DNA of 63,928 nt, the filler included, from Choristocarpus tenellus KU-1152 (taxonomy: Eukaryota > Protista > Phaeophyceae), in the NCBI GenBank assembly GCA_964200185.2. It is 10 parts of 10 records of this genome, joined end to end, with 100 filler letters (N's around TTAATTAATTAA, not from the genome) between each part and the next. Parts side by side here need not be neighbours in the genome. Positions count along the whole stretch, not along the records: positions 6,247 to 14,136 come from CAXNAD020005439.1; 9 more parts are not named here. One strand, given 5' to 3'. Position numbers and translations under genes: made by a program. Below the pieces are notes generated by a model that saw only the letters and a list, made by a program, of their open reading frames with translations, was not told the DNA's origin and made no database searches. Positions 1-63,928 of this stretch are shown here, piece by piece (within the stretch, counting starts at the first letter, position 1; each line of letters begins with the position of its first letter).

Positions 1-158
1 GGGTGGGGGGTCTACACCAAGGTGTCCATTTGGGCTAAACCAGGAAAAGTGCACGTATATTATCCATCCGACGTATGCAACCAAATCACCCAAAATTGCG
101 ACATGGAAAAAATGGGCCCTGAATGGACACCCACCACCCCCCCCAGATACTTTGAGCC
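1..158 (+). mobile_element. MITE family A copy (left end truncated by window edge)
   Basis: Ends in CCCCCCAGATACTTTGAGCC, the TIR shared with copies at 14262, 22409, 54153 and 55947. Same internal ATTATCCATCCGACGTATGCAACCAAATCACCCAAAA. Confidence 0.85.
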
Positions 159-345
159 ATTATCCACTTCATGCCATGCCTTTGAGCTAGAAGACATCTA
201 CCCCGCCAGAACTTGACCTCCCCTCCCTTTTTCCCAGTATCTCCATAGATAGGTCATGAGCAAGCAAAAGGGTGGGTGGGCAGGAGAGCTTGCTCGGAGG
301 TTATCTTGTTTTTGTCTTCCTCGTCTTGTACCCCCAGCCCCTGGC
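159..345 (+). repeat. Dispersed repeat, inverted partner of 1215-1400
   Basis: TCCACTTCATGCCATGCCTTTGAGCTAGAAGACATCTACCCCGCC...GGGTGGGTGGGCAGGAGAGCTTGC is the diverged reverse complement of about 1215-1400. Confidence 0.75.
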
Positions 346-720
346 AATCTCTTCAATACTGACCATTCCTTCTTCCCCTGTACCTCCACCTACCACTCAT
401 TTCTTTAACTTCTCCCTCTCTTAGTCCCTCATTACTTAACTATTCGTTCCCTTCTTGCTGATACTTATTCTTCTCTCTGTCCCCTCCCTTCCCCTGTGCC
501 TCCAATCAAACAAAATCCTTCCGCCCTTTATGAAGTAATCTGAGTTTTTTTAATATTATTTTGCCCTCTGACATTTTGCAGATGTGCCAACGGAAAAACT
601 ATTGAAAACTATTCACATGTCTGAAAAATCCCTAAAGAAGTAATAGTTGTCACAAAAGTGGAAAATGTGATTCTATTTCCTATTTTACTAGTTGTACTAC
701 TGCCTTCCTGTGTCTCAAAC

Positions 721-1175
721 CTATTCCTGCACCCCAGGGTTAGGAGCGAGGGAAGCATCCCCAGAATCTAGCAAACCCCTCCTTGCCCATCTCCCTAGTG
801 ACTCCAGCTTAAAACGCATGACCCGTCTAGATACTAGTGCTACTTGCGGTATGACTGAGACTATCTGACGTAGGCGGGATTTGATGCTTCCTTTTGTGCT
901 GTAGCCTCCGGTTCCTCTCCCCCCTACCGTGTGTGTAGCTAGCTCATCCAGGAAGTGTTCCGCTTACTTGCCAAGGCACCCAAAACTTTCCACTGCGAAG
1001 GTGTTGGGGTTATAACTACCAGGGTCAAAAGAGTCCTCGTAGTGGGTGCGCTTTCGTGCCTCAGCTGCAGTAGCAGCTACACCATTGCTGGTGGAAGAGT
1101 GTGGGAGGTAGGAGGTTGCCTGTACTTCTGCAAACGTAACATCGAGTAGAAGGCCTTTGTCCCAGTTCCAGTATG
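721..1175 (-). pseudogene. 3' end of a non-LTR retrotransposon (CRE/R2-like clade), restriction-like endonuclease (RLE) domain, degenerate
   Basis: Minus frame reads LLLDVTFAEVQA...GVAATAAEARKRTHY...FAVESFGCLGK*AEHFLDELATHTVGG...KSRLRQIVSVIPQVALVSRRVMRFKL. This is the DVT...AE.RK..HY...FAVESFG.LG pattern of C-terminal RLE domains. In-frame TAA at 964-966. Confidence 0.7.
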
Positions 1176-1489
1176 GAGGCACAAGGTAAGAAGGAATGGT
1201 TAGTATGTAAAGAAAACCGAGGGCTGATGGTACGAGATGAGGAGAGCTAGAACAGGGCAACCTCCAAGCAAGCTCTCCCGCCCACCCACCCTTTCGCTTG
1301 CTCATGACCGATTGGGATGCTGGGTAAAAGGGAGGGGAGGTCAAGTTCGGGCGGGGTAGATGTCTTCCAGTTCAAAGGCATGGTATGAAGTGGATGATGA
1401 AGGGGTGTTCTTGGATGATTATGGAGAGGTGTTGAGTGGTGTGGGGGAGTGGTACGTGGTGTGGGGTTGAGAGATGTGGTAACTGGTGT

Positions 1490-1760
1490 GGAGTTGAGTG
1501 GGGTTGAAAGGTGGGGTGGTGGCTGGAAATCAATGGCGAAGGGGTCGCACTGGTTGGTCATCGGAGGTGGGGGGTGACTGGAAATCAGTGTCAAGGGGGT
1601 TTGCACTGGTTGGTCATCAGATGTGGGGGGTGACTGGAAATCAGTGGTGAAGGGATCGCACTGATTGGTTACAGGTGGTGATACAGTGGGGAGGAAGGGA
1701 ATGGGTGGAATGCAAACATAGAATAAAATTAATAATAATCCAGAATTCGTGAGCAAAACA
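1490..1760. repeat. Dispersed repeat family D containing ~55-bp internal tandem units
   Basis: Repeated CACTGGTTGGTCATC...GGGGG.TGACTGGAAATCAGTG units. A homologous copy with the same tail (TGCAAACA..AGAATTCGTGA) lies at 49199-49450. Confidence 0.75.
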
Positions 1761-3999
1761 ATCTATAATTTCGTAAAAGTACAAGAGGGGGTGGGTCAAC
1801 TGTGATCAAAAACGGAAGTTAGTATTACTTCAGAGTATTTACAAATTTACACACTCGAGATGTTTTATCACTCAACTGCGGCTTATAGTCGGTGCAGTGT
1901 CTGGGGTGACATAAGTAAGAGGGGCATAATAAACTTAACACAGAGAAAACAAAGACACCATGTACAACTCTACCCTAAGTTTATGTAGATAGAGGACTCC
2001 AGTCAGAAGAGATGTCAGAACGCTGCACAAAGCCTTGCGCTTCTCTCCATCATCACTATGATTTACTGGAACCTACGTCTTCCATTCTTGGGCACTAACG
2101 TCATTCGCAGAAGGGTGTAACTCCACAACATCAACTACATCCCCAGGCAGATAGTTAGGCTTGGCGGTGACTATGTTGCCAGTAGAGGAGAACAAGCTTG
2201 TAGACACAGCTGCAGTGGCATTTGCAGTCAAATACTTACGTCCCATAACAACTAACTCAACTCTCCAAGAACCTCCTACTTCACCTTCCATTATTTGAGG
2301 GGAACACCAAGCTCCACCACCACGTCTGCATCGACTGGTTGCATACTATGGTATACCTCCAGCTGGCATTGCAGTTTATCCTCATAGGTGATCTCCGATC
2401 ATACTCTCTTCTTGCGGGCAGTCCCCCCACCTCCATCTATGAAGGAGACCTCTACTGCTGCTGTGTGACGTCTTGGTTATCTTATTGATCACAGGTTAGT
2501 CATGCTGAACTACTGGTTGCTCTCATCATCATATGTGGAGGCCTTTTCTCCGTTGAGGTCGCATTTCTCCACAAGGTATTTGACCCTCAGCTTAAACGCC
2601 GGTCAAAACCTAAGAAAAAAGTTCCAAATTTGTAACCTTCCTTTGATGTTGGGGGTCAAATTAACAGCCAATACCTCAAATTTTTCATTGTCCTCCGCAT
2701 TTTCTTCTTCTATATCATTCCCTTGTCGCCTTCACTTACATAGTTAAGTAAATTTAGTGTTTGGCGCACCCACCCAAGCCTCATCTGCCATGATGATAGC
2801 CAGAACTTTTATGATACAGAAGTATTGACCCACAAAGGTGGATGTGTGATTGCTAGTTCTACAACCCTCTCAAGCACGCATCGTCCATGTGAACACCACC
2901 CAATCAAAAGGACATGGTGACAAAGGTTAAGCGCGAGAGTTCCTCTGCGCCAGACAAAAAGTCCATTGAGCCCACCTTTTTTAGAATATCGTATCAAATA
3001 TCGAATCACTCCATAATATATTGGAAACTCATGGCTATTATATGTGTCTTGTTAGTCCTGTGAATGGTGACAATTCAATCAACTTCAGCTCGATTGATGA
3101 CAAAAAACCGTATAGGTGAGCTGTAAAATTCCGGTTATTTGTTTTTTTATAATTCAATGAGATGTGTAACTACTCAACTCTCTCCAACTTACCTGAACAG
3201 GTACATATTCTTCCCAAATTGTCACTACCCACAACTTGTTACACATCTCACTATTCAAGGTTTTGAATGCATGTTAGTGTGAACGGTTTGGAGGGGTGTT
3301 GAAGTGTATACTGAGAGTTCAATTCGATCCAATTCGATCCAATTCGATTTATCGATTTTTATCGTATTCGATAATTGTTTGGGTTTAAAACACAATCAAC
3401 ATAATCCTATGTCCTGCCTTAACCCTGATTGTATCCCTAACCCTGACATAACATTGAGAGGTTAGAAGACTTGGGTATAGAAGGAGCCTCTAAGTCAGGA
3501 ACTGGAAAGGGGGCGAACGAGTATGGCGTCCACGGAAAGAGTCCAAGATATGGAATCTAATGGAACGCATATCAACATGGGGAATGTACGTGAATAGGAT
3601 CGAGCATTTGCTGGGGTGGATTCTCATTGCAAGGGGTGGTGGTGAGGGAAGCCCTGTCCACAGAATTGCCAGACTTAATTTATGTGTCCAGGAACACCCC
3701 CTATTGGGTGACCTTCCCTATTCCATTCGTACATCAAAACACGTAGGTGTTGATGATGCTCGGGGAGTTGTCAATCTTTTTGTTTACATTCCCCAGATTT
3801 GAGATCTTCCGCATAGTTCACTCATCAATCGATTTTTGTGCCTCACATTTGGGATTGGCTTCCAAAGGCCAACCCCCCCAAAATGGATGCTGGAATATCT
3901 ATGACACCGCACTCGGGTGAGGGAAACCACATGACGGGAACCATGGCAGCCGAAGGTAATTCTGACAGATTAGGTCTAGAGAACCAGACCAAAGTGGAG

Positions 4000-5340
4000 A
4001 TGCCGCCAAAGGAGGATCCCATAGTGGAGGTGGAGGACGAATTCGGACGTGTTCGTTCAATGAGGCAAAGGTGAGCGTCTCTCTTGCAGCAAGGCGGGTA
4101 GCCCGACCTCAAACGTTCAACCTTTTGTCCCCTGTGCGATTTAAGATATTCCCTTCAAGTAAAGATCAGAATAGACCACTCTTTCTTACTCTCTTCTACA
4201 GAAATACAGATTAAAAGGCAACTTACGCGAAGCAGAACGAATTATGTGGTCAGGCTTCCGTTCTAGTACCAGTTCTGTCGGGGCTAGAATAAGAACGTTT
4301 ATTCTGAACATCCAATCGCGAGGATGTTTTCAATCTCCACATTTACTTTCCCCCTGAAAAATGATGTGTGCGATTGCCTTTGTCAGTGTGAGTGTGTTGT
4401 TCTACCCGTTTATGTTAAGGCTACAGCGTGATTCGAGGAAAATACAGAGTCTGCCCTTAAGAGCGTTCAAACGAAGATATTCCCTCCAAATAGGTTTGAA
4501 CACTCCAATTCACTTTCTTCGTTGCTAAGAATAGACCCTTGCGATATTACCTTCTTCAGCCCATGTCCCACACCCAAGATTGTGTGTATCACCGACAAAT
4601 CAACATCTGCTTAGCTTCTTCACCCCACAAGTCTTCTTTCTGCTGATACATTATAGCACTGTTTAGAAAATGGAAGTTGCTCCTACGAAGGCGAAACCAA
4701 CTATGACATAGGTATTTCTTATATAAAGTCATTCTTGTAATTATTAGAAACAAACTACTGTTGTTTCACCTTGCCAAGATAAACTGATTCCCCAAATATG
4801 TGACTTTACTGATCCTGGCATAGTTGCCGTAAATAATTATATCTTGATTCCTCCACCTTTTCCCCATCCATTTTGTAATGTTTATGCATTATTATCGCGC
4901 TTCATCTCCCTATACCACCTATATAGCGAGGCGGACAAGATGAGGGAAAGAGGTCGTGGAGGTGGACGCGACTCTCGTGACCGTCCTGCCCATCGTAGTC
5001 GAAGCAGAGATCGTGGCCGTGACCGTAGTCGTGACTGTAGTCGGGGTGACAGTCGGGACCGTGGTAGTCGTTATGATCGGGACCGCAGTGATCGCCGGCG
5101 TGACTACGGTGACCGAGACAGGGATAGGGACTCCCGCTGGCGAGATAGGGGAAGAGATAGCTATGGCGGTGGTGGTGGTGGTGGTGGTGGTGGAGGTGGG
5201 TACAGGGAAAATGATCGAGGATTTGGTGGCCGTGGAGGTGATAGGGACAGGGGAAGAGACAGGAATGGTGGTGGAGACTTTGTTGGTCCAAGCTTTCGTG
5301 ACAACTATGGGCCTCCAGGTGGTGGTGGCTTCCAGGGCCG
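4000..5340 (+). CDS. Partial spliced gene for an Arg/Asp/Gly-rich (RD/RS/RGG) protein; exons ~4000-4070 and 4927-5340, continues downstream
   Basis: Donor AG|GTGAG at 4070/4071 and acceptor TAG|C at 4926/4927 join in frame: MPPKEDPIVEVEDEFGRVRSMRQS-EADKMRERGRGGGRDSRDR... Donor G|GTGAGT at 5340/5341. The start may be upstream (ATG 3883). An RNA-binding role is inferred from composition only. Confidence 0.75.
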
Positions 5341-6146
5341 GTGAGTGTTTTGCTTTTTGGGGGGGGGTTGACAGTTTTGTTTGCTGTGCTTCTGTGGGGT
5401 GTGCTGGAGTTATTTTTCTAGAGGTGAATATGGCTGTGGAGTATGCACTGATGAATAGACATGATAAACCATTGCTGGGTAAATTGGGTGCTGTGATGGA
5501 TGACCTGATGCAGTTTGCAATAAAAATTACACATTTCGGTGCGTACTGCATTTTTTCATGGTACCATACTAGGTACCATACTAGGTACCATGCTAAAATC
5601 CCTAGTAACTACCACATCTGACTACGGTCTTGTAGAGTGGGACCTCCCTGAAAGGAGGTGGACAGCACTTGCACAGGCCTTCACTCTATAGAGCACATAT
5701 ATGTGAAGGTTATTCCAGGTGCCCCTGCTCTTCAAGGATACATATTACTCCTTACAATCAAGACTACCTATACAATAGATACTGAATTTGCTTCTCCTGA
5801 TACTACGATGTATTACATTATTATTATTTTTACAAAAAGCACCACGAGAGAGGTCAAAGAACGGCTTTCCTGAGTGATACAGCTATTACAGGGAAAGGAA
5901 TGTCCTCCCATTCAGAGAAATGGGGACTGTGGACATATATCGACTGTGGGAAAGAGATACGTCTTGGGGGAGGCCCTTCACCTGCAACGGAGGCTTTTTT
6001 TCGCGTTTGCTGACATAAAGTACTGTTGCTGGAGCACCAGTTGGTTCTTACTGTGCAATCTGTTGCCTCACCTTTACTTGTTCTTTTTGTGTGCTCCTGT
6101 CCTATTTCTCTTTTTTTTCGGGGGTGGGGGGGGGCATTTTGTTCTC

Positions 6147-6246
6147 NNNNNNNNNNNNNNNNNNNNNNNNNNNNNNNNNNNNNNNNNNNNTTAATTAATT
6201 AANNNNNNNNNNNNNNNNNNNNNNNNNNNNNNNNNNNNNNNNNNNN
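6147..6246. other. Artificial contig-joining spacer
   Basis: 44 N + TTAATTAATTAA (stops in all six frames) + 44 N, identical at all nine joins. Confidence 0.97.
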
Positions 6247-6548
6247 CCAGGCGTGAGGTTTCACGAATGCGCTTGGGGAGCATGCAGTGAGAGGGAGGGT
6301 GTATATTTCGTCGGATTCGTGTCTGTTGAGTACAAGACCGGTACCCTCAAAACATTTATCGGGGGTAATCTATAGTACTTTTTATTGTGACATGTGACGA
6401 TCACTACACATGAGAATGGAATATTTTTCAAGATTGTTTTTGTAAGGGCTGTAAAGGCTGCCTCGTACAGAAGTTGCACCAGATTTTTTTGGCTGCCACT
6501 GAATACAAAAATTATTCATCAACTCCCCTCACAAAAAAATCGACTTGC

Positions 6549-9500
6549 CCAGTGGGTACGCAGCAGCAAGGCGCTTGTGCGATGCCTGGTACCGCTGCTC
6601 GACCTTCAGGATGACGTCTTCGGGAACGCTCTTGAGCTGGTAGGGTGGTGCATCTTGGATACGAGGCGGGTGGGCGACGAAGAGGTCGTGCAGAGGGGCG
6701 TTGGGGTCGATAGCAAGGTCTCCACCTATCCCACTCCATTCGGTGCTGTGCATGTATTGCTTTACGCTAACCTTAACCCGCCCATCACCGCCTTTTTCAA
6801 CACGAAAAGCCCTGTAGCTCGTGATATTGGGGACATGGTTGACGCGACCGCAAAGGAGTCCCTTGAAGTTTCCCTCGTTCTGTAGGGTCTTGCAGTAGAC
6901 TGGAACCTCCGTGTAAGAGGCCTGCAGCTCTTCACCCAGCTGTGTTCTTGTGAATATGCTCTTCCCTTTTATACCATGTGAGAACCTGAAGGTGAAATGC
7001 AAGCAAGTTAATTTTGAGGCGGGGGTGAAAGAAACGAAGCGGAGAAGCAAGATATATATGCAGGCACATGCTCCAATGCATGTATATGGAAGTATAGATA
7101 CAAAAAGGGGTGATGCGTACATTTTTTTATTGTTTTGTTTCGAGAGTAGGTTACGAAACAGTTTTGGCAGCTGGTCTTATCGTTCGATTTTGTTGTGGGG
7201 AAATCAAAAGCCAATCAATCAATTACAGTGTATGACCATAAACCTTCCATGGATGCAACAAGCGTGAGCTGCAAGCCTCAAGGGAGTATCTGTCCGTGTC
7301 AAAACACTATATGGCTATCGGACTTGTATATCTTGCCTAGTTACCTGGAGAAGATCTGATCGACTTTGATGTGCGTGTGCCCCACCATCATAAAATGTAT
7401 CTCGACCACACGAATGACACTTACTGCGACCAACAGCCCCGCATATCCGAGAAAGAAATTGTTCTTGTTCTCTGAGACGCAGTTGTCGACCTGGCTAGTT
7501 TGGGGAGTTGGGAGCGAGGGAGGCATAGGCGTGAGGCCGATATGTCAGCCCATTTCGCCGCTTTTCGTGGAGGAACAGGGAATGTTTCGAGTACTGCTAG
7601 AGCGCAAGCTCTACATCACCGCCATCATACATGCAGGTTGCAACACACAAACCAAAACCAAAGACCGTGCAGTTAGTTACTTGGTGGCCGGTATTCAGCG
7701 AGTATATGTTGAGTAGGTCGTGTCAAGATTAAACTTTCTAACCTGCCAATGCACGTGCTGGATGATGCAACTCCCCGCGTGATCGAGGCTGTTGTGGTAC
7801 TTGTCGATAAGCCTTTGTTAGGGCAAGGTGGGTGGCTGTGCAGACAAGGTTACAATCTGCACGAACGATGATGTCCGTCGTTAGTTGGCAAATAGTACTC
7901 TCACCTATTTTGAGGGAAAATTCGGAGACAGCGCAACTGATGAGCGCTCTGCTTACTTATGCATTGTTTAATTGGAGCTAAAAAGAGGGGTAATGGAATT
8001 TGTTCTTGCAATGTAGAGCACATACACCCGAATGGCTGATATACATGTCTGTGGGTTTTCTTCCTCGTTGATTAGCTCTTACGCTCCTCTCGCCCTAACC
8101 CTAGGCTGAGGCGTAGGAGGGCAGGGGAGCACAGCGCATCATCAATTAATCGACTGTTCACTAGGCCTGCGGTATCTGTAGGCACATGGTGTAGGGATGT
8201 ACTCATCCTCAGGTATCTAACCTACGGCAGGTCCACTCGCCACAATGGTAAATCAAGTGGTGCGTGTGATTACCTGTCACTGCCGTGGGTAGGTGGGTAA
8301 AGTGCTGGGAGTGCGTGTGCTGTCTGGTTCGCGGCGTCTACGGACATGAACACGAAGCCGAGAGGTTTGCCATCGGCTTTGGCCTGCATGGCGCTGCTGG
8401 TGCCTTTGGCGATGACCAGCTGATCCGCTTGGATACTCTGGCGAATGGGGGAGAGCAACATCACGTCTGTAAATAAAATAAATCTGCTCAGAGTTGTAAA
8501 AAAATGAACACTTGTTAACACGTATCAGGTTAGTAACAAAAATGGAGTGTAGGTAACAATAAACGTTTGTCTTTGGATATGTTTTTATTTGCTACGTTCA
8601 AGACAAACACAATATTATCGGGATGGTAGGAAATACGTACCTACAGGGCCGGAAGACCGCTACATGACCTGTCCCTCCCACAGCCCATTATAGACGACCA
8701 GGAAGCAGTCTATCATACAAGGTGTTTGGGCAGGTAATAACAACATTTTTGCGGTGAGTGAAGCTACTGCTGCTGCGATAAGCACCTGCGTGAGAGTCTT
8801 CATTCGCAAAAGGCAACAGATGTTCTTCCCAATAGAGGGCAATGACGGCGACATGTTGCCACTGTACGCTTGTCGCAAAATTAACGCTGGACACCTACCT
8901 CTCGATGGTCTGACAGCTCCTTATTGATGGACTCGAGGACGGTGCAGTCGTTTGTGGGTTTTACACCAGGCGCACCGTGCCGCTTCTTTTTTAACGTGAC
9001 ACATATGTCACATTTCATAAACTCGCCTCCTACCCTCACCCTGATGTTGGGCCTGTCCTCTCTGAGCAATCGGAGGAAGTGCGCACTGCTTACCCGCTTG
9101 GAAGGGTCGTCAGGATACACCCGTATTGACTCTTTGCAAAAATCCTTGCATAGCTCCTAATTAAAAATGTTGGTTGTGTGGGCAAGTGAGGAGTTATTGA
9201 GAAGGAACACTCGAAGAACACCCCTGCAAGATATCTCGAGGGCTGGCTGACCAATAACTTGACTGAGAAAGCAGAAGACAGGATCAAGCAAGCTTACATC
9301 ATGCACTACGAAAGAGCAAATACAATGATCTTCATAAATTTGCCAGGGGCGTCATTCTGTTCGGGCCTCGCCGCCGTTTGCAGAAGCGGCAAAGGATGCG
9401 AATCTACCATCATCGTCATCATCATCGCGAAGCGCTTTAGACATACGAAGCACACACTTTTACTACCAATGTCAGACCAGGCCCGGGGCCGCAGAGTAGG

Positions 9501-10804
9501 TGTACACGGCGTTAAAATAACAATTATTGTGTCTTCCTTTGTAAAAGTGACGAAGAGTATCATCATCAACATTGTAGTCTCGACATAGCAAACGAAAAAA
9601 ATAGCCCTTGGTGCGAATCTTCACATGTTCTTTAAACCATAGCATGCAACCGGTTAAAGTAATAAACATCCACCACTCAAAATACTACTTCAATCCACTT
9701 CTTCTACGTACTGCTGGTTCTCATGGTTTGCAACTAACTCCAACACAGGGTGCGGCCAACCTCTCCACAAGCAAGGGCAAAACCTACCTCTTTGTTCGCG
9801 GCGTAGATCACAATTGTGGACTTGCGAGGCATGAGCTGCCCGTATGTATCAGCCCAGTAGTCTATCCAGGATATCACCAGGTCTCGCTTCGGAGCCATTT
9901 CCTTATCTTTGTTCGTGCCATTCTTGTTGTAGTAGCGCACGTATGTATATAAATGGATGGGAGATGTGTTGGAGGTGGATACAAGGGACGGGGGATGGAG
10001 TCCTAGAGAGATCGTATGCCAGCAGCGGATCTCTAATTCTGTAGATATTTACGCGTGGTAACTGCTGCAGCAGCGTGGGGACAGCCGGATGAGATGATAT
10101 TTGGGCAGCATAAAAAAAATATAGCACGTGTATATACACACATAGGTAACATATAGCTCCACGCTGGAGGGATCTCTAACTTGGTATATCAGACATCTAG
10201 GCGTGGTAACTGCAAAGTGAATGTGGTGAGTACGTTCGGAGTACATTGTTCTGAGATAGGACTACTGTTCAATCATTAAGCAGGGGGGGAAATATACCGG
10301 GTACAAGTAACACTGTGTACAAACCCACCTCTCCACGCCGGTGGATGCTCTTGCGTTAGGTGTGCCTTTGTAAGCGTCGATGACATGATTAGATATTCCG
10401 AACGATGCCTTGAAAAACTGCGTACTGACGGGAATGTCAGCCACGAGCATAGATCCGCCTCCAGGTCCCAACTTAATCAGAGGTACACGGTCGCCAACGA
10501 AGTGCTTGCGATCGCGGCGGTTCTCACACGCCCGGATGATGTCCTGCTCTTTGGCCAACGTGCATGCAAGGAAGGACTCGCTACCTGTGGCGAACTTCTT
10601 CACACAGGCTAAGCGCTTGCAGCAGCCACCCTGTTCGTTGACTGGGATGGGTTCAGCCCATCCTCGAGGAAGCTTGGTGCCGGTCGCTGAAGTGTCATTG
10701 GTAGAAAGCTCCAGCGCATCATTGTTGGTGGGCTGGTGAGGGGGCAACACAGGGGGAGTCGCAGGTGACAAAAGTCACCCCCTTGCTATGGAAGCAACTG
10801 TCAT
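6549..10804 (-). pseudogene. Spliced Sola-type (DUF7869-like) DDD transposase, degenerate; exons approx. 10804-10329, ~9925-9788, 9156-8898, 8466-8274, 7857-7743, 7490-7345, 6985-6549
   Basis: Motifs in the expected order: FMKCDIC; FVFMSVDAANQ..HALP (D1); QVDNCVSENKNNFFLGY..LLV (D2); HFMMVGHTHIKVDQIFSR|FSHG (D3). Junctions 9788/9156 and 7345/6985 are in frame with canonical sites. Some stops and phase mismatches occur elsewhere. Confidence 0.8.
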
Positions 10805-10878
10805 GGTGTTTTCGAGCAACAGGCGGTCTTGGGCAGTGAGAAGGTCTAGGAGTGATTAGATTCGAAGGCGGGCGTATG

Positions 10879-11227
10879 AACTTTGTTTGAGCTCCGGGCT
10901 ATCCGTAGGACCACCCTGAGATCCATGATACTGAAAATCCGTGCATTACGGTTTTCGGAAGTTGTAAATCTGATTATATCCGTACTTACAACTTTTTAAA
11001 AATACAAGTCACATACTTTATTGATATTGTACGTTTCCAATGTTCCGAAACCAACTTTGTTTGAGCTCCGGGTGATCCGTGGGACCACGCTGAGAACCAT
11101 GATACTGAAAATCCGTGCATTACGATTTCGGAAGTTGTAAATCTGATTATATCCGTACTTACAACTTTTTTTAAATACAAAGCACATACTTCATTGATCT
11201 TGTACGTTTCCAATGTTCAGAAACCAA
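10879..11227. repeat. 174-bp tandem duplication
   Basis: AACTTTGTTTGAGCTCCGGG...CATGATACTGAAAATCCGTGCATTACG...TCTGATTATATCCGTACTTACAAC starts at 10879 and 11053, near-identical. Confidence 0.9.
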
Positions 11228-11785
11228 AAGGTAAAAAAAAAACTGGCACCCTCTAATTTTTTGAAGTACAAAATCTTAAATTGTTTGACATTTGCATTCT
11301 TAAAATTACTAGAGACGACAAAACGCGGTTCTTTGGGTTTAGGGGATCCGATTTCGGATCCCCTAAACCCTTGAACATCCAAAACACGTTCATTAGGATT
11401 TTTAGAAATAGTAAATCCAGTAATAACTGTTCTTACAATTTTTGAAAATACAAAGCACGCACTTTATGGGTCTCACACGTTTCCAATTTTCAGAAACTAA
11501 AAGGTCACTTCCAACTGGTACCCACAATTTCTTTAAATACTAAAACCGCTTTTTGGCTACTTTAGTATTCTTAAAAATACTAGAGACGACAAAAAAGCGG
11601 ATCTAGAGTTTTAAAGATCCGATCGGATCGCCTAAACCCTTGAAGACCCAAAACGCGTGTGTCAGGGTTTTTACGAAACAATAATAATATTCTAATCTTT
11701 ACATCAACAAATACAAATACAAACTACATCCTTCATTGATCCAATATGCTTGAAACGTACGAAACGAAAAGGTCACAAAAAACTG
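11158..11785. repeat. ~270-bp iterated units (2 full + 1 partial); each full unit carries a palindrome
   Basis: CTTACAA.TTTT..AAATACAAAGCAC...TACTAGAGACGACAAAA...CCTAAACCCTTGAA at 11158 and 11432, with a degenerate third start near 11700. Confidence 0.8.
11335..11370. promoter_or_regulatory. Perfect 17-bp-arm inverted repeat, candidate protein-binding site or cruciform
   Basis: GGGTTTAGGGGATCCGA-TT-TCGGATCCCCTAAACCC. The next unit retains the 14-bp palindrome GATCCGATCGGATC (11616-11629). The structure is seen; the function is inferred. Confidence 0.55.
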
Positions 11786-12012
11786 TTGCTCTCTGTCTCT
11801 TTTCAATAAGAAATCGTATGCTATTCGATATTCGTATTTGTTATGCACAATTGTCAACAGAAAGACAAATCTGAGTTTTGAGGACCGACCGACCAGATGA
11901 AATAAAGCAGCACCTCCCATCCCTCAGTCCTCATTTCAATTCATTCCCTTCTGTACATAACCACGCGCACCTGTTATTTATCGATCCCCGTCACACCCTC
12001 CCAATCTTCGCC

Positions 12013-13939
12013 ATGTCCAGCATTTGCTCAACAACAACCCACCTGCCCGCTGATGGCGCTGCCCACGGATCGAGAACGTGGTACAGCAATCTGAAGGGCA
12101 TGTCCTCGCTCCTAGAACATCACTACCTCGGCACATACTGGATGAAACTCGGCAACATCACATGCACGGAGATGGTGCGTCCACTGAGCGAGCGTGGCCT
12201 TGCGCGCGTCAGCAAGTCCATCCACGAGAAAGGCTGGCTGGAGCAGTTTGCTCCGTCAGTATTAATTCAGCCAGACTGTTTAGGTAATGGGGACCAGCTC
12301 ACCACCGAAACTGTGCTTGCCTTTCAAGGACATACACTGGACGGAAACCATAGAATAACGGTGCTAAAGAGAGAGTTTGATCCCGAACGCGCTTTCATGA
12401 TGCAGGTCTACATGGAGTTCAACCAAGCAGAAGAGAGGCTAATTGCCAACGGTGGGTGATGGAGTGTTGTCGTTGTTCCATGATCGCTTGACTATTCTGA
12501 TCAACTAAGCAACAAAGTAAGTTGAGTGTTTTCGTTGTTCCATGGTCGCCTGATGACTGTTCTGATGTACAAAGTTGTTGCCGAGTTTCCTTTGTTTGGT
12601 TCATCGTCAGTCAGTCCATTGAGGATCTTTTCGTTGTTGATATTTTCTATCCCACGTGGTCTTTCTGTCCACAGCAACATGTGGCTCAGTACTGCATGCC
12701 ACGTGTGTCCCGCGACCGCTTCCCACCTACCCCTTGTCCCATTCACCCACTACATCGTGGGACCAAGCTTATAGCATTCAACGACGCGACCGAGAGTGTG
12801 GTTGAGCGCACGCTGTACGATAAGATATATTTTCAGCACGAGCTCGAAGAAGCTATCAAGCGACAGACAAAGAACAAAGAAGTGTCACTAGTAGAGATCC
12901 GCAAAATGTACAAAAAGGTGAGGGAGTTGTCAACGTTGGTGGGATGGTGGCGCTCTACTCCTCCTCTAGTTGGGTTAGAGCTGTTGTGAAATCTCTCTGT
13001 GTCATCCTATTCAACCTAAGTTGAGATAGTTATCCCGTGTTTAGGAACACTGTCAACCGACTTAATGATTTTCGGGTGACCATGTAGTATGTATGTGTGG
13101 TTAACCACAGACGAACAATAAAAGCGTCCTTCTTTGTTTTATCAACGGTGTTGCCTGAACCCCCCCCCCCCACACACACATACATACCCCGTTGGCGTGG
13201 TAATAACAATCCCTCATCCTCGCTGGCTGGGTGCATAATATTTTCCGTTTTCTCCCCATCGCGAAGGTGGGCGTTCCTCCCTCGGCGAAAACAACTCTAC
13301 GAAACTGGCAGCAAGGCGTATAATCCCTTCGACCAGAGTCCTTCGAGGTACTGAAGGAAGTGTGTGACACCTCGTCACCACAGGTCGACCGCAATACAGT
13401 CACACTGAACTATCTGAGTGCGAGGAGTTTGCTGGCTTCACTTCTCTCAACCAGGGACTATGCATCCATCCGCTTGCTAGGCAAGTCAAACCGCTACTGT
13501 GTTTTATCGTGTAGACAGCAGTAAGCACAATGTGTGAAGGTTGCAGCACATTGCACAGGAACGTTAAATAAGTGTCTCCTACGATGAAGAATGTAGTCGG
13601 CCATTGTTGTGTCGAACGAAGAACCCCTCGTAGTATTGTGGAATTCTACGAACAGTGTGTGTTTCCTGTGTATGTGCGCTCTTGTCTTTTCTGAACTACG
13701 ACAATCAATCCATGAATATTTTCTGCAGTGGCGACCCTTTCCTCATCATTACCTGCGCATTGTTCTCGTTGGCGTCCTTCCTGGCCATTCTCTTTTTGCA
13801 GGTACAAGTCGTTCAACGGAAAGGTTCCTGCGGCGAGGGACTACAAGGACATCGAATCGGACGCGCACATGTCTGAGATGGTTGTCTCGCACACCAGGCA
13901 GATTGTGCCCAAGGAGAAGTGGACACCACAGCTCCAAAG
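12013..13939 (+). pseudogene. Spliced ParB/Sulfiredoxin-domain + putative HTH protein (Spo0J/ParB-like architecture); exons 12013-12451, 12775-12917, 13267-13480, 13802-13939; 3' end missing
   Basis: VRPLSERGLARVSKSIHEKGWLEQFAPSV...TLDGNHRITVLK (R..L..SI...G and DGxHR motifs). In-frame splices give LIAN-AFNDATESVVERTLYDKI and SLVEIRKMYKK-VGVPPSAKTTLRNW (HTH-like). Premature TAA at 13321 and an apparent frameshift near 13420. Confidence 0.7.
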
Positions 13940-14107
13940 GTGGGTAAATGGTGCAGTTGCAGCGGTTATCTTTTTTTGCCTTTTCCGTATCTCCTGTGCA
14001 CCCATACGTCGCCATGCGCCCCTCAAATGTAAAATATATTGTCAGCGTCTTTTTCGGCACCGCACTTATTGATTGTTGCAAAACTGCTCTGAATTTCGGA
14101 TGTTACG

Positions 14108-14136
14108 GGCTCAAAGTATCTGGGAGGGGGTGGCGG
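14108..14136. mobile_element. MITE family A TIR at contig end
   Basis: GGCTCAAAGTATCTGGGAGGGGG running into the spacer. Confidence 0.75.
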
Positions 14137-14236
14137 NNNNNNNNNNNNNNNNNNNNNNNNNNNNNNNNNNNNNNNNNNNNTTAATTAATTAANNNNNNNN
14201 NNNNNNNNNNNNNNNNNNNNNNNNNNNNNNNNNNNN
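14137..14236. other. Artificial contig-joining spacer
   Basis: 44 N + TTAATTAATTAA + 44 N. Confidence 0.97.
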
Positions 14237-14261
14237 GTTGGGGGAGCACAGAAAAGAAAAA

Positions 14262-14427
14262 GGGGGGGGGGGGGGGGTCTAGACCGGTGTGTCCATTTGG
14301 ACCAAAACCAGGAAAGTGTACTTTCATTATCCACCCAACGTATGGAACCAAATCACCCAAAAGTGGCGACATGAGAAAATTAGCCCCAAATGGACAGCCG
14401 CCACCACCCCCCCAGATACTTTGAGCC
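14262..14427 (+). mobile_element. MITE family A copy (left TIR lost in poly-G)
   Basis: Homologous to 1-158; ends CCCCCCCAGATACTTTGAGCC. Confidence 0.85.
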
Positions 14428-15155
14428 AGTTAATGTCTTGTTATTGTCCAAATAAGAAGAATCAATTAAGTTTAATCCAAGGGAAACCATTGGCTATAAA
14501 GTACTACACAAGCAGTACATGGGAATTGAATTACCAACCCAACTCCACTTGATCAAGACATGAAGGGTAGGGATTATCAGAAGTCCTGGAGGAAGATATT
14601 CCTATCCTAAAGTTCGAAACACTACTGACTTAGACTGTGCTAGAAATGACAAATCGTGTTTTGATGAGTGGGGAGTAACAGGGAGAGTATAGTGGTTTGG
14701 TCTGGGTGCTACTTATTTTTTTCTAGCAAGGGCATCGGGATTATGGGTTTACAATGATGGTATGGGAGTATATGATTCATTTGCAGTTAGAAGAGAAGAT
14801 GTGGTGTTCAGACAATGGGGTGAAATGACTAACGTGGGGAGAGAGAGAGTCAGATAGAGTTGGGGATCACATTCAAGGGTTTGAAGGGAGACAACGAAGG
14901 GGAGGAGCACAACATAATGAGAAAGATGAGTACCAAGAAGGGAGAATTGGGGGGCATTTGAATATGTACTAGGATGGATTGTTTTCCCCAAATTGCCACC
15001 CACAGCACCAATTACTTCATACAGGGGCAGGGTCTGTACACGAAGTCAGGCAATGTTTGCTTTGTGAAAAGCGGTGCAGAGCTTCTGGTACTAAACTCAA
15101 GTTGACATGCATTGCATTCGGGGAGATAGGGGGAGCAACCAGGCTAGCCGAAATT

Positions 15156-15407
15156 GAGTCAAAGTATCTTAGAGGGTAGAGCCGCGTCCATATGGGGGCC
15201 GAAATCCAATATTGCAATTTTGATGTAATTTTGGCTATCGTGTCTGTTAGCAAGTGTCAATATCCTTATTCTGGACACACCTTTTCATAATATATACATT
15301 TTACCTATTCTGAAACATTTTGGAGTAAGTAAAATGCCATTAATAACCCGTGGGAAGCCAAGGCCCAAATGGATAACCAGGTAAAACTCGTACAGATACT
15401 TTCACTC
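15156..15407 (+). mobile_element. MITE family B, complete, TSD AATT
   Basis: GAGTCAAAGTATCTTAGAGGGTA...AGATACTTTCACTC with AATT on both sides. Confidence 0.9.
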
Positions 15408-15939
15408 AATTGGCACACCAGAGTTGGTCATTTAGATGGAAGGTAGATGGAAATCAGAGGATTTCGGACTCTGTGTGTGTGTTCTAATCTCAAAGATCTG
15501 ATAGGAGTGTCCATCAGATTGGTTTGAAAAAGAGGATTATTATTGGGCACAAAATAGGAGATGAGAGAGAGAGAGATAATAACATAAGAATCAGCAACCA
15601 ATAGGGGTTTTCCCTTGGGCGGGGAGGATGATTTGATGTCTTTTTTTCTGACCATGGAGAGAGGAGGTAAAAAGGGGGATAGACAAGGACTCATGAGTGA
15701 TGGGGGGGAGAAAAACTAGATTAATACATATAATCCTGAGGTGGAGGAGGGGAGTCATGTGACTTGAGAGGAATAACATGTGTGAGATATAAACGACTCC
15801 AGAAGTATGAGGCAAATTAGGTGTTCATGTTGTTGCAGGGTGGATACTTCTGAAACTGACTATTGGATGGCATGCTCCCAATGACTCGCTGATTTGAGAG
15901 AGTGATTGTGTGCGACGGGTTCGTGGAATTGTTATGGGG

Positions 15940-16200
15940 TTTAATGATCCTGAAGAAATAGTTGGGTAGAAGAGATGTCACCAGAAGTGGGGTGAATGAT
16001 CCTGAAGAAATTATTGGAAGAAATGTGGGGCGAATGATCCTCAACAGTTGGTTCTGACGGAAGAGATGCCACCAGAATTTAAGGTGAATGATCCTGAATA
16101 ATTTGTTTTATGGAAGGGATGTCACCAGCTGTGGGGTGAGTGATCCTCAACAATTGGTTTTGGTGGAAGAGATGTCACCAGTCGGAGATGATCCATGAAC
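15940..16200. repeat. Degenerate tandem repeat
   Basis: Recurring GAATGATCCT(G/C)AA...AGAGATGTCACCAG...GGGGT units. Confidence 0.6.
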
Positions 16201-17053
16201 ATCCAGGAAGACAGGCCTTTGTAGTGGCACGATGGGATGAATGGAAGCAAGGGTTGGAAGATTGTGGGGTGAGCTGGAAGGTCTGTGAAAATCTTGGATG
16301 GGGAGTGCAAAACTTGATCATATGATGCAGAATTTCGCGAGATAAAGCAAAGAGGTGGTTTCCAGTGTTAGGGTTAGAGATAGACACCTCCCTAATCTGT
16401 CCGATTAATCAAAAATGCTGTAACAAGGGTAAAAAGCAATACCAATGTCGGAAATCATAGCTGCTCCTGTTCAATCAACCACATATTTTCCAAAAAGAGC
16501 TTGGGGTTAATTTGATTGGTAGAAGGAAATAGCAGGTTAGTTAGAGACGCTGGAAGGCTCGCTTTGGAGCATCTTTGCATGATCTTTGTGGATCAGTCAT
16601 GTCCCAAGGTGACACTGCAGGAGCGCCTCATGTGACAAACTGAAGGCGATCAACAACGAAATGCAGAGGGAGAAGTTTTTTCTTTGGTGATACTGATCTG
16701 ACTTTTCCATCGGACTGGGAAACCATCGAACATAGAGCTAGCTAGCTCTACGTACATAATATTATAGGAGCATTTCAGACATCTTTCAACATATCCGTGC
16801 CCATGGGTCCCTCACGGTACTTTATTTGTACAACTAATTTTATAATATTGGACCACATCATTGACGTCACCACTACTACGTAGTACAACCTTAATTCTTT
16901 TTGCAATTTGAGAGGTCAACCCATCTCCTCTACCTACTACCATGCTCTCCTTTAGTGCGGTAATCACGAATTCTAACTCCTGCAGAACCAGTTGAAAAAA
17001 AAATCCTTACTCAAGCTCAGTTTTTTTAAAACTCCTCACAAGCCCTTGTCCTT

Positions 17054-17403
17054 GAGTCAAAGTATTTTAGAGGGTAGAGTCGCGTCCATTTGGGGGCTAA
17101 AATCCAATGATGCGATTTTGATGTAATTTTGGGCTATAATGTTTGTTAGGAAGTGTCAATATCCTTGCACCAGATGCACCTTTTCATAAAGTATACATTG
17201 TACCTATTCTTCTACATTTGAACAGGTCCGGAAGTGGGAAAAATGAAGACAATAGCTTTAAAATCGAAATTCGCGTACATTTTAAAACTTCGAAACACTG
17301 AAAAAAACAAAAATTGCTTGAAAAACGCGAATATCATCTAAATATTGGAGACCCCAAATGGACAAACAGGGCAAATCCCGTACCCTCTTAGATGCTTTGG
17401 CTC
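17054..17403 (+). mobile_element. MITE family B, long variant (350 bp)
   Basis: Both TIRs are present, but internal ~17210-17350 differs from the other copies. Flanked by CTT/CTT. Confidence 0.8.
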
Positions 17404-18924
17404 CTTACCTTTCGAACCAAACCTGCTTCACCACAAACCATGGATCCGGCTTGGCATTCTGTTTGGTGGGGCTAAGTGCGAACATATTTTCATCTGAGTG
17501 TCAATAGATATTTTGGCTATTGTTGTAAGGACCTCGTCGATCCATGAGCACTAAAATGCGTGATTGATATGACTGAAGGGATGGACAACACACGACAAGC
17601 AGGAAGTGGGTGGGTATTTGGGTGAAAGAGGCATTGGGTGTGGGGGAGTACCTAGAGACAACAGCCAACACACACAGAGAAACAGGAGAGGAAAACAATT
17701 TACAATGGCTAAGAAGGGTGACACTCAACAAAATCGTGTTATGTAGGGGAACTTAAATGTAAAACTAAAATGTACATCAGAAATGCACAGTATTCCATCT
17801 TATGTGCCACTGCTGCCTTTTAAAAATATCAATGAAGTATGGACTCCAACAGGAACACTGCCATCTGGACCAGTAAGGGCATGCCCCCAAAACACAATAT
17901 TCACCTAGGACTTGAGGGTAAAAATGTTTGCTGTGCAATGCACTTGTCCGGTTCTGCACTGGACAAGCCTATTCATATTGAGTAGCTGGCGTCTAGGTTA
18001 GATTCAAGCGCAAGCAACAGATCATGCTGAATTAAATGTGATACTGTCACTTTCCTCCCCTTCCCCCCCAAGACATGCAATGTAATGGAGAATGGTGTAT
18101 GTTCTTCAAAGTATCTCCTTTTAGTAATATGTGTAGATTTCATCAGACATAAGCACATTCATTGATGGCATCACAGATTCCAACCTTGGACTGTATAATA
18201 GCCAACGCCATTACCATAATATTATGTGCAGCATATGAAACTCGTTGATAAAACGAATTCTTCAAAATAGTACACAAGGTCTTTGCTCGCTGATACACTG
18301 TTGTGTGGGTATATCACCTCTCAAAGAAAGGAGAAACAATTTGATACACAGACTTGCACAGCTCCTATAGCTGGATCAGTGCATTTGTGACACCTTGCCC
18401 AAACATCCAAATATATCAACCAAACCACGCTTCAACCCATCCGTTGCTGTGGTATATTTTCAACTGCACCATCTCCCACAAACACTAAACAAGACTTCCA
18501 AGTAAAAATATTCCCCACCAAGAAGCGGGTGAAAATAGTGCAGTGGGTTGTCAGGCTACGCGTTTTCTCATCTAGTGCCCAGACCCAAGCCTCCCATACA
18601 AGTTGCCTACCAGACTGTTGCCACCACCCTCAAGCCCTTGCCATTGGAAAACTCACTGATCGGATGCAGCCTCAACAACGTTAGCTCTGACACTTGCCAG
18701 GAATAATCTTGAAGGTAGAAAAATCAGGGATATTCTTCAGGATTGGTTACTTGACTCTCTTTTAGAGACCACTGTATTGCTGAATACAGTCACTCTTTCC
18801 ATCCATGAGGTTTAAGAGTCATCAGTCCCCTATCCCACCACCACCCAGGCCCTCTTCTACACCATATTGAGCTTGTACATGTCACATGCATATGAAGACA
18901 GGCTGTACACTTCGGCGGGACACA

Positions 18925-20260
18925 CTAGGCAGATATTGATGTCTTGGGTGTGATGAGGGAAGGGTGCCTGATGATGTCGTGGGATCGTTCTAGGTGGTGC
19001 GAGAGCTGGGTGGCCATGGGGAAGGATGAGGGGCACTCAGTGCACTGGAAAGGATGCTCCTTATGACCTGTCTTGTCTGGGCGACAGCCGGTACTGCAAG
19101 AAATTGGAAGGAGGGTAAGGGGGGGAAGGGAGAGAACGGAGTCATAAGGGTATGTAAAAATGTACAGGGTGGGCGGAAGGTTGATTCAACCTTCGTAGAT
19201 GACATGATACTACCTGGCACATGCTACATAGGCACAACAAATATTGAGCAAGGCCAACTGTTGCTCAGTACACAAAAAGAGTTCTGCCCTTTACTTCAGT
19301 GTGAGAGGTGTGAGAACAGGTGAGACAGATATTAAAATATAAAATAGCAGAATATCGTTGCTCGTGCATCCACCTGAAACTATCCTTGACTTCATTTCCC
19401 TCTGGAGCAAGATTAAGCAAACGCCCCTGCGAGGCGTCGTATTGCTCCCTGTCCATCCTAATGTTGGTTCTCCTATCTCCACGGATCATGGATGCCAACG
19501 CTGCACTGTTTGGTCGGTGGGTGCGCGATTCGCCCCTGTCTTTATTCGTAGTGCCTGGGCTCTTACTCCTCGCGATTGAACTGGGCTCCTGTGCCTTCCC
19601 TCCACCCCCAATGTAAGAGAAAATACCTCTCGACTTGGATCCAGACGCCACTACCGCCTCCGTTGACGTAGCCGATGACTTGTCTCGCCTGTTTGACGCA
19701 TCTCGGGTTCCTGGATCCCTTTCCCTGCCTCGACCCCCGTCACGCTGTCCTCCCCGTTCGGAGTTACGTCGGCCATGAGGAGGGTACTCCGCTCCTCTAA
19801 CTCTATCACGTTCCCGGTCCCTCGCACGGTCCTCATCCCGGCGAGCACCCCTCCCATCGGATCGTCCCAAATCAATCCTATGGTCTCTCCCTCTGTCCCT
19901 TTCTCGTTCTCTAGCGCGATCCCGATCCCTGGTGCTCAAATCATACCTTCCTCGATCCCTCTCCCTATCTCTTCCCCTATCCCAATCTGCATCCCTGCCC
20001 CTATCTCCTCCTATCCCCCCTCTCCCCCTCTCCTCATATCCTTCCGTGGGTGCTACTCTTCCCCGTCCATCCCTTGCCCCCTCACGATGCCTTTCTGACT
20101 CCGTTCTTCGTGATCCTAGCTCCATTTTTCCATCCGTCGATGCTCTACTCTCTTCTTCCCTTGATACCTTTGCCGGTGGGGCAGATGGTTTTCCATCCTC
20201 TCCATCTCCCTCCGACTCAGAGGACTCTGAACGACGCCGCCGTCGATACTGCTTGGCCAT
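18925..20260 (-). CDS. Two-exon gene (20260-19374, 19093-18925), ~351 aa: Arg/Asp-rich region plus C-terminal C2H2 zinc finger
   Basis: ATG at 20260. The phase-2 junction TTC AG|GT ... CAG|T ACC gives KDSFS-TGCRPDKTGHKEHPFQCTECPSSFPMATQLSHHLERSH...ISA*, a canonical F-x-C-x2-C-x3-F-x5-L-x2-H-x4-H finger. Confidence 0.85.
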
Positions 20261-20988
20261 CTCCAATAATTGGAATGTAAGATAACCACCGCCCACGTCT
20301 CAGGAAAGTATCGCTCTTTAAGGAGTTATTCCATCACAACTTATGGCATTGGCACCCCAGGCAGTAGCTCTTGCGTTTACCACCCGCTCTTCCTTACACA
20401 GATCTCGTCGGGCAAAGTTTTTTTTCCAACCTTAGTCTACACATCCACAACTCTATCTAAAGGGGAAAAGGTTTATCGTACTGGGATTGTGATTCGATGT
20501 TCTCAACAAGGAGTTTCGGTATACGTTTGGAAATAGTTTCGGTATGTGTCGATATTGGTATCAAATCTCACTAATAATTGATTACCAATGATGGATTAGA
20601 TAGTAGTAGTTATAGTTAAATGAATGAACAGTTATTGATGGGAAACTGTAAACTTTGAAAAGTTTCCGACTGAAAGTGACCTCTCTTCTTGTTTGAGAAG
20701 TTTCTGTCGCCTAGATTATAGTTTTTCCCTCCCCTCAACACATCTGAAATATTCCAGAGGGCATAAAAGATACCCTGCTACTATGTGGGTGGGGTTGTGG
20801 AGGGTGAAATGTATGTGACAGTTTGAGACGAATGGTTAACGTATGTACGATGAGACGAGTTCTACGCAAATTTGATATCACAATTGACTTATTACTGATC
20901 GAACCTTCTGTATGAACAAACGAAAATTCGATGGTATTAATATGAAAGATGTACCACGCATATCTTTACTACACCAAGCACATGCTAT

Positions 20989-21030
20989 GGCTCAAAGTAT
21001 ATGGGGGGGGGGTTGTGGAGGGTGAAATGT
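20989..21030. mobile_element. Family A-like TIR at contig end
   Basis: GGCTCAAAGTATATGGGGGG followed by GGGTTGTGGAGGGTGAAATGT, which is also seen at about 20792. Confidence 0.55.
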
Positions 21031-21130
21031 NNNNNNNNNNNNNNNNNNNNNNNNNNNNNNNNNNNNNNNNNNNNTTAATTAATTAANNNNNNNNNNNNNN
21101 NNNNNNNNNNNNNNNNNNNNNNNNNNNNNN
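21031..21130. other. Artificial contig-joining spacer
   Basis: 44 N + TTAATTAATTAA + 44 N. Confidence 0.97.
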
Positions 21131-22408
21131 TTTTTGAAATTAAAAAACGGTGGGTGAGTGGATGTTTTGGGGGGTTATTAGGAAGGGGGGATTGGTTGCC
21201 CGTGGTGGGGGGGGGGGGGGGGGGGGGGGGGGACTAGCTGAGGCGTGTCTTTTAATAGGTTAGGGTTAGGGTTGTTTGCAGGGTATTTTTGCACACTTTT
21301 GTTCGTACCTGCCCATGCCCTGAGACAGGCCTTTTTGGGCGATGAGTTCCTCAGAGGGCTGAGGAAAAGGCTGTGGAAGAGTTGTTTTCAAACACACACA
21401 AACACACAAACACATGTCATTTGTGTTTGTCGCCATCATCCTCATGTTGGAGGGGGCGTATGTTCATCATAGATGATACGATGTAATGTCATACTTCCAA
21501 TCCAGGTACCTCACCCCTAGTGTCCTCAAGAGTACACAGAAGCGTTCTCCAAGGTGGTGATAGAGTGTGCTTGTGAAGGTGTCAAGAGGTTTGACGTCTC
21601 TACTCTAATTCCGTAACCTTTTTGAAGTGGTAGTAGTGACTATTTTGCTCTCTGTACAGTAGTAATCTCGACTGTTCTTGCTTGCCCTTTGGTCGATCAA
21701 ATTTTGGTGAGTTTAATCGATACGAGAGTGTCTCGCCACTGCTATTGGGCGGCTTCATTGTGTCAGTTACAAAGATTGTTGGGAGTGTACGGTTGGAAAG
21801 GCTTGCTCTGCTCCAGTCCAAGGGGGAAGGGCTTGATCACGAGGGCATGTGATCGGAACCCTTTCTTGCTACTGCTGTCAAAATGTCAAAATGTCATCTC
21901 AAATACTGCTTTGTGTCGTGGAATGAGAGGGTTTGTTGATAATGGTGAAGACTTTTTTTTAAGGTACTGGACGTACTTCACTAGAGGGGTGTGTGGTTTG
22001 TGTTGAAGCGTACACGATCTTGAAGGTTTTTGCTGCTGCGATGACTTGTCGAGGTAGTTGTCGTGATTTTTTGTGTTCTTATCATTTCCCTCATCCCTAT
22101 TGGCGCCTTGCATGTATGTGTTGTTAAATGGGAGGGTGAGAAGTATACATCAAGATGTATCAAATACTCGTCTTTTTCTTTGACCTTGTTACACTACTAT
22201 TTGCGTTTTGCTGCGTTGTCTGAACTGTTGAACTGTGCTTTTTTTATTATTCATTATTTGCTCAAAATTTATCGTTAAAACAAGTAGGCGAGGGGAGAGG
22301 ACTTGGTTCCTGCTTGTTGTGTTGTAATAATGTCTGCAGTATCAACTATGAGTAGTACATATTGCACCAAAGTAGGTATGCTAATAATGCTGCCTACCTG
22401 CGCCTAGT

Positions 22409-22589
22409 GGCTCACTCAGAGTATCTTGGGGGGGTGGCGGCTGTCCATTTGGGGTCAATTTTTTCATATCACAATTTTTGGGTGATTTGGTTGCATAGGT
22501 CGGATGGATAATGTAAAATGTGCTTTTCCTAATTTTGCCCCAAATGGACGGACACCCTTGTGTAGACCCCCCCCCAGATACTTTGAGTC
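22409..22589 (-). mobile_element. MITE family A copy
   Basis: Reverse-complement copy with both TIR-like ends; no clean TSD. Confidence 0.85.
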
Positions 22590-23802
22590 TCATCTCATTG
22601 GTACTAAGCCACACTCACAGTTCTACCCCCAACAGAGCATTCTTCACAACAAAAGTCAGTCCTCTGCCCACATACAAAGGACTGTAGCATGACATGTATC
22701 CTCTTTCTGCCTACTCCATGGCTCACATCCGTACTTTCGTACACACCCTGGGCACAAGGGAATGCCACTGAGGGATAAAATCTCGTAATTATTGGAGCTG
22801 GAGTCACAGCGATTAGTGGACGTACTGCTGCTCCTGTCTTCCTCTATGTGAGCAAGGAAATATGACCGGATGAGTGAGCTGGCTGTGTGTTAGCTAATCT
22901 ACATTCCGCTGGTCGCAAGGAAAGTAGGCATTTATATGTCTCGGTAATACCCCATGCCACAGGCACTGGGTCTGCCGGGCCTCCTCAAAAGCATGGGCGA
23001 GGACTACCTGTTGTGATAATGGTGGATCTCAATTAGTGTGCATTTTGGAGGTTAGTTCTACACCACCACACTTGGACGCTTTCACCTCTTTGTAATAGAC
23101 TTGAGTTAAACCCTCTGTGCACCTGAGCCACTGCTTCTTGTGAGTTTCCCTCGAGTTGTAGTCCCATGAATGCTCACAATGAGCTTACACTTTCCCCTCA
23201 CAGTGCTGTTAGATACAGAACTACTAATTGTGTCGTCCCAGAAATGAGGGAATACCGGCACTACCACACTATTCTCCATCCCCATTGCCATGGATCACAC
23301 TTCAGCCTCCAGAGTGATAGTGTCACCAGTCTGGGAACTATCCCCGTCGGTGGTAGTCAGATGCTCTATAGGTTGCACTACTTCTTATGTGCTGCTACAG
23401 TATTCAATCATATTTATAACCTGCCCATTTCTAGATTTATTTTCAACAATAGGAAAATCATATCTTGGAGGGTGACGGAAAGACTGTAGGTGGTGATGTA
23501 TTTGTAAGTGTGGAGATGTTTTAACAAGAAGGGCTTGTGTGAAGGTAGGCGGAATATGTACAGTGTATTGGACCATAATTTGAGGCCTGACCGAAGGATC
23601 AGATGCCACATATTAAGTGGTGGTGTAGTTGATTATGTAGTTGGTGGTGTGGTGGTAACGTGCGAGGTAGTATATACCATACCCTGCCCACTGCGACAAA
23701 CAGACTCCACTCACCACTTAGTTACGAGTTTTTGTCAGGGGTCAGCCCTATAATTGTGGTTTTCTCAGGTCCCTTTGGGGGGGGGTTTAGTTGTAATTAT
23801 GT

Positions 23803-24037
23803 GAGTAAAAGTATTGTTTGTCCATTTGGGACTTGGCTTCCCACAGTTTTTTTATGATCTTTTCCTACTCCGAAATGTTTCAGAGCAGGTAAAATGTATA
23901 CATTACGAAAAGGTGTGTTCGGAACAAGGATATTGACACTTCCTAACAAACACAATACCCAAAATTACACCAAAATTGCAACATTGTATTATAGTCCCCA
24001 AACGGACGCGGCTCTACTCTCTAAGATACTTTGACTC
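23803..24037 (-). mobile_element. MITE family B copy with small deletion near left TIR
   Basis: GAGTAAAAGTATT...CTCTAAGATACTTTGACTC; TGT on both flanks. Confidence 0.8.
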
Positions 24038-24780
24038 TGTCTTCACATTACTCGGGGGAATATCCCAAACATTGGTCAGAGGCTCAAGCGTAGAACATCT
24101 TGTTCCTTCTATCATCACACAGAGAAGTATTAGCTCCAGCACTACCGAACTAATTTCAGCCACTACTTTCCGCCTCAAACTATCACGCACATTTCGTTCT
24201 TCATGCGTTGTCTAGGTTAGGGATCGCCAGGAATTATCAAGGCCATTGAGTGAGGGTTAGGTTTAGGGATTAAACCTAAACACATTACCAACTTCTCGAC
24301 CCCCTGCCTCAGACATGACCAGCCTTACTCTTTATCATGCTTGCACAATTTGGTGATAGTCCAAACAACACACAACCAAGCAAGCATCAGGTTAAAGACC
24401 TTCCATCCTCTACCATCGACATGGGTTTCAGAAAAATAACAACCCAAAGTCTCAAAGTACTTACAGAGGTGTACAATTCGTTGAGCTCACTATCTACCTG
24501 GTATAACTGATAGTTCGACAGCAGATTTCCGTGAAAATAAGTCAGGCGACGAAGGGGCTCGAACCTTCGTGATTCATGTAGGTAGTACCAGTTATCCTTC
24601 AACAACAAACCCAAAGAGTAGTGATCACAAGGAATAGATGAGGGGATGGTACTTTTTCATAACGGAAATAATGACTTTACATTTCAAATAATCTTAACAT
24701 CCACAAGTGCTAGATACTATTATACTCCATCCATTGTTGTCAATATTAAGGGTGGACCTATATTTGCAACCCTGTGGGGT

Positions 24781-26587
24781 ATGAGGTACGCTGTTGCCGA
24801 TCTGATATCTTGCCTCGCTTTGGCTTTGTTAGTACTTCATGTGTTTACTTCCGGTTGCCACGGACACAATGTCTTCGAAGCGAGCAACAGGGTGATGCAT
24901 AATGGTGTTCTGGGCCGGTTGCCTCCACATGGTGGAGGGGGACCTCTTGGTCGTGACAAACTCCAAGAAGGGGTGGGAACTCGAGAGAAGGACTGTCCAT
25001 CTAACTCTGTGATGTACACCCTTCCCCGCTCATCGACGATCCATAAGGCAGTGAGTGCGAATCTGGGAGGGTGGGCAGCTATCGTTGCTGCTACTTATTC
25101 TTGGGCGGTACTATTGCCTGGGAATGCCGCAGGTGAGATAGATGGCGTTGTGCAATCTTGCAGTGTGCTTTGGCGTGATTGATAACGGTGTCTGATACCC
25201 TTTGTTGAACCTGTTAATGGAATTGCCCCGCAATAAGCTCAGTCGTGTCCCATTCTCGTGCTGGTCTTATCCCTGTTCGTATCTTCTAGCTCCCTCTCTT
25301 GTGGTCTTTGGTCGTTAACTAAGCACCGGGATATATGTGCATATAAATAGTTTGGTGAGCAGTAAGTAGTACTGCTCGATATTTCACTCGTTACAAGGCA
25401 GCTAACGATCATCCAATCCTCACTACGCGAGGATAGGTGTCCTTGAGGTGGCCCTCTTCGTGGCGGTGGCTGCGAGTAGCACCTTGCAGGTGACCGCCAA
25501 CATATGTGCGTCCGTAGCCGCCCAGGGGCTCAAGGCGGGGCGGCAATTTGTCTCGATGGTGAGAACTGTGGCATACGTTGGCGTGCGTCGGACAAGATTG
25601 GTTTTATAGACACATACGTTGCAGCAGTGTTGTGTCACACTGCAAAGGAGATGTGAAGCGCATGCAGATTCATGGTATTGCAGTACACGTTGAACACTGT
25701 GCACCCATCCGCTGACTCCGCTCTGCTTCTGTTCCCTTGTCCCCCACCCCCACCCTGGCAAAAAATGGCGGCCACGGTATTTCTAGGTGGGACTCCACAG
25801 ATTTCAATTAAGGTTCCTCATTGTCCTCTTCGTTGCCACATTTGCAGAGTTTGTGCAATCGGCGAACATCTACAAGGTCTACACGGTGAGTCTACCATCA
25901 GTCCCAACTATGTGGATTGTTTTGGGGGTTTGAGTTGCTGAATTATAAAGTCTAGTGTAATTGCACCTTCAACACACACTTTGAAGTAGAACATTGAAAA
26001 CTGTTCCAGTGCTGTCTCTGATGCTGCGCTTCAGGTTCTTTCCATTAATTTCTAGCCCAAAGCGCCTTGTCTATCAAGTTTGTAAAAGTGCATTTTCTTC
26101 GCAAGTTGAGGATCGCCACAACAGAAATATTTGGTAAAAATTTTGAGAAGGTGAGTAATATCGTTGGAGCATCCACTGACCGCATACTCAAAGTGACTGA
26201 ATTGCATATTCATCAAGAGAATCTTGTGTGCCTTGTTTATAAATCTTCCTTGCCTTGTTTATGAATCTTGTGTGCTTTGTTTATGAATTTTTTGTGCCTT
26301 GTCTGTGAATCTCATGTGCCAACTTCCATTTGCATGTGCTGGTAGTCCAGAATTCAGGACCAGGACTGCCCCTCTCTTTTCACCTTCTCTACCAACTTTT
26401 ATCAGTCAACCTTTTGAACTCAAACAATGGCACTCCTTGCCTATATTGCCAAACCTTTTACCCCCCACTGGTCAGGTTCGTCATGGTTACGGAATGGATT
26501 TTTATGCAAAGCTTAGTTCAGCATCATATGTTGCTGCCACTGCTGCAGGACTGTTTGTGGGAGCTCTCATGGACAAGTGCGTGCTAG
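24781..26587 (+). CDS. Partial spliced gene: signal peptide + hydrophobic (membrane) segments, unknown function; exons 24781-25132, 25437-25558, 26476-~26587
   Basis: Signal-like N-terminus MRYAVADLISCLALALLVLHVFTSGCHG. In-frame GT-AG junctions give ...LPGNAAG-VLEVALFVAVAASSTLQ...FVSM-VRHGYGMDFYAKLSSASYVAATAAGLFVGALMDK. Confidence 0.6.
26218..26320. repeat. ~21-bp degenerate minisatellite in intron
   Basis: GAATCTTGTGTGCCTTGTTTAT-like units, about 5 copies. Confidence 0.65.
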
Positions 26588-27632
26588 GTATCCCATACAC
26601 ACACATAAATATATATATATATATATACATTATATATCCGCACATGTTTTCGGTTGCACATATGCAGGAATGAGCACATTATCTTAAGCACTCTTGTTGT
26701 TGTAACCCTACCCCTACCCCTAGCCCTAATGCGTTATTATTATATTGATTTACTCCATCGTATTGAAGTACTATTGGGAATCAACTAGGGGTTACAGGGA
26801 TACAGGTATCATGTATGTCGATAATAAAATGAACAATAATAAGTGTGATAATTTTTTTAGGAGTTGTGGTTCGCTTGAAGTACTTCTTTTTTTTGTTACG
26901 AATTTTTGTTGTGTGAGACACAAGACAAAGCGCTGAAGTCATCGTAATGATAGCTGTATACGGCATGTTAATGTCAACTTGGTGTTTATGTGCATCCAAT
27001 AAAATGTACATCTACTGTGTGTTTGTTTGCACTAGTGGTAGGGGTAGTTACTCACGTCGAAGCTCTTCTAGTGTAACAGTGCAATGGGGATGTGGTGCAG
27101 GTTGGATGACAGCAATTGCATTGTGTGCTTGAAGCTACACAAACGTTGTATTGATTGGACTTGTGTACTTGAAGCTACACAGAGATTGCATTCATTGATT
27201 GTGGTCTCTCACCATACTTGATGCACAAGTAGGCAGTCCTCAACAGTCGTCCGTTGTCAGCCATGTCTACCTCGGCATCACGTGCAATGTGGATGTAAGT
27301 GTATAAATGTATAAATATTTAAATAGATGTTGATAGAGCCAGCACAATGGTAAGGCCGTAGAACAAACTGATGACGCTATGAAGGACTACATAGTACCAT
27401 GTGCCATCATAGATATGTGTGTGTATTGGAGGTATACCTTATACTGTGTGCGGTAAATGTATGTATGTACTTTCGAGGTATACCTTATAATGTCTTATTG
27501 ATTCACTGACCCCCCCCCCCCGATTTCCGGTTGGCGGGAGTCTCAGACTGATTTTTTATATTTTTGTGTTTACTTCTATGGTTGTAAGTTGAATTTTGCA
27601 GTGTTGAAAAGGAGGTGAACAATCCTTATGTT

Positions 27633-27825
27633 GGTGTACAACCCTTGCATGGGTGGTTTACAACCCTTGTATGGGTGGTGTACAATCCTTGTATGGATGG
27701 TGTATAACCCTTGTATGGGTGGTATACAACCCTTGTATGGGTGATGTACAACCCTTGTATGGGTGGTGTACAACCCTTGTATGGATGATGTACAACCCTT
27801 GTATGGGTGGTGTACAGCCCTTGTA
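27633..27825. repeat. 22-bp minisatellite, about 9 copies
   Basis: GGTGTACAACCCTTGTATGGGT head-to-tail, no spacers. Confidence 0.92.
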
Positions 27826-28226
27826 CTGATTGTCAGTGGTGTAACTAAGTATCAAACCCAAGTATCAACAATGAGTATCAAAACTGAACATCAAAACTAC
27901 GTATCACTTTGAAGAAGCGATATGAAAATACAAGGTAATATATTGACTATTGCTAGGGTTCTGTGTATTTGAGTAAACTAGAGCTTTGCATACATCTGTC
28001 TTTACTATGCCTATTTGAAGAACTGTAAGACATACACTACTTTTAATGGATTTATCTTATGAATTTGGAGTAGAGAGAAAATGCAAGAGTGGTCTATTGG
28101 AGTAAGTATTGAGTAAGTATAATGACAGCACAGACTGCGAGATTTGGACAATGCAGGGTCAAACGAGAACTTGAAGACAAAAACCCTAACCCTAAGCCTG
28201 ATCAACTCATGGCTCTATCCTAATTC

Positions 28227-28326
28227 NNNNNNNNNNNNNNNNNNNNNNNNNNNNNNNNNNNNNNNNNNNNTTAATTAATTAANNNNNNNNNNNNNNNNNN
28301 NNNNNNNNNNNNNNNNNNNNNNNNNN
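28227..28326. other. Artificial contig-joining spacer
   Basis: 44 N + TTAATTAATTAA + 44 N. Confidence 0.97.
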
Positions 28327-28647
28327 TTGGTGGGGTGTGGTGTGGGTTGGGTTTGGGGTTGGGGGGGGGGGGGGGGGGGGGGGAGTTTTTGGGGCAATTT
28401 TAGTTGGTTGGGTATGTGAGTCATTGAAGTGTCTGCAAACAGGGTAAGCCGTGAGGGTTTGCTTTTTGTTGAAGTGGTGATAGGAAACTATTGAATGCAT
28501 CACCAGTGGTACAGGAAATGCTTCTTAGTGCCCCAACAATCCAAGGTGTCCATTTGAGACCAGTGCATGGTTGTTTGTTGTTATTTATAGTAGTTAGGGT
28601 TAGGGTTATGGCTGATTGTGTCTACTTTTTAATCACTGTTCTTGTAG

Positions 28648-29836
28648 GTGGATACATTTTCGGCGATGGATGAGGACGCTACGGTGAGGTGTGCTATCCA
28701 GTGCCTGCAGGCAGTTACAGACTTTCGAGGGAATGAGGTAAAACAAAAAGAAAGTGGTCAAGAAAATGAGTGCATTTTGTAAAGCTATGGGACACAAGTA
28801 CGCCGGAGTAGATGGGTTGTGTATCCCCTGCATCTGTGAGTCGAATGTTGCAAGGTTAGTCCACTACTACCTATTTGAGGCATGTTAGCTCAGGGTTAGG
28901 GTGTGTGACCTTGACCTTTCCTTGTGTTCATGTTGGTCAATGTGCGAGGTTGATGTGTGGCATTTGATCCCCTTACTCCACTGATATGAGTGCATTCAGT
29001 GGAGGGAGATCATATATTGTTTGGAGGATGATAGTAGATGAACGACGTGCTAACCCTAACCCTATGTGTCGATTTTTGCTTGATCTAATCAGTAACCCTA
29101 ACCCTTTGATGTATCAGTTGGACTCGATCTAATTACAGGCTACCCTGACACTAACCTTTAATATATATATTGATGCCTCATAGGCTTGAGAAAGAGATTT
29201 GCTTTGATGTCCATGCGCCCAATGGCTATGAAATATCCCTAACCCTATTATCGCAACAGAGTACCCCCCTAATGGCCTTGTGTAAAGAGTATGTATGAAC
29301 CAAGAATGAGTGAGAATCATACCCATTCCAAGAGTGGGTTGTTTTTTTGGTCCAGTGTAACTGCCTTTTTGGTGGATGTGTTCCGACAAGTGAGGATGTT
29401 GCATTCGGCTAACAGTATATTTCCAGCTCTTCTCTCCTCTTGTAAGGTCACTCCCTTCCAAGACGGGTGAAATATGTTTTTGTTATGGGCATATTCTATG
29501 TTTCTCAAAGTTCAAGATGGCTTTAAACTCGTAAGGTCATAAATTGACGCTAACCTCAACCCTAACCCCAACCTCTCTTTAATGGTTTCACTCTGAGAGC
29601 TTTCAGAATGTGATGTCTGTGAAGGGTCTGTTTTTGCATCCTTGAATTTATCAGCAATGGTCAGAAGATAGGGTTAGGGTTCCTTTGTGACGATTGATAA
29701 TCTATCTTTCTTTGCATTTTCATATCAGGTGGAGGTGGGGGTGATCTCTGGACTTGGGGGTGAAGGCCGCTTCCGGACGCTGGGGGAAGAGGCCATAGAG
29801 AATCACCTTATTGCTATCAATGAAATGGAGTCTTGA
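28648..29836 (+). CDS. PSMA6: 20S proteasome subunit alpha-1 (alpha type-6), last two exons 28648-28737 and 29729-29836
   Basis: Phase-0 exons read VDTFSAMDEDATVRCAIQCLQAVTDFRGNE-VEVGVISGLGGEGRFRTLGEEAIENHLIAINEMES*. This matches the alpha-1 C-terminal pattern TV..AI.CL..V..DF...E.EVGV....FR.L....I..HL.AI.E. Confidence 0.75.
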
Positions 29837-32800
29837 TTCATACAATCCCCTCCAGAATTTGCAAGGGGGGTAAAGGGAGGGTACAGGAATAGCTCACATC
29901 TGACGAAATGTTAGGAAAGTGGGACGAAGGGGTGGGGGACAGGTCTTAATGTGAAAATGCCTGGACTGTACTAGCAAATCATGGCTGTGTTCTGAACGAT
30001 GTGGTCGTTATTCATGAGTAAAGGGGCAGGGGCTCTTTGTTGCTTATGTTATTGTTGGGTTAGAGTTAGGTGTGGTGTCTCTCAAGGCAGATGTTTGTCC
30101 CTTGCGACAATCTGATTGGCTGATGGTAGGGTCTGTCTGATGTGTTTGAATGCTGAGATTTTTTTTTGTGCAAATGCTTGAGAGGATAACAAATTTTCCT
30201 TCAAGGTAGGTCTTGACAGAGTAGCAATCTAATCCTATTGAACATGGCTTTGTTGTCATGATTGATATTTTTGTACAAGGTTTTTGGTTGACCATGCCTC
30301 ATAACTGTTCAGCTGATTAATCAGATTTGTTGTGGTGCTGGCCTGTACCATGGCGTGAATTGTTCTTGATACCTTTGTAGTACTTGGCTGGACTAATGAT
30401 GTGTCAATGATGGTGTCTACATTACAGCATCATTATGAGACAGACTTGCTATGACAGCAGGGGAATAATGGTTCACATTTTTCAGCAGATTGAAGGTGTG
30501 TGTGTGTGAGAGAGAGAGAGAGAAACCTTATGACAAAGCAAATCTATCACCTCTTATGCCAGGTACTACAATGGTAGCATCAAGAAAGTGGAGTGAACAT
30601 ATACCAAACACCTTACTTTGGTGGGTGCAGTGATGTGGTTTGTGTTTCTCCTCTGCTGTTAGAATCATTCTGGACACGGGTTAGGATTAGGGATAAGCAC
30701 AATCTACAGCCTGAAGCTGATCAAGTGTGAATCATTTGTTTGATGGACTAGATCTTACAAGTGATGTTGGTGAGATTGGATTAAGGGTCATCCACGGAGC
30801 ACAGGTTTACCACAGAGCATCGAATATGTTGACTGTATTGTTCATAGTTGTTGATAATATCGTCCCTGTCAACCACAGGGCTGTCTGATGTATTTGATCA
30901 CATGTATGATACCTCTACATGTGGACTGAATGTGTGTATTGTGAGGATGAAGACAGGACCACACAACATGAGGAATATAATGCACCTTCACTTCAATCTA
31001 TCAAACCGTCTAACCACAACTTCAACCTGGTTTCGACCCTGTAAGAACAATGAAACGGGTACTAGGTAAAGGTATGTTACACTGTCTAAGTTGGGCTTAA
31101 CATCATGAGTATCTGATTCAACATCAAATCCTTCTACTTCAATCTTCACCCCCCCTCAACCTTACATTTAATCAGTAATTCTGTGTTGGTATCATTTGAT
31201 TTTGCGGCCCCATGGAGATGAAGTACCCAATCATATTCCGCATGGGTTCATCGTCTCTAGGTTTGTAGTTTTGTGTGGATATTGGAAGAGGATGCTACTC
31301 ACCCAGTAGTTTTTATTTACATCATACTTTGAAATGTTCTAAAGTACGCCTCTAAAGATGTGTTGAGAACCTATTTTACCATAGTGTGTTATTGTGGTGT
31401 GGTAGACAATTTGTCGTACTACTTTTATATAATATTAATAGTGTCTTACACATCCGTATTCGAGATTAAACAGTTTCAGAACGTGAGGAAGATACTATAG
31501 AAGGCACTCTGCATGGTGTTCATTGTTTTGCATATTATTATTTTTTTAACCGTCGTCTGCGAGGAACCAAAAAAATCGTTCGGTCAGGAGCAAAGTATCG
31601 CTAATTCATGCATACAACGCAGCGAGTGTATCATATACTTCCTCGATTGATTGTGCGTGGTTCATTGGACCACCAGATTTGGTATTCAAATTCATTTGTT
31701 GGCATCAGGGAGGTTGCATAAGTGGGGGTTTACTGGTTGTTACATACACTACATCTGACGAGCTATTAAAGAGTCGGATATTTAAATTTTGACCACAAAG
31801 ATCCACAAGATTCAGTTAACTATATATTTTTGGAGGAATAATAATATTACAATGTCATTAAACCAATTCTGGGAAAAATAGAAAAGAGGAATGCAGATTC
31901 CCTCTAAATATATATTTCAAATAATTCTTTCAATCATGCCTCAAATAATCAAGAACATTGTGGATCTACTTAGGAGATTAAAAATAATAATGAAAGAGAA
32001 CAATAGAAAGGTCACATTAAATTTTACACACATCCAATAACGATAATATAATAGTAACAAAAAAATTGGGAAGAAGGCAGAGAAGGTCATACATAATCTA
32101 TTTCAATATCCATTACTTCACTCTTCTCCACACACCCATTTCTTCATTGTACTACTACTAATAATGATGGAGAGTTTTTTTTTAAGGGGTTAGCACCTCA
32201 ATCATAATCAGTGTACCCCTGAAAAAATGGAACCAGGTTGTAACACCACACTACTTGGTGACTGTTTCACAGACACCTGGCGTATTTCGCAATACGTACC
32301 CCCCACTCTTCTTCTTACGTTTCTTTTGTCGCGTTGAAGCGTCTCCAAGATAGCTCGGGCAGGGGAGAGGTGGAAAAAGTGATAGTCGGACCACCAGTGA
32401 CACAAACAAATATGGAGTTTTGCCCATCAGTTACATACTACTCCATCCTCAGGATGGTGAATGAAGTATTGCCTCTTGCATGGTGGAATTGACCAATCAC
32501 AATCAGACTGGTTGCTGGGTACAACTCCTCTTTCGCTAATCAGAAGGTTTCTACATCTAAACTATTGACAGTGAGAAAGGGTAGATAGTACGACGCCTGG
32601 ACACACAAATGAGTAAGGGCGATGCATTTTACCCAAGCAGAGAAGGTCAGCAACACAACTAAACAAATCAGAAAGAGTAATAATATGATACACCTACCAC
32701 CTAGAATCAATCAGAAAAGAGAATCATATGTACAAACACCAAAATCAAAATGAGTATTATTTAAATCGCGTACGTTTATTTATATACATTTATTATTTAA

Positions 32801-34211
32801 ATCGCATACATTGAAAAAGTCATAAACATACTTAAGGCTCTTGAATCCAATCAAAAAGAGTTAACACTCCGTCATCAACCCTGTTTTCTTATCACCACCC
32901 TTCACCATTCAGAACACGCTTTTAGTGCATGGGCATTACAATCTGTCTCGGACACCAATTCACTGTGTCCTATAAGACACGATCATCTTTAAGCATGACA
33001 GATTGTTGTGTTGCGAAAAGGTCTCAAAGAGCATGTTTTTAGAACAGTGAGGACCAGTACGCTTGCCAAACAAATTATTTCCTCGAGTAATGGAGGGATG
33101 ATGCCATATTGTAGACACAGTTACTCGTCTATTAGATTGTATTAACTGTCGTAGGGAAAGCCTCTCAGCTTTGAGCCGTGCCAGGCAGGCTTGTGCTTGA
33201 CAGAATGCTAGCATTGATATCTCCAACAGGGTTTACTCTTCACGAGGAACCTGTGGGAGGATGTCATTTCAATATTTGTACACAAAAATTAACTATTTTT
33301 CTGAATGGTGTTGAGAGTTCAGAATTGATGGAAACAGGACACTGAAATGCTGCAAGCCAATCTTTCGTCTGAGAACTTTCCAATAGAAGATTGTTACTAA
33401 CTAAAATCGGGGGGTGGGCATTTTTAATTAATGGTATATGAGTCGTATCGTCGATGGTCTAACAAGTTTAACCCAAGGAATAACCTTAAATAACCCAAGG
33501 TCTAAGTAAGTGATCGATTTCTCTCAAGGTAGTGATACTATACCATGTCATCAACTGAAGCACAAGTCTATTTACATCCCTAACCCTAGCCATATCTGGG
33601 ATATATTGAAGACTCCATTATGTCAGAGAAAAAAACTAAAAAAGAGAGACTAATTCTCTCACCCGTTGTATCTTCCTCCCCCGTTGTAAACGCCTTCAAC
33701 AAATTAAGCAACACTTTTTCAAGGTTCACAGTCACTTGAACGAATCAGAATGGAGACAATTTTATTATTCTGACTACAAGCCCTCTAAACCTAACCCTAA
33801 TCCACATCCAAATAAAAGTATAGGCAATCTCCGAAATATGTACTCCACATTCAAAAGGCTGCAGTGGCCTGTTGCAGGCACTTCTTCTGTGGGAAGATAC
33901 AACTAATCCAGATCTATTGCTCTACTACAGTGCCCTGGCTGTCTATGTCTCTGCCTCTGTCTCCACCTCCACATCTTGAACTTGTACTTTTTCTGCTATG
34001 GACAGGTCTCCAACACCCTCTGGTGATGCCCACATTAGGGCGAGTGCTGCACGAATGGAACAATCATCAGTTGTGGCACAGATGCAACAAAAGCAAGAAG
34101 AGCATAAAACGAAAAGGTTGAAATTCGTGAGAAATGTTTTGTCCAACAACAATAAGCATAGTCGGAAGATATTAATAGAGACTTACTGCTGGCATACACC
34201 AAACCTGGAGA

Positions 34212-34385
34212 AGTTGTTCTAGAGTCAGAGTACTCGTTTGTAGCATTGATTGAGCTGCCTAGGTTACTCTAGAGCCAGAGTACTCGATCATAGCATTGAT
34301 GGGACTGGCGAGGTTGCTCTAGAGCTAAAGTAGCTACTCTTAGTACTGATCGCGCTGGTTGAATTGCTCTGGAGCTAGAGTAGCC
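34212..34385. repeat. ~50-bp degenerate tandem repeat, 3-4 copies
   Basis: (C/T)TCTAGAG..AGAGTA...TAGCATTGAT recurring at about 34217, 34267, 34317 and 34367. Confidence 0.6.
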
Positions 34386-35394
34386 ATTCATAATCAAAGA
34401 CTTCTCAACTGCTCAGCGGGCAGATTATGGTGCAATGCTGTCTTGCTGGGCCTCAACCACTGGGAATGCATCCCATATTTGAGGAAACCCCTGTACATAT
34501 TTCATATTTTACATTCATGTTGATCGTGTAATACGATCTACTCTCCTAAGTCAAACATGCAAACCAAAACCACAAACCTGCGAACGGTAAGCATGTTCTG
34601 GTGGATCAGTAATCAAATATCGTAAATTCGATTTTAAAACACATCAAAAATATCGTAATTCCGATATATCGAAGGGAGGTCAAGGATGGGAGATAGACAG
34701 ACATAAGGCAAAAGTTCCTTATCGGGAAGTCAAGGGTTGAGCTACACATAACCTGACCTCTTTGCATAGTACTGAATAGACTAGCACTCTAGAGCTATAA
34801 AATAGAGTGCTTGATCATATTATTGGTAGGGTCAGTCAGGTCACTCTAGAGCTCGACCACTCACTCAAATAAAGGTATTGACTCAAACCAAAGGTGAGGT
34901 AGGCACGGTTGCATTTGAAGGAACGCGAGAAAGGTCAAGAAGAGGTCATTTTGCACTATTGCAGAAAGAGCCTTCACTTAATTTCAGTGTCATTTTGTGC
35001 GTGGATAGAGGAAATATCAATTTTGTTTGCACACTTGTCTACATAAAGTAGTGAAATAAAGTATCTTGTACAGGGTTTGAAAGATTACTTAGAATGCAAA
35101 AGGGCTCAAACCTGCCTACTTCTCAATTAGTTTGGCTCAATGATAGGGCTGGCTCGGTTGCTTCAGAGCTAGATAACTCAAATAATGATACTGACACGGT
35201 GGTCTGGGTTAGGGTTAGGGTTAGGGTTCTTAATTATATAGAGCGCGTTGACACACAATCAAGTGGTTAGACAGGCTCGAACAACCCACAAGGATCGTAA
35301 AACATGCTAGGGCAAGCCCCTGCATCATCAGATAAACATCATCAGAAGGGAGTGAGGAGAGAGATCCCCTTCTCCCTCCTGTTTACTACGTCAG

Positions 35395-35532
35395 AGTACT
35401 AGTATATTCTCAGCATATTAGTAGTAATATATTCTAGGTATATTAATAGTGGTATATTAGTAGTAGTATACTCAGTATATTAATACCAGTATATTCTCAG
35501 TATATTAGTACTAGTATATTCTCAGTATATTT
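35395..35532. repeat. AT-rich degenerate minisatellite
   Basis: AGTATATTCTCAGTATATTA-like units. Confidence 0.65.
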
Positions 35533-36446
35533 CTTAGGCACTGCAAACCAAATATATCCTCTGCCTCTCCCTTCACAGTCACATAGGTGTTGGTTTTCTT
35601 GCCCACCTGACTACTCACTTCCTCTACCTGGTGCATTTCTAGAGTGTCTTAGCAATTTCACGTTTTGCAAACAAATTTTCTTCTTACCACAGTTATGACA
35701 GTTACAACAGTTACAATAATATACTCTCTTGAACCCTCACGGTGGACTTCTACAAAAAAAATCAAAACAAAAACAGTGAAGTGTCTTGATATGTATGTAC
35801 TTGATACTACTTGTACTTTATGTAGTGTGTATATACTTGTACTTTATATAGTTGGTCATCTTGAAAAAAAAAACGGCCCTATACCTTCAAAAAGCGTCAT
35901 ATGTATATATATACCTTAAATTGGCACACAAACACCCTAACAAAGAACAAGAAATATCACAAAACATAATATCTTAATGACAACAATTGTCACACCACAA
36001 CAACTTCTAATACATACAAGCCAGGAACCTCCACCACGAACACCTCAAAAACAAGCTAATTAATAACAAAACACACAGTTGGGCTAGGGTCAGGTCCAAC
36101 CCTAACCCTAACCCTAACTATAAAAGTAGCATATAAAAAAAAACAATTTGGCACAACAAAATCAGATAGAACCGCAGCAAACACCTGTCTTACGCAATCA
36201 ACCCCCCTACCAAGCAGCAGAGGACTCTGCCCCTAACCTGTGACAAAGCATGCTGTTGCAAGTAATCCCCGGCGAGGAAAGGCTTTACCCAGGACAAGAG
36301 ATGGGAACACAACTCCCCAAAGAGGAGGCATGGCATAAAACACCTGAGAAAATGATGGGTGGCAGGAGGTAAGGAAGGAAACCTATGATGGGGGAAAACA
36401 CACACACACACACACACATACTTGAGACAAGTAGCCAAAGCGTCCG

Positions 36447-36710
36447 AATAAGGTACAGAGACCTAATAAGGCACAGAAGACCTACCAAGGTACAGAGACC
36501 TAATAAGGCACAGAAGACCTACTAAGGCACAGAAGACCTACTAAGGTACAGAAGACCTACTAAGGCACAGAAGACCTACTAAGGCACAGAAGACCTACTA
36601 AGGTACAGAAGATCTACTAAGATACAGAAGACCTAATAAGGTACAGAAGACCTACTAAGGTACAGAAGATCTACTAAGGTACAGAAGACCTAATAAGGTA
36701 CAGAAGACGA
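36447..36710. repeat. 19-bp minisatellite, about 13 copies
   Basis: TAAGG(T/C)ACAGAAGACCTA(C/A) head-to-tail. Confidence 0.92.
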
Positions 36711-36831
36711 GAAAAAACTCCAAGCTTCGGAAAAATGAGCTGGAGACAGGAGACAAAATGGCAATGCCATTATATGTGTGTGTAGTACACTGCAATGATG
36801 TGGCAGACAGGCCGCAAGATCATCAGGTGCG

Positions 36832-36833
36832 CC

Positions 36834-36866
<33 letters not shown>

Positions 36867-36897
36867 GCCTGCCTGCCTGCCTGCCTGCCTCTCTCTC
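36832..36897. repeat. (CTGT)n/(CTGC)n microsatellite
   Basis: Direct inspection. Confidence 0.9.
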
Positions 36898-37825
36898 TGG
36901 GTCATATTAAAATGCACTTGGCCCAACAATTTTGAGGCAAATTCGGAGATTCCAACAAACCAGATGCTGAGAAATCGGTATGATGTTAGAAGGAATATAG
37001 AATGCCTAAATAAATACATACTGATAATAGTATGTGTAAAAATTCCATGCAGTCAGCGTTTTCTTTCACAGTTCAGTCATACCATTCCCTGACACTGGCT
37101 ATTGTTTATTGCGTATCGAGGTGTATGTGTACGTGTAACATGTGCCCAGGGCACTACAGAGCACTTGAGCTTCGCTCCTGTGGCAGCACATTACGGTTTA
37201 GTAATACTCACAATCAAGAGGCGGAGCAGAGTCCTCAAACATACCATACTGAAGTAACGTACTGAAGTAACACCTATTTTTTTTATAGTCAAACATACCA
37301 TACTGAAGTAACATACTGAAGTAACATGCTGAAGTAACACCTATTTTTTTTTTATAACAGTAATACCTGCGACTTGGATGGGCCAACAATGGGATGAGCC
37401 CATCCCTGAGCATAACTGGATGCAGCACGGACGGACCCTATCCAACAACACACGAGCATGAACTTACCAAGCTGATGCAAGCCTGCACCTGGACAAAAAT
37501 AGGAAGGACTTGTCAGGAATCGGAAGGCACACAAAACATCAAAAATGTGACTTTTTTTTTATTCGTAATTGGAAAAGGGTGACTGTCGTTGGTTCAAGAC
37601 CAAAACCGTGGATATTTAGCTCCACCAATGACTATACAGCATTTAACTTTCCGATTTCTCATCAAACCGCTCCTCACATCCACATCAAACAAAAAAATAC
37701 ATGGGCTATTTATTAAGGCCAGGATTCATTGCTGACCAATGGCAAGGTGGGTCAGGGAAAAGATCTGAGATAAAGGGAAGGTGTGAATAGAGCCGGTGCA
37801 ATTAGTCATAATAGCAAGTAGGTGT

Positions 37826-38033
37826 AACAGTATGAGGAGTTAGGGTTAGGGTTATCATAGTATGAGGAGTAAGTATCATAGTTAACATAGTATGAGGAGT
37901 TAGGGTTAGGGTTATCATAGTATGAGGAGTAAGTATCATAGTTATCATAGTATGAGGAGTAAGTATCATAGTTATCATAGTATGAGGAGTAAGTATCATA
38001 GTTATCATAGTATGAGGAGTAAGTATCATAGTT
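37826..38033. repeat. 30-bp minisatellite, about 7 copies, two carrying TTAGGGTTAGGG
   Basis: GTTATCATAGTATGAGGAGTAAGTATCATA units alternating with a TAGGGTTAGG variant. Confidence 0.9.
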
Positions 38034-38135
38034 CAGTGTGTAATACTCCTCTGACCACAGCTTGGATATAGTTCCCAGATAACAGTGAAAAATAATAACA
38101 ATAAGGAAGATAGCAAAAAAAATATCATAGAAATA

Positions 38136-38267
38136 TATTATCACTATTATCATCATCATTATTATTATTCATTATTATTATTCATTATTATCATTCATTA
38201 TTATTATTATCATTACTGTTATCATAACTATTATTATTACTATTATCATTATTATTACTATTATTAA
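38136..38267. repeat. (ATT/ATC)n microsatellite
   Basis: Direct inspection. Confidence 0.85.
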
Positions 38268-38499
38268 TATTGAAAAACTGTATCAAGAGTGTTTTTAGGG
38301 TGACTAGAGCAACAGTCTATGGATAAAGAGATCTAAAAAGTGAGTACTAACAATAGTACTGACTGAAAGAGATATAAAAAGTGATTAGTAATAGTAGTAC
38401 TAATAATAGTACTGACTGAAAGGACAAAGAGAGTTTGCTGATCACTGCCTCTGCTGATAATGTATTTGTGACAACTTTAAATTGTTTTGAAAAGCACAA

Positions 38500-38762
38500 G
38501 AGTGAAAGTATCTTATTAAGAGAGGGTACGAGTTTTGCCCTGTTTGTCCATTTGAGGCTCGACTTCCCACATTTTTGTTTTATGGCATTTACCTGCTCCA
38601 AAACGTTTCGGAGTAGGTGAAATGTATACGTTATGAAAATGTGTGTCCAGAACATGGATAGTGACACTTCCTAACAAACACGATAGCCAAAACATCAAAA
38701 TTACAACATTGGATTTTGGTCCCCAAATGGACACAACTCTATCCTATAATATACTTTTACTC
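38500..38762 (-). mobile_element. MITE family B, complete, TSD ACAA
   Basis: GAGTGAAAGTATCTT...ATACTTTTACTC with ACAA on both sides. Confidence 0.9.
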
Positions 38763-38979
38763 ACAATACAATGCCACAGACAACATACATTCTAACCCTA
38801 AACCTAGAAGAAAGGTGTCTGCATCACGGGTCACTCTACCAAAAACCATCTTCAATATAACCCTAACCCTAAGCTGGACTGCCCGATGCTCTGTCTGTCT
38901 TTAAGACTTCAGGATTATATGTAACAGTATTAACATCCATGATAAAAACCTAGAATTTTTCAAAAACTAAATCAAAGCA

Positions 38980-39200
38980 GAATTGATATATATGCATTGA
39001 TAGTAAATAGTACTGATATATACCCATAAATTGATAGTAATTAGTTTTGATATATATATAAATTGATAGTAAATAGTAATATATATACACATATATTGAT
39101 AGTAAATAGTATTGATATTTACATAAATTGATAGTGAATAGTATTGATACATATATTGATGGTATATAGTATTGACACATATATATATTGATGTATTGAT
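38980..39200. repeat. ~32-bp AT-rich degenerate minisatellite
   Basis: ATTGATAGTAAATAGTATTGATATATAC-like units. Confidence 0.75.
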
Positions 39201-39782
39201 ACCAAAAAAGAAGCATACACAAAAATAATCAATAATTTTTTATTATAATTCAGACTGTATTCTTAATGTTAAAAATAAAAATTTTCTTACACTGTATAAA
39301 TAGTACAACACATCAATAAAATACAAATAAAAAATAAAATAATATTGAAAAAAGAGTAAAACTAGAAACTATCAAATCAGAAACGTTTGTGGTCAGACTC
39401 CATTCCCAGTATCTACTCCCTTCTAAGCCTAACCCTAACCCTAACCTAGGAAAAATAATAGGATAGGATAAATAAGCGTCCAAAGCTGTCACCTCACTCC
39501 AAAGCCTTCAAACACATCTCACCCTTGAGGAAACTGCACCATCCAGACACCAGTCCCCTTCCCATAGGCGTGGCCAGGGCGGAGATGGCCAGGGCTATGG
39601 TGAGAACCATGTTCGAAACCTACAATGCATTGGTATATCATATCGATATTTATTATTATTGTCATTATTATTATTAATGTTTTAATATTATGTGTATTGT
39701 CTTTAAATATTCCATTATTGTTAAATATATTCCATTATATTTAAATATATTCTTGGGAGAGGGGGGGGGGGGGGGGGGGGGG

Positions 39783-39882
39783 NNNNNNNNNNNNNNNNNN
39801 NNNNNNNNNNNNNNNNNNNNNNNNNNTTAATTAATTAANNNNNNNNNNNNNNNNNNNNNNNNNNNNNNNNNNNNNNNNNNNN
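39783..39882. other. Artificial contig-joining spacer
   Basis: 44 N + TTAATTAATTAA + 44 N. Confidence 0.97.
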
Positions 39883-41231
39883 GAGGGTGAGGTGGTGGGG
39901 GGTGGGGGGGGGGGGGGTGGGGGGGGGGTAAATGAGTCCACGAGGTGTGTGTTATCATGGTAGGATGTGGATTAAGGTGAAGGTCCCCAAAAAGATTTTG
40001 ATATGAAGAAGGACAGGATGCTCCTTTGCATTGCTTTCAGGTGATGTGGAGTGGTTAGTTGGTCATAAGCTTACATTACACTTTTATTTCAATCTATCGC
40101 AGTGCTCTGTACCAACGGAGATTGTTCTAGGGTATCATGCTGTGAATTGTAGGGTCTTGTCTTACTGCTGCAGTGTGGCGTTTGGTTTTGTATGTGAGAA
40201 CGGACTTGAGAATATTTTTCCCCCCTTTATTGGCTGCGTTAAGCTGGTGTAGAAATACTTCTATGTAAGGTGCTTCTTGGGGGAGAGGCTTGTTTGTGTG
40301 TAAGAAGAATTTCGTTTGCTCCATGCTGAGTCATGCTCAACCTGAGAGAAATATTGTGTCACCTTGCATCAGGCGTTGTTCTGTTTCCTGGACAGCGTGA
40401 TTGATGCATTGATCATGCTTTTGGTGGGTGTTTTGTAACAGTATGTGCTTGTGCTTGTGCATGTACTCTCAATGACGAGCACAAGAATGACCTTTAGGGT
40501 GAGGTGTATGTGAAGTATTGATTTCGTTGGTATATATTTTGTATGTTGAATTCAGACAACCTGCTGTGGATGGTGTTGGTGGGCAGGGTTGTGCCCCCGG
40601 TGGAACTGACCATGTTGCGTATGCACTAGTATAATAGGTAGTAATGAGCAATGTATCACAATTGCATACAGTAAATGAAAAAGAAGCAAGGTCTTGCTTG
40701 TGTGTACTGGTTTATGCTTCAGTTTGATGAATGAGATAGTGTTGACAACAAACTGTCATTCTAGTTTGGATTACTACTGTAAGGTAAGTGCTATAATGTT
40801 GAGGTAGAAGGATTGGTGTGTTCATCTCACGGCATGGTAAGTACCTTGGGGGCATGTTGTAATAGTAGCAGTGAATTTTCCTATCTACAGATAGGGTGCG
40901 GAGGATGCCTTAAGGGTCACTCGGATCAGATATCGATCTCCCAATGCCCTTGTCATTGACATGATCTTTGCCCCCTTTCCCAAAAGAGGTTTAACCAATT
41001 AGAGCAGAGGCGTAGGATGTGATCCCACCTAGATAAGGGTACGAGAACTTTATCTATATGTTTATCTTTTTCTGCATCGTCTCTATAGTAGCACAGTATT
41101 GTCAATAGTGAGGAATTACTTGAGAAGCCACCATGGAAGGAACAAAGGAAGCAAATCATTGTGGGAATATTGATGAGTGATTCTCTCAACGAGCTAAAGT
41201 AAACAATCGGTACTCATAGTTACATTTTAAG

Positions 41232-41452
41232 ACTGCTGATAAAGATGCGCAAAATTCGAAATTTTCTGACAACCACGTATGCGAACGTTTCTGAATTGTG
41301 GTGAAACGTTTCAAACAATAGAGAAACCAATGCTCTTAAGTCAAACTTAGAACTTGACTCCTGGAACATAGGTGAATCGTAAAAGATTGTAAGAAACTGG
41401 ATTGAAATGTAAGACGACCAAAACCTGGGTAACCCTCATTTGCTTTTGCTCG
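41232..41452. repeat. Old dispersed repeat, diverged partner of 53377-53592
   Basis: Colinear anchors TGCTGA.AAA, CACGTAT, AGAGAAA..ATG.TCT.AAGTCAA and ACCTGGGTA..CATTT.CTTTTG. Confidence 0.55.
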
Positions 41453-42505
41453 ACGCAATGTGTAATATATGTGTGCGATCAATAGCGTTTAGTAATATTA
41501 TTCTTTACCCAATAAGTTAAAGAGGAGCAAAGCTACTACCCTAATCAAACGTACATACCATTTAAAAGGAAGTAGGGAGCCTTAGTGCATCAAAGAGTAT
41601 TGCCATACAAGACAATTTGGTATTGTTGAGTTTGCCATCCTCAATAGTCGGTAATCGAGTGTTAATCGAACACGACTTCCACTAACAATGATAACCAAGT
41701 TTGCCGCTATCCATGAATACATGAGCTCTCTGCTTATTATGCTACATCTTAAAAGGAGTGCCTGAAAGACATAACAATTGTTGTTGTTCTATATAGTACC
41801 AGAAATACGTTTATCATTCTTCACTCACTATTGAATTGAGTAATGATTGGACTATCCATGGAGTTGATATGGAGTAGTTGGAGAGTTAAAAACACAAGTC
41901 AGAACAAATATTTATGTAATATTATATGACATACATATATTTTCGTACTTTCTGCGAAGATCTTCTATAATGAGATGAATGATGAGACCTTCCCAATACT
42001 GCAATTAGGTAAAAAAAGCTCCATTCATATTCCGACTCCATTGCATGTATAAAGAACAAAATGACCATTACCACTATACTAATATAACTGAACCCTTCGT
42101 GTCCCATTAACAGTTTCAATGTTTACAGTTAGTTGCCTGGCTGGAGTAATTCCACGTCACAAGGAGCAATCAATATTATTTTTAACAGTTGGTCCCATAT
42201 TCAAATTCGGACGACAATCACGAAATGTTTATCGTCTCTACAACTACTATTTGATACAACTACATGGAGTGTCGCCATGACCAATCATATCCTTACAAAA
42301 GACAAATGGTCTCATGGTGTGTGGAGTGCCAAATAGGCCATGGACCACCACCAAATCCTCCGAAAACATCTCATACATTTGTAGTACTATGCAAAATCTC
42401 CGCTTGCCGCAACCCTACAAAATATCCAATGTGCACCCTTGATTTCTTCCAGCGTAAGCCCTAGGCCTCAAGGTAGTGGATGACCAACTGGACCAAGAAA
42501 GTGTA

Positions 42506-45500
42506 TCAAATAGTCATCTTGCAACCTTTTTGTAGTAATCTCTCCAGTTTTGTCTTGCTTCCTGTGGGGAAAATGTTACAAGAAGTATCGTCATGAATGA
42601 TTAGAATACAGACCTAGATCATATCCTGGTGGTTGGTGAGGTACAGTTCACAACATTCTGCTAACGGTGATATTCATCACTGTTATCATGTGCACTACTG
42701 CCCTACCATACTAAATGTAAAATACTGTACTATATATCACCATCCATATCCACCTCATCAACACTGCAGCAGACACTAGAGATAAAGAAAAAAAACCCTA
42801 CAAACTTATCTTCAAAACAAAAAATGGAATATAATCAAGGGGGAAGACACACCAATGGTCAACGAGGATGCAAGACCCCCAAGGAAATATCCATGACCTA
42901 CATAAAATATGATAAGGCAGCGACTAGCTTCAATCATTTATAAAAAATCACACACAAGTAGAGTCACACCTGGTAGGTGTTTGAAGTGGACCAGTGGAAA
43001 GAAAACCATGAAACCTCATTTCTAATTCGAATGCAGTTTGTACATTCCGTAATCACAACGCTAACAACATTCAAGGGCAATCACGGAAGAAGACAATACC
43101 TCACTTCTGTTCAATATTTGATTGCTTGTACCAGTTAACACTTCATAATCATACACTAATGCCACATCTTCTGCACCAAGACACACTACTCAAAACATCC
43201 TACCCCTCTAGAACACAATAAAGGAGTGGAGGTGAAAGGAAGGGGGATCGAGTCAAAGATACATCTACTGCAACCTTTGGGTACCCTGACACAATGTTCC
43301 ACCGCTAGACTACATAGGATTATCCACTACTCTCTCCACTCCGACCTATCACACACAATACCAAATCGCCATACATGCATTGTGGCATAAATAGATAAAG
43401 GGGTTTTAGTCAGCACTGAATCTATCAAAATACCTCAATTTCATCAAGTGCATTGAACATCTGATACAGTCTATCCACCAAGTTATGTCAAATTCTGCAC
43501 AACAGATTTCTTAAACAAATATTCAACAGTCCCATGGATGTGTGCAAGTAAGAAAATATCCAATCCAATCGAACCCTCCAATTTCAATATCTTCTGCGAT
43601 ATTTGCACCTGATCAATCCAACCATTTAAAACTCAAAAAACAACAAGCATCTTACCGACCAGCTTGTTCTCATGAAGATAACAATCCTTCAGTGCGACCA
43701 GTTTGCCAAGCTCCTTAGGAATGTGCCCTGTCAATAACAAAAATAACAACGATTGGTCAAGCTTCCACACTAAACTAACATCAGTTATGCTTTTCAAATA
43801 TCAAGTCCTGCCCATCCACTATGATCTCGAGGTAATATATGTGAACACAAAGTTAGGCACATAGAACTGCATGAGGATAGAAGAGATGTGTTATACACTC
43901 TCAATATACCTCGGTGTAAAATACCCGTATATATATATATATCCAACGAAATACATGTCATCATTGACCTCCAAATTACTTTCATCATTGCACCAGAGAA
44001 TCAAGCAAGGAGTAAGTAGAGTATGTGAAATATTCAATTGCAATGCTTACAACATAGTCCCCAACAAAACAAGATGCAACAATCTCTCCATTTCACCATC
44101 ACCTACCCCCTTTGCAGATCATTACACTCCTGTCCTCTTCCCAACATAAAAAACAGCAATCACCAACAGCAATAGTGAAAGCTTCCTACCAATAACAGTT
44201 CCAGCACACAACCTATACCTATAAACTATTCATTCCTACACTAAAACAATACTCACTAGTTAGCTTGTTACCGCTGAGATCTAGAAGTGTTAGGAGCTGA
44301 AGGTTGCCAAGTTCTGGTTGGATTGGACCTGCCAAACAACAGTGCACGGTGGAGCAGATCTGCTTTAGTGAACAACCACCAACATGTCTTCCCAACCGTA
44401 TCATTACATCAAATAATTGGATTGCTTCAACAAATTACACCTACTAGGCTTACAAATATAGCTTGTCACTGTATGTTCGGAGTACCTCTGTGGGAGGGAT
44501 ACATCACACTAAACAATGGAATGACAGGAGATGGCACTATTCACACACACTCCTCTACCTCAAAATTACACCAGATGGTCCAAACCTCTAACGAACATGC
44601 TTGTACAGGAACAAATATACACACCAAAAAGACATGATGAAAAGAAGATACTGCAAATACATCTGAGTGAAAGTATCTTAGAGGGTGCGAGTTTTGCCCT
44701 GTTTGTCCATTTGGGGCTTGGCTTCCCATGGGTGTGTATATGAAATGTTCCTATTCCAAAATATTTAGGAGTAGGTAAAATATATGCGTTATGAAATGGT
44801 GTGTCCAGAATATGGATACTGACAGCAACAATCACGATAACCAAAATTACACCAAAATCGCAACATTGGATTTTGGCCCCCAAATGGACGCGGCTCTATC
44901 CTCTAAGATACTTTGGTATAGATATACATACAATGTACCCACTCTTTTGTTTACTGGCAGAAAAACTATCACTCCCCAACTATGATACACAAGCCTTACA
45001 ATAATCAACATAATATGTTGGTTCACCTAAGGTTATTGGAGACTGGTCACCTCTACTCATCGTCATGCTCTATAGCAACAACGAATACTTAACAACCACA
45101 GCAAAACAAAAAACACCTGTTACAACTTATGCATACAAAACAAATCCCATCAAGGAAATATGTTCAACAGACAAACTATCGTGTGTTTCCACTTAAAACA
45201 CCAGAACCAGCCATAAACAGTTCAACTACGTGGCACAAAATGTCACAAATATGACATATCTCGTCGTTCTTCCAACAAAGGTGCATGTGAGGAGTAAAAC
45301 GGGAGAGGGACTGACGCTGTACAGATACTCTTGGGGGTATGGGTATGTCACAAACATATACACGTGACATAAAAAGAGAGCTGGAACAAAACACTAAATT
45401 GCTCAAACCCTTCATAACCATCACTCCTACCCCTTCAAATACTTCAAAGAGGTGTACTTAGAAACCCCAGACCAACGCAAAGTCCCCACCTACAACAAAA

Positions 45501-47013
45501 TCATACGCCAAACAAACATCCAAACAAAGTTGGACAGGGCATTCCGACCATGCACAAAGTATCAACGTTGGCACTTCTCAAAAATATCTATCAATCATGA
45601 GGGGAGACAATGACTCTCAACCAAAACCTTTACTTCTCTAACACATCAATACACAGCCCCTACCCTACATCTTAAACTCCTCATTCACTCCAAAACATCC
45701 CTAACACCAGCCACTCTCAGAAGAGTTGTCACATGATATGCAAACATTTACACACACTGCCATAGAAACGTTTGCCATACCCCCATAAACACCTCACACA
45801 ATAACATCTTTGTGACATACAACGGTTTAACCTGTTTCCATAATCCGACTCTCTTCCTTTGCACTCATCTCAAACAATTCAAACCAACCTATATATATCC
45901 ACACACCACGACTGCTGCATAGTTAACAAATGGGAAAGATCGAACAAAACCTTGCAGTATGGAGATTCACATCATTTCACATACACCACCATCTGCGCAT
46001 GTCAAGATCACCTGTTCTTGGTTTCCTCCCAATACAAAAATCAAAACCCACTTATCCACAATATTTAAAAAAATGCCAACCAGCAACAACAGTTCAACAC
46101 ACAAACCAGAACTATCAACCATCCTTTTCTACACCTAAAACAAGATTACCCATTAGTTTGTTAGAATAGAGTTGCAAGTCTATTAGGCTATCAAGCTTGC
46201 CAAGTTCTACAGGTATCGAACCTGTCCAACGACGGAACATTTTGTGGAGTGGGTCTTTTTACAAATTGACCATCAAGTCATGTTTCGACACATACCTGCC
46301 ATTCACACTATTTGACTGCCTTAACATATGCCATGTACACTATACACAAGTTAATCTTGTCACTAATTTCGAATGTTGTGGTACCTATCTCTTCCACAAC
46401 TCAAGATCTACCTCATCACCCACTTCTTTCACAATCCACATCATACCTCTATGCAAATTCTACCATTAACACATCACGCAAAACCCTATCTTCACTCTGT
46501 GGTACTATGTTAGACAAACCTCACCAAACAGTCTATTAGTACAAATTTTGTACTAAACCATACTTCTTCCAACCATAACTCACCACCACTGTCACCATAC
46601 AGCCAAGAATTGCAGCAAGCTTTACCCTGGACAGATTGAATAACTGTACAAATCTCATCGGCTCCTCACAGCACACAAATGAAAGTGTCAAAGGCACAAC
46701 ACCAGAGATAATTCTACACCTACAATCATTTGCACCCCATACAACTCCATAACCTCTGCTGTAATGGAAGTATAGGCTCCTCGATTCCAATGCATCTTCA
46801 ACATAAAACAACACTCAAACCAACATAAACAACAAGAACAGAATTAATCTGACCATCACTGAAAGCTCCCCAACAATAACACTTCCAACACACAAACCAT
46901 AACTATCCACCATTCTTAAATACACTTTAAGTAATACTCACCACTTAGATCGTTCCCATATAGATCTAGAACTCTTAGGAGCCTAAGGTTCCCAAGTCCT
47001 TGGGGAATCGAAC
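42506..47013 (-). CDS. 3' part of a leucine-rich-repeat gene: four 72-nt phase-1 LRR exons (47013-46942, 46221-46150, 44328-44257, 43727-43656) and probable terminal exon 42561-42506
   Basis: GSIPQGLGNLRLLRVLDLYGNDLS, GSIPVELGKLDSLIDLQLYSNKLM, GPIQPELGNLQLLTLLDLSGNKLT and GHIPKELGKLVALKDCYLHENKLV are each exactly 72 nt between AG and GT. Then GSKTKLERLLQKGCKMTI*. Confidence 0.88.
44665..44916 (-). mobile_element. MITE family B in LRR-gene intron
   Basis: GAGTGAAAGTATCTTAGAGGGT...CCTCTAAGATACTTTGG; absent from the paralogous intron at about 47290. Confidence 0.88.
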
Positions 47014-47770
47014 CTGCCTAACAACAGTATATAATATCATCCCATTCCAGAATTAGACTGCCTCAACAAATGACATCTAGTTGACATAACATTGCATCTT
47101 GTCCCTGTATGTTTGAATACCTCTGTGGCAGGGATACATGACACCAAACACTTGCATGACAGGAGATGACGCTAATCACATGCTCATCTCAAGAACATCA
47201 CGCCTGTATCACAAACCTTCTAACATACTTGTAAAATAACCAATAGAAATGCCAAGATAATATATCCTGAGAAAGAGATAATGTAAATAAATCTGAAAAA
47301 AATATATACCCAATATATATTCAGTCTACTGCCAGAATACAAACTATCCACATCCCACATTATCATAAACAAGTCTCGCAATAATCGACACAGAAAAATA
47401 TAGATTCACCTAAGGTTGTGGTACACGTGTCACCCCTAACAGACCCTATCATGCTCTAGCAACAAGGAAAACTCAACCATCACACAGCAAAACACATCTG
47501 TTACAACTTATGCACAGGAAACACTCCCTACCAAAGAGATATATTCAACAGAGAAAAATTACCGAGTGTTTCCCTTTACAACATCAGAACCAGCCAAAAA
47601 CAGCTCAACTGGATGATGAAAAATGTCGCAAATATGACATGTCTTGTCATTCTTCCACCAAAGGCGAATGTAAGGGCAAAAAGGGAGTAGGGCTGACCTT
47701 GTACAGATATTCATGAGGGTATGGGTATCACACAAACATGTAAAAGTGACATAAAGAGAGCTGAAACAAA

Positions 47771-47920
47771 CTCTCAAAGTATTTTGGGGGGGGATAACTG
47801 TTGTCCATTTGAGGTCAATTTTATTATGTCGCGACATTTGGGTGATTTGGTTGCATACGTCGGATGGATAATGTAAATGCACTCTCCCGCATTTTGGTCC
47901 AAATAGACACAGTTGTGTAG

Positions 47921-47955
<35 letters not shown>
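47771..47955 (-). mobile_element. MITE family A copy running into poly-C contig end
   Basis: CTCAAAGTATTTTGGGGGGG...GGGTGATTTGGTTGCATACGTCGGATGGATAAT...GTGTAGACCCCC. Confidence 0.85.
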
Positions 47956-47959
<4 letters not shown>

Positions 47960-48008
47960 CCACACCCCCCCCTCCCCCCCCCCCCCCCCTTCCTTCTCCC
48001 CTTAGTTT

Positions 48009-48108
48009 NNNNNNNNNNNNNNNNNNNNNNNNNNNNNNNNNNNNNNNNNNNNTTAATTAATTAANNNNNNNNNNNNNNNNNNNNNNNNNNNNNNNNNNNN
48101 NNNNNNNN
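48009..48108. other. Artificial contig-joining spacer
   Basis: 44 N + TTAATTAATTAA + 44 N. Confidence 0.97.
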
Positions 48109-49198
48109 TACCCTGTTCCTCCACGAAACGCGGCGAAATGGGCTGACATATTGGCCTCACGCCCATCCCTCCCTCGCTCCCAACTCCCCAAACTGGCCAG
48201 GTCGACAACTGCGTCTCAGAGAACAAGAACAATTTTTTTCTCGGATACACAGGGCTGTTGGTTGCGGTGAGTGTAATTCGTGTTGTCGAGATACATTTTA
48301 TGATGGTGGGGCACCCGCACATCAAAATCGATCAGATCTTCTCCAGGTAATTAGGCAAGATACATATGCAAGTTCGATAGCCACATCATAGTGTTCTTAT
48401 ATGGACAGATACAACCTCGAGTCTTGCAGCCCACGCTTGTTGCATTCCTGGAAGGTTTATTTATGGTTGCACGCTGTAATTGATCGATTGGCTTTTGATT
48501 TCCCCACAACGAAATTTACCTACAAGAGCAGCTGCCTAAACTGTTTCGTAACATACTCTCGAAACAAAACAATGAAAAAAAATGTACGCATCACGAAATT
48601 TTATATTGATTTTTCCATATACATGCATCAGAGCATGTGCCTGCATATATATACACCATACCTCTCACCGCGTGTTCCCTGAGCGCATTCGTGAAACCTC
48701 ACGCCTGGTAACAAAGTAGCATTCATACATCCATATCGTTGATGTCCTCGTGCTCATGTATTCCACCTTCGCAGACGATGAAGCCGTTCAAAGAGCGAAA
48801 CACGAGCAAAGCGAGACTGTGCGACTTCTCCAAAAGGCAGGGGAACGAGATTTCGACCCCCCAGTCCATTGGCTTCCCACTGATGACGATGGCGCTGGAA
48901 CTAGCACCGGCGACGTCGAAGACAACGACCAGGGCGAACGTTCAGGTGGGGGGGATAATCTCGTTGATAGTGACAATGATCTCGGTGGGTTCGAGGAAAC
49001 ACACTCTTCCTCATCGGACAGTGACAAGGAAGAACCTGGCTCCCGTCGACAGGGTTGGCTTCGTACTATGTTGACATCGGGGAAGGCAGGTTTGCCTTTT
49101 TTCTGGCAACGGAGGCGCCGCTCTTGGTCGGCAAGGAAGCCGAGCCCCACAAATGGACAAAAAGGGAAAAATTCGTACCCTCTAAGATAGTTTCACTC
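48109..49198 (+). mobile_element. Second, internally deleted copy of the Sola-type transposase region ending in a family-B TIR
   Basis: 48109-48650 is the reverse complement of ~7580-7045 (VDNCVSENKNNFFLGYTGLLVAVSVIRVVEIHFMMVGHPHIKIDQIFS). It then jumps to the match of 6300-6247, followed by a further exon from 48775 (DDEAVQRAKHEQ...GKAGLPFF). It ends CAAATGGACAAAAAGGGAAAAATTCGTACCCTCTAAGATAGTTTCACTC. Confidence 0.8.
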
Positions 49199-49450
49199 CG
49201 GTTGGTCATCAGATGTGGGGGTTGACTGGAAATCAGTGGTGAAGGGGTTCACCCTGGTTGGTCATCAGAGGTGGGCGTTAGCTGGAAATCAGTGGCGAAA
49301 GGGGTTAGCACTGGTTGACCATCGCAAATGGGGGGGGAGGACGGCAAAACTGTGGCGAAGAGGTCGCACTGGGTGGTCGTAAGTGGGGTTACAATGGGGA
49401 GAAAAAGGGGAATAGTTGGATTGCAAACAGAGAATTCGTGACAAAACAGA
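49199..49450. repeat. Dispersed repeat family D (partner of 1490-1760)
   Basis: GGTTGGTCATCAGATGTGGGGG.TGACTGGAAATCAGTGGTGAAGGG units. Confidence 0.75.
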
Positions 49451-49660
49451 CCTGACTGTCTTTGCACATGTTGGAATCTGGTCATATTTGTGACAGAATT
49501 CGAGTTGGTCAAAATCTGACTTATGTCAAGAAGTTTGTGTATATAAAATATGTATGTCAGGGTAAACAATAATGTCTAAATAAATCAAAGTCAAAGCAAT
49601 GAATCAGTAACTGGATCCTGCCATCTCTAGTGGTTGAATCTGACATACTCCACTTCAGAG

Positions 49661-51361
49661 ATGGAGTTAACCCCGGTTCATGCTGCTGCCAGTCGAGGGA
49701 GTGTTAGATCGCTGAGACAGCTACTGGCGACTGGAGAATACTTTAATATACGGGTAGAGAATGGTCAATCACCCCTTGACCTTGCTGCTCAGGAAGGGTA
49801 TGTGGAAGTAGTCCGAGAACTGCTCGATGCTGGGGCAGACGGTGCAGCCTCTTCAAAGGATGGCTTATCTCCTCTTCATTATGCCATTCAGAGGGGTCAC
49901 GTGGATGTAGTGCGAGAGCTTCTGGCGGCTGGGGCAGACGTTGAGGCGCAGGTCCAGCGTGGTGTATGTCCCATTCATCTTCCTGCTTTCTGCGGTCACG
50001 CACAGATTGAACGAGATCTTCTGGGGTTGGGCAAACCTAAGAGCACAATTGGAAAATGGTTTCTCTGTCCCTCATTCTGCTTCTGGAACGGGAACGTAGA
50101 GGTAGTGCGGGACCTGCTGGCAGCTGGGGCAGATTGCACATCACAGTCGAAAACCGGTTTCTCACCCCTTCATCTTGCTGTTAAAGACGGTCACGTGGAG
50201 GTAGTGCCAGAGCTACTGAGGGTCGGGGCAGACAATGGATGTCGGGTACAGGATTTCGCATCTCCCCTTCATATAGCTGCTGAAAAGGGACACGGAGGTA
50301 CTCATAGAGCTATTGGAGGCGCGCGCAGATGTGGGAGCGCCGCAATCAGATGGCACATCTCCTCTTCACACTGCTGCTTCCAACGGACAAGTAACGGTAG
50401 TGCGAGAGCTGTTTGGGGCAGGGGCAGGCATTGACCTACGGAAAAAGGACGGCTTATCGGCTCTTCATCATGCTACTCTTGCAGGGTATGTGGAGGTGGT
50501 GCGAGAGCTGGTGAGGGCTGGTGCGGACATGGAGCACAAACAGAGAACGGGTTCACGCCCCTTCATTTTGCCTGTCTTGCACGGCAAATGTAGATAGTAC
50601 GAGAGCTGGTGAGGGCTGGGGCAGACGCTGGAGCACAGACAGATCAAGGCTTTTCGGCTCTTCATTATGCCGCTGTAGAAGGGCACGTAGATGTAGTACG
50701 GGACCTTCTTGGTGTTAGGGCAAACATTAGAGCGCGAACACAGGAGGACTTCACTACCCTACATTTAGCTGCTGAAAATGGACACGTAGGTACAGTACGG
50801 GAATTACTAGGGAGTGGGGCAGACTGTGCACCAACAGGTGAGCACGGCTATCTTCCCATTCACATTGCTGCTGAAAACGGACATGTTGAGATAGTGCGGG
50901 ACCTACTAAGGGGTGGAGTAGACATTGGAGCACGGGATGATGATGGTCCATCTCCCCTACATGTTGCTGCTCATAAGGGACACGTGGAGGTATTGACAGA
51001 GCTTCTGGAGGCTGGAGCAGATCACAGGCTGTTGACAAAAGATGGTATTGCACCTCTCCGTTGTGCAGTGCATTTTGGCAATGTGTTGGCAGTACAGGAG
51101 CTGCTCATGGCTGGTACAGATCCAAGGACGGTGATGGACTGGAATTCAAATTGTGGTAAGAAGACATCCACCGCTGCTATGGTCAACAGAAGTATCCAAG
51201 ACCTGCTACGTAGGACCCCTGTACTCTGTGCCCAACCCTGGCAGTTTCCTTGTGTCCTAGATCAATCCTCAAAAGTGGGTTCCATAACTGGAATTGTTTG
51301 CAGGATTCTTGCGAGTCAGGAAGAGATGCAGGGAGTTGTTTATCGCTACATATTTAGATGA
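49661..51361 (+). pseudogene. Ankyrin-repeat protein (roughly 14-15 repeats), uninterrupted by introns, frameshifted
   Basis: Repeated G.SPLH.AA..GHVEVVRELL.AGAD motifs spread over three frames (ORFs 49634-50434, 50313-50597, 50609-51361). Confidence 0.9.
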
Positions 51362-52116
51362 GGAATGTTGTCATACTTCAATCAATTCGATGCTGCGGTA
51401 TAGTTGGGACCCTATTAATCCGACTTTGTTAGTCTTACCAATGTAGTGCATTGGATCTAGGCAAGGCTGCGTTTGAGGTTTTCCTGCCGCCACCCTTCTC
51501 TTCTGACATCCCTAACAGGGAGAGAAACTGCCTGAAACAAGTGAGTTGAATTATGTGCGCACAAGTGTATCTTTCTCCTTATGAAGTCCAGGTACAAAGC
51601 AAGCATCTGGACTTGACAATAGTACCCTCCTGACAGCCAATTATGCACTACAGCCCCAACCCCTGCTTCCCTTCTTGCTCTTATATCCTTGGCCAGGTGC
51701 ATGTCTAAGCAGTGACCCAGGTGCTATGGTTGAGTCTGTGTATAGGATTACATTTTGCGTGAAACATTGTTTCCGCGTTGGAAAGAACCATTACGATACA
51801 ATCAGATGCGGGGAATGAATACTGCCCATCCCGACCTGGGCGTCAGCTGATTTTTTTTTTGTGGAATCCTGTAGTGTTTGGAGGTGACTCACATGTTGCC
51901 TTCTACTATGGGCAGTACTAACTACTTTGAGGTATATGGTTGAGAGGAAGTGTTCTTGCCATGTACTATTTTATATTTTACTCTGGAGTGCTCTGGAGTA
52001 GTTGTAGCATGTGGAGACTAGATGTGGAGCAACCTTGCTCTTTGTGAATCGTGTGATTCTGTGGCGGTGTGGTTCACTCAGGCAAGGGTGGCGAAGAGAA
52101 TCACCGGGCAAGACGG

Positions 52117-52216
52117 NNNNNNNNNNNNNNNNNNNNNNNNNNNNNNNNNNNNNNNNNNNNTTAATTAATTAANNNNNNNNNNNNNNNNNNNNNNNNNNNN
52201 NNNNNNNNNNNNNNNN
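52117..52216. other. Artificial contig-joining spacer
   Basis: 44 N + TTAATTAATTAA + 44 N. Confidence 0.97.
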
Positions 52217-52239
52217 ATATGTATATAGTTTTCATTGGT

Positions 52240-52680
52240 TTCCCCCTGACACATCAGCAAAATGTCAGAGGGCATAATAATAAAATAGTAGTAACTGGGG
52301 AAGGAGCCAGTGGTCTATTATCCGTAGTGCTTCCCTCGTACAAGTCGGATGGATAAAAACAGATTTTTCAATGGAAAAATATCTGGTGTCGATGGGGTTG
52401 GAACAAAGGGAAACATTAATGTTGAGGCATGAGGACATACCTCGATGAAGACCTGATTGCGTCTTTGTACGTGCGTGTTCGCCAGGGATGTAACCCTGGT
52501 GTTAAGGCCTACATCGCACGACGATGAACCGCGCAATCTTGTCACTTCTCCAGTGTTGTACCACTCACGATACTGTACCAACATAAAAGTGATACAATGC
52601 CAAGTTTTCTTAGTGTCATAAACGTACTTCATCCTACTTTTGCCCTCCTGAAATTTTGCAGATGTGCAAAAATTGCAAAA
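52240..52680. repeat. Two outward-facing ends of repeat family C (TTTGCCCTCTGACATTTTGCAGATGTG); also at ~557-590 and ~20735-20770
   Basis: CACATCAGCAAAATGTCAGAGGGCATAAT at ~52250 and TTTTGCCCTCCTGAAATTTTGCAGATGTG at ~52638. Probably TIRs of a third DNA transposon family. Confidence 0.5.
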
Positions 52681-54152
52681 AATCATTCTTATAAATCAAC
52701 AAAAAAAGAGAGGAAAAGTGATGTAAAATAATGTGATTTTTTTATGACTAAATTTCGGTAATTATAGTTGTTGGCGACCGGTAATTATAGTTGTCGGTAG
52801 ACAGTTATGCATATACAGGAAATACAACTAATTCATCTCTGAAATACAACTACTATACATGCACTGGAACAAAATGTTTATGGAGGGAAAAAAAGAAATC
52901 GCGACAATAGAAAATAACAACAAAACCCGTCTTGCATAGAGTCCTACAACCAGACCTTGATTATGCGAAATGCCCTGGATTACATAATTACTTGAGGCTT
53001 TGTTGTCATGTACGCAAGAATTAATGATGGTTGGGTGGTATGTATACGATCACTGGATGCTGAAAACTGGGTTTTTGAGTGTTTGTGAGGCCCAAGATCC
53101 TCAGCATCATGGCGCATGATATCTGCACCGCACATCCCTTACCTCAAATAGTATGTAGCTACTCAATATATGGAGTAATTAGTAAGACAGGGGGAGTTAC
53201 CAATCCAATTTGCAAAAAGATGTAGTTAATGGACAAAGGTATACTTTTCCTAGAACACTCTCATTATTTCGCTGCCATTGGCAGCTACATAACAGTTGGA
53301 TACATTGTAGAGGTTACCAGTCGTCTCACCAGTGAGCCAAATCAAACGAGAGTTACACATGGTTGTATTTTAAGGATGCTGACAAAAAAAATTCCGAAAT
53401 TGACGTTTTTGTACACGTATAGGGACTCTTCTGAATCCCGTAAGAAGAAATGAAACAACAGAGAAATTGATGTTCTCAAGTCAACCTTTAAGATTTCATC
53501 CATAATAAGGGTGGAATGCAAAAAGACAATAAAAAGGTGTCCTAATATGGCAAGGACGAAGACCTGGGTACCTCGCATTTACTTTTGGCTCATTTCAATT
53601 TGCAATAATATATTGATACATGCAGACTTGCGCAAAAAGGTTGGCATGTAGATTCCCTTTTGACCAGCTACAAAACAGTTCGATACATTTTCACACCTAA
53701 AGCTCGTGTCTCCAACCCAATTCGCACAGAGGTATTGATACATGACTTGCGATAAAATATTGGCACATAACTCCTCTTTGGCAGTTACAAAACAGGTAAA
53801 GTACATTTATAGATACATTTTTTAGTATCTATAAGTCGTGTCTCCAGCCCAATTTGCAGCAGAAATATTGATAAAATCTACTTGCGCAAAAACAGTGGCA
53901 CATATCTTCTCACTAGCATCTACAGAACCCCCCGATATATTCGTAGCACCTTCAAGTCATGTTTCCCGTCCAATTCGCACAATGATATCCCTTCACGAAG
54001 ATTAAGGAAAAGAAGTTGACTCGTAGCGCCTCCTTGACTGCTACAAAACGGTCAGGTATATATTTAGTATCTGCAGGTAGTGTAACTATTCCAATCTGCA
54101 CAAAATTTTCGACTGATGACAACTTGTGTAAAACTAATTGGCGCGTAGTTCC

Positions 54153-54316
54153 GACCCAAAGTATCTGAGGGGGAGGGGGTCTACATTGGGTCACAATCAG
54201 GAAACGTGCACCTACATTATCCATCCGACGTATGTAACCAAATCACAAAAAAATCGCGACATAAAAATATTGGCCCCAAATGGAGAGTCGCCACTCCCCC
54301 CCAGATACTTCGAGCC
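54153..54316 (+). mobile_element. MITE family A, complete, TSD TTCC
   Basis: GACCCAAAGTATCTGAGGGG...CCCCAGATACTTCGAGCC with TTCC on both sides. Confidence 0.9.
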
Positions 54317-55421
54317 TTCCTCTTTGCCATCTTCAAACCATCTAGATATGTTTGACCACCTACAGATCGTGTCACCAATTCAACTTCGCAAGGATGTTGA
54401 TACACGACGACTTGCGATAAGACACTGGCGTGCAGCTTGTCTTTGGCAGTTTCAAAAAAGATGCCGATACAGTTGGATATATTTTCAGCACCAGCAAATT
54501 GTGTTGTCGGTAGTCCAATCTGCGCAAAGAGGTCCATACAGGACTGCTTGCATTGGCACATTCCCAATCTTTTGATCGCTACAAAACAGTGAGAGATACA
54601 TATTTTGTAACCTGCAGATTGTGTCACCAGTCTAACTTGTACAGAGATATCGATAGATGACCACTACCGGAGACACAATTGCGCATAGGTCATTTTTTCG
54701 CAGTTTCAAAACAGGAAGAAAACAGTTTGATATACTTTGGCACGTACAGGCCGTGTCAGCAGTCCAACTTGCACAAAGATACCGCTAATTGAAGACACTG
54801 GCGCAATATCATTGGTATATGGTTTTCTTTGGCAATTATGAAACAGGTACAAAATAGTTTGATGTATAATTTTGCACCCGCTGTTCCTGTCACCAGTCCA
54901 ACTTCCACAGAGGTATCAACTCACTGCGACTTGTACAGAAACGTTGGCACACAGCTTCTCTTTTTGGTGACCACCAATCAGTTCACTTACTCCATATATA
55001 TTAAGCACCTACGACGTCGTGTCATCAATCCAATGCCCACGAAGATCTTGCAAATATATCCATTTACGACTACATACACAAGATCGCTGACACGTTTCTC
55101 CTCGTTGGCAGTTATGAAACGAGTATAAATAATCAGATACACTTTTTAGTGGTTCGTGTCACCAATACAACTTGCACAAAGTTATCCATAAAGGACTATG
55201 TCGCAATAACATTGGCACATCCCTCTTAGAGTAATGCTAAGAGGTATACACATTCATACCGGTCTGTGATAGAAGCCCCAAAAACAGAAGGTGTCACCGC
55301 AGAAGGGAAGAGGACAAGCCCACCCACCATAATTGAGCAAACTTCCTTTTCGAAATACATAGAAGGAAGTGCTTCAGCCATTTCTGAGGATCCTTGCAAC
55401 CGTGTATATTCCTTAGTAAGT

Positions 55422-55686
55422 GAGCCAAAGTATCTTAGAGGGTAGAGCAGCGTCCATTTGGGGGTCAAAATCTAATGTTACGATTTTGATGTAGTTTTTC
55501 CTATCGTGTTTGTTAGGAAATGTCAATATCTATGTTTCGGACACACGTTTTCATAACGTATACTTTTTATCTACTCCGAAACATTTTGCAGAATAAGAAA
55601 AAATGTCTTAAAAACACCCATAGGAAGACAAGTCCCAAATGGACAAACAGGGAAAAATTCGTACCCTCTAAGATATACTTTCCCTC
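55422..55686 (+). mobile_element. MITE family B, complete, TSD AAGT
   Basis: GAGCCAAAGTATCTTAGAGGGTA...TACCCTCTAAGATATACTTTCCCTC with AAGT on both sides. Confidence 0.9.
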
Positions 55687-55946
55687 AAGTATCAATCTTT
55701 GGCACCTACATAAACAGGTGGATATACTTTTAGCACCTACAGGTCGTGCCACCAGTCCAATTTACTGAAAGACATCAATTGCTGACAACTTGCGCCAAAC
55801 CATTGGCACGTAGCTCCTCTCTGGCATCTTCAAAGCAACTAGATCGAGTTTTAGCACCTTCAGGATCATGTCACTAGTCCAATTTGTACGAAGATATCGA
55901 CAAAGGTTACTTGCACAAGAATCAAACCAATTGAGAGGTGGCAGGT

Positions 55947-56127
55947 GGCTCAAAGTATCTGGGAGGGGGGTTTTGCTGTCCATTTGGGGTCATTTTTTTC
56001 TTATCGTGATTTTTGGGTGATCTGGTTACCATACGTCGGATGGATAATGCAAATGCACTTTTCCCGATTTTGGTCCAAATGGACACCCTCGTGTAGACAC
56101 CCCCCACCCCCCCAGATACTTTGGGTC
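55947..56127 (-). mobile_element. MITE family A, complete, imperfect TSD AGGT/ATGT
   Basis: GGCTCAAAGTATCTGGG...CCCAGATACTTTGGGTC. Confidence 0.9.
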
Positions 56128-56142
56128 ATGTTTGGTCCCTTT

Positions 56143-56242
56143 NNNNNNNNNNNNNNNNNNNNNNNNNNNNNNNNNNNNNNNNNNNNTTAATTAATTAANN
56201 NNNNNNNNNNNNNNNNNNNNNNNNNNNNNNNNNNNNNNNNNN
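56143..56242. other. Artificial contig-joining spacer
   Basis: 44 N + TTAATTAATTAA + 44 N. Confidence 0.97.
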
Positions 56243-56253
56243 AGACATGATAG

Positions 56254-56800
56254 CCCCTCCTCACGATTAAATTTCGACAAGCTCAGTTAAGGCTGAGCAA
56301 TTTGATAGAGCTAATATCGTTGCAGTCACTGGGGAAGGTGAAGGTTAAGGCCATCCTTTGGAAGATATTGAGACAAAAACAAATAATTAGGAGGAACTAG
56401 TAATGTAACAACACTTGGTTTGCTTTAGGAGAAACGGAGAGAGTAGGAGCTGAAAAAAGAAGGGATACTTCTAGGTAAAGCACTCTGCTTCAATATTCAC
56501 TCAAGTATCAAGACACAATTATCCCCCTCCTCACGATTAAATTTCGACAAGCTCAGTTAAGGCTGAGCATTTTGATAGAGCTAATATCGTTGCAGTCACT
56601 GGGGAAGATGTACATAAAGGTAATCCTTTGGAAGACCACAAAAGGAGTGTGTATCAAACAAATTTTCGCGAGGGAGTACCACACCCTACAATATTGCACA
56701 AGAATCACAACACAATTATCCCCTCCTCACAACCTACTTTCAACAAGCTCATGCAAGCCTAAACATTTTGACAGAGCCACTATTGCAGTCACTGGGGAAA
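56254..56800. repeat. Direct repeats of ~85-110 bp (56254, ~56525, degenerate ~56720)
   Basis: CCCCTCCTCACGATTAAATTTCGACAAGCTCAGTTAAGGCTGAGCA.TTTGATAGAGCTAATATCGTTGCAGTCACTGGGGAAG near-identical twice. Confidence 0.85.
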
Positions 56801-57345
56801 TGGAAAAAAATATTAATGGAGGGGCACCTAACGCGCTTGTCACGAATGGGTATGTGTGTGATGAAAATATTACGACTTGATAAGAAGATCGCATGCTATA
56901 TATCTGCAGGGTTGTCAATCGAAGCAATTCAGCTCATCCAAAAATATCAGCAATTAACCTTTTGAATCAAGTTATTTTATCTCATACATGCACAGCACCT
57001 CACAGCATTCAGTTCAATACTTCAATCGAATCATTAAATACACAGAAACATTTTGAGCCAATTCAATTTGTAGTCACAAATCCTCCTGATGAACAACTCT
57101 GTAGAAATGACCTGAATGTGTTACTTTTAGGCCGGTTCAAACATGGGTTACTGTGTGCACAGAGAGGAATAGGGTATAGCTAACAGTTGCAAGAACTCTC
57201 TCAACAACAGCCAACCCAACAGAGTTGGAAGAATTCCTATAATCCTGGACAGCAACTGCAACTTGTAACTGGTCATGTTTTCATGCTGTAACATGTAGAG
57301 TAATAGGGTTTCCTGTAAGTGTGATCAAGCACCAACCAAACTCAC

Positions 57346-59093
57346 CTCGTAGAACCAGACGCTGGTTTCCATCAATGGACCCCTCTGTTCCCAGCTCTGC
57401 CACAACAAACGAGAACACATGCTCAGGGTTACGCTTCATTAACTGGCAGATGTCCTGAAAGTTTGCCCAGAGGGTCTGGCACAAGTCGAGTCAACCGACA
57501 ATCCCAAGGGTTAGGGAGAAAGGAGGGGAGCCTTGTTGACCAGTAGGTAAATAGAGACACAAATCACTAACATGTACATGTTAAACCTCGTACTTCACAA
57601 CACAAATCTCACGTAAGATTCTCCTCAAAGGATGGGTGTTAAACATGATGAAGGAGCACAGGTCTGAATGTGAACTGTAGTCAACCTCCTATATGTGGTC
57701 TTTTCTATATTTGTTGTTTTTATAGACATCAGGCATACAAACGGGATGTGGATGAAACGCATACACATACCCACAGCGGATGGGTATGCAATTATAGTTA
57801 CAACCAGTTTCTGGTCCAAACAAGAAAAAAAATTTAGGTCAACATGGGAAACACGTGACAGATCCATCTGCCCATCTGTTCAAATGACACATTACAGCAT
57901 AAAATACAGTCTCTTAACATACACCCTGGAAGTTTCTTTACAAAAAAGGACATGTCCAGGAGGAATACTTTATTTGCACCAAGAATGGGAACATCAGAAA
58001 TGATCAGTAACTGAAGGAGTATCATAGCGCAACTGCAAAAATGCACAGACACTAAGCTCATAGTCGATAGGAAATGTATTTCAAATACCTTGAAGTCTTT
58101 TCTATTGATAGTTTACCACATCTTGCTCCTAACCCATATGCGTTCAATGCCCAAACTTTAAGAAATTGAATGCATGTAAGCAGAGTATGCTGCACCCAAT
58201 GCCGAACTGCATACGAAATGTTATAATCCACAAGAATTTTCTCTCTTTGAACCTAAGTACCTTCCGTGTCCCCATGCGCATGAGCTGTGGTGGTTTAAGA
58301 GTGATCCGACTTCGTTCTGACAGCTCCGGATTGTTTACATGAAGGTTGTTCTGCCGGGAAAAAGAGGGGAAGACGAGGAAAGGAGAAGACTTTGAGGAAG
58401 GGTTGGTTTCATAAAAATGCCAGGAGAGCAGCATGCAAGCAGTCAATCCAACGTTAAGAATGGGTTGGTATTGTAATTTGTGAATGAAATAAAAAGACCA
58501 CGTTGACAGGTTGACCAAGAATGAATCGAACGACAACACCCTGCTTTATTCGTAGGAACTCTTACAAACGGTGCATTGGTACAAGCACAGTAGGAGTAAC
58601 ATCTTCCTTCAAGTCTGTCTCACGATATCAAACAAAGAGTTACACGCAAAGGGTCTCTTGCGACTACACATCATCTCATTCAGCCTGTGCTCCACCTGGA
58701 TTCGGTCCAGCAACGTTTCATACAGGTAATTTCCTTCTCCCTCCTCCTGCTCCTCCCCTTGCCCCTCTACATCTTCTTCATCTGCTCCAGGCTTGCGCTT
58801 CTTCTTCTTCTTTTTTTTCTTCTTCGTCAAGTCGAACATAGAAAGGTCAACCTCCTCTGCTGCGGGTGCATCCTCACCCTCGGCTGGGGCCTAACAACAT
58901 AGCGAGGTTTCGAGGGGTTAATACAAGCGAATTAGGTAGTTGCTAATATGTTTTAATCACTTCGAGTCATTGAGAGTGTGCCAAGCAAATTCGCCGCAAA
59001 GACAACAAACTTACTACAATATTCCTCCTCCTACCACCAAACGCAAACAAAAAACCCTACCTCAGCCTCCGGTTGGACCTCAATATCCCCCAT
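57346..59093 (-). CDS. EIF2S2: Eukaryotic translation initiation factor 2 subunit beta, exons 59093-59061, 58890-58696, 58350-58261, 57475-57346 (C-terminal Zn ribbon not in contig)
   Basis: In-frame GT-AG splicing: MGDIEVQPEAE-APAEG...FDLTKKKKKKKKKRK...YLYETLLDRIQ-NNLHVNNPEL...LKPPQLMRMGTRK-TLWANFQDICQLMKRNPEHVFSFVVAELGTEGSIDGNQRLVLRG. Confidence 0.95.
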
Positions 59094-59497
59094 GGTTTCC
59101 CCACCTACACTACATACACACTGCTCACCACAGCCTCTTGTACCCACACACAACATTTCTGGAAGGCGCGATCGCGCGAACCTTTTGTTTATTTAACCTA
59201 TCGCTCGCAGAAGGACAACTTCAATCCACTTGTTCCGTTTCACAAACATCACTATTACCATACTGTAAATGTGAGTAGTGTGAGGTTAAAACATGTGAGC
59301 AGGTGGTTTGTTAAGCTTTATCTCCTACTTGAACGAAGCTTTTGTGATGTAATCTCTTGTCTTTTCGGATGGGGACCATGTCAGTCAGGGAAGTTGAGAG
59401 CAGACTACGCGATGCGGAATACATGGCGGGATCTATCGTGTGGGTTTGACACCTATATGCACGTCTCTGATGTTGTTCCCCTTCTTCCCCTCCTGTT

Positions 59498-59518
59498 GGC
59501 TCAAAGTATTTGGGGGGG
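59498..59518. mobile_element. MITE family A TIR at contig end
   Basis: GGCTCAAAGTATTTGGGGGGG. Confidence 0.65.
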
Positions 59519-59618
59519 NNNNNNNNNNNNNNNNNNNNNNNNNNNNNNNNNNNNNNNNNNNNTTAATTAATTAANNNNNNNNNNNNNNNNNNNNNNNNNN
59601 NNNNNNNNNNNNNNNNNN
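59519..59618. other. Artificial contig-joining spacer
   Basis: 44 N + TTAATTAATTAA + 44 N. Confidence 0.97.
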
Positions 59619-59942
59619 GCAACAACCACCACCGTGATGCACATGAGGGGGAGGAGGGCATAAGTGGGAGAGTGAAATGGAGTGTTGCTTTCCTCTATTT
59701 AATGCTGCTTGGACAAGAGTGATGTGTTATTGTAGGCAATCTTGATTGACACTGGCTACAGTGGACTGGGTCCGTGATGTGTCAAACGCGATGGGTAAAG
59801 CAGGAGGCAATGGCATCAAGACCGGCATGAATGCTCAATGGGGGTGTCTTGGTTCAACTTCGTAGTAGAATTGGGACAGTCACAGCAACCAAGGTTCTCT
59901 AAGTCTGAAGTAGGCCCTACTGTACACAGTCGGTCCCAGCAC

Positions 59943-62900
59943 CTGGTAGGTGGTGAGAACAACAGTGTTTCCTCTCTTTGCGAAATTTCTCAGGACTTTC
60001 ATGAAGGCCACACCTTCAACTTTATCCAGCGTCTGCAAACAGAATGAACCAGACAAGTTAGTGGAATATGGTTGATGTGTGTGATAGTTCACAATACAGA
60101 AGTATTTAATCCTCGTTCCCAATCAATACTACGCAAGTGGTCCTCAAGGAGTTTGTCTTGCTCTGATCGGTCTCCAGAACCAACAAGTCACCCAACTGAC
60201 TATGAGGTATTCCTTGCCTTGAGGGGTTCATCAAGGAAGAGTATTCCAGGTTGGTTGAGTAGCTCAACAGCAAGGCATAACCTCTTTGTCTCTGCGACAG
60301 AGAGAGAGGACACTATCTTCAGTGCACAGTGATCAAGTCCTGTTTCCCTGGGTGAAGGAGTGGGAGAATGACTGGCTTGAAAAACAGTGCTCAGTTACCT
60401 TGTACTTCAAACGAACAGTTTTTGGACTGTGCTCTGCAGTTAAATTGTACAAATATTGTTGGAGAGGCCTTATTGAAAGTGTTGAGCAGATGATTACCAG
60501 AGGTGTAAACAGAAACCGGGCCAGTTGCGATACTTAAGCTTCTGTGCCATGTGACTGGCATATCAATGGATGCAATGAATTGATGTCAAGAATCTCCGAT
60601 TTACTGGGTGCATAGACATACTTTGATGATTTCTGGAAGTTCAACCCTTGCACTCCTGCCTACAAGTACTGCCTCAACGAAAACGTGTCACACAAGCCCC
60701 ACCATTATCGCAGAATACATGCCATTCCCTGTATCAGACGCAATGCATTGCACCTGATGACATTCATTATGCAGTGGGAGCGCTCAGTGCATGAGGTGGA
60801 TCCTGGCAGACGAAGCATGGCAGCATAGCAGAGGTTGTCAAAGACCGAAAGGCCGGGGAGGCATGGGCTGCCATGGAGTCTTACATACCCAGTCTTACGC
60901 AGGTAGGCCCTGCGAACATCCTTGAGGGAGAGAGAGCCCACCTTTTTGGGCAATCCGAGTCAGAGGGCATGCGAGGACGAGAATGACTAAGAATCGATTT
61001 ATGTAGGTAATAATAGTTTGACCAAATAGTCATGTATGGAAGGAACAAAAAGGTGAGCCGCCAGTGGAGGAGATAAACCATCGCTAAGTTTCCCAATCAA
61101 AATAGGCAAGCACAATGTTGGAGCTGTCGATACAAAAAGAATTCTTCATTGTCATGTAGTAGGTGTTAAAATATGGATGGTAAGATCAACACGAGAACCA
61201 TGGGGCAAGTACAAAGTGGCGCTTGTTGGCCAGAACGTATGTATTGTGTTTGCCAGGATAGGGTGGTGAGAATATGGCAGGAGGGGACACCTGAGAACTA
61301 TGGAGATTATGCTTTGTTTTATTAATTCTACGGTTGTACCCATCCCTTACGAATCCAACTACCCTATGTGGTAGATGTGGCATGCTCCTCGAAGAATCAA
61401 GTTGGGCTGATGTTGTAGAAATGTACTGGACATGTGTTTGACGTATTGGGTCGACATACATCCTGGTACGTCAAGCACCTTCCCCATAGTCAGGCACAAT
61501 TTCTTGGCAGTGAAGAGGTGAAAGCAATAATAATAGCTGATACCTACAGATCCCACGTTTCTGCCATCGCTATCACCAGTTTCTGCACAATGTGGACCAG
61601 TGCTCGTGTACACCCCCTACAAATATTTGTTTTTGCAGTGAAGAATCCTGGATCAGAGCATCTGAAGCAATTCGATGTACTACGTGAGCACAGACTACAA
61701 AATCGACTGAACTTCAGAGAACTGCCTGTACACTAGTCTTCATCAAAAGTTGATGGTGAACCTGTTCAGGCAATGTGTGCACTTCGAGAACAAGAAACGT
61801 ACATGCAGTGTGCCTTACGCTACTACTGCACCGCTCACTCAGAGCATGTTGCCCAGCCGAGTACCACCCCCCCTCTGTCTGTTCTCGAACCTCCTCATCC
61901 TAGCACAGCAACATAGGAAAGTCACTTTATTGACCATGATATGGCATATATATTTCGAGTGATCTTGTGCACACCCACATGGGAGAGGTTCCTAGACCCG
62001 GTTTTTCACACTTTCACTTTACCTGAATCGAGCCAGAGAACACGCCAACCTCACATCGAGCAGTTAGTAGTTCTAGGAGGGTTGTTTTTCCTGCCCCTGA
62101 GGGTCCTATGATAGCATTGACCTGTCCTTCCGCCACCGATAGGATACACATCAGAGTTCAAGACTTTATGTAAGCTCTCTTATGAGATGGGGTCATGGGT
62201 CGTAGGTGGGGTTGAGGAGCCAGAGAAAACACTTTTTTAGCAATGCAACAAAGCAGCAATTTCATACACATTCACAAACGTAATCCGTGTGCAGAGTATT
62301 CCATGCTCCTTTCTGATTCATCATCACATCAAAGTAACTACAGTAGTAGTACAGTACACCTATACATTTGCTCGTTCATGCCAAGATATTCTTGAAGCTC
62401 TCATTATTTTTTTGGTTATGGGTTCCGGGGAAGGTCGCAGGATGAAGACATCCTATTTGTTTAATGTAAATCCTGTTGAGGTCTAAATTTGTATTTCAAA
62501 CCATGTCCCCTTCCCCAAATTGTAATTATTCTGTCGTACTGCCTAATGCTTCCCAAAGGCATTAATAATGTGTATAGAAATAGCTTCATGGGCAGAGAGC
62601 AGAGTGAAAGTATCTTAGAGGGTACGAGTTTTGCCCTTTTTGTCCATTTGGGGCTTGGCTTCCCATGTTTTTTTTTATGACATTTTCCTACTCCAAAATG
62701 TTTCAGAGTAGGTAAGATGTATACGTTATGAAAAGGTGTGTTCGGAACAAGGGTATTGACACTTCCTAGCAAACACAATAACCGAAAATACATCGAAATT
62801 GCAGCATTGGAATTTGGCCCCCAAATGGACGCGGCCCTACCCTCTAAGATACTTTGGCTCAGCACGAATTTGGATCCTCTTAATTACTTTGTGCTTCTCT

Positions 62901-63313
62901 AAATGCACTACCTGCAATTTAGTACTCCTCTGTTTATGTATGGAGGACACATAAGACAATCCCATCCCTCCACGCTCGATTCTTGTCTCCAACCTTGAAG
63001 TAGCTACTTGGCCAAACTGCACAACACTATTTCAATGGCATCTTCATTCACCCAGCTATGGAAGGAATCAAAACATTACTACGAGCAATAGATAAGGTAG
63101 GCAGAGGACATTTCTGTATAGTACATCAGCCAAGAAAATATCAAGAGGATGCTTTCATCTATCAACACATATTTCTATTCAGGAGTAGACATAAAGACTA
63201 TGGCTTGCACCATAAATCTGAATTAATTGCTCAGTATACCTCTCCTGGGAGGAAATATCCTGAGATGTCGTCAAGGAGTGGTGGATTGGATGCCGGCAGG
63301 GAGTATGCTCCAT
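59943..63313 (-). CDS. ABC transporter G-family nucleotide-binding domain (partial gene); exons 63313-63240, 62121-62023, 60941-60754, 60347-60218, 60032-59943
   Basis: Spliced: [32 protein letters not shown] (Walker A)...GYVRLHG...LSVFDNLCYAAMLRLP...GLDHCALKIVSSLSVAETKRLCLAVELLNQPGILFLDEPLK-TLDKVEG...GNTVVLTTYQ. All junction phases are consistent, with one GC donor. Confidence 0.9.
62602..62860 (-). mobile_element. MITE family B, complete, TSD AGCA
   Basis: GAGTGAAAGTATCTTAGAGGGTAC...TACCCTCTAAGATACTTTGGCTC with AGCA on both sides; lies in an ABCG intron. Confidence 0.92.
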
Positions 63314-63438
63314 CTAAATTGGGAGCGATAGTGGCATGGTTGAGAGGGAGTGTTAGACAGTAGGACTTGTTGACAAGGCACGGGGGGAAATAGATCATGG
63401 TTGAGGAGGTCAAGTAGGTGAAGAAGTTATAACTTATT

Positions 63439-63692
63439 GTATCTTAGAGGGTAGAGTCTCGTCCGTTTGGGGGCCAAAATTCAATGCTGCGATTTTGATG
63501 TAATGTTGGCTATCATGTTTGTTAGGAAGTGTCAATATCCTTATTCCAGACACACCTTTTCACAACATATACATTTTACCTACTCTGAAACATTTCAGAG
63601 TAGGAATGTCAATGTCATAAAAAACCCTGTGGAAGCCAAGCCCTAAATGGACAAACAGGACAAAACTCGTACCCTCTAAGATATTTTTACTC
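63439..63692 (+). mobile_element. MITE family B, left tip truncated
   Basis: GTATCTTAGAGGGTAGAG...TACCCTCTAAGATATTTTTACTC. Confidence 0.88.
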
Positions 63693-63867
63693 TATAGTGG
63701 ATAAGAGTAGAGGGACTGTGACAATGAAGGGGAATATAGGACACCAGAGAGAATATGAGCACAAATATAAACAAGAGGGGGACCCAAATGGATCGATCTT
63801 GTTGACTTGTTTCGTCATACCTTTCCAACCGAAGTGGTTCAAAATCTGTGAGAATGTCCTCAAGAAT

Positions 63868-63928
63868 GGGTCAAAGTATCTGGGGGGGGGGGGGGGGGGG
63901 GGTGGGGGGGGGGGTGCGTTTGGGTAAA
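63868..63928. mobile_element. MITE family A TIR at window end
   Basis: GGGTCAAAGTATCTGGGGGG. Confidence 0.7.

Follow-up and report, generated by a model that had tools for sequence, protein, structure and literature searches.

Positions 6,247 to 14,136 of the window, that is, of the whole stretch of 63,928 nucleotides analysed from Choristocarpus tenellus KU-1152, come from one contig on which two spliced genes lie in divergent orientation, one for a DDD transposase and the other for a long ParB-like protein. The locus raises the question of whether these genes belong to a single mobile element and, if so, what the ParB-like protein would do for it. The piece is the middle 7.9 kb of a Sola1 "giant" DNA transposon of approximately 17 kb, both ends of which are absent; this length, like the terminal inverted repeat (TIR) length and the target site duplication (TSD), is composite or indirect, since no complete copy of the window family is readable in the fragmented assembly. 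The results support the view that both genes are part of one mobile element, which encodes the ParB-like protein as an accessory factor. It is probable that the piece represents a dead central fragment of a brown-algal giant Sola1-type cut-and-paste family with this two-gene layout, the accessory protein acting as a regulator or shield.

The transposase gene

The sequence-only reading had placed a spliced DDD transposase on the minus strand with an ATG near 10804, and this was borne out: exon pieces match Pfam DUF7869, and in an alignment of eight copies the first exon is read in frame from the ATG at 10804 in the window copy and in six others. The gene and its surroundings comprise:

10329..10804, minus strand: first transposase exon; ATG 10804-10802, joint 10328/10329
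9788..9922, minus strand: second transposase exon; joint 9922>10328 in two contigs of run X3, canonical GTAGGT donor at 9787
8899..9120, minus strand: transposase exon with the zinc-finger-like FMKCDICV block; joint at 8899, 5' boundary approximate
8273..8437, minus strand: transposase exon with the FMSVDAANQ block; joint 8437>8899 in run X3
8260..8266, no strand: junction of a deletion of ~350 nt in the window copy only; six other copies have ~350 extra nt
7798..7866, minus strand: small conserved transposase exon, NLVCTATHL block; from tblastx of the sister family against copy L025, boundaries approximate
7344..7526, minus strand: transposase exon, catalytic core with DNCVSENKN and GHTHIKVDQIFS; DUF7869 E 1.4e-20, GTAACT donor at 7343
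6532..6990, minus strand: last transposase exon in the window; matches DUF7869 at profile positions 113-191 (C-terminal part) with E 2.4e-5; stop codon 6531-6529, start approximate
6247..6531, no strand: element-internal DNA past the stop codon of the transposase; other copies are homologous from contig base 1 onward

Compared by eye with the published supplement, an exercise that carries no alignment score, the transposase appears co-linear, block by block, with that of Sola1-1_Ec32 from Ectocarpus. The CCKRLAC and DRKHFV..RVPLIKL blocks match the Sola1-1 N-terminus, the exon at 8899..9120 has a counterpart in an FMLCKIC block, the FMSVDAANQ block, which probably carries the first catalytic Asp, is matched by MMDGANQ, and a block resembling NLVCTATHL is printed in the Ectocarpus protein. 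Identity to L050, a member of a sister family from another assembly (L050, L065-L068), is 62% for the catalytic-core exon, 44% for 8273..8437, 36% for 8899..9120 and, at the amino-acid level, 39% for the last exon. The catalytic-core exon has 248 candidate copies at 84-95% identity.

Two introns of the transposase gene have GT..AG borders, and the joint 8437>8899 reads CT..AC on the plus strand, equivalent to GT..AG on the minus strand. A GCAAGT donor had been read in both genes; the one proposed for the transposase (9825-9820) was rejected, as it falls within conserved coding sequence and the canonical GTAGGT donor comes after it, and only that of the ParB-like gene stands. The decay described earlier for both genes was confirmed, and the window copy is dead. 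An in-frame TGA interrupts its transposase gene at codon 10 (10777-10775), where five other copies have TGG and one TTG, and the ~350-nt deletion has removed a conserved exon with an RGY..RQKIMA..NLGGG block, which is present in other copies and is 70% identical between the window and sister families. In exon 3 the ParB-like gene is broken by a TAA (13321-13323) and, near 13417-13419, by a 1-nt frameshift; other copies have insertions at 13417 and 13419.

Termini and target site

The inverted motif AACAGCCGATCACC... is found at both element ends. Its terminal 24-mer was counted 608 times in forward and 570 times in reverse orientation (control 0), and both on the left side (contig C10741) and on the right side (contig C8793) it is directed inward. 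The element extends ~2.6 kb further left, past the contig start, and on C10741 the terminal motif lies ~470 nt outside the left region. The termini are of the AAC...GTT type, like those of Ectocarpus (AACCG..CGGTT). Among 60 independent flanks, A occupies position -4 in 37 and T position -1 in 37, with ANNT in 23; this A-N-N-T enrichment in the 4 nt beside the terminus comes near to AWWT, which has been reported as the target hallmark of Sola1 (PMC3845634). Together with DUF7869 and the blocks shared with Sola1-1_Ec32, termini and flanks uphold the assignment to the Sola type. The transposase would excise the element and reinsert it, acting at the inverted-motif ends.

The accessory gene and its methyltransferase-like domain

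A spliced ParB/Srx gene on the plus strand, with its ATG at 12013, had also been proposed and was recovered as follows:

12013..12451, plus strand: exon 1, ParB/Srx N-domain with VLDGNHR; frame open in the window copy
12775..12917, plus strand: exon 2, FNDATES... to ...EIRKMYKK, start of the HTH-like segment; joint in run X3, GTGAGG donor at 12918
13267..13480, plus strand: exon 3, VGVPPSAKTTLRNW...; GC donor AG/GCAAGT (13481) at its end
13802..13939, plus strand: exon 4; GTGGGT donor at 13940, same ORF in copy L038

The AF2 model of exon 1 (pLDDT 86) has a ParB/Srx N-domain fold; all its top Foldseek matches belong to the ParB/Srx superfamily, and it aligns with ParB bound to CDP over 88 residues (VIA-align Z 9.8, rmsd 2.3 A). 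A search of 1.8 billion representative proteins gave 87 homologues of exon 1, across which D110 and G111 do not vary. Intron 1 is GT..AG; the joint 12450>12774 places it at 12452-12774 when the cut is set 1 nt further right, and the exon 2 segment is contiguous in the brown-algal protein P0007. The exon 3 copy in L038 matches residues 207-277 of P0080 (BLASTP E 9e-7), and the intron position of the GC donor at 13481 is common to the distant homologues L050 and L048, both of which have GT there. After exon 4 the gene runs off the contig at 14136 and continues for ~5 kb, with downstream exons found on other contigs. The sequence-only reading was correct on the ParB/Srx part and missed a methyltransferase-like half; the gene end lies beyond the contig.

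The accessory protein is probably ~1,000 aa long and combines the ParB/Srx N-domain with HTH-like, Cys-rich and beta-class N6/N4 DNA-methyltransferase-like parts and a conserved C-terminal domain; it is co-linear with P0080, which has 843 aa, and with a Pylaiella locus. For the methyltransferase-like part all language-model neighbours are PF01555, and the top 40 Foldseek matches of its low-confidence model (pLDDT 54.5), with E reaching 5.7e-7, are beta-class N6A/N4C methyltransferases without exception; Pfam profiles matched neither ParB (ParB_N) nor methyltransferase on the accessory protein.

This fold, the GATC and GGATCC-like sites inside the palindrome core of the spacer and the role proposed for Ectocarpus Sola1-1 (PMC12477816) would fit an active N6-adenine/N4-cytosine DNA methyltransferase, targeted by its ParB/HTH part to the element for epigenetic marking. 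We regard this as unlikely: at strand 4, (D/N/S)PP(Y/F) is replaced by NRAP in P0080, GADK in Pylaiella L048, TRET in L050 and AAEP in L038, the FxGxG loop by TAESDG, VGDTDR, VETTSV and VERHNM, respectively, and [DNS]PP[YFWH] is absent from every nearby frame of these four. In each of the four lineages compared, the domain thus appears from its sequence to be devoid of the canonical motifs for catalysis and SAM binding, and because of this the accessory protein would most likely serve the element as regulator or chromatin shield, not as an active methylase.

The divergent spacer

Between the two start codons lie:

10805..12012, no strand: divergent intergenic spacer with repeated units, AT-rich (34-42% GC)
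10879..11227, no strand: 173-nt tandem repeat, two copies; Tandem Repeats Finder score 600, 92% match
11335..11370, no strand: perfect palindrome with 17-nt arms and a 2-nt gap, core GATCCG-N-CGGATC

The repeated units of the 1.2-kb spacer described earlier are real, and they include ~270-nt units at 11166-11800; of the perfect palindromes only one is perfect, the second (11602-11643) being degenerate, with 74% complementarity. The 173-nt repeat behaves like a minisatellite, reaching ~22 copies in contig C4084 (array L029:2770-6750). The spacer unit has 297 candidate sites, many among those listed lying ~0.5-1 kb upstream of ParB exon 1.

It had been suggested that the ParB-like protein acts as a sliding clamp that depends on nucleotide and loads on these parS-like internal palindromes, for end synapsis or for retention or partition of excised copies. 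The structures closest to exon 1 are CDP- or CTP-bound N-domains of ParB, Noc and KorB, and the palindromic units lie directly upstream of the ParB-like gene, their arms remaining complementary inside each copy. Nevertheless, the motif is DGNHR and not the GERRxR of CTP-binding ParB, Pfam ParB_N is not matched, the ORFs scanned include none that is ParA-like, the outer arms vary in sequence between copies, and in the copies searched, among them one terminal-region locus, the arm has matches with up to 3 mismatches nowhere but in the spacer. The sister-family spacer has neither palindromes nor repeats, so that palindromes are not a universal requirement. The clamp proposal therefore found no specific support, and we consider it quite improbable. 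As a regulator or shield, the accessory protein would bind the DNA of its own element, for which the palindromic units of the promoter region common to both genes may be the best candidate sites.

Linkage of the two genes

Both genes are high-copy in the genome, ParB exon 1 having 420 candidate sites, and they are divergent in all nine contigs long enough to hold both, with 3.1-6.8 kb between matched exons; a single-copy, syntenic ParB-like gene is incompatible with this. The whole contig recurs at 82-93% nucleotide identity, with homology unbroken across the junctions in eight copies. The same gene order is found in the sister family at 35-60% amino-acid identity, in elements of 17.9 kb with TIRs of ~720 nt, of which L050, L065 and L066 are 98.7-99.6% identical and one has a 4-bp TSD, AATA. 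The tests that could have refuted the sequence-only reading therefore favour it. In contigs of run X3 the predicted introns of both genes are missing, and the strands are as expected; this is evidence of expression for the family and not for the window copy, as matches of at least 90% were taken and the library type is not on record.

Captured genes are frequent in giant transposons (PMC12477816), and either the ParB-like or the transposase gene is missing from many derivative copies, as would be expected of passenger cargo, acquired as in Pack-type transposons and of no use to the element. This origin is very unlikely: the linkage is kept between the two divergent families and in Ectocarpus, dN/dS among copies is well under 1 for both genes (0.39 for ParB exon 1, similar to 0.28 for the catalytic-core exon of the transposase), and homologues are mainly brown-algal proteins and assembly contigs, the two families examined being repetitive elements. 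The earlier guess of a stramenopile was right, the nearest homologues being brown-algal. Chance nested insertion of two unrelated repeats, although such events are common in the Choristocarpus genome, is scarcely credible and already contradicted by the single order and orientation, the continuous junctions and the like layout of the sister family; the adjacency is not due to chance. The claim that the ParB-like protein is an accessory factor of the element is sustained by this linkage and by its dN/dS.

Relation to known systems

The closest known element is Sola1-1_Ec32 (PMC12477816, Genome Biol 2025), also from a brown alga, with a matching Sola-1-type transposase and, on the opposite strand, a large gene (1104 aa) with ParB-like and N6/N4 DNA-methyltransferase domains; whether the two genes are divergent or convergent is not readable from its text. 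Both are giant (21.5 kb versus ~17 kb here), with long TIRs, AAC...GTT-type termini and a 4-bp TSD or target. The window family is nonetheless separate, from another brown alga that is probably early-branching, and with dissimilar terminal sequences; it lacks conserved methylase motifs IV and I, and has minisatellite-like units and palindromes in its spacer.

In red algae, Plavaka elements (EnSpm/CACTA-related) have accessory genes with ParB domains beside tandem inverted-repeat arrays, and their authors proposed that the accessory protein binds and modifies its own transposon (Petroll et al. 2025, bioRxiv 10.1101/2025.02.11.637652). PAG3 shares the N-terminal ParB-type domain and the adjoining arrays, but accompanies another transposase superfamily, and has a 2OG-dependent oxygenase fused to that domain where the window family has a methyltransferase-like one. 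Phage ParB-terminase loci and a chlorophyte ParB-HTH-Dam fusion family (PMC4738411) likewise join a ParB-type module to an amino-methyltransferase, and the architecture probably came from such ParB and N6A/N4C methyltransferase pairings in prokaryotes or phages. The enzymes of those pairings have retained their catalytic motifs and take part in phage DNA modification or restriction-modification, whereas the window-family protein is encoded by an intron-containing, transposon-borne gene and apparently lacks the motifs. Bacterial ParABS systems (the ParB, Noc and KorB CTP clamps) resemble it in the N-domain fold, the HTH-like segment that follows and the nearby palindromic repeats; they differ in having the CTP motif, a ParA partner and a ParB_N match, while the algal protein is far larger, with unrelated domains added, and its palindrome arm sequence is not conserved.

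The combination, which the sequence-only reading took to be undescribed, had thus been published for Ectocarpus Sola1-1 in 2025. The pairing of a transposase with a ParB/methylase-like protein is real and conserved, and to it the present family adds two small points: its methylase motifs are degenerate, and its palindrome arms co-vary from copy to copy.

The gene pair and its copy in the window

The piece studied, 6247-14136, is the entire contig C5439 of an assembly of 164 Mb in 27,310 contigs, and it carries two spliced genes placed head to head on either side of an intergenic spacer. The features to which the argument refers are as follows.

7344-7526, minus strand: transposase exon T5, carrying DNCVSENKN...GHTHIKVDQIFS
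8260-8266: site of a deletion of ~350 nt in the transposase gene
8437>8899 and 9922>10328, minus strand: joints across transposase introns (CT..AC on the plus strand)
10804, minus strand: transposase ATG, in frame with the first exon
10805-12012: spacer
12013, plus strand: ATG of the ParB-like accessory gene
12450>12774, plus strand: joint across an accessory-gene intron (GT..AG)
13321-13323, plus strand: TAA stop in the accessory gene
13417-13419 (near), plus strand: frameshift of 1 nt in the accessory gene
13481, plus strand: accessory-gene donor, AG/GCAAGT

Both start codons thus lie where the sequence-only reading had placed them. The transposase gene is divided into multiple exons, two pieces of which match the Pfam family DUF7869 (E 1.4e-20 and 2.4e-5), exons having been searched one by one rather than as a joined spliced protein. 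Sequence matching the piece is present in four runs of one study, one of which, X3, has an exon-shaped depth profile, and the X3 contigs skip the three introns listed, one in the accessory gene and two in the transposase gene. The contigs of this run, whose library type is unrecorded, behave as RNA-derived ones do, and both genes are spliced in the family; as X3 matches were kept at 90% identity or more, this expression evidence applies to the family and not to the window copy. X3 depth is also high across 13942-14136, a predicted accessory-gene intron, and immediately before 14104 there is a loose end bearing a poly(A) stretch, which suggests that 14104-14136 belongs to another transcribed repeat or to an alternative 3' end.

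A GCAAGT donor had been proposed for both genes. It holds for the accessory gene, where the intron position is common to a sister-family locus (L050) and a Pylaiella littoralis locus (L048), both with a GT donor; the GCAAGT of the transposase gene was rejected as a donor because it sits within conserved coding sequence. The decay described for both genes was borne out. Codon 10 of the transposase is TGA in this copy and TGG or TTG in the others, the deletion takes out an exon with 70% conservation between families, and the accessory gene is broken by the stop and the frameshift listed. The window copy is dead.

Linkage of the two genes

Searches of the same genome returned 420 candidate sites for exon 1 of the ParB-like gene (66-89% amino acid identity among the 150 scored) and 248 for transposase exon T5 (84-95% identity). 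Nine contigs appear in both lists, and each of these carries the genes in divergent orientation, the matched exons being 3.1-6.8 kb apart; moreover, the entire contig C5439 aligns in the same order to eight other contigs at 82-93% nucleotide identity. The adjacency of the transposase and ParB-like genes is therefore not due to chance. Among 16 copies of ParB-like exon 1 dN/dS is 0.39, and among 23 copies of T5 it is 0.28, values subject to some bias since copies were picked by protein score, and these indicate that both genes were constrained while the family diversified, the accessory gene to much the same degree as the transposase gene. The proposed head-to-head linkage at independent loci was also supported across genomes, L050 having the same layout.

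In one rearranged or nested copy, L034 (contig C5316), ParB-like exon 1 sequence abuts the far-left part of the element at ~5900-6000. Another copy bears an insertion of 257 nt in the accessory gene region (L027:8470-8726, contig C3190), with copies elsewhere in both orientations (e.g. C13507, C3047 and C23846); a small non-autonomous transposon nested in this copy is the probable explanation.

Size and ends of the element

Homology to other copies continues past both ends of the contig, and the accessory gene extends ~5 kb to the right of it, so that the element far exceeds the piece in size, a composite of pieces summed from different copies reaching about 17 kb. On the right, the repeat ends at C8793:4345, a stop point of many copies. 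The terminal 24-mer, AACAGCCGATCACCAAAATTGAGG, was counted 608 times in forward and 570 times in reverse orientation, with a control count of 0, and it faces inward both on C8793, a right-side contig, and on C10741, a left-side one where it stands ~470 nt beyond the left region, which indicates that the ends are inverted repeats. No inverted similarity was detected between the left and right regions that were compared, both of which stop short of the termini. Sixty termini had 60 different 8-nt flanks and thus represent independent insertions. In these flanks, taken from single ends only, A occupies position -4 in 37/60 (62%) and T position -1 in 37/60 (62%), and ANNT is found in 23/60 (38%), the rough chance expectation being ~7%. 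This enrichment is close to the AWWT target that, together with a 4-bp target site duplication (TSD), is given as a hallmark of Sola1 in the part of PMC3845634 that cites Bao et al. 2009. The window family is, in sum, a two-gene element with inverted ends in which both genes are constrained. Internally deleted derivatives were found on contigs C3389, C6563, C26087 and C26719.

Two other candidate ends were discarded. Position 6 of L046 (AAGCTTGTAC...), at which many matches start, is not the left terminus, as the query began at the contig start and the true motif lies ~470 nt outward; and what looked like a right end, ~620 nt downstream of the accessory stop codon and ~220 nt beyond where L038 starts, is only a poly-G stretch at which the assembly breaks. 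Homopolymers of G or C, 10-30 nt long, lie within the element (L053, L057 and L059; also 13165-13176 in the window) and coincide with the contig ends of several copies; they can be mistaken for element termini and contribute to the fragmentation of the assembly. The terminal 24-mer itself occurs ~1,180 times genome-wide, many sites being 30-70 nt from a contig end (C15:44-67, C294:33-56, C2906:42-65), and the element ends seem to account for a large share of the breaks in the assembly. Termini are far more numerous than gene-bearing copies, and probably include many short non-autonomous derivatives.

Related elements

Homologues of the accessory exon 1 are few (87 in 1.8 billion representative proteins), and the nearest named ones are brown-algal, from Choristocarpus tenellus (78% identity), Sphacelaria rigidula and Pylaiella littoralis. 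One homologue cluster, in an ENA assembly with long contigs, yielded a sister family, of which three of the five loci (L050, L065 and L066) were compared. L050 has all six transposase exon pieces in minus orientation and a plus-strand ParB-like gene, with 35-62% amino acid identity to the window genes. The three loci are 98.7-99.6% identical to one another, the element being 17.9 kb long with inverted repeats of ~720 nt and termini AACAGGGTTGCC...GGCAACCCTGTT; a 4-bp TSD, AATA, flanks one copy and is absent from the second copy that has both ends. With copies about 99% identical, the sister family is very young. Between its last recognised transposase exon and the left inverted repeat lies a minus-strand ORF of 306-322 aa (L050:1265-2233, L065:1131-2051), a candidate for an additional transposase exon or for a third gene; in the window family, a short conserved block is found ~440 nt left of the start of the piece in copy L025 (264-332).

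No transposase gene was found within 10 kb of the Pylaiella locus or of locus L049. Upstream of the Pylaiella ParB-methylase-like gene, L048:851-6225 carries Helitron-like PIF1-helicase and DUF6570 genes, and the locus represents a nested insertion, or else the carrier is another element.

The sequence-only reading had put the pair forward as a candidate new transposon system. This architecture has, however, already been published for Sola1-1_Ec32, a 21.5-kb element described from Ectocarpus in 2025 (PMC12477816), with AACCG..CGGTT termini, a 282-bp terminal inverted repeat and a 4-bp TSD, and a transposase whose best blastp match is Repbase Sola1-1_PPa (PMC12477816 supplement). Co-linear blocks, compared by eye and unscored, relate the transposase studied here to that of Sola1-1_Ec32 (CC.RL.C, DRK.FV..VPL.KL, FM.C.IC, M..D.ANQ, GY..R.K...V.G....VF..P..LG.G and NLV.TA), and a Sola1 transposase together with an opposite-strand ParB-like/methyltransferase gene is carried by one element of more than 10 kb in both the sister family and, from its composite, the window family.

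The accessory protein

Exon 1 of the accessory gene is an open stretch of 148 codons, whose AF2 model, built on an alignment of 48 homologues, has a pLDDT of 86 and a pTM of 0.75 and corresponds to a ParB/Srx N-domain. VIA-align superposes it on ParB bound to CDP with Z 9.8 and an rmsd of 2.3 A over 88 residues, scores for ParB, PadC, Noc and pNOB8 ParB run from 9.8 to 9.0, and among 25 chains at Z of at least 8 those listed all belong to the ParB/Srx superfamily, as do all the top Foldseek matches of this model. A nucleotide-binding motif of the GxxR/DGxHR type is present as VLDGNHR; in the 48 homologues D110 and G111 do not vary, and conservation of H113 and R114 is 90% or more. None of the 48 family members matches Pfam ParB_N at E of 0.01 or less, and the window exon 1 has no Pfam match at E of 1 or less. 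A profile search of PDB sequences matched phycocyanin only, which was regarded as spurious.

The downstream exons are co-linear with the Pylaiella locus and with P0080, an 843-aa EukProt homologue for which no encoding contig is on record. For the C-terminal region of P0080, the only language-model neighbours are PF01555 (N6/N4 methylase). No Pfam match was found for this domain, and its model is of low confidence (pLDDT 54.5); the top 40 Foldseek matches are all beta-class N6A/N4C DNA methyltransferases (E 5.7e-7 to 1.7e-3), including M1.HpyAVI, TTHA0409, RsrI, MboIIA, CcrM and N4CMT, so that the region is predicted to adopt a methyltransferase fold with the beta-class motif order. A further conserved C-terminal domain follows, and a homologue search with the P0080 C-terminus returned P0080 itself only.

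The spacer

The spacer is an AT-rich region of 1.2 kb, with a 173-nt tandem repeat in two copies and units of ~270 nt. The 173-nt unit varies between elements from 2 to ~22 copies, as in a minisatellite, and the array of ~22 in L029:2770-6750 (contig C4084), homologous to 10879-11227 in the window, marks the spacer as a hot spot of minisatellite expansion. Perfect palindromes had been reported here; one is indeed perfect, with arms of 17+17 nt at 11335-11370, and the second is degenerate. The sequence of the perfect palindrome is not conserved, the arm being found within 3 mismatches in only three of eight other copies. Most of the 14 units compared have the core GATCCG-N-CGGATC, and the outer arms differ between copies while being complementary within a copy, five distinct sequences pairing at 17, 16, 15, 15 and 15 of 17 positions; this holds for 11335-11370 and its counterparts in L025-L031. 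Arm pairing is 13/17 within copies and 6.2/17 between copies, a contrast inflated by the anchoring of the arms, and the permutation test on the per-copy comparison (p ~5e-5) is likewise inflated by anchoring on the best palindrome and by register differences. RNAalifold gave nothing useful on the palindrome alignment owing to register shifts. The arm pattern could have arisen either because hairpin or cruciform formation is selected for or through hairpin-templated correction. The sister-family spacer has neither repeats nor palindromes, which are thus not a general requirement of this type of element.

Possible roles of the accessory protein

The DDD transposase would carry out cut-and-paste transposition, and the accessory protein would bind the element's own DNA. 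Given the missing catalytic motifs, the most likely role of the latter is to regulate or protect the element rather than to act as a methylase, and we tentatively regard the protein as a binder or regulator, a possibility that we still rate below even. The Ectocarpus protein has been proposed to bind and modify its own transposon (PMC12477816), and pairings of ParB domains with methylases, of phage origin, had been catalogued earlier (PMC4738411). An active methylase, to which the predicted fold would correspond, is nevertheless unlikely here, as motif IV, (D/N/S)PP(Y/F/W/H), and motif I, FxGxG, are absent at the aligned positions in four lineages, motif IV being found in no frame nearby. It is similarly doubtful that a catalytically dead methyltransferase has been turned into a DNA reader or clamp, whose ParB/HTH part would recognise hairpin- or cruciform-forming palindromes of a bidirectional promoter; if true, this would amount to a transposon-encoded self-recognition system, serving autoregulation or anti-silencing, conserved across stramenopile Sola1 elements and convergent with the Plavaka accessory genes of red algae. 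The Plavaka genes encode a fusion of a ParB domain with a 2OG oxygenase and adjoin tandem inverted-repeat arrays, and their authors have put forward the same self-binding idea (Bostrychia genome preprint, 10.1101/2025.02.11.637652). A ParB-type nucleotide clamp, as the exon 1 fold might suggest, is very unlikely, for the GERRxR of ParABS systems is replaced by DGNHR, no ParA-like match was found in the 20 ORF pieces scanned, all inward of the outer ~2.6 kb on the left, the palindrome arms vary and the sister-family spacer lacks palindromes.

Besides Ectocarpus, Sola1 is now known to be paired with a ParB-methylase-like gene in another brown alga, which probably branched early, and, in a different assembly, in a very young family; this adds independent examples to the recently recognised class of ParB-domain proteins of giant algal DNA transposons. 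The published self-methylation idea may not hold for the window lineage, and the missing methylase motifs, together with the co-varying palindromes, provide concrete handles on the function of the protein. For annotation, brown-algal ParB-like ORFs should be treated as transposon genes.
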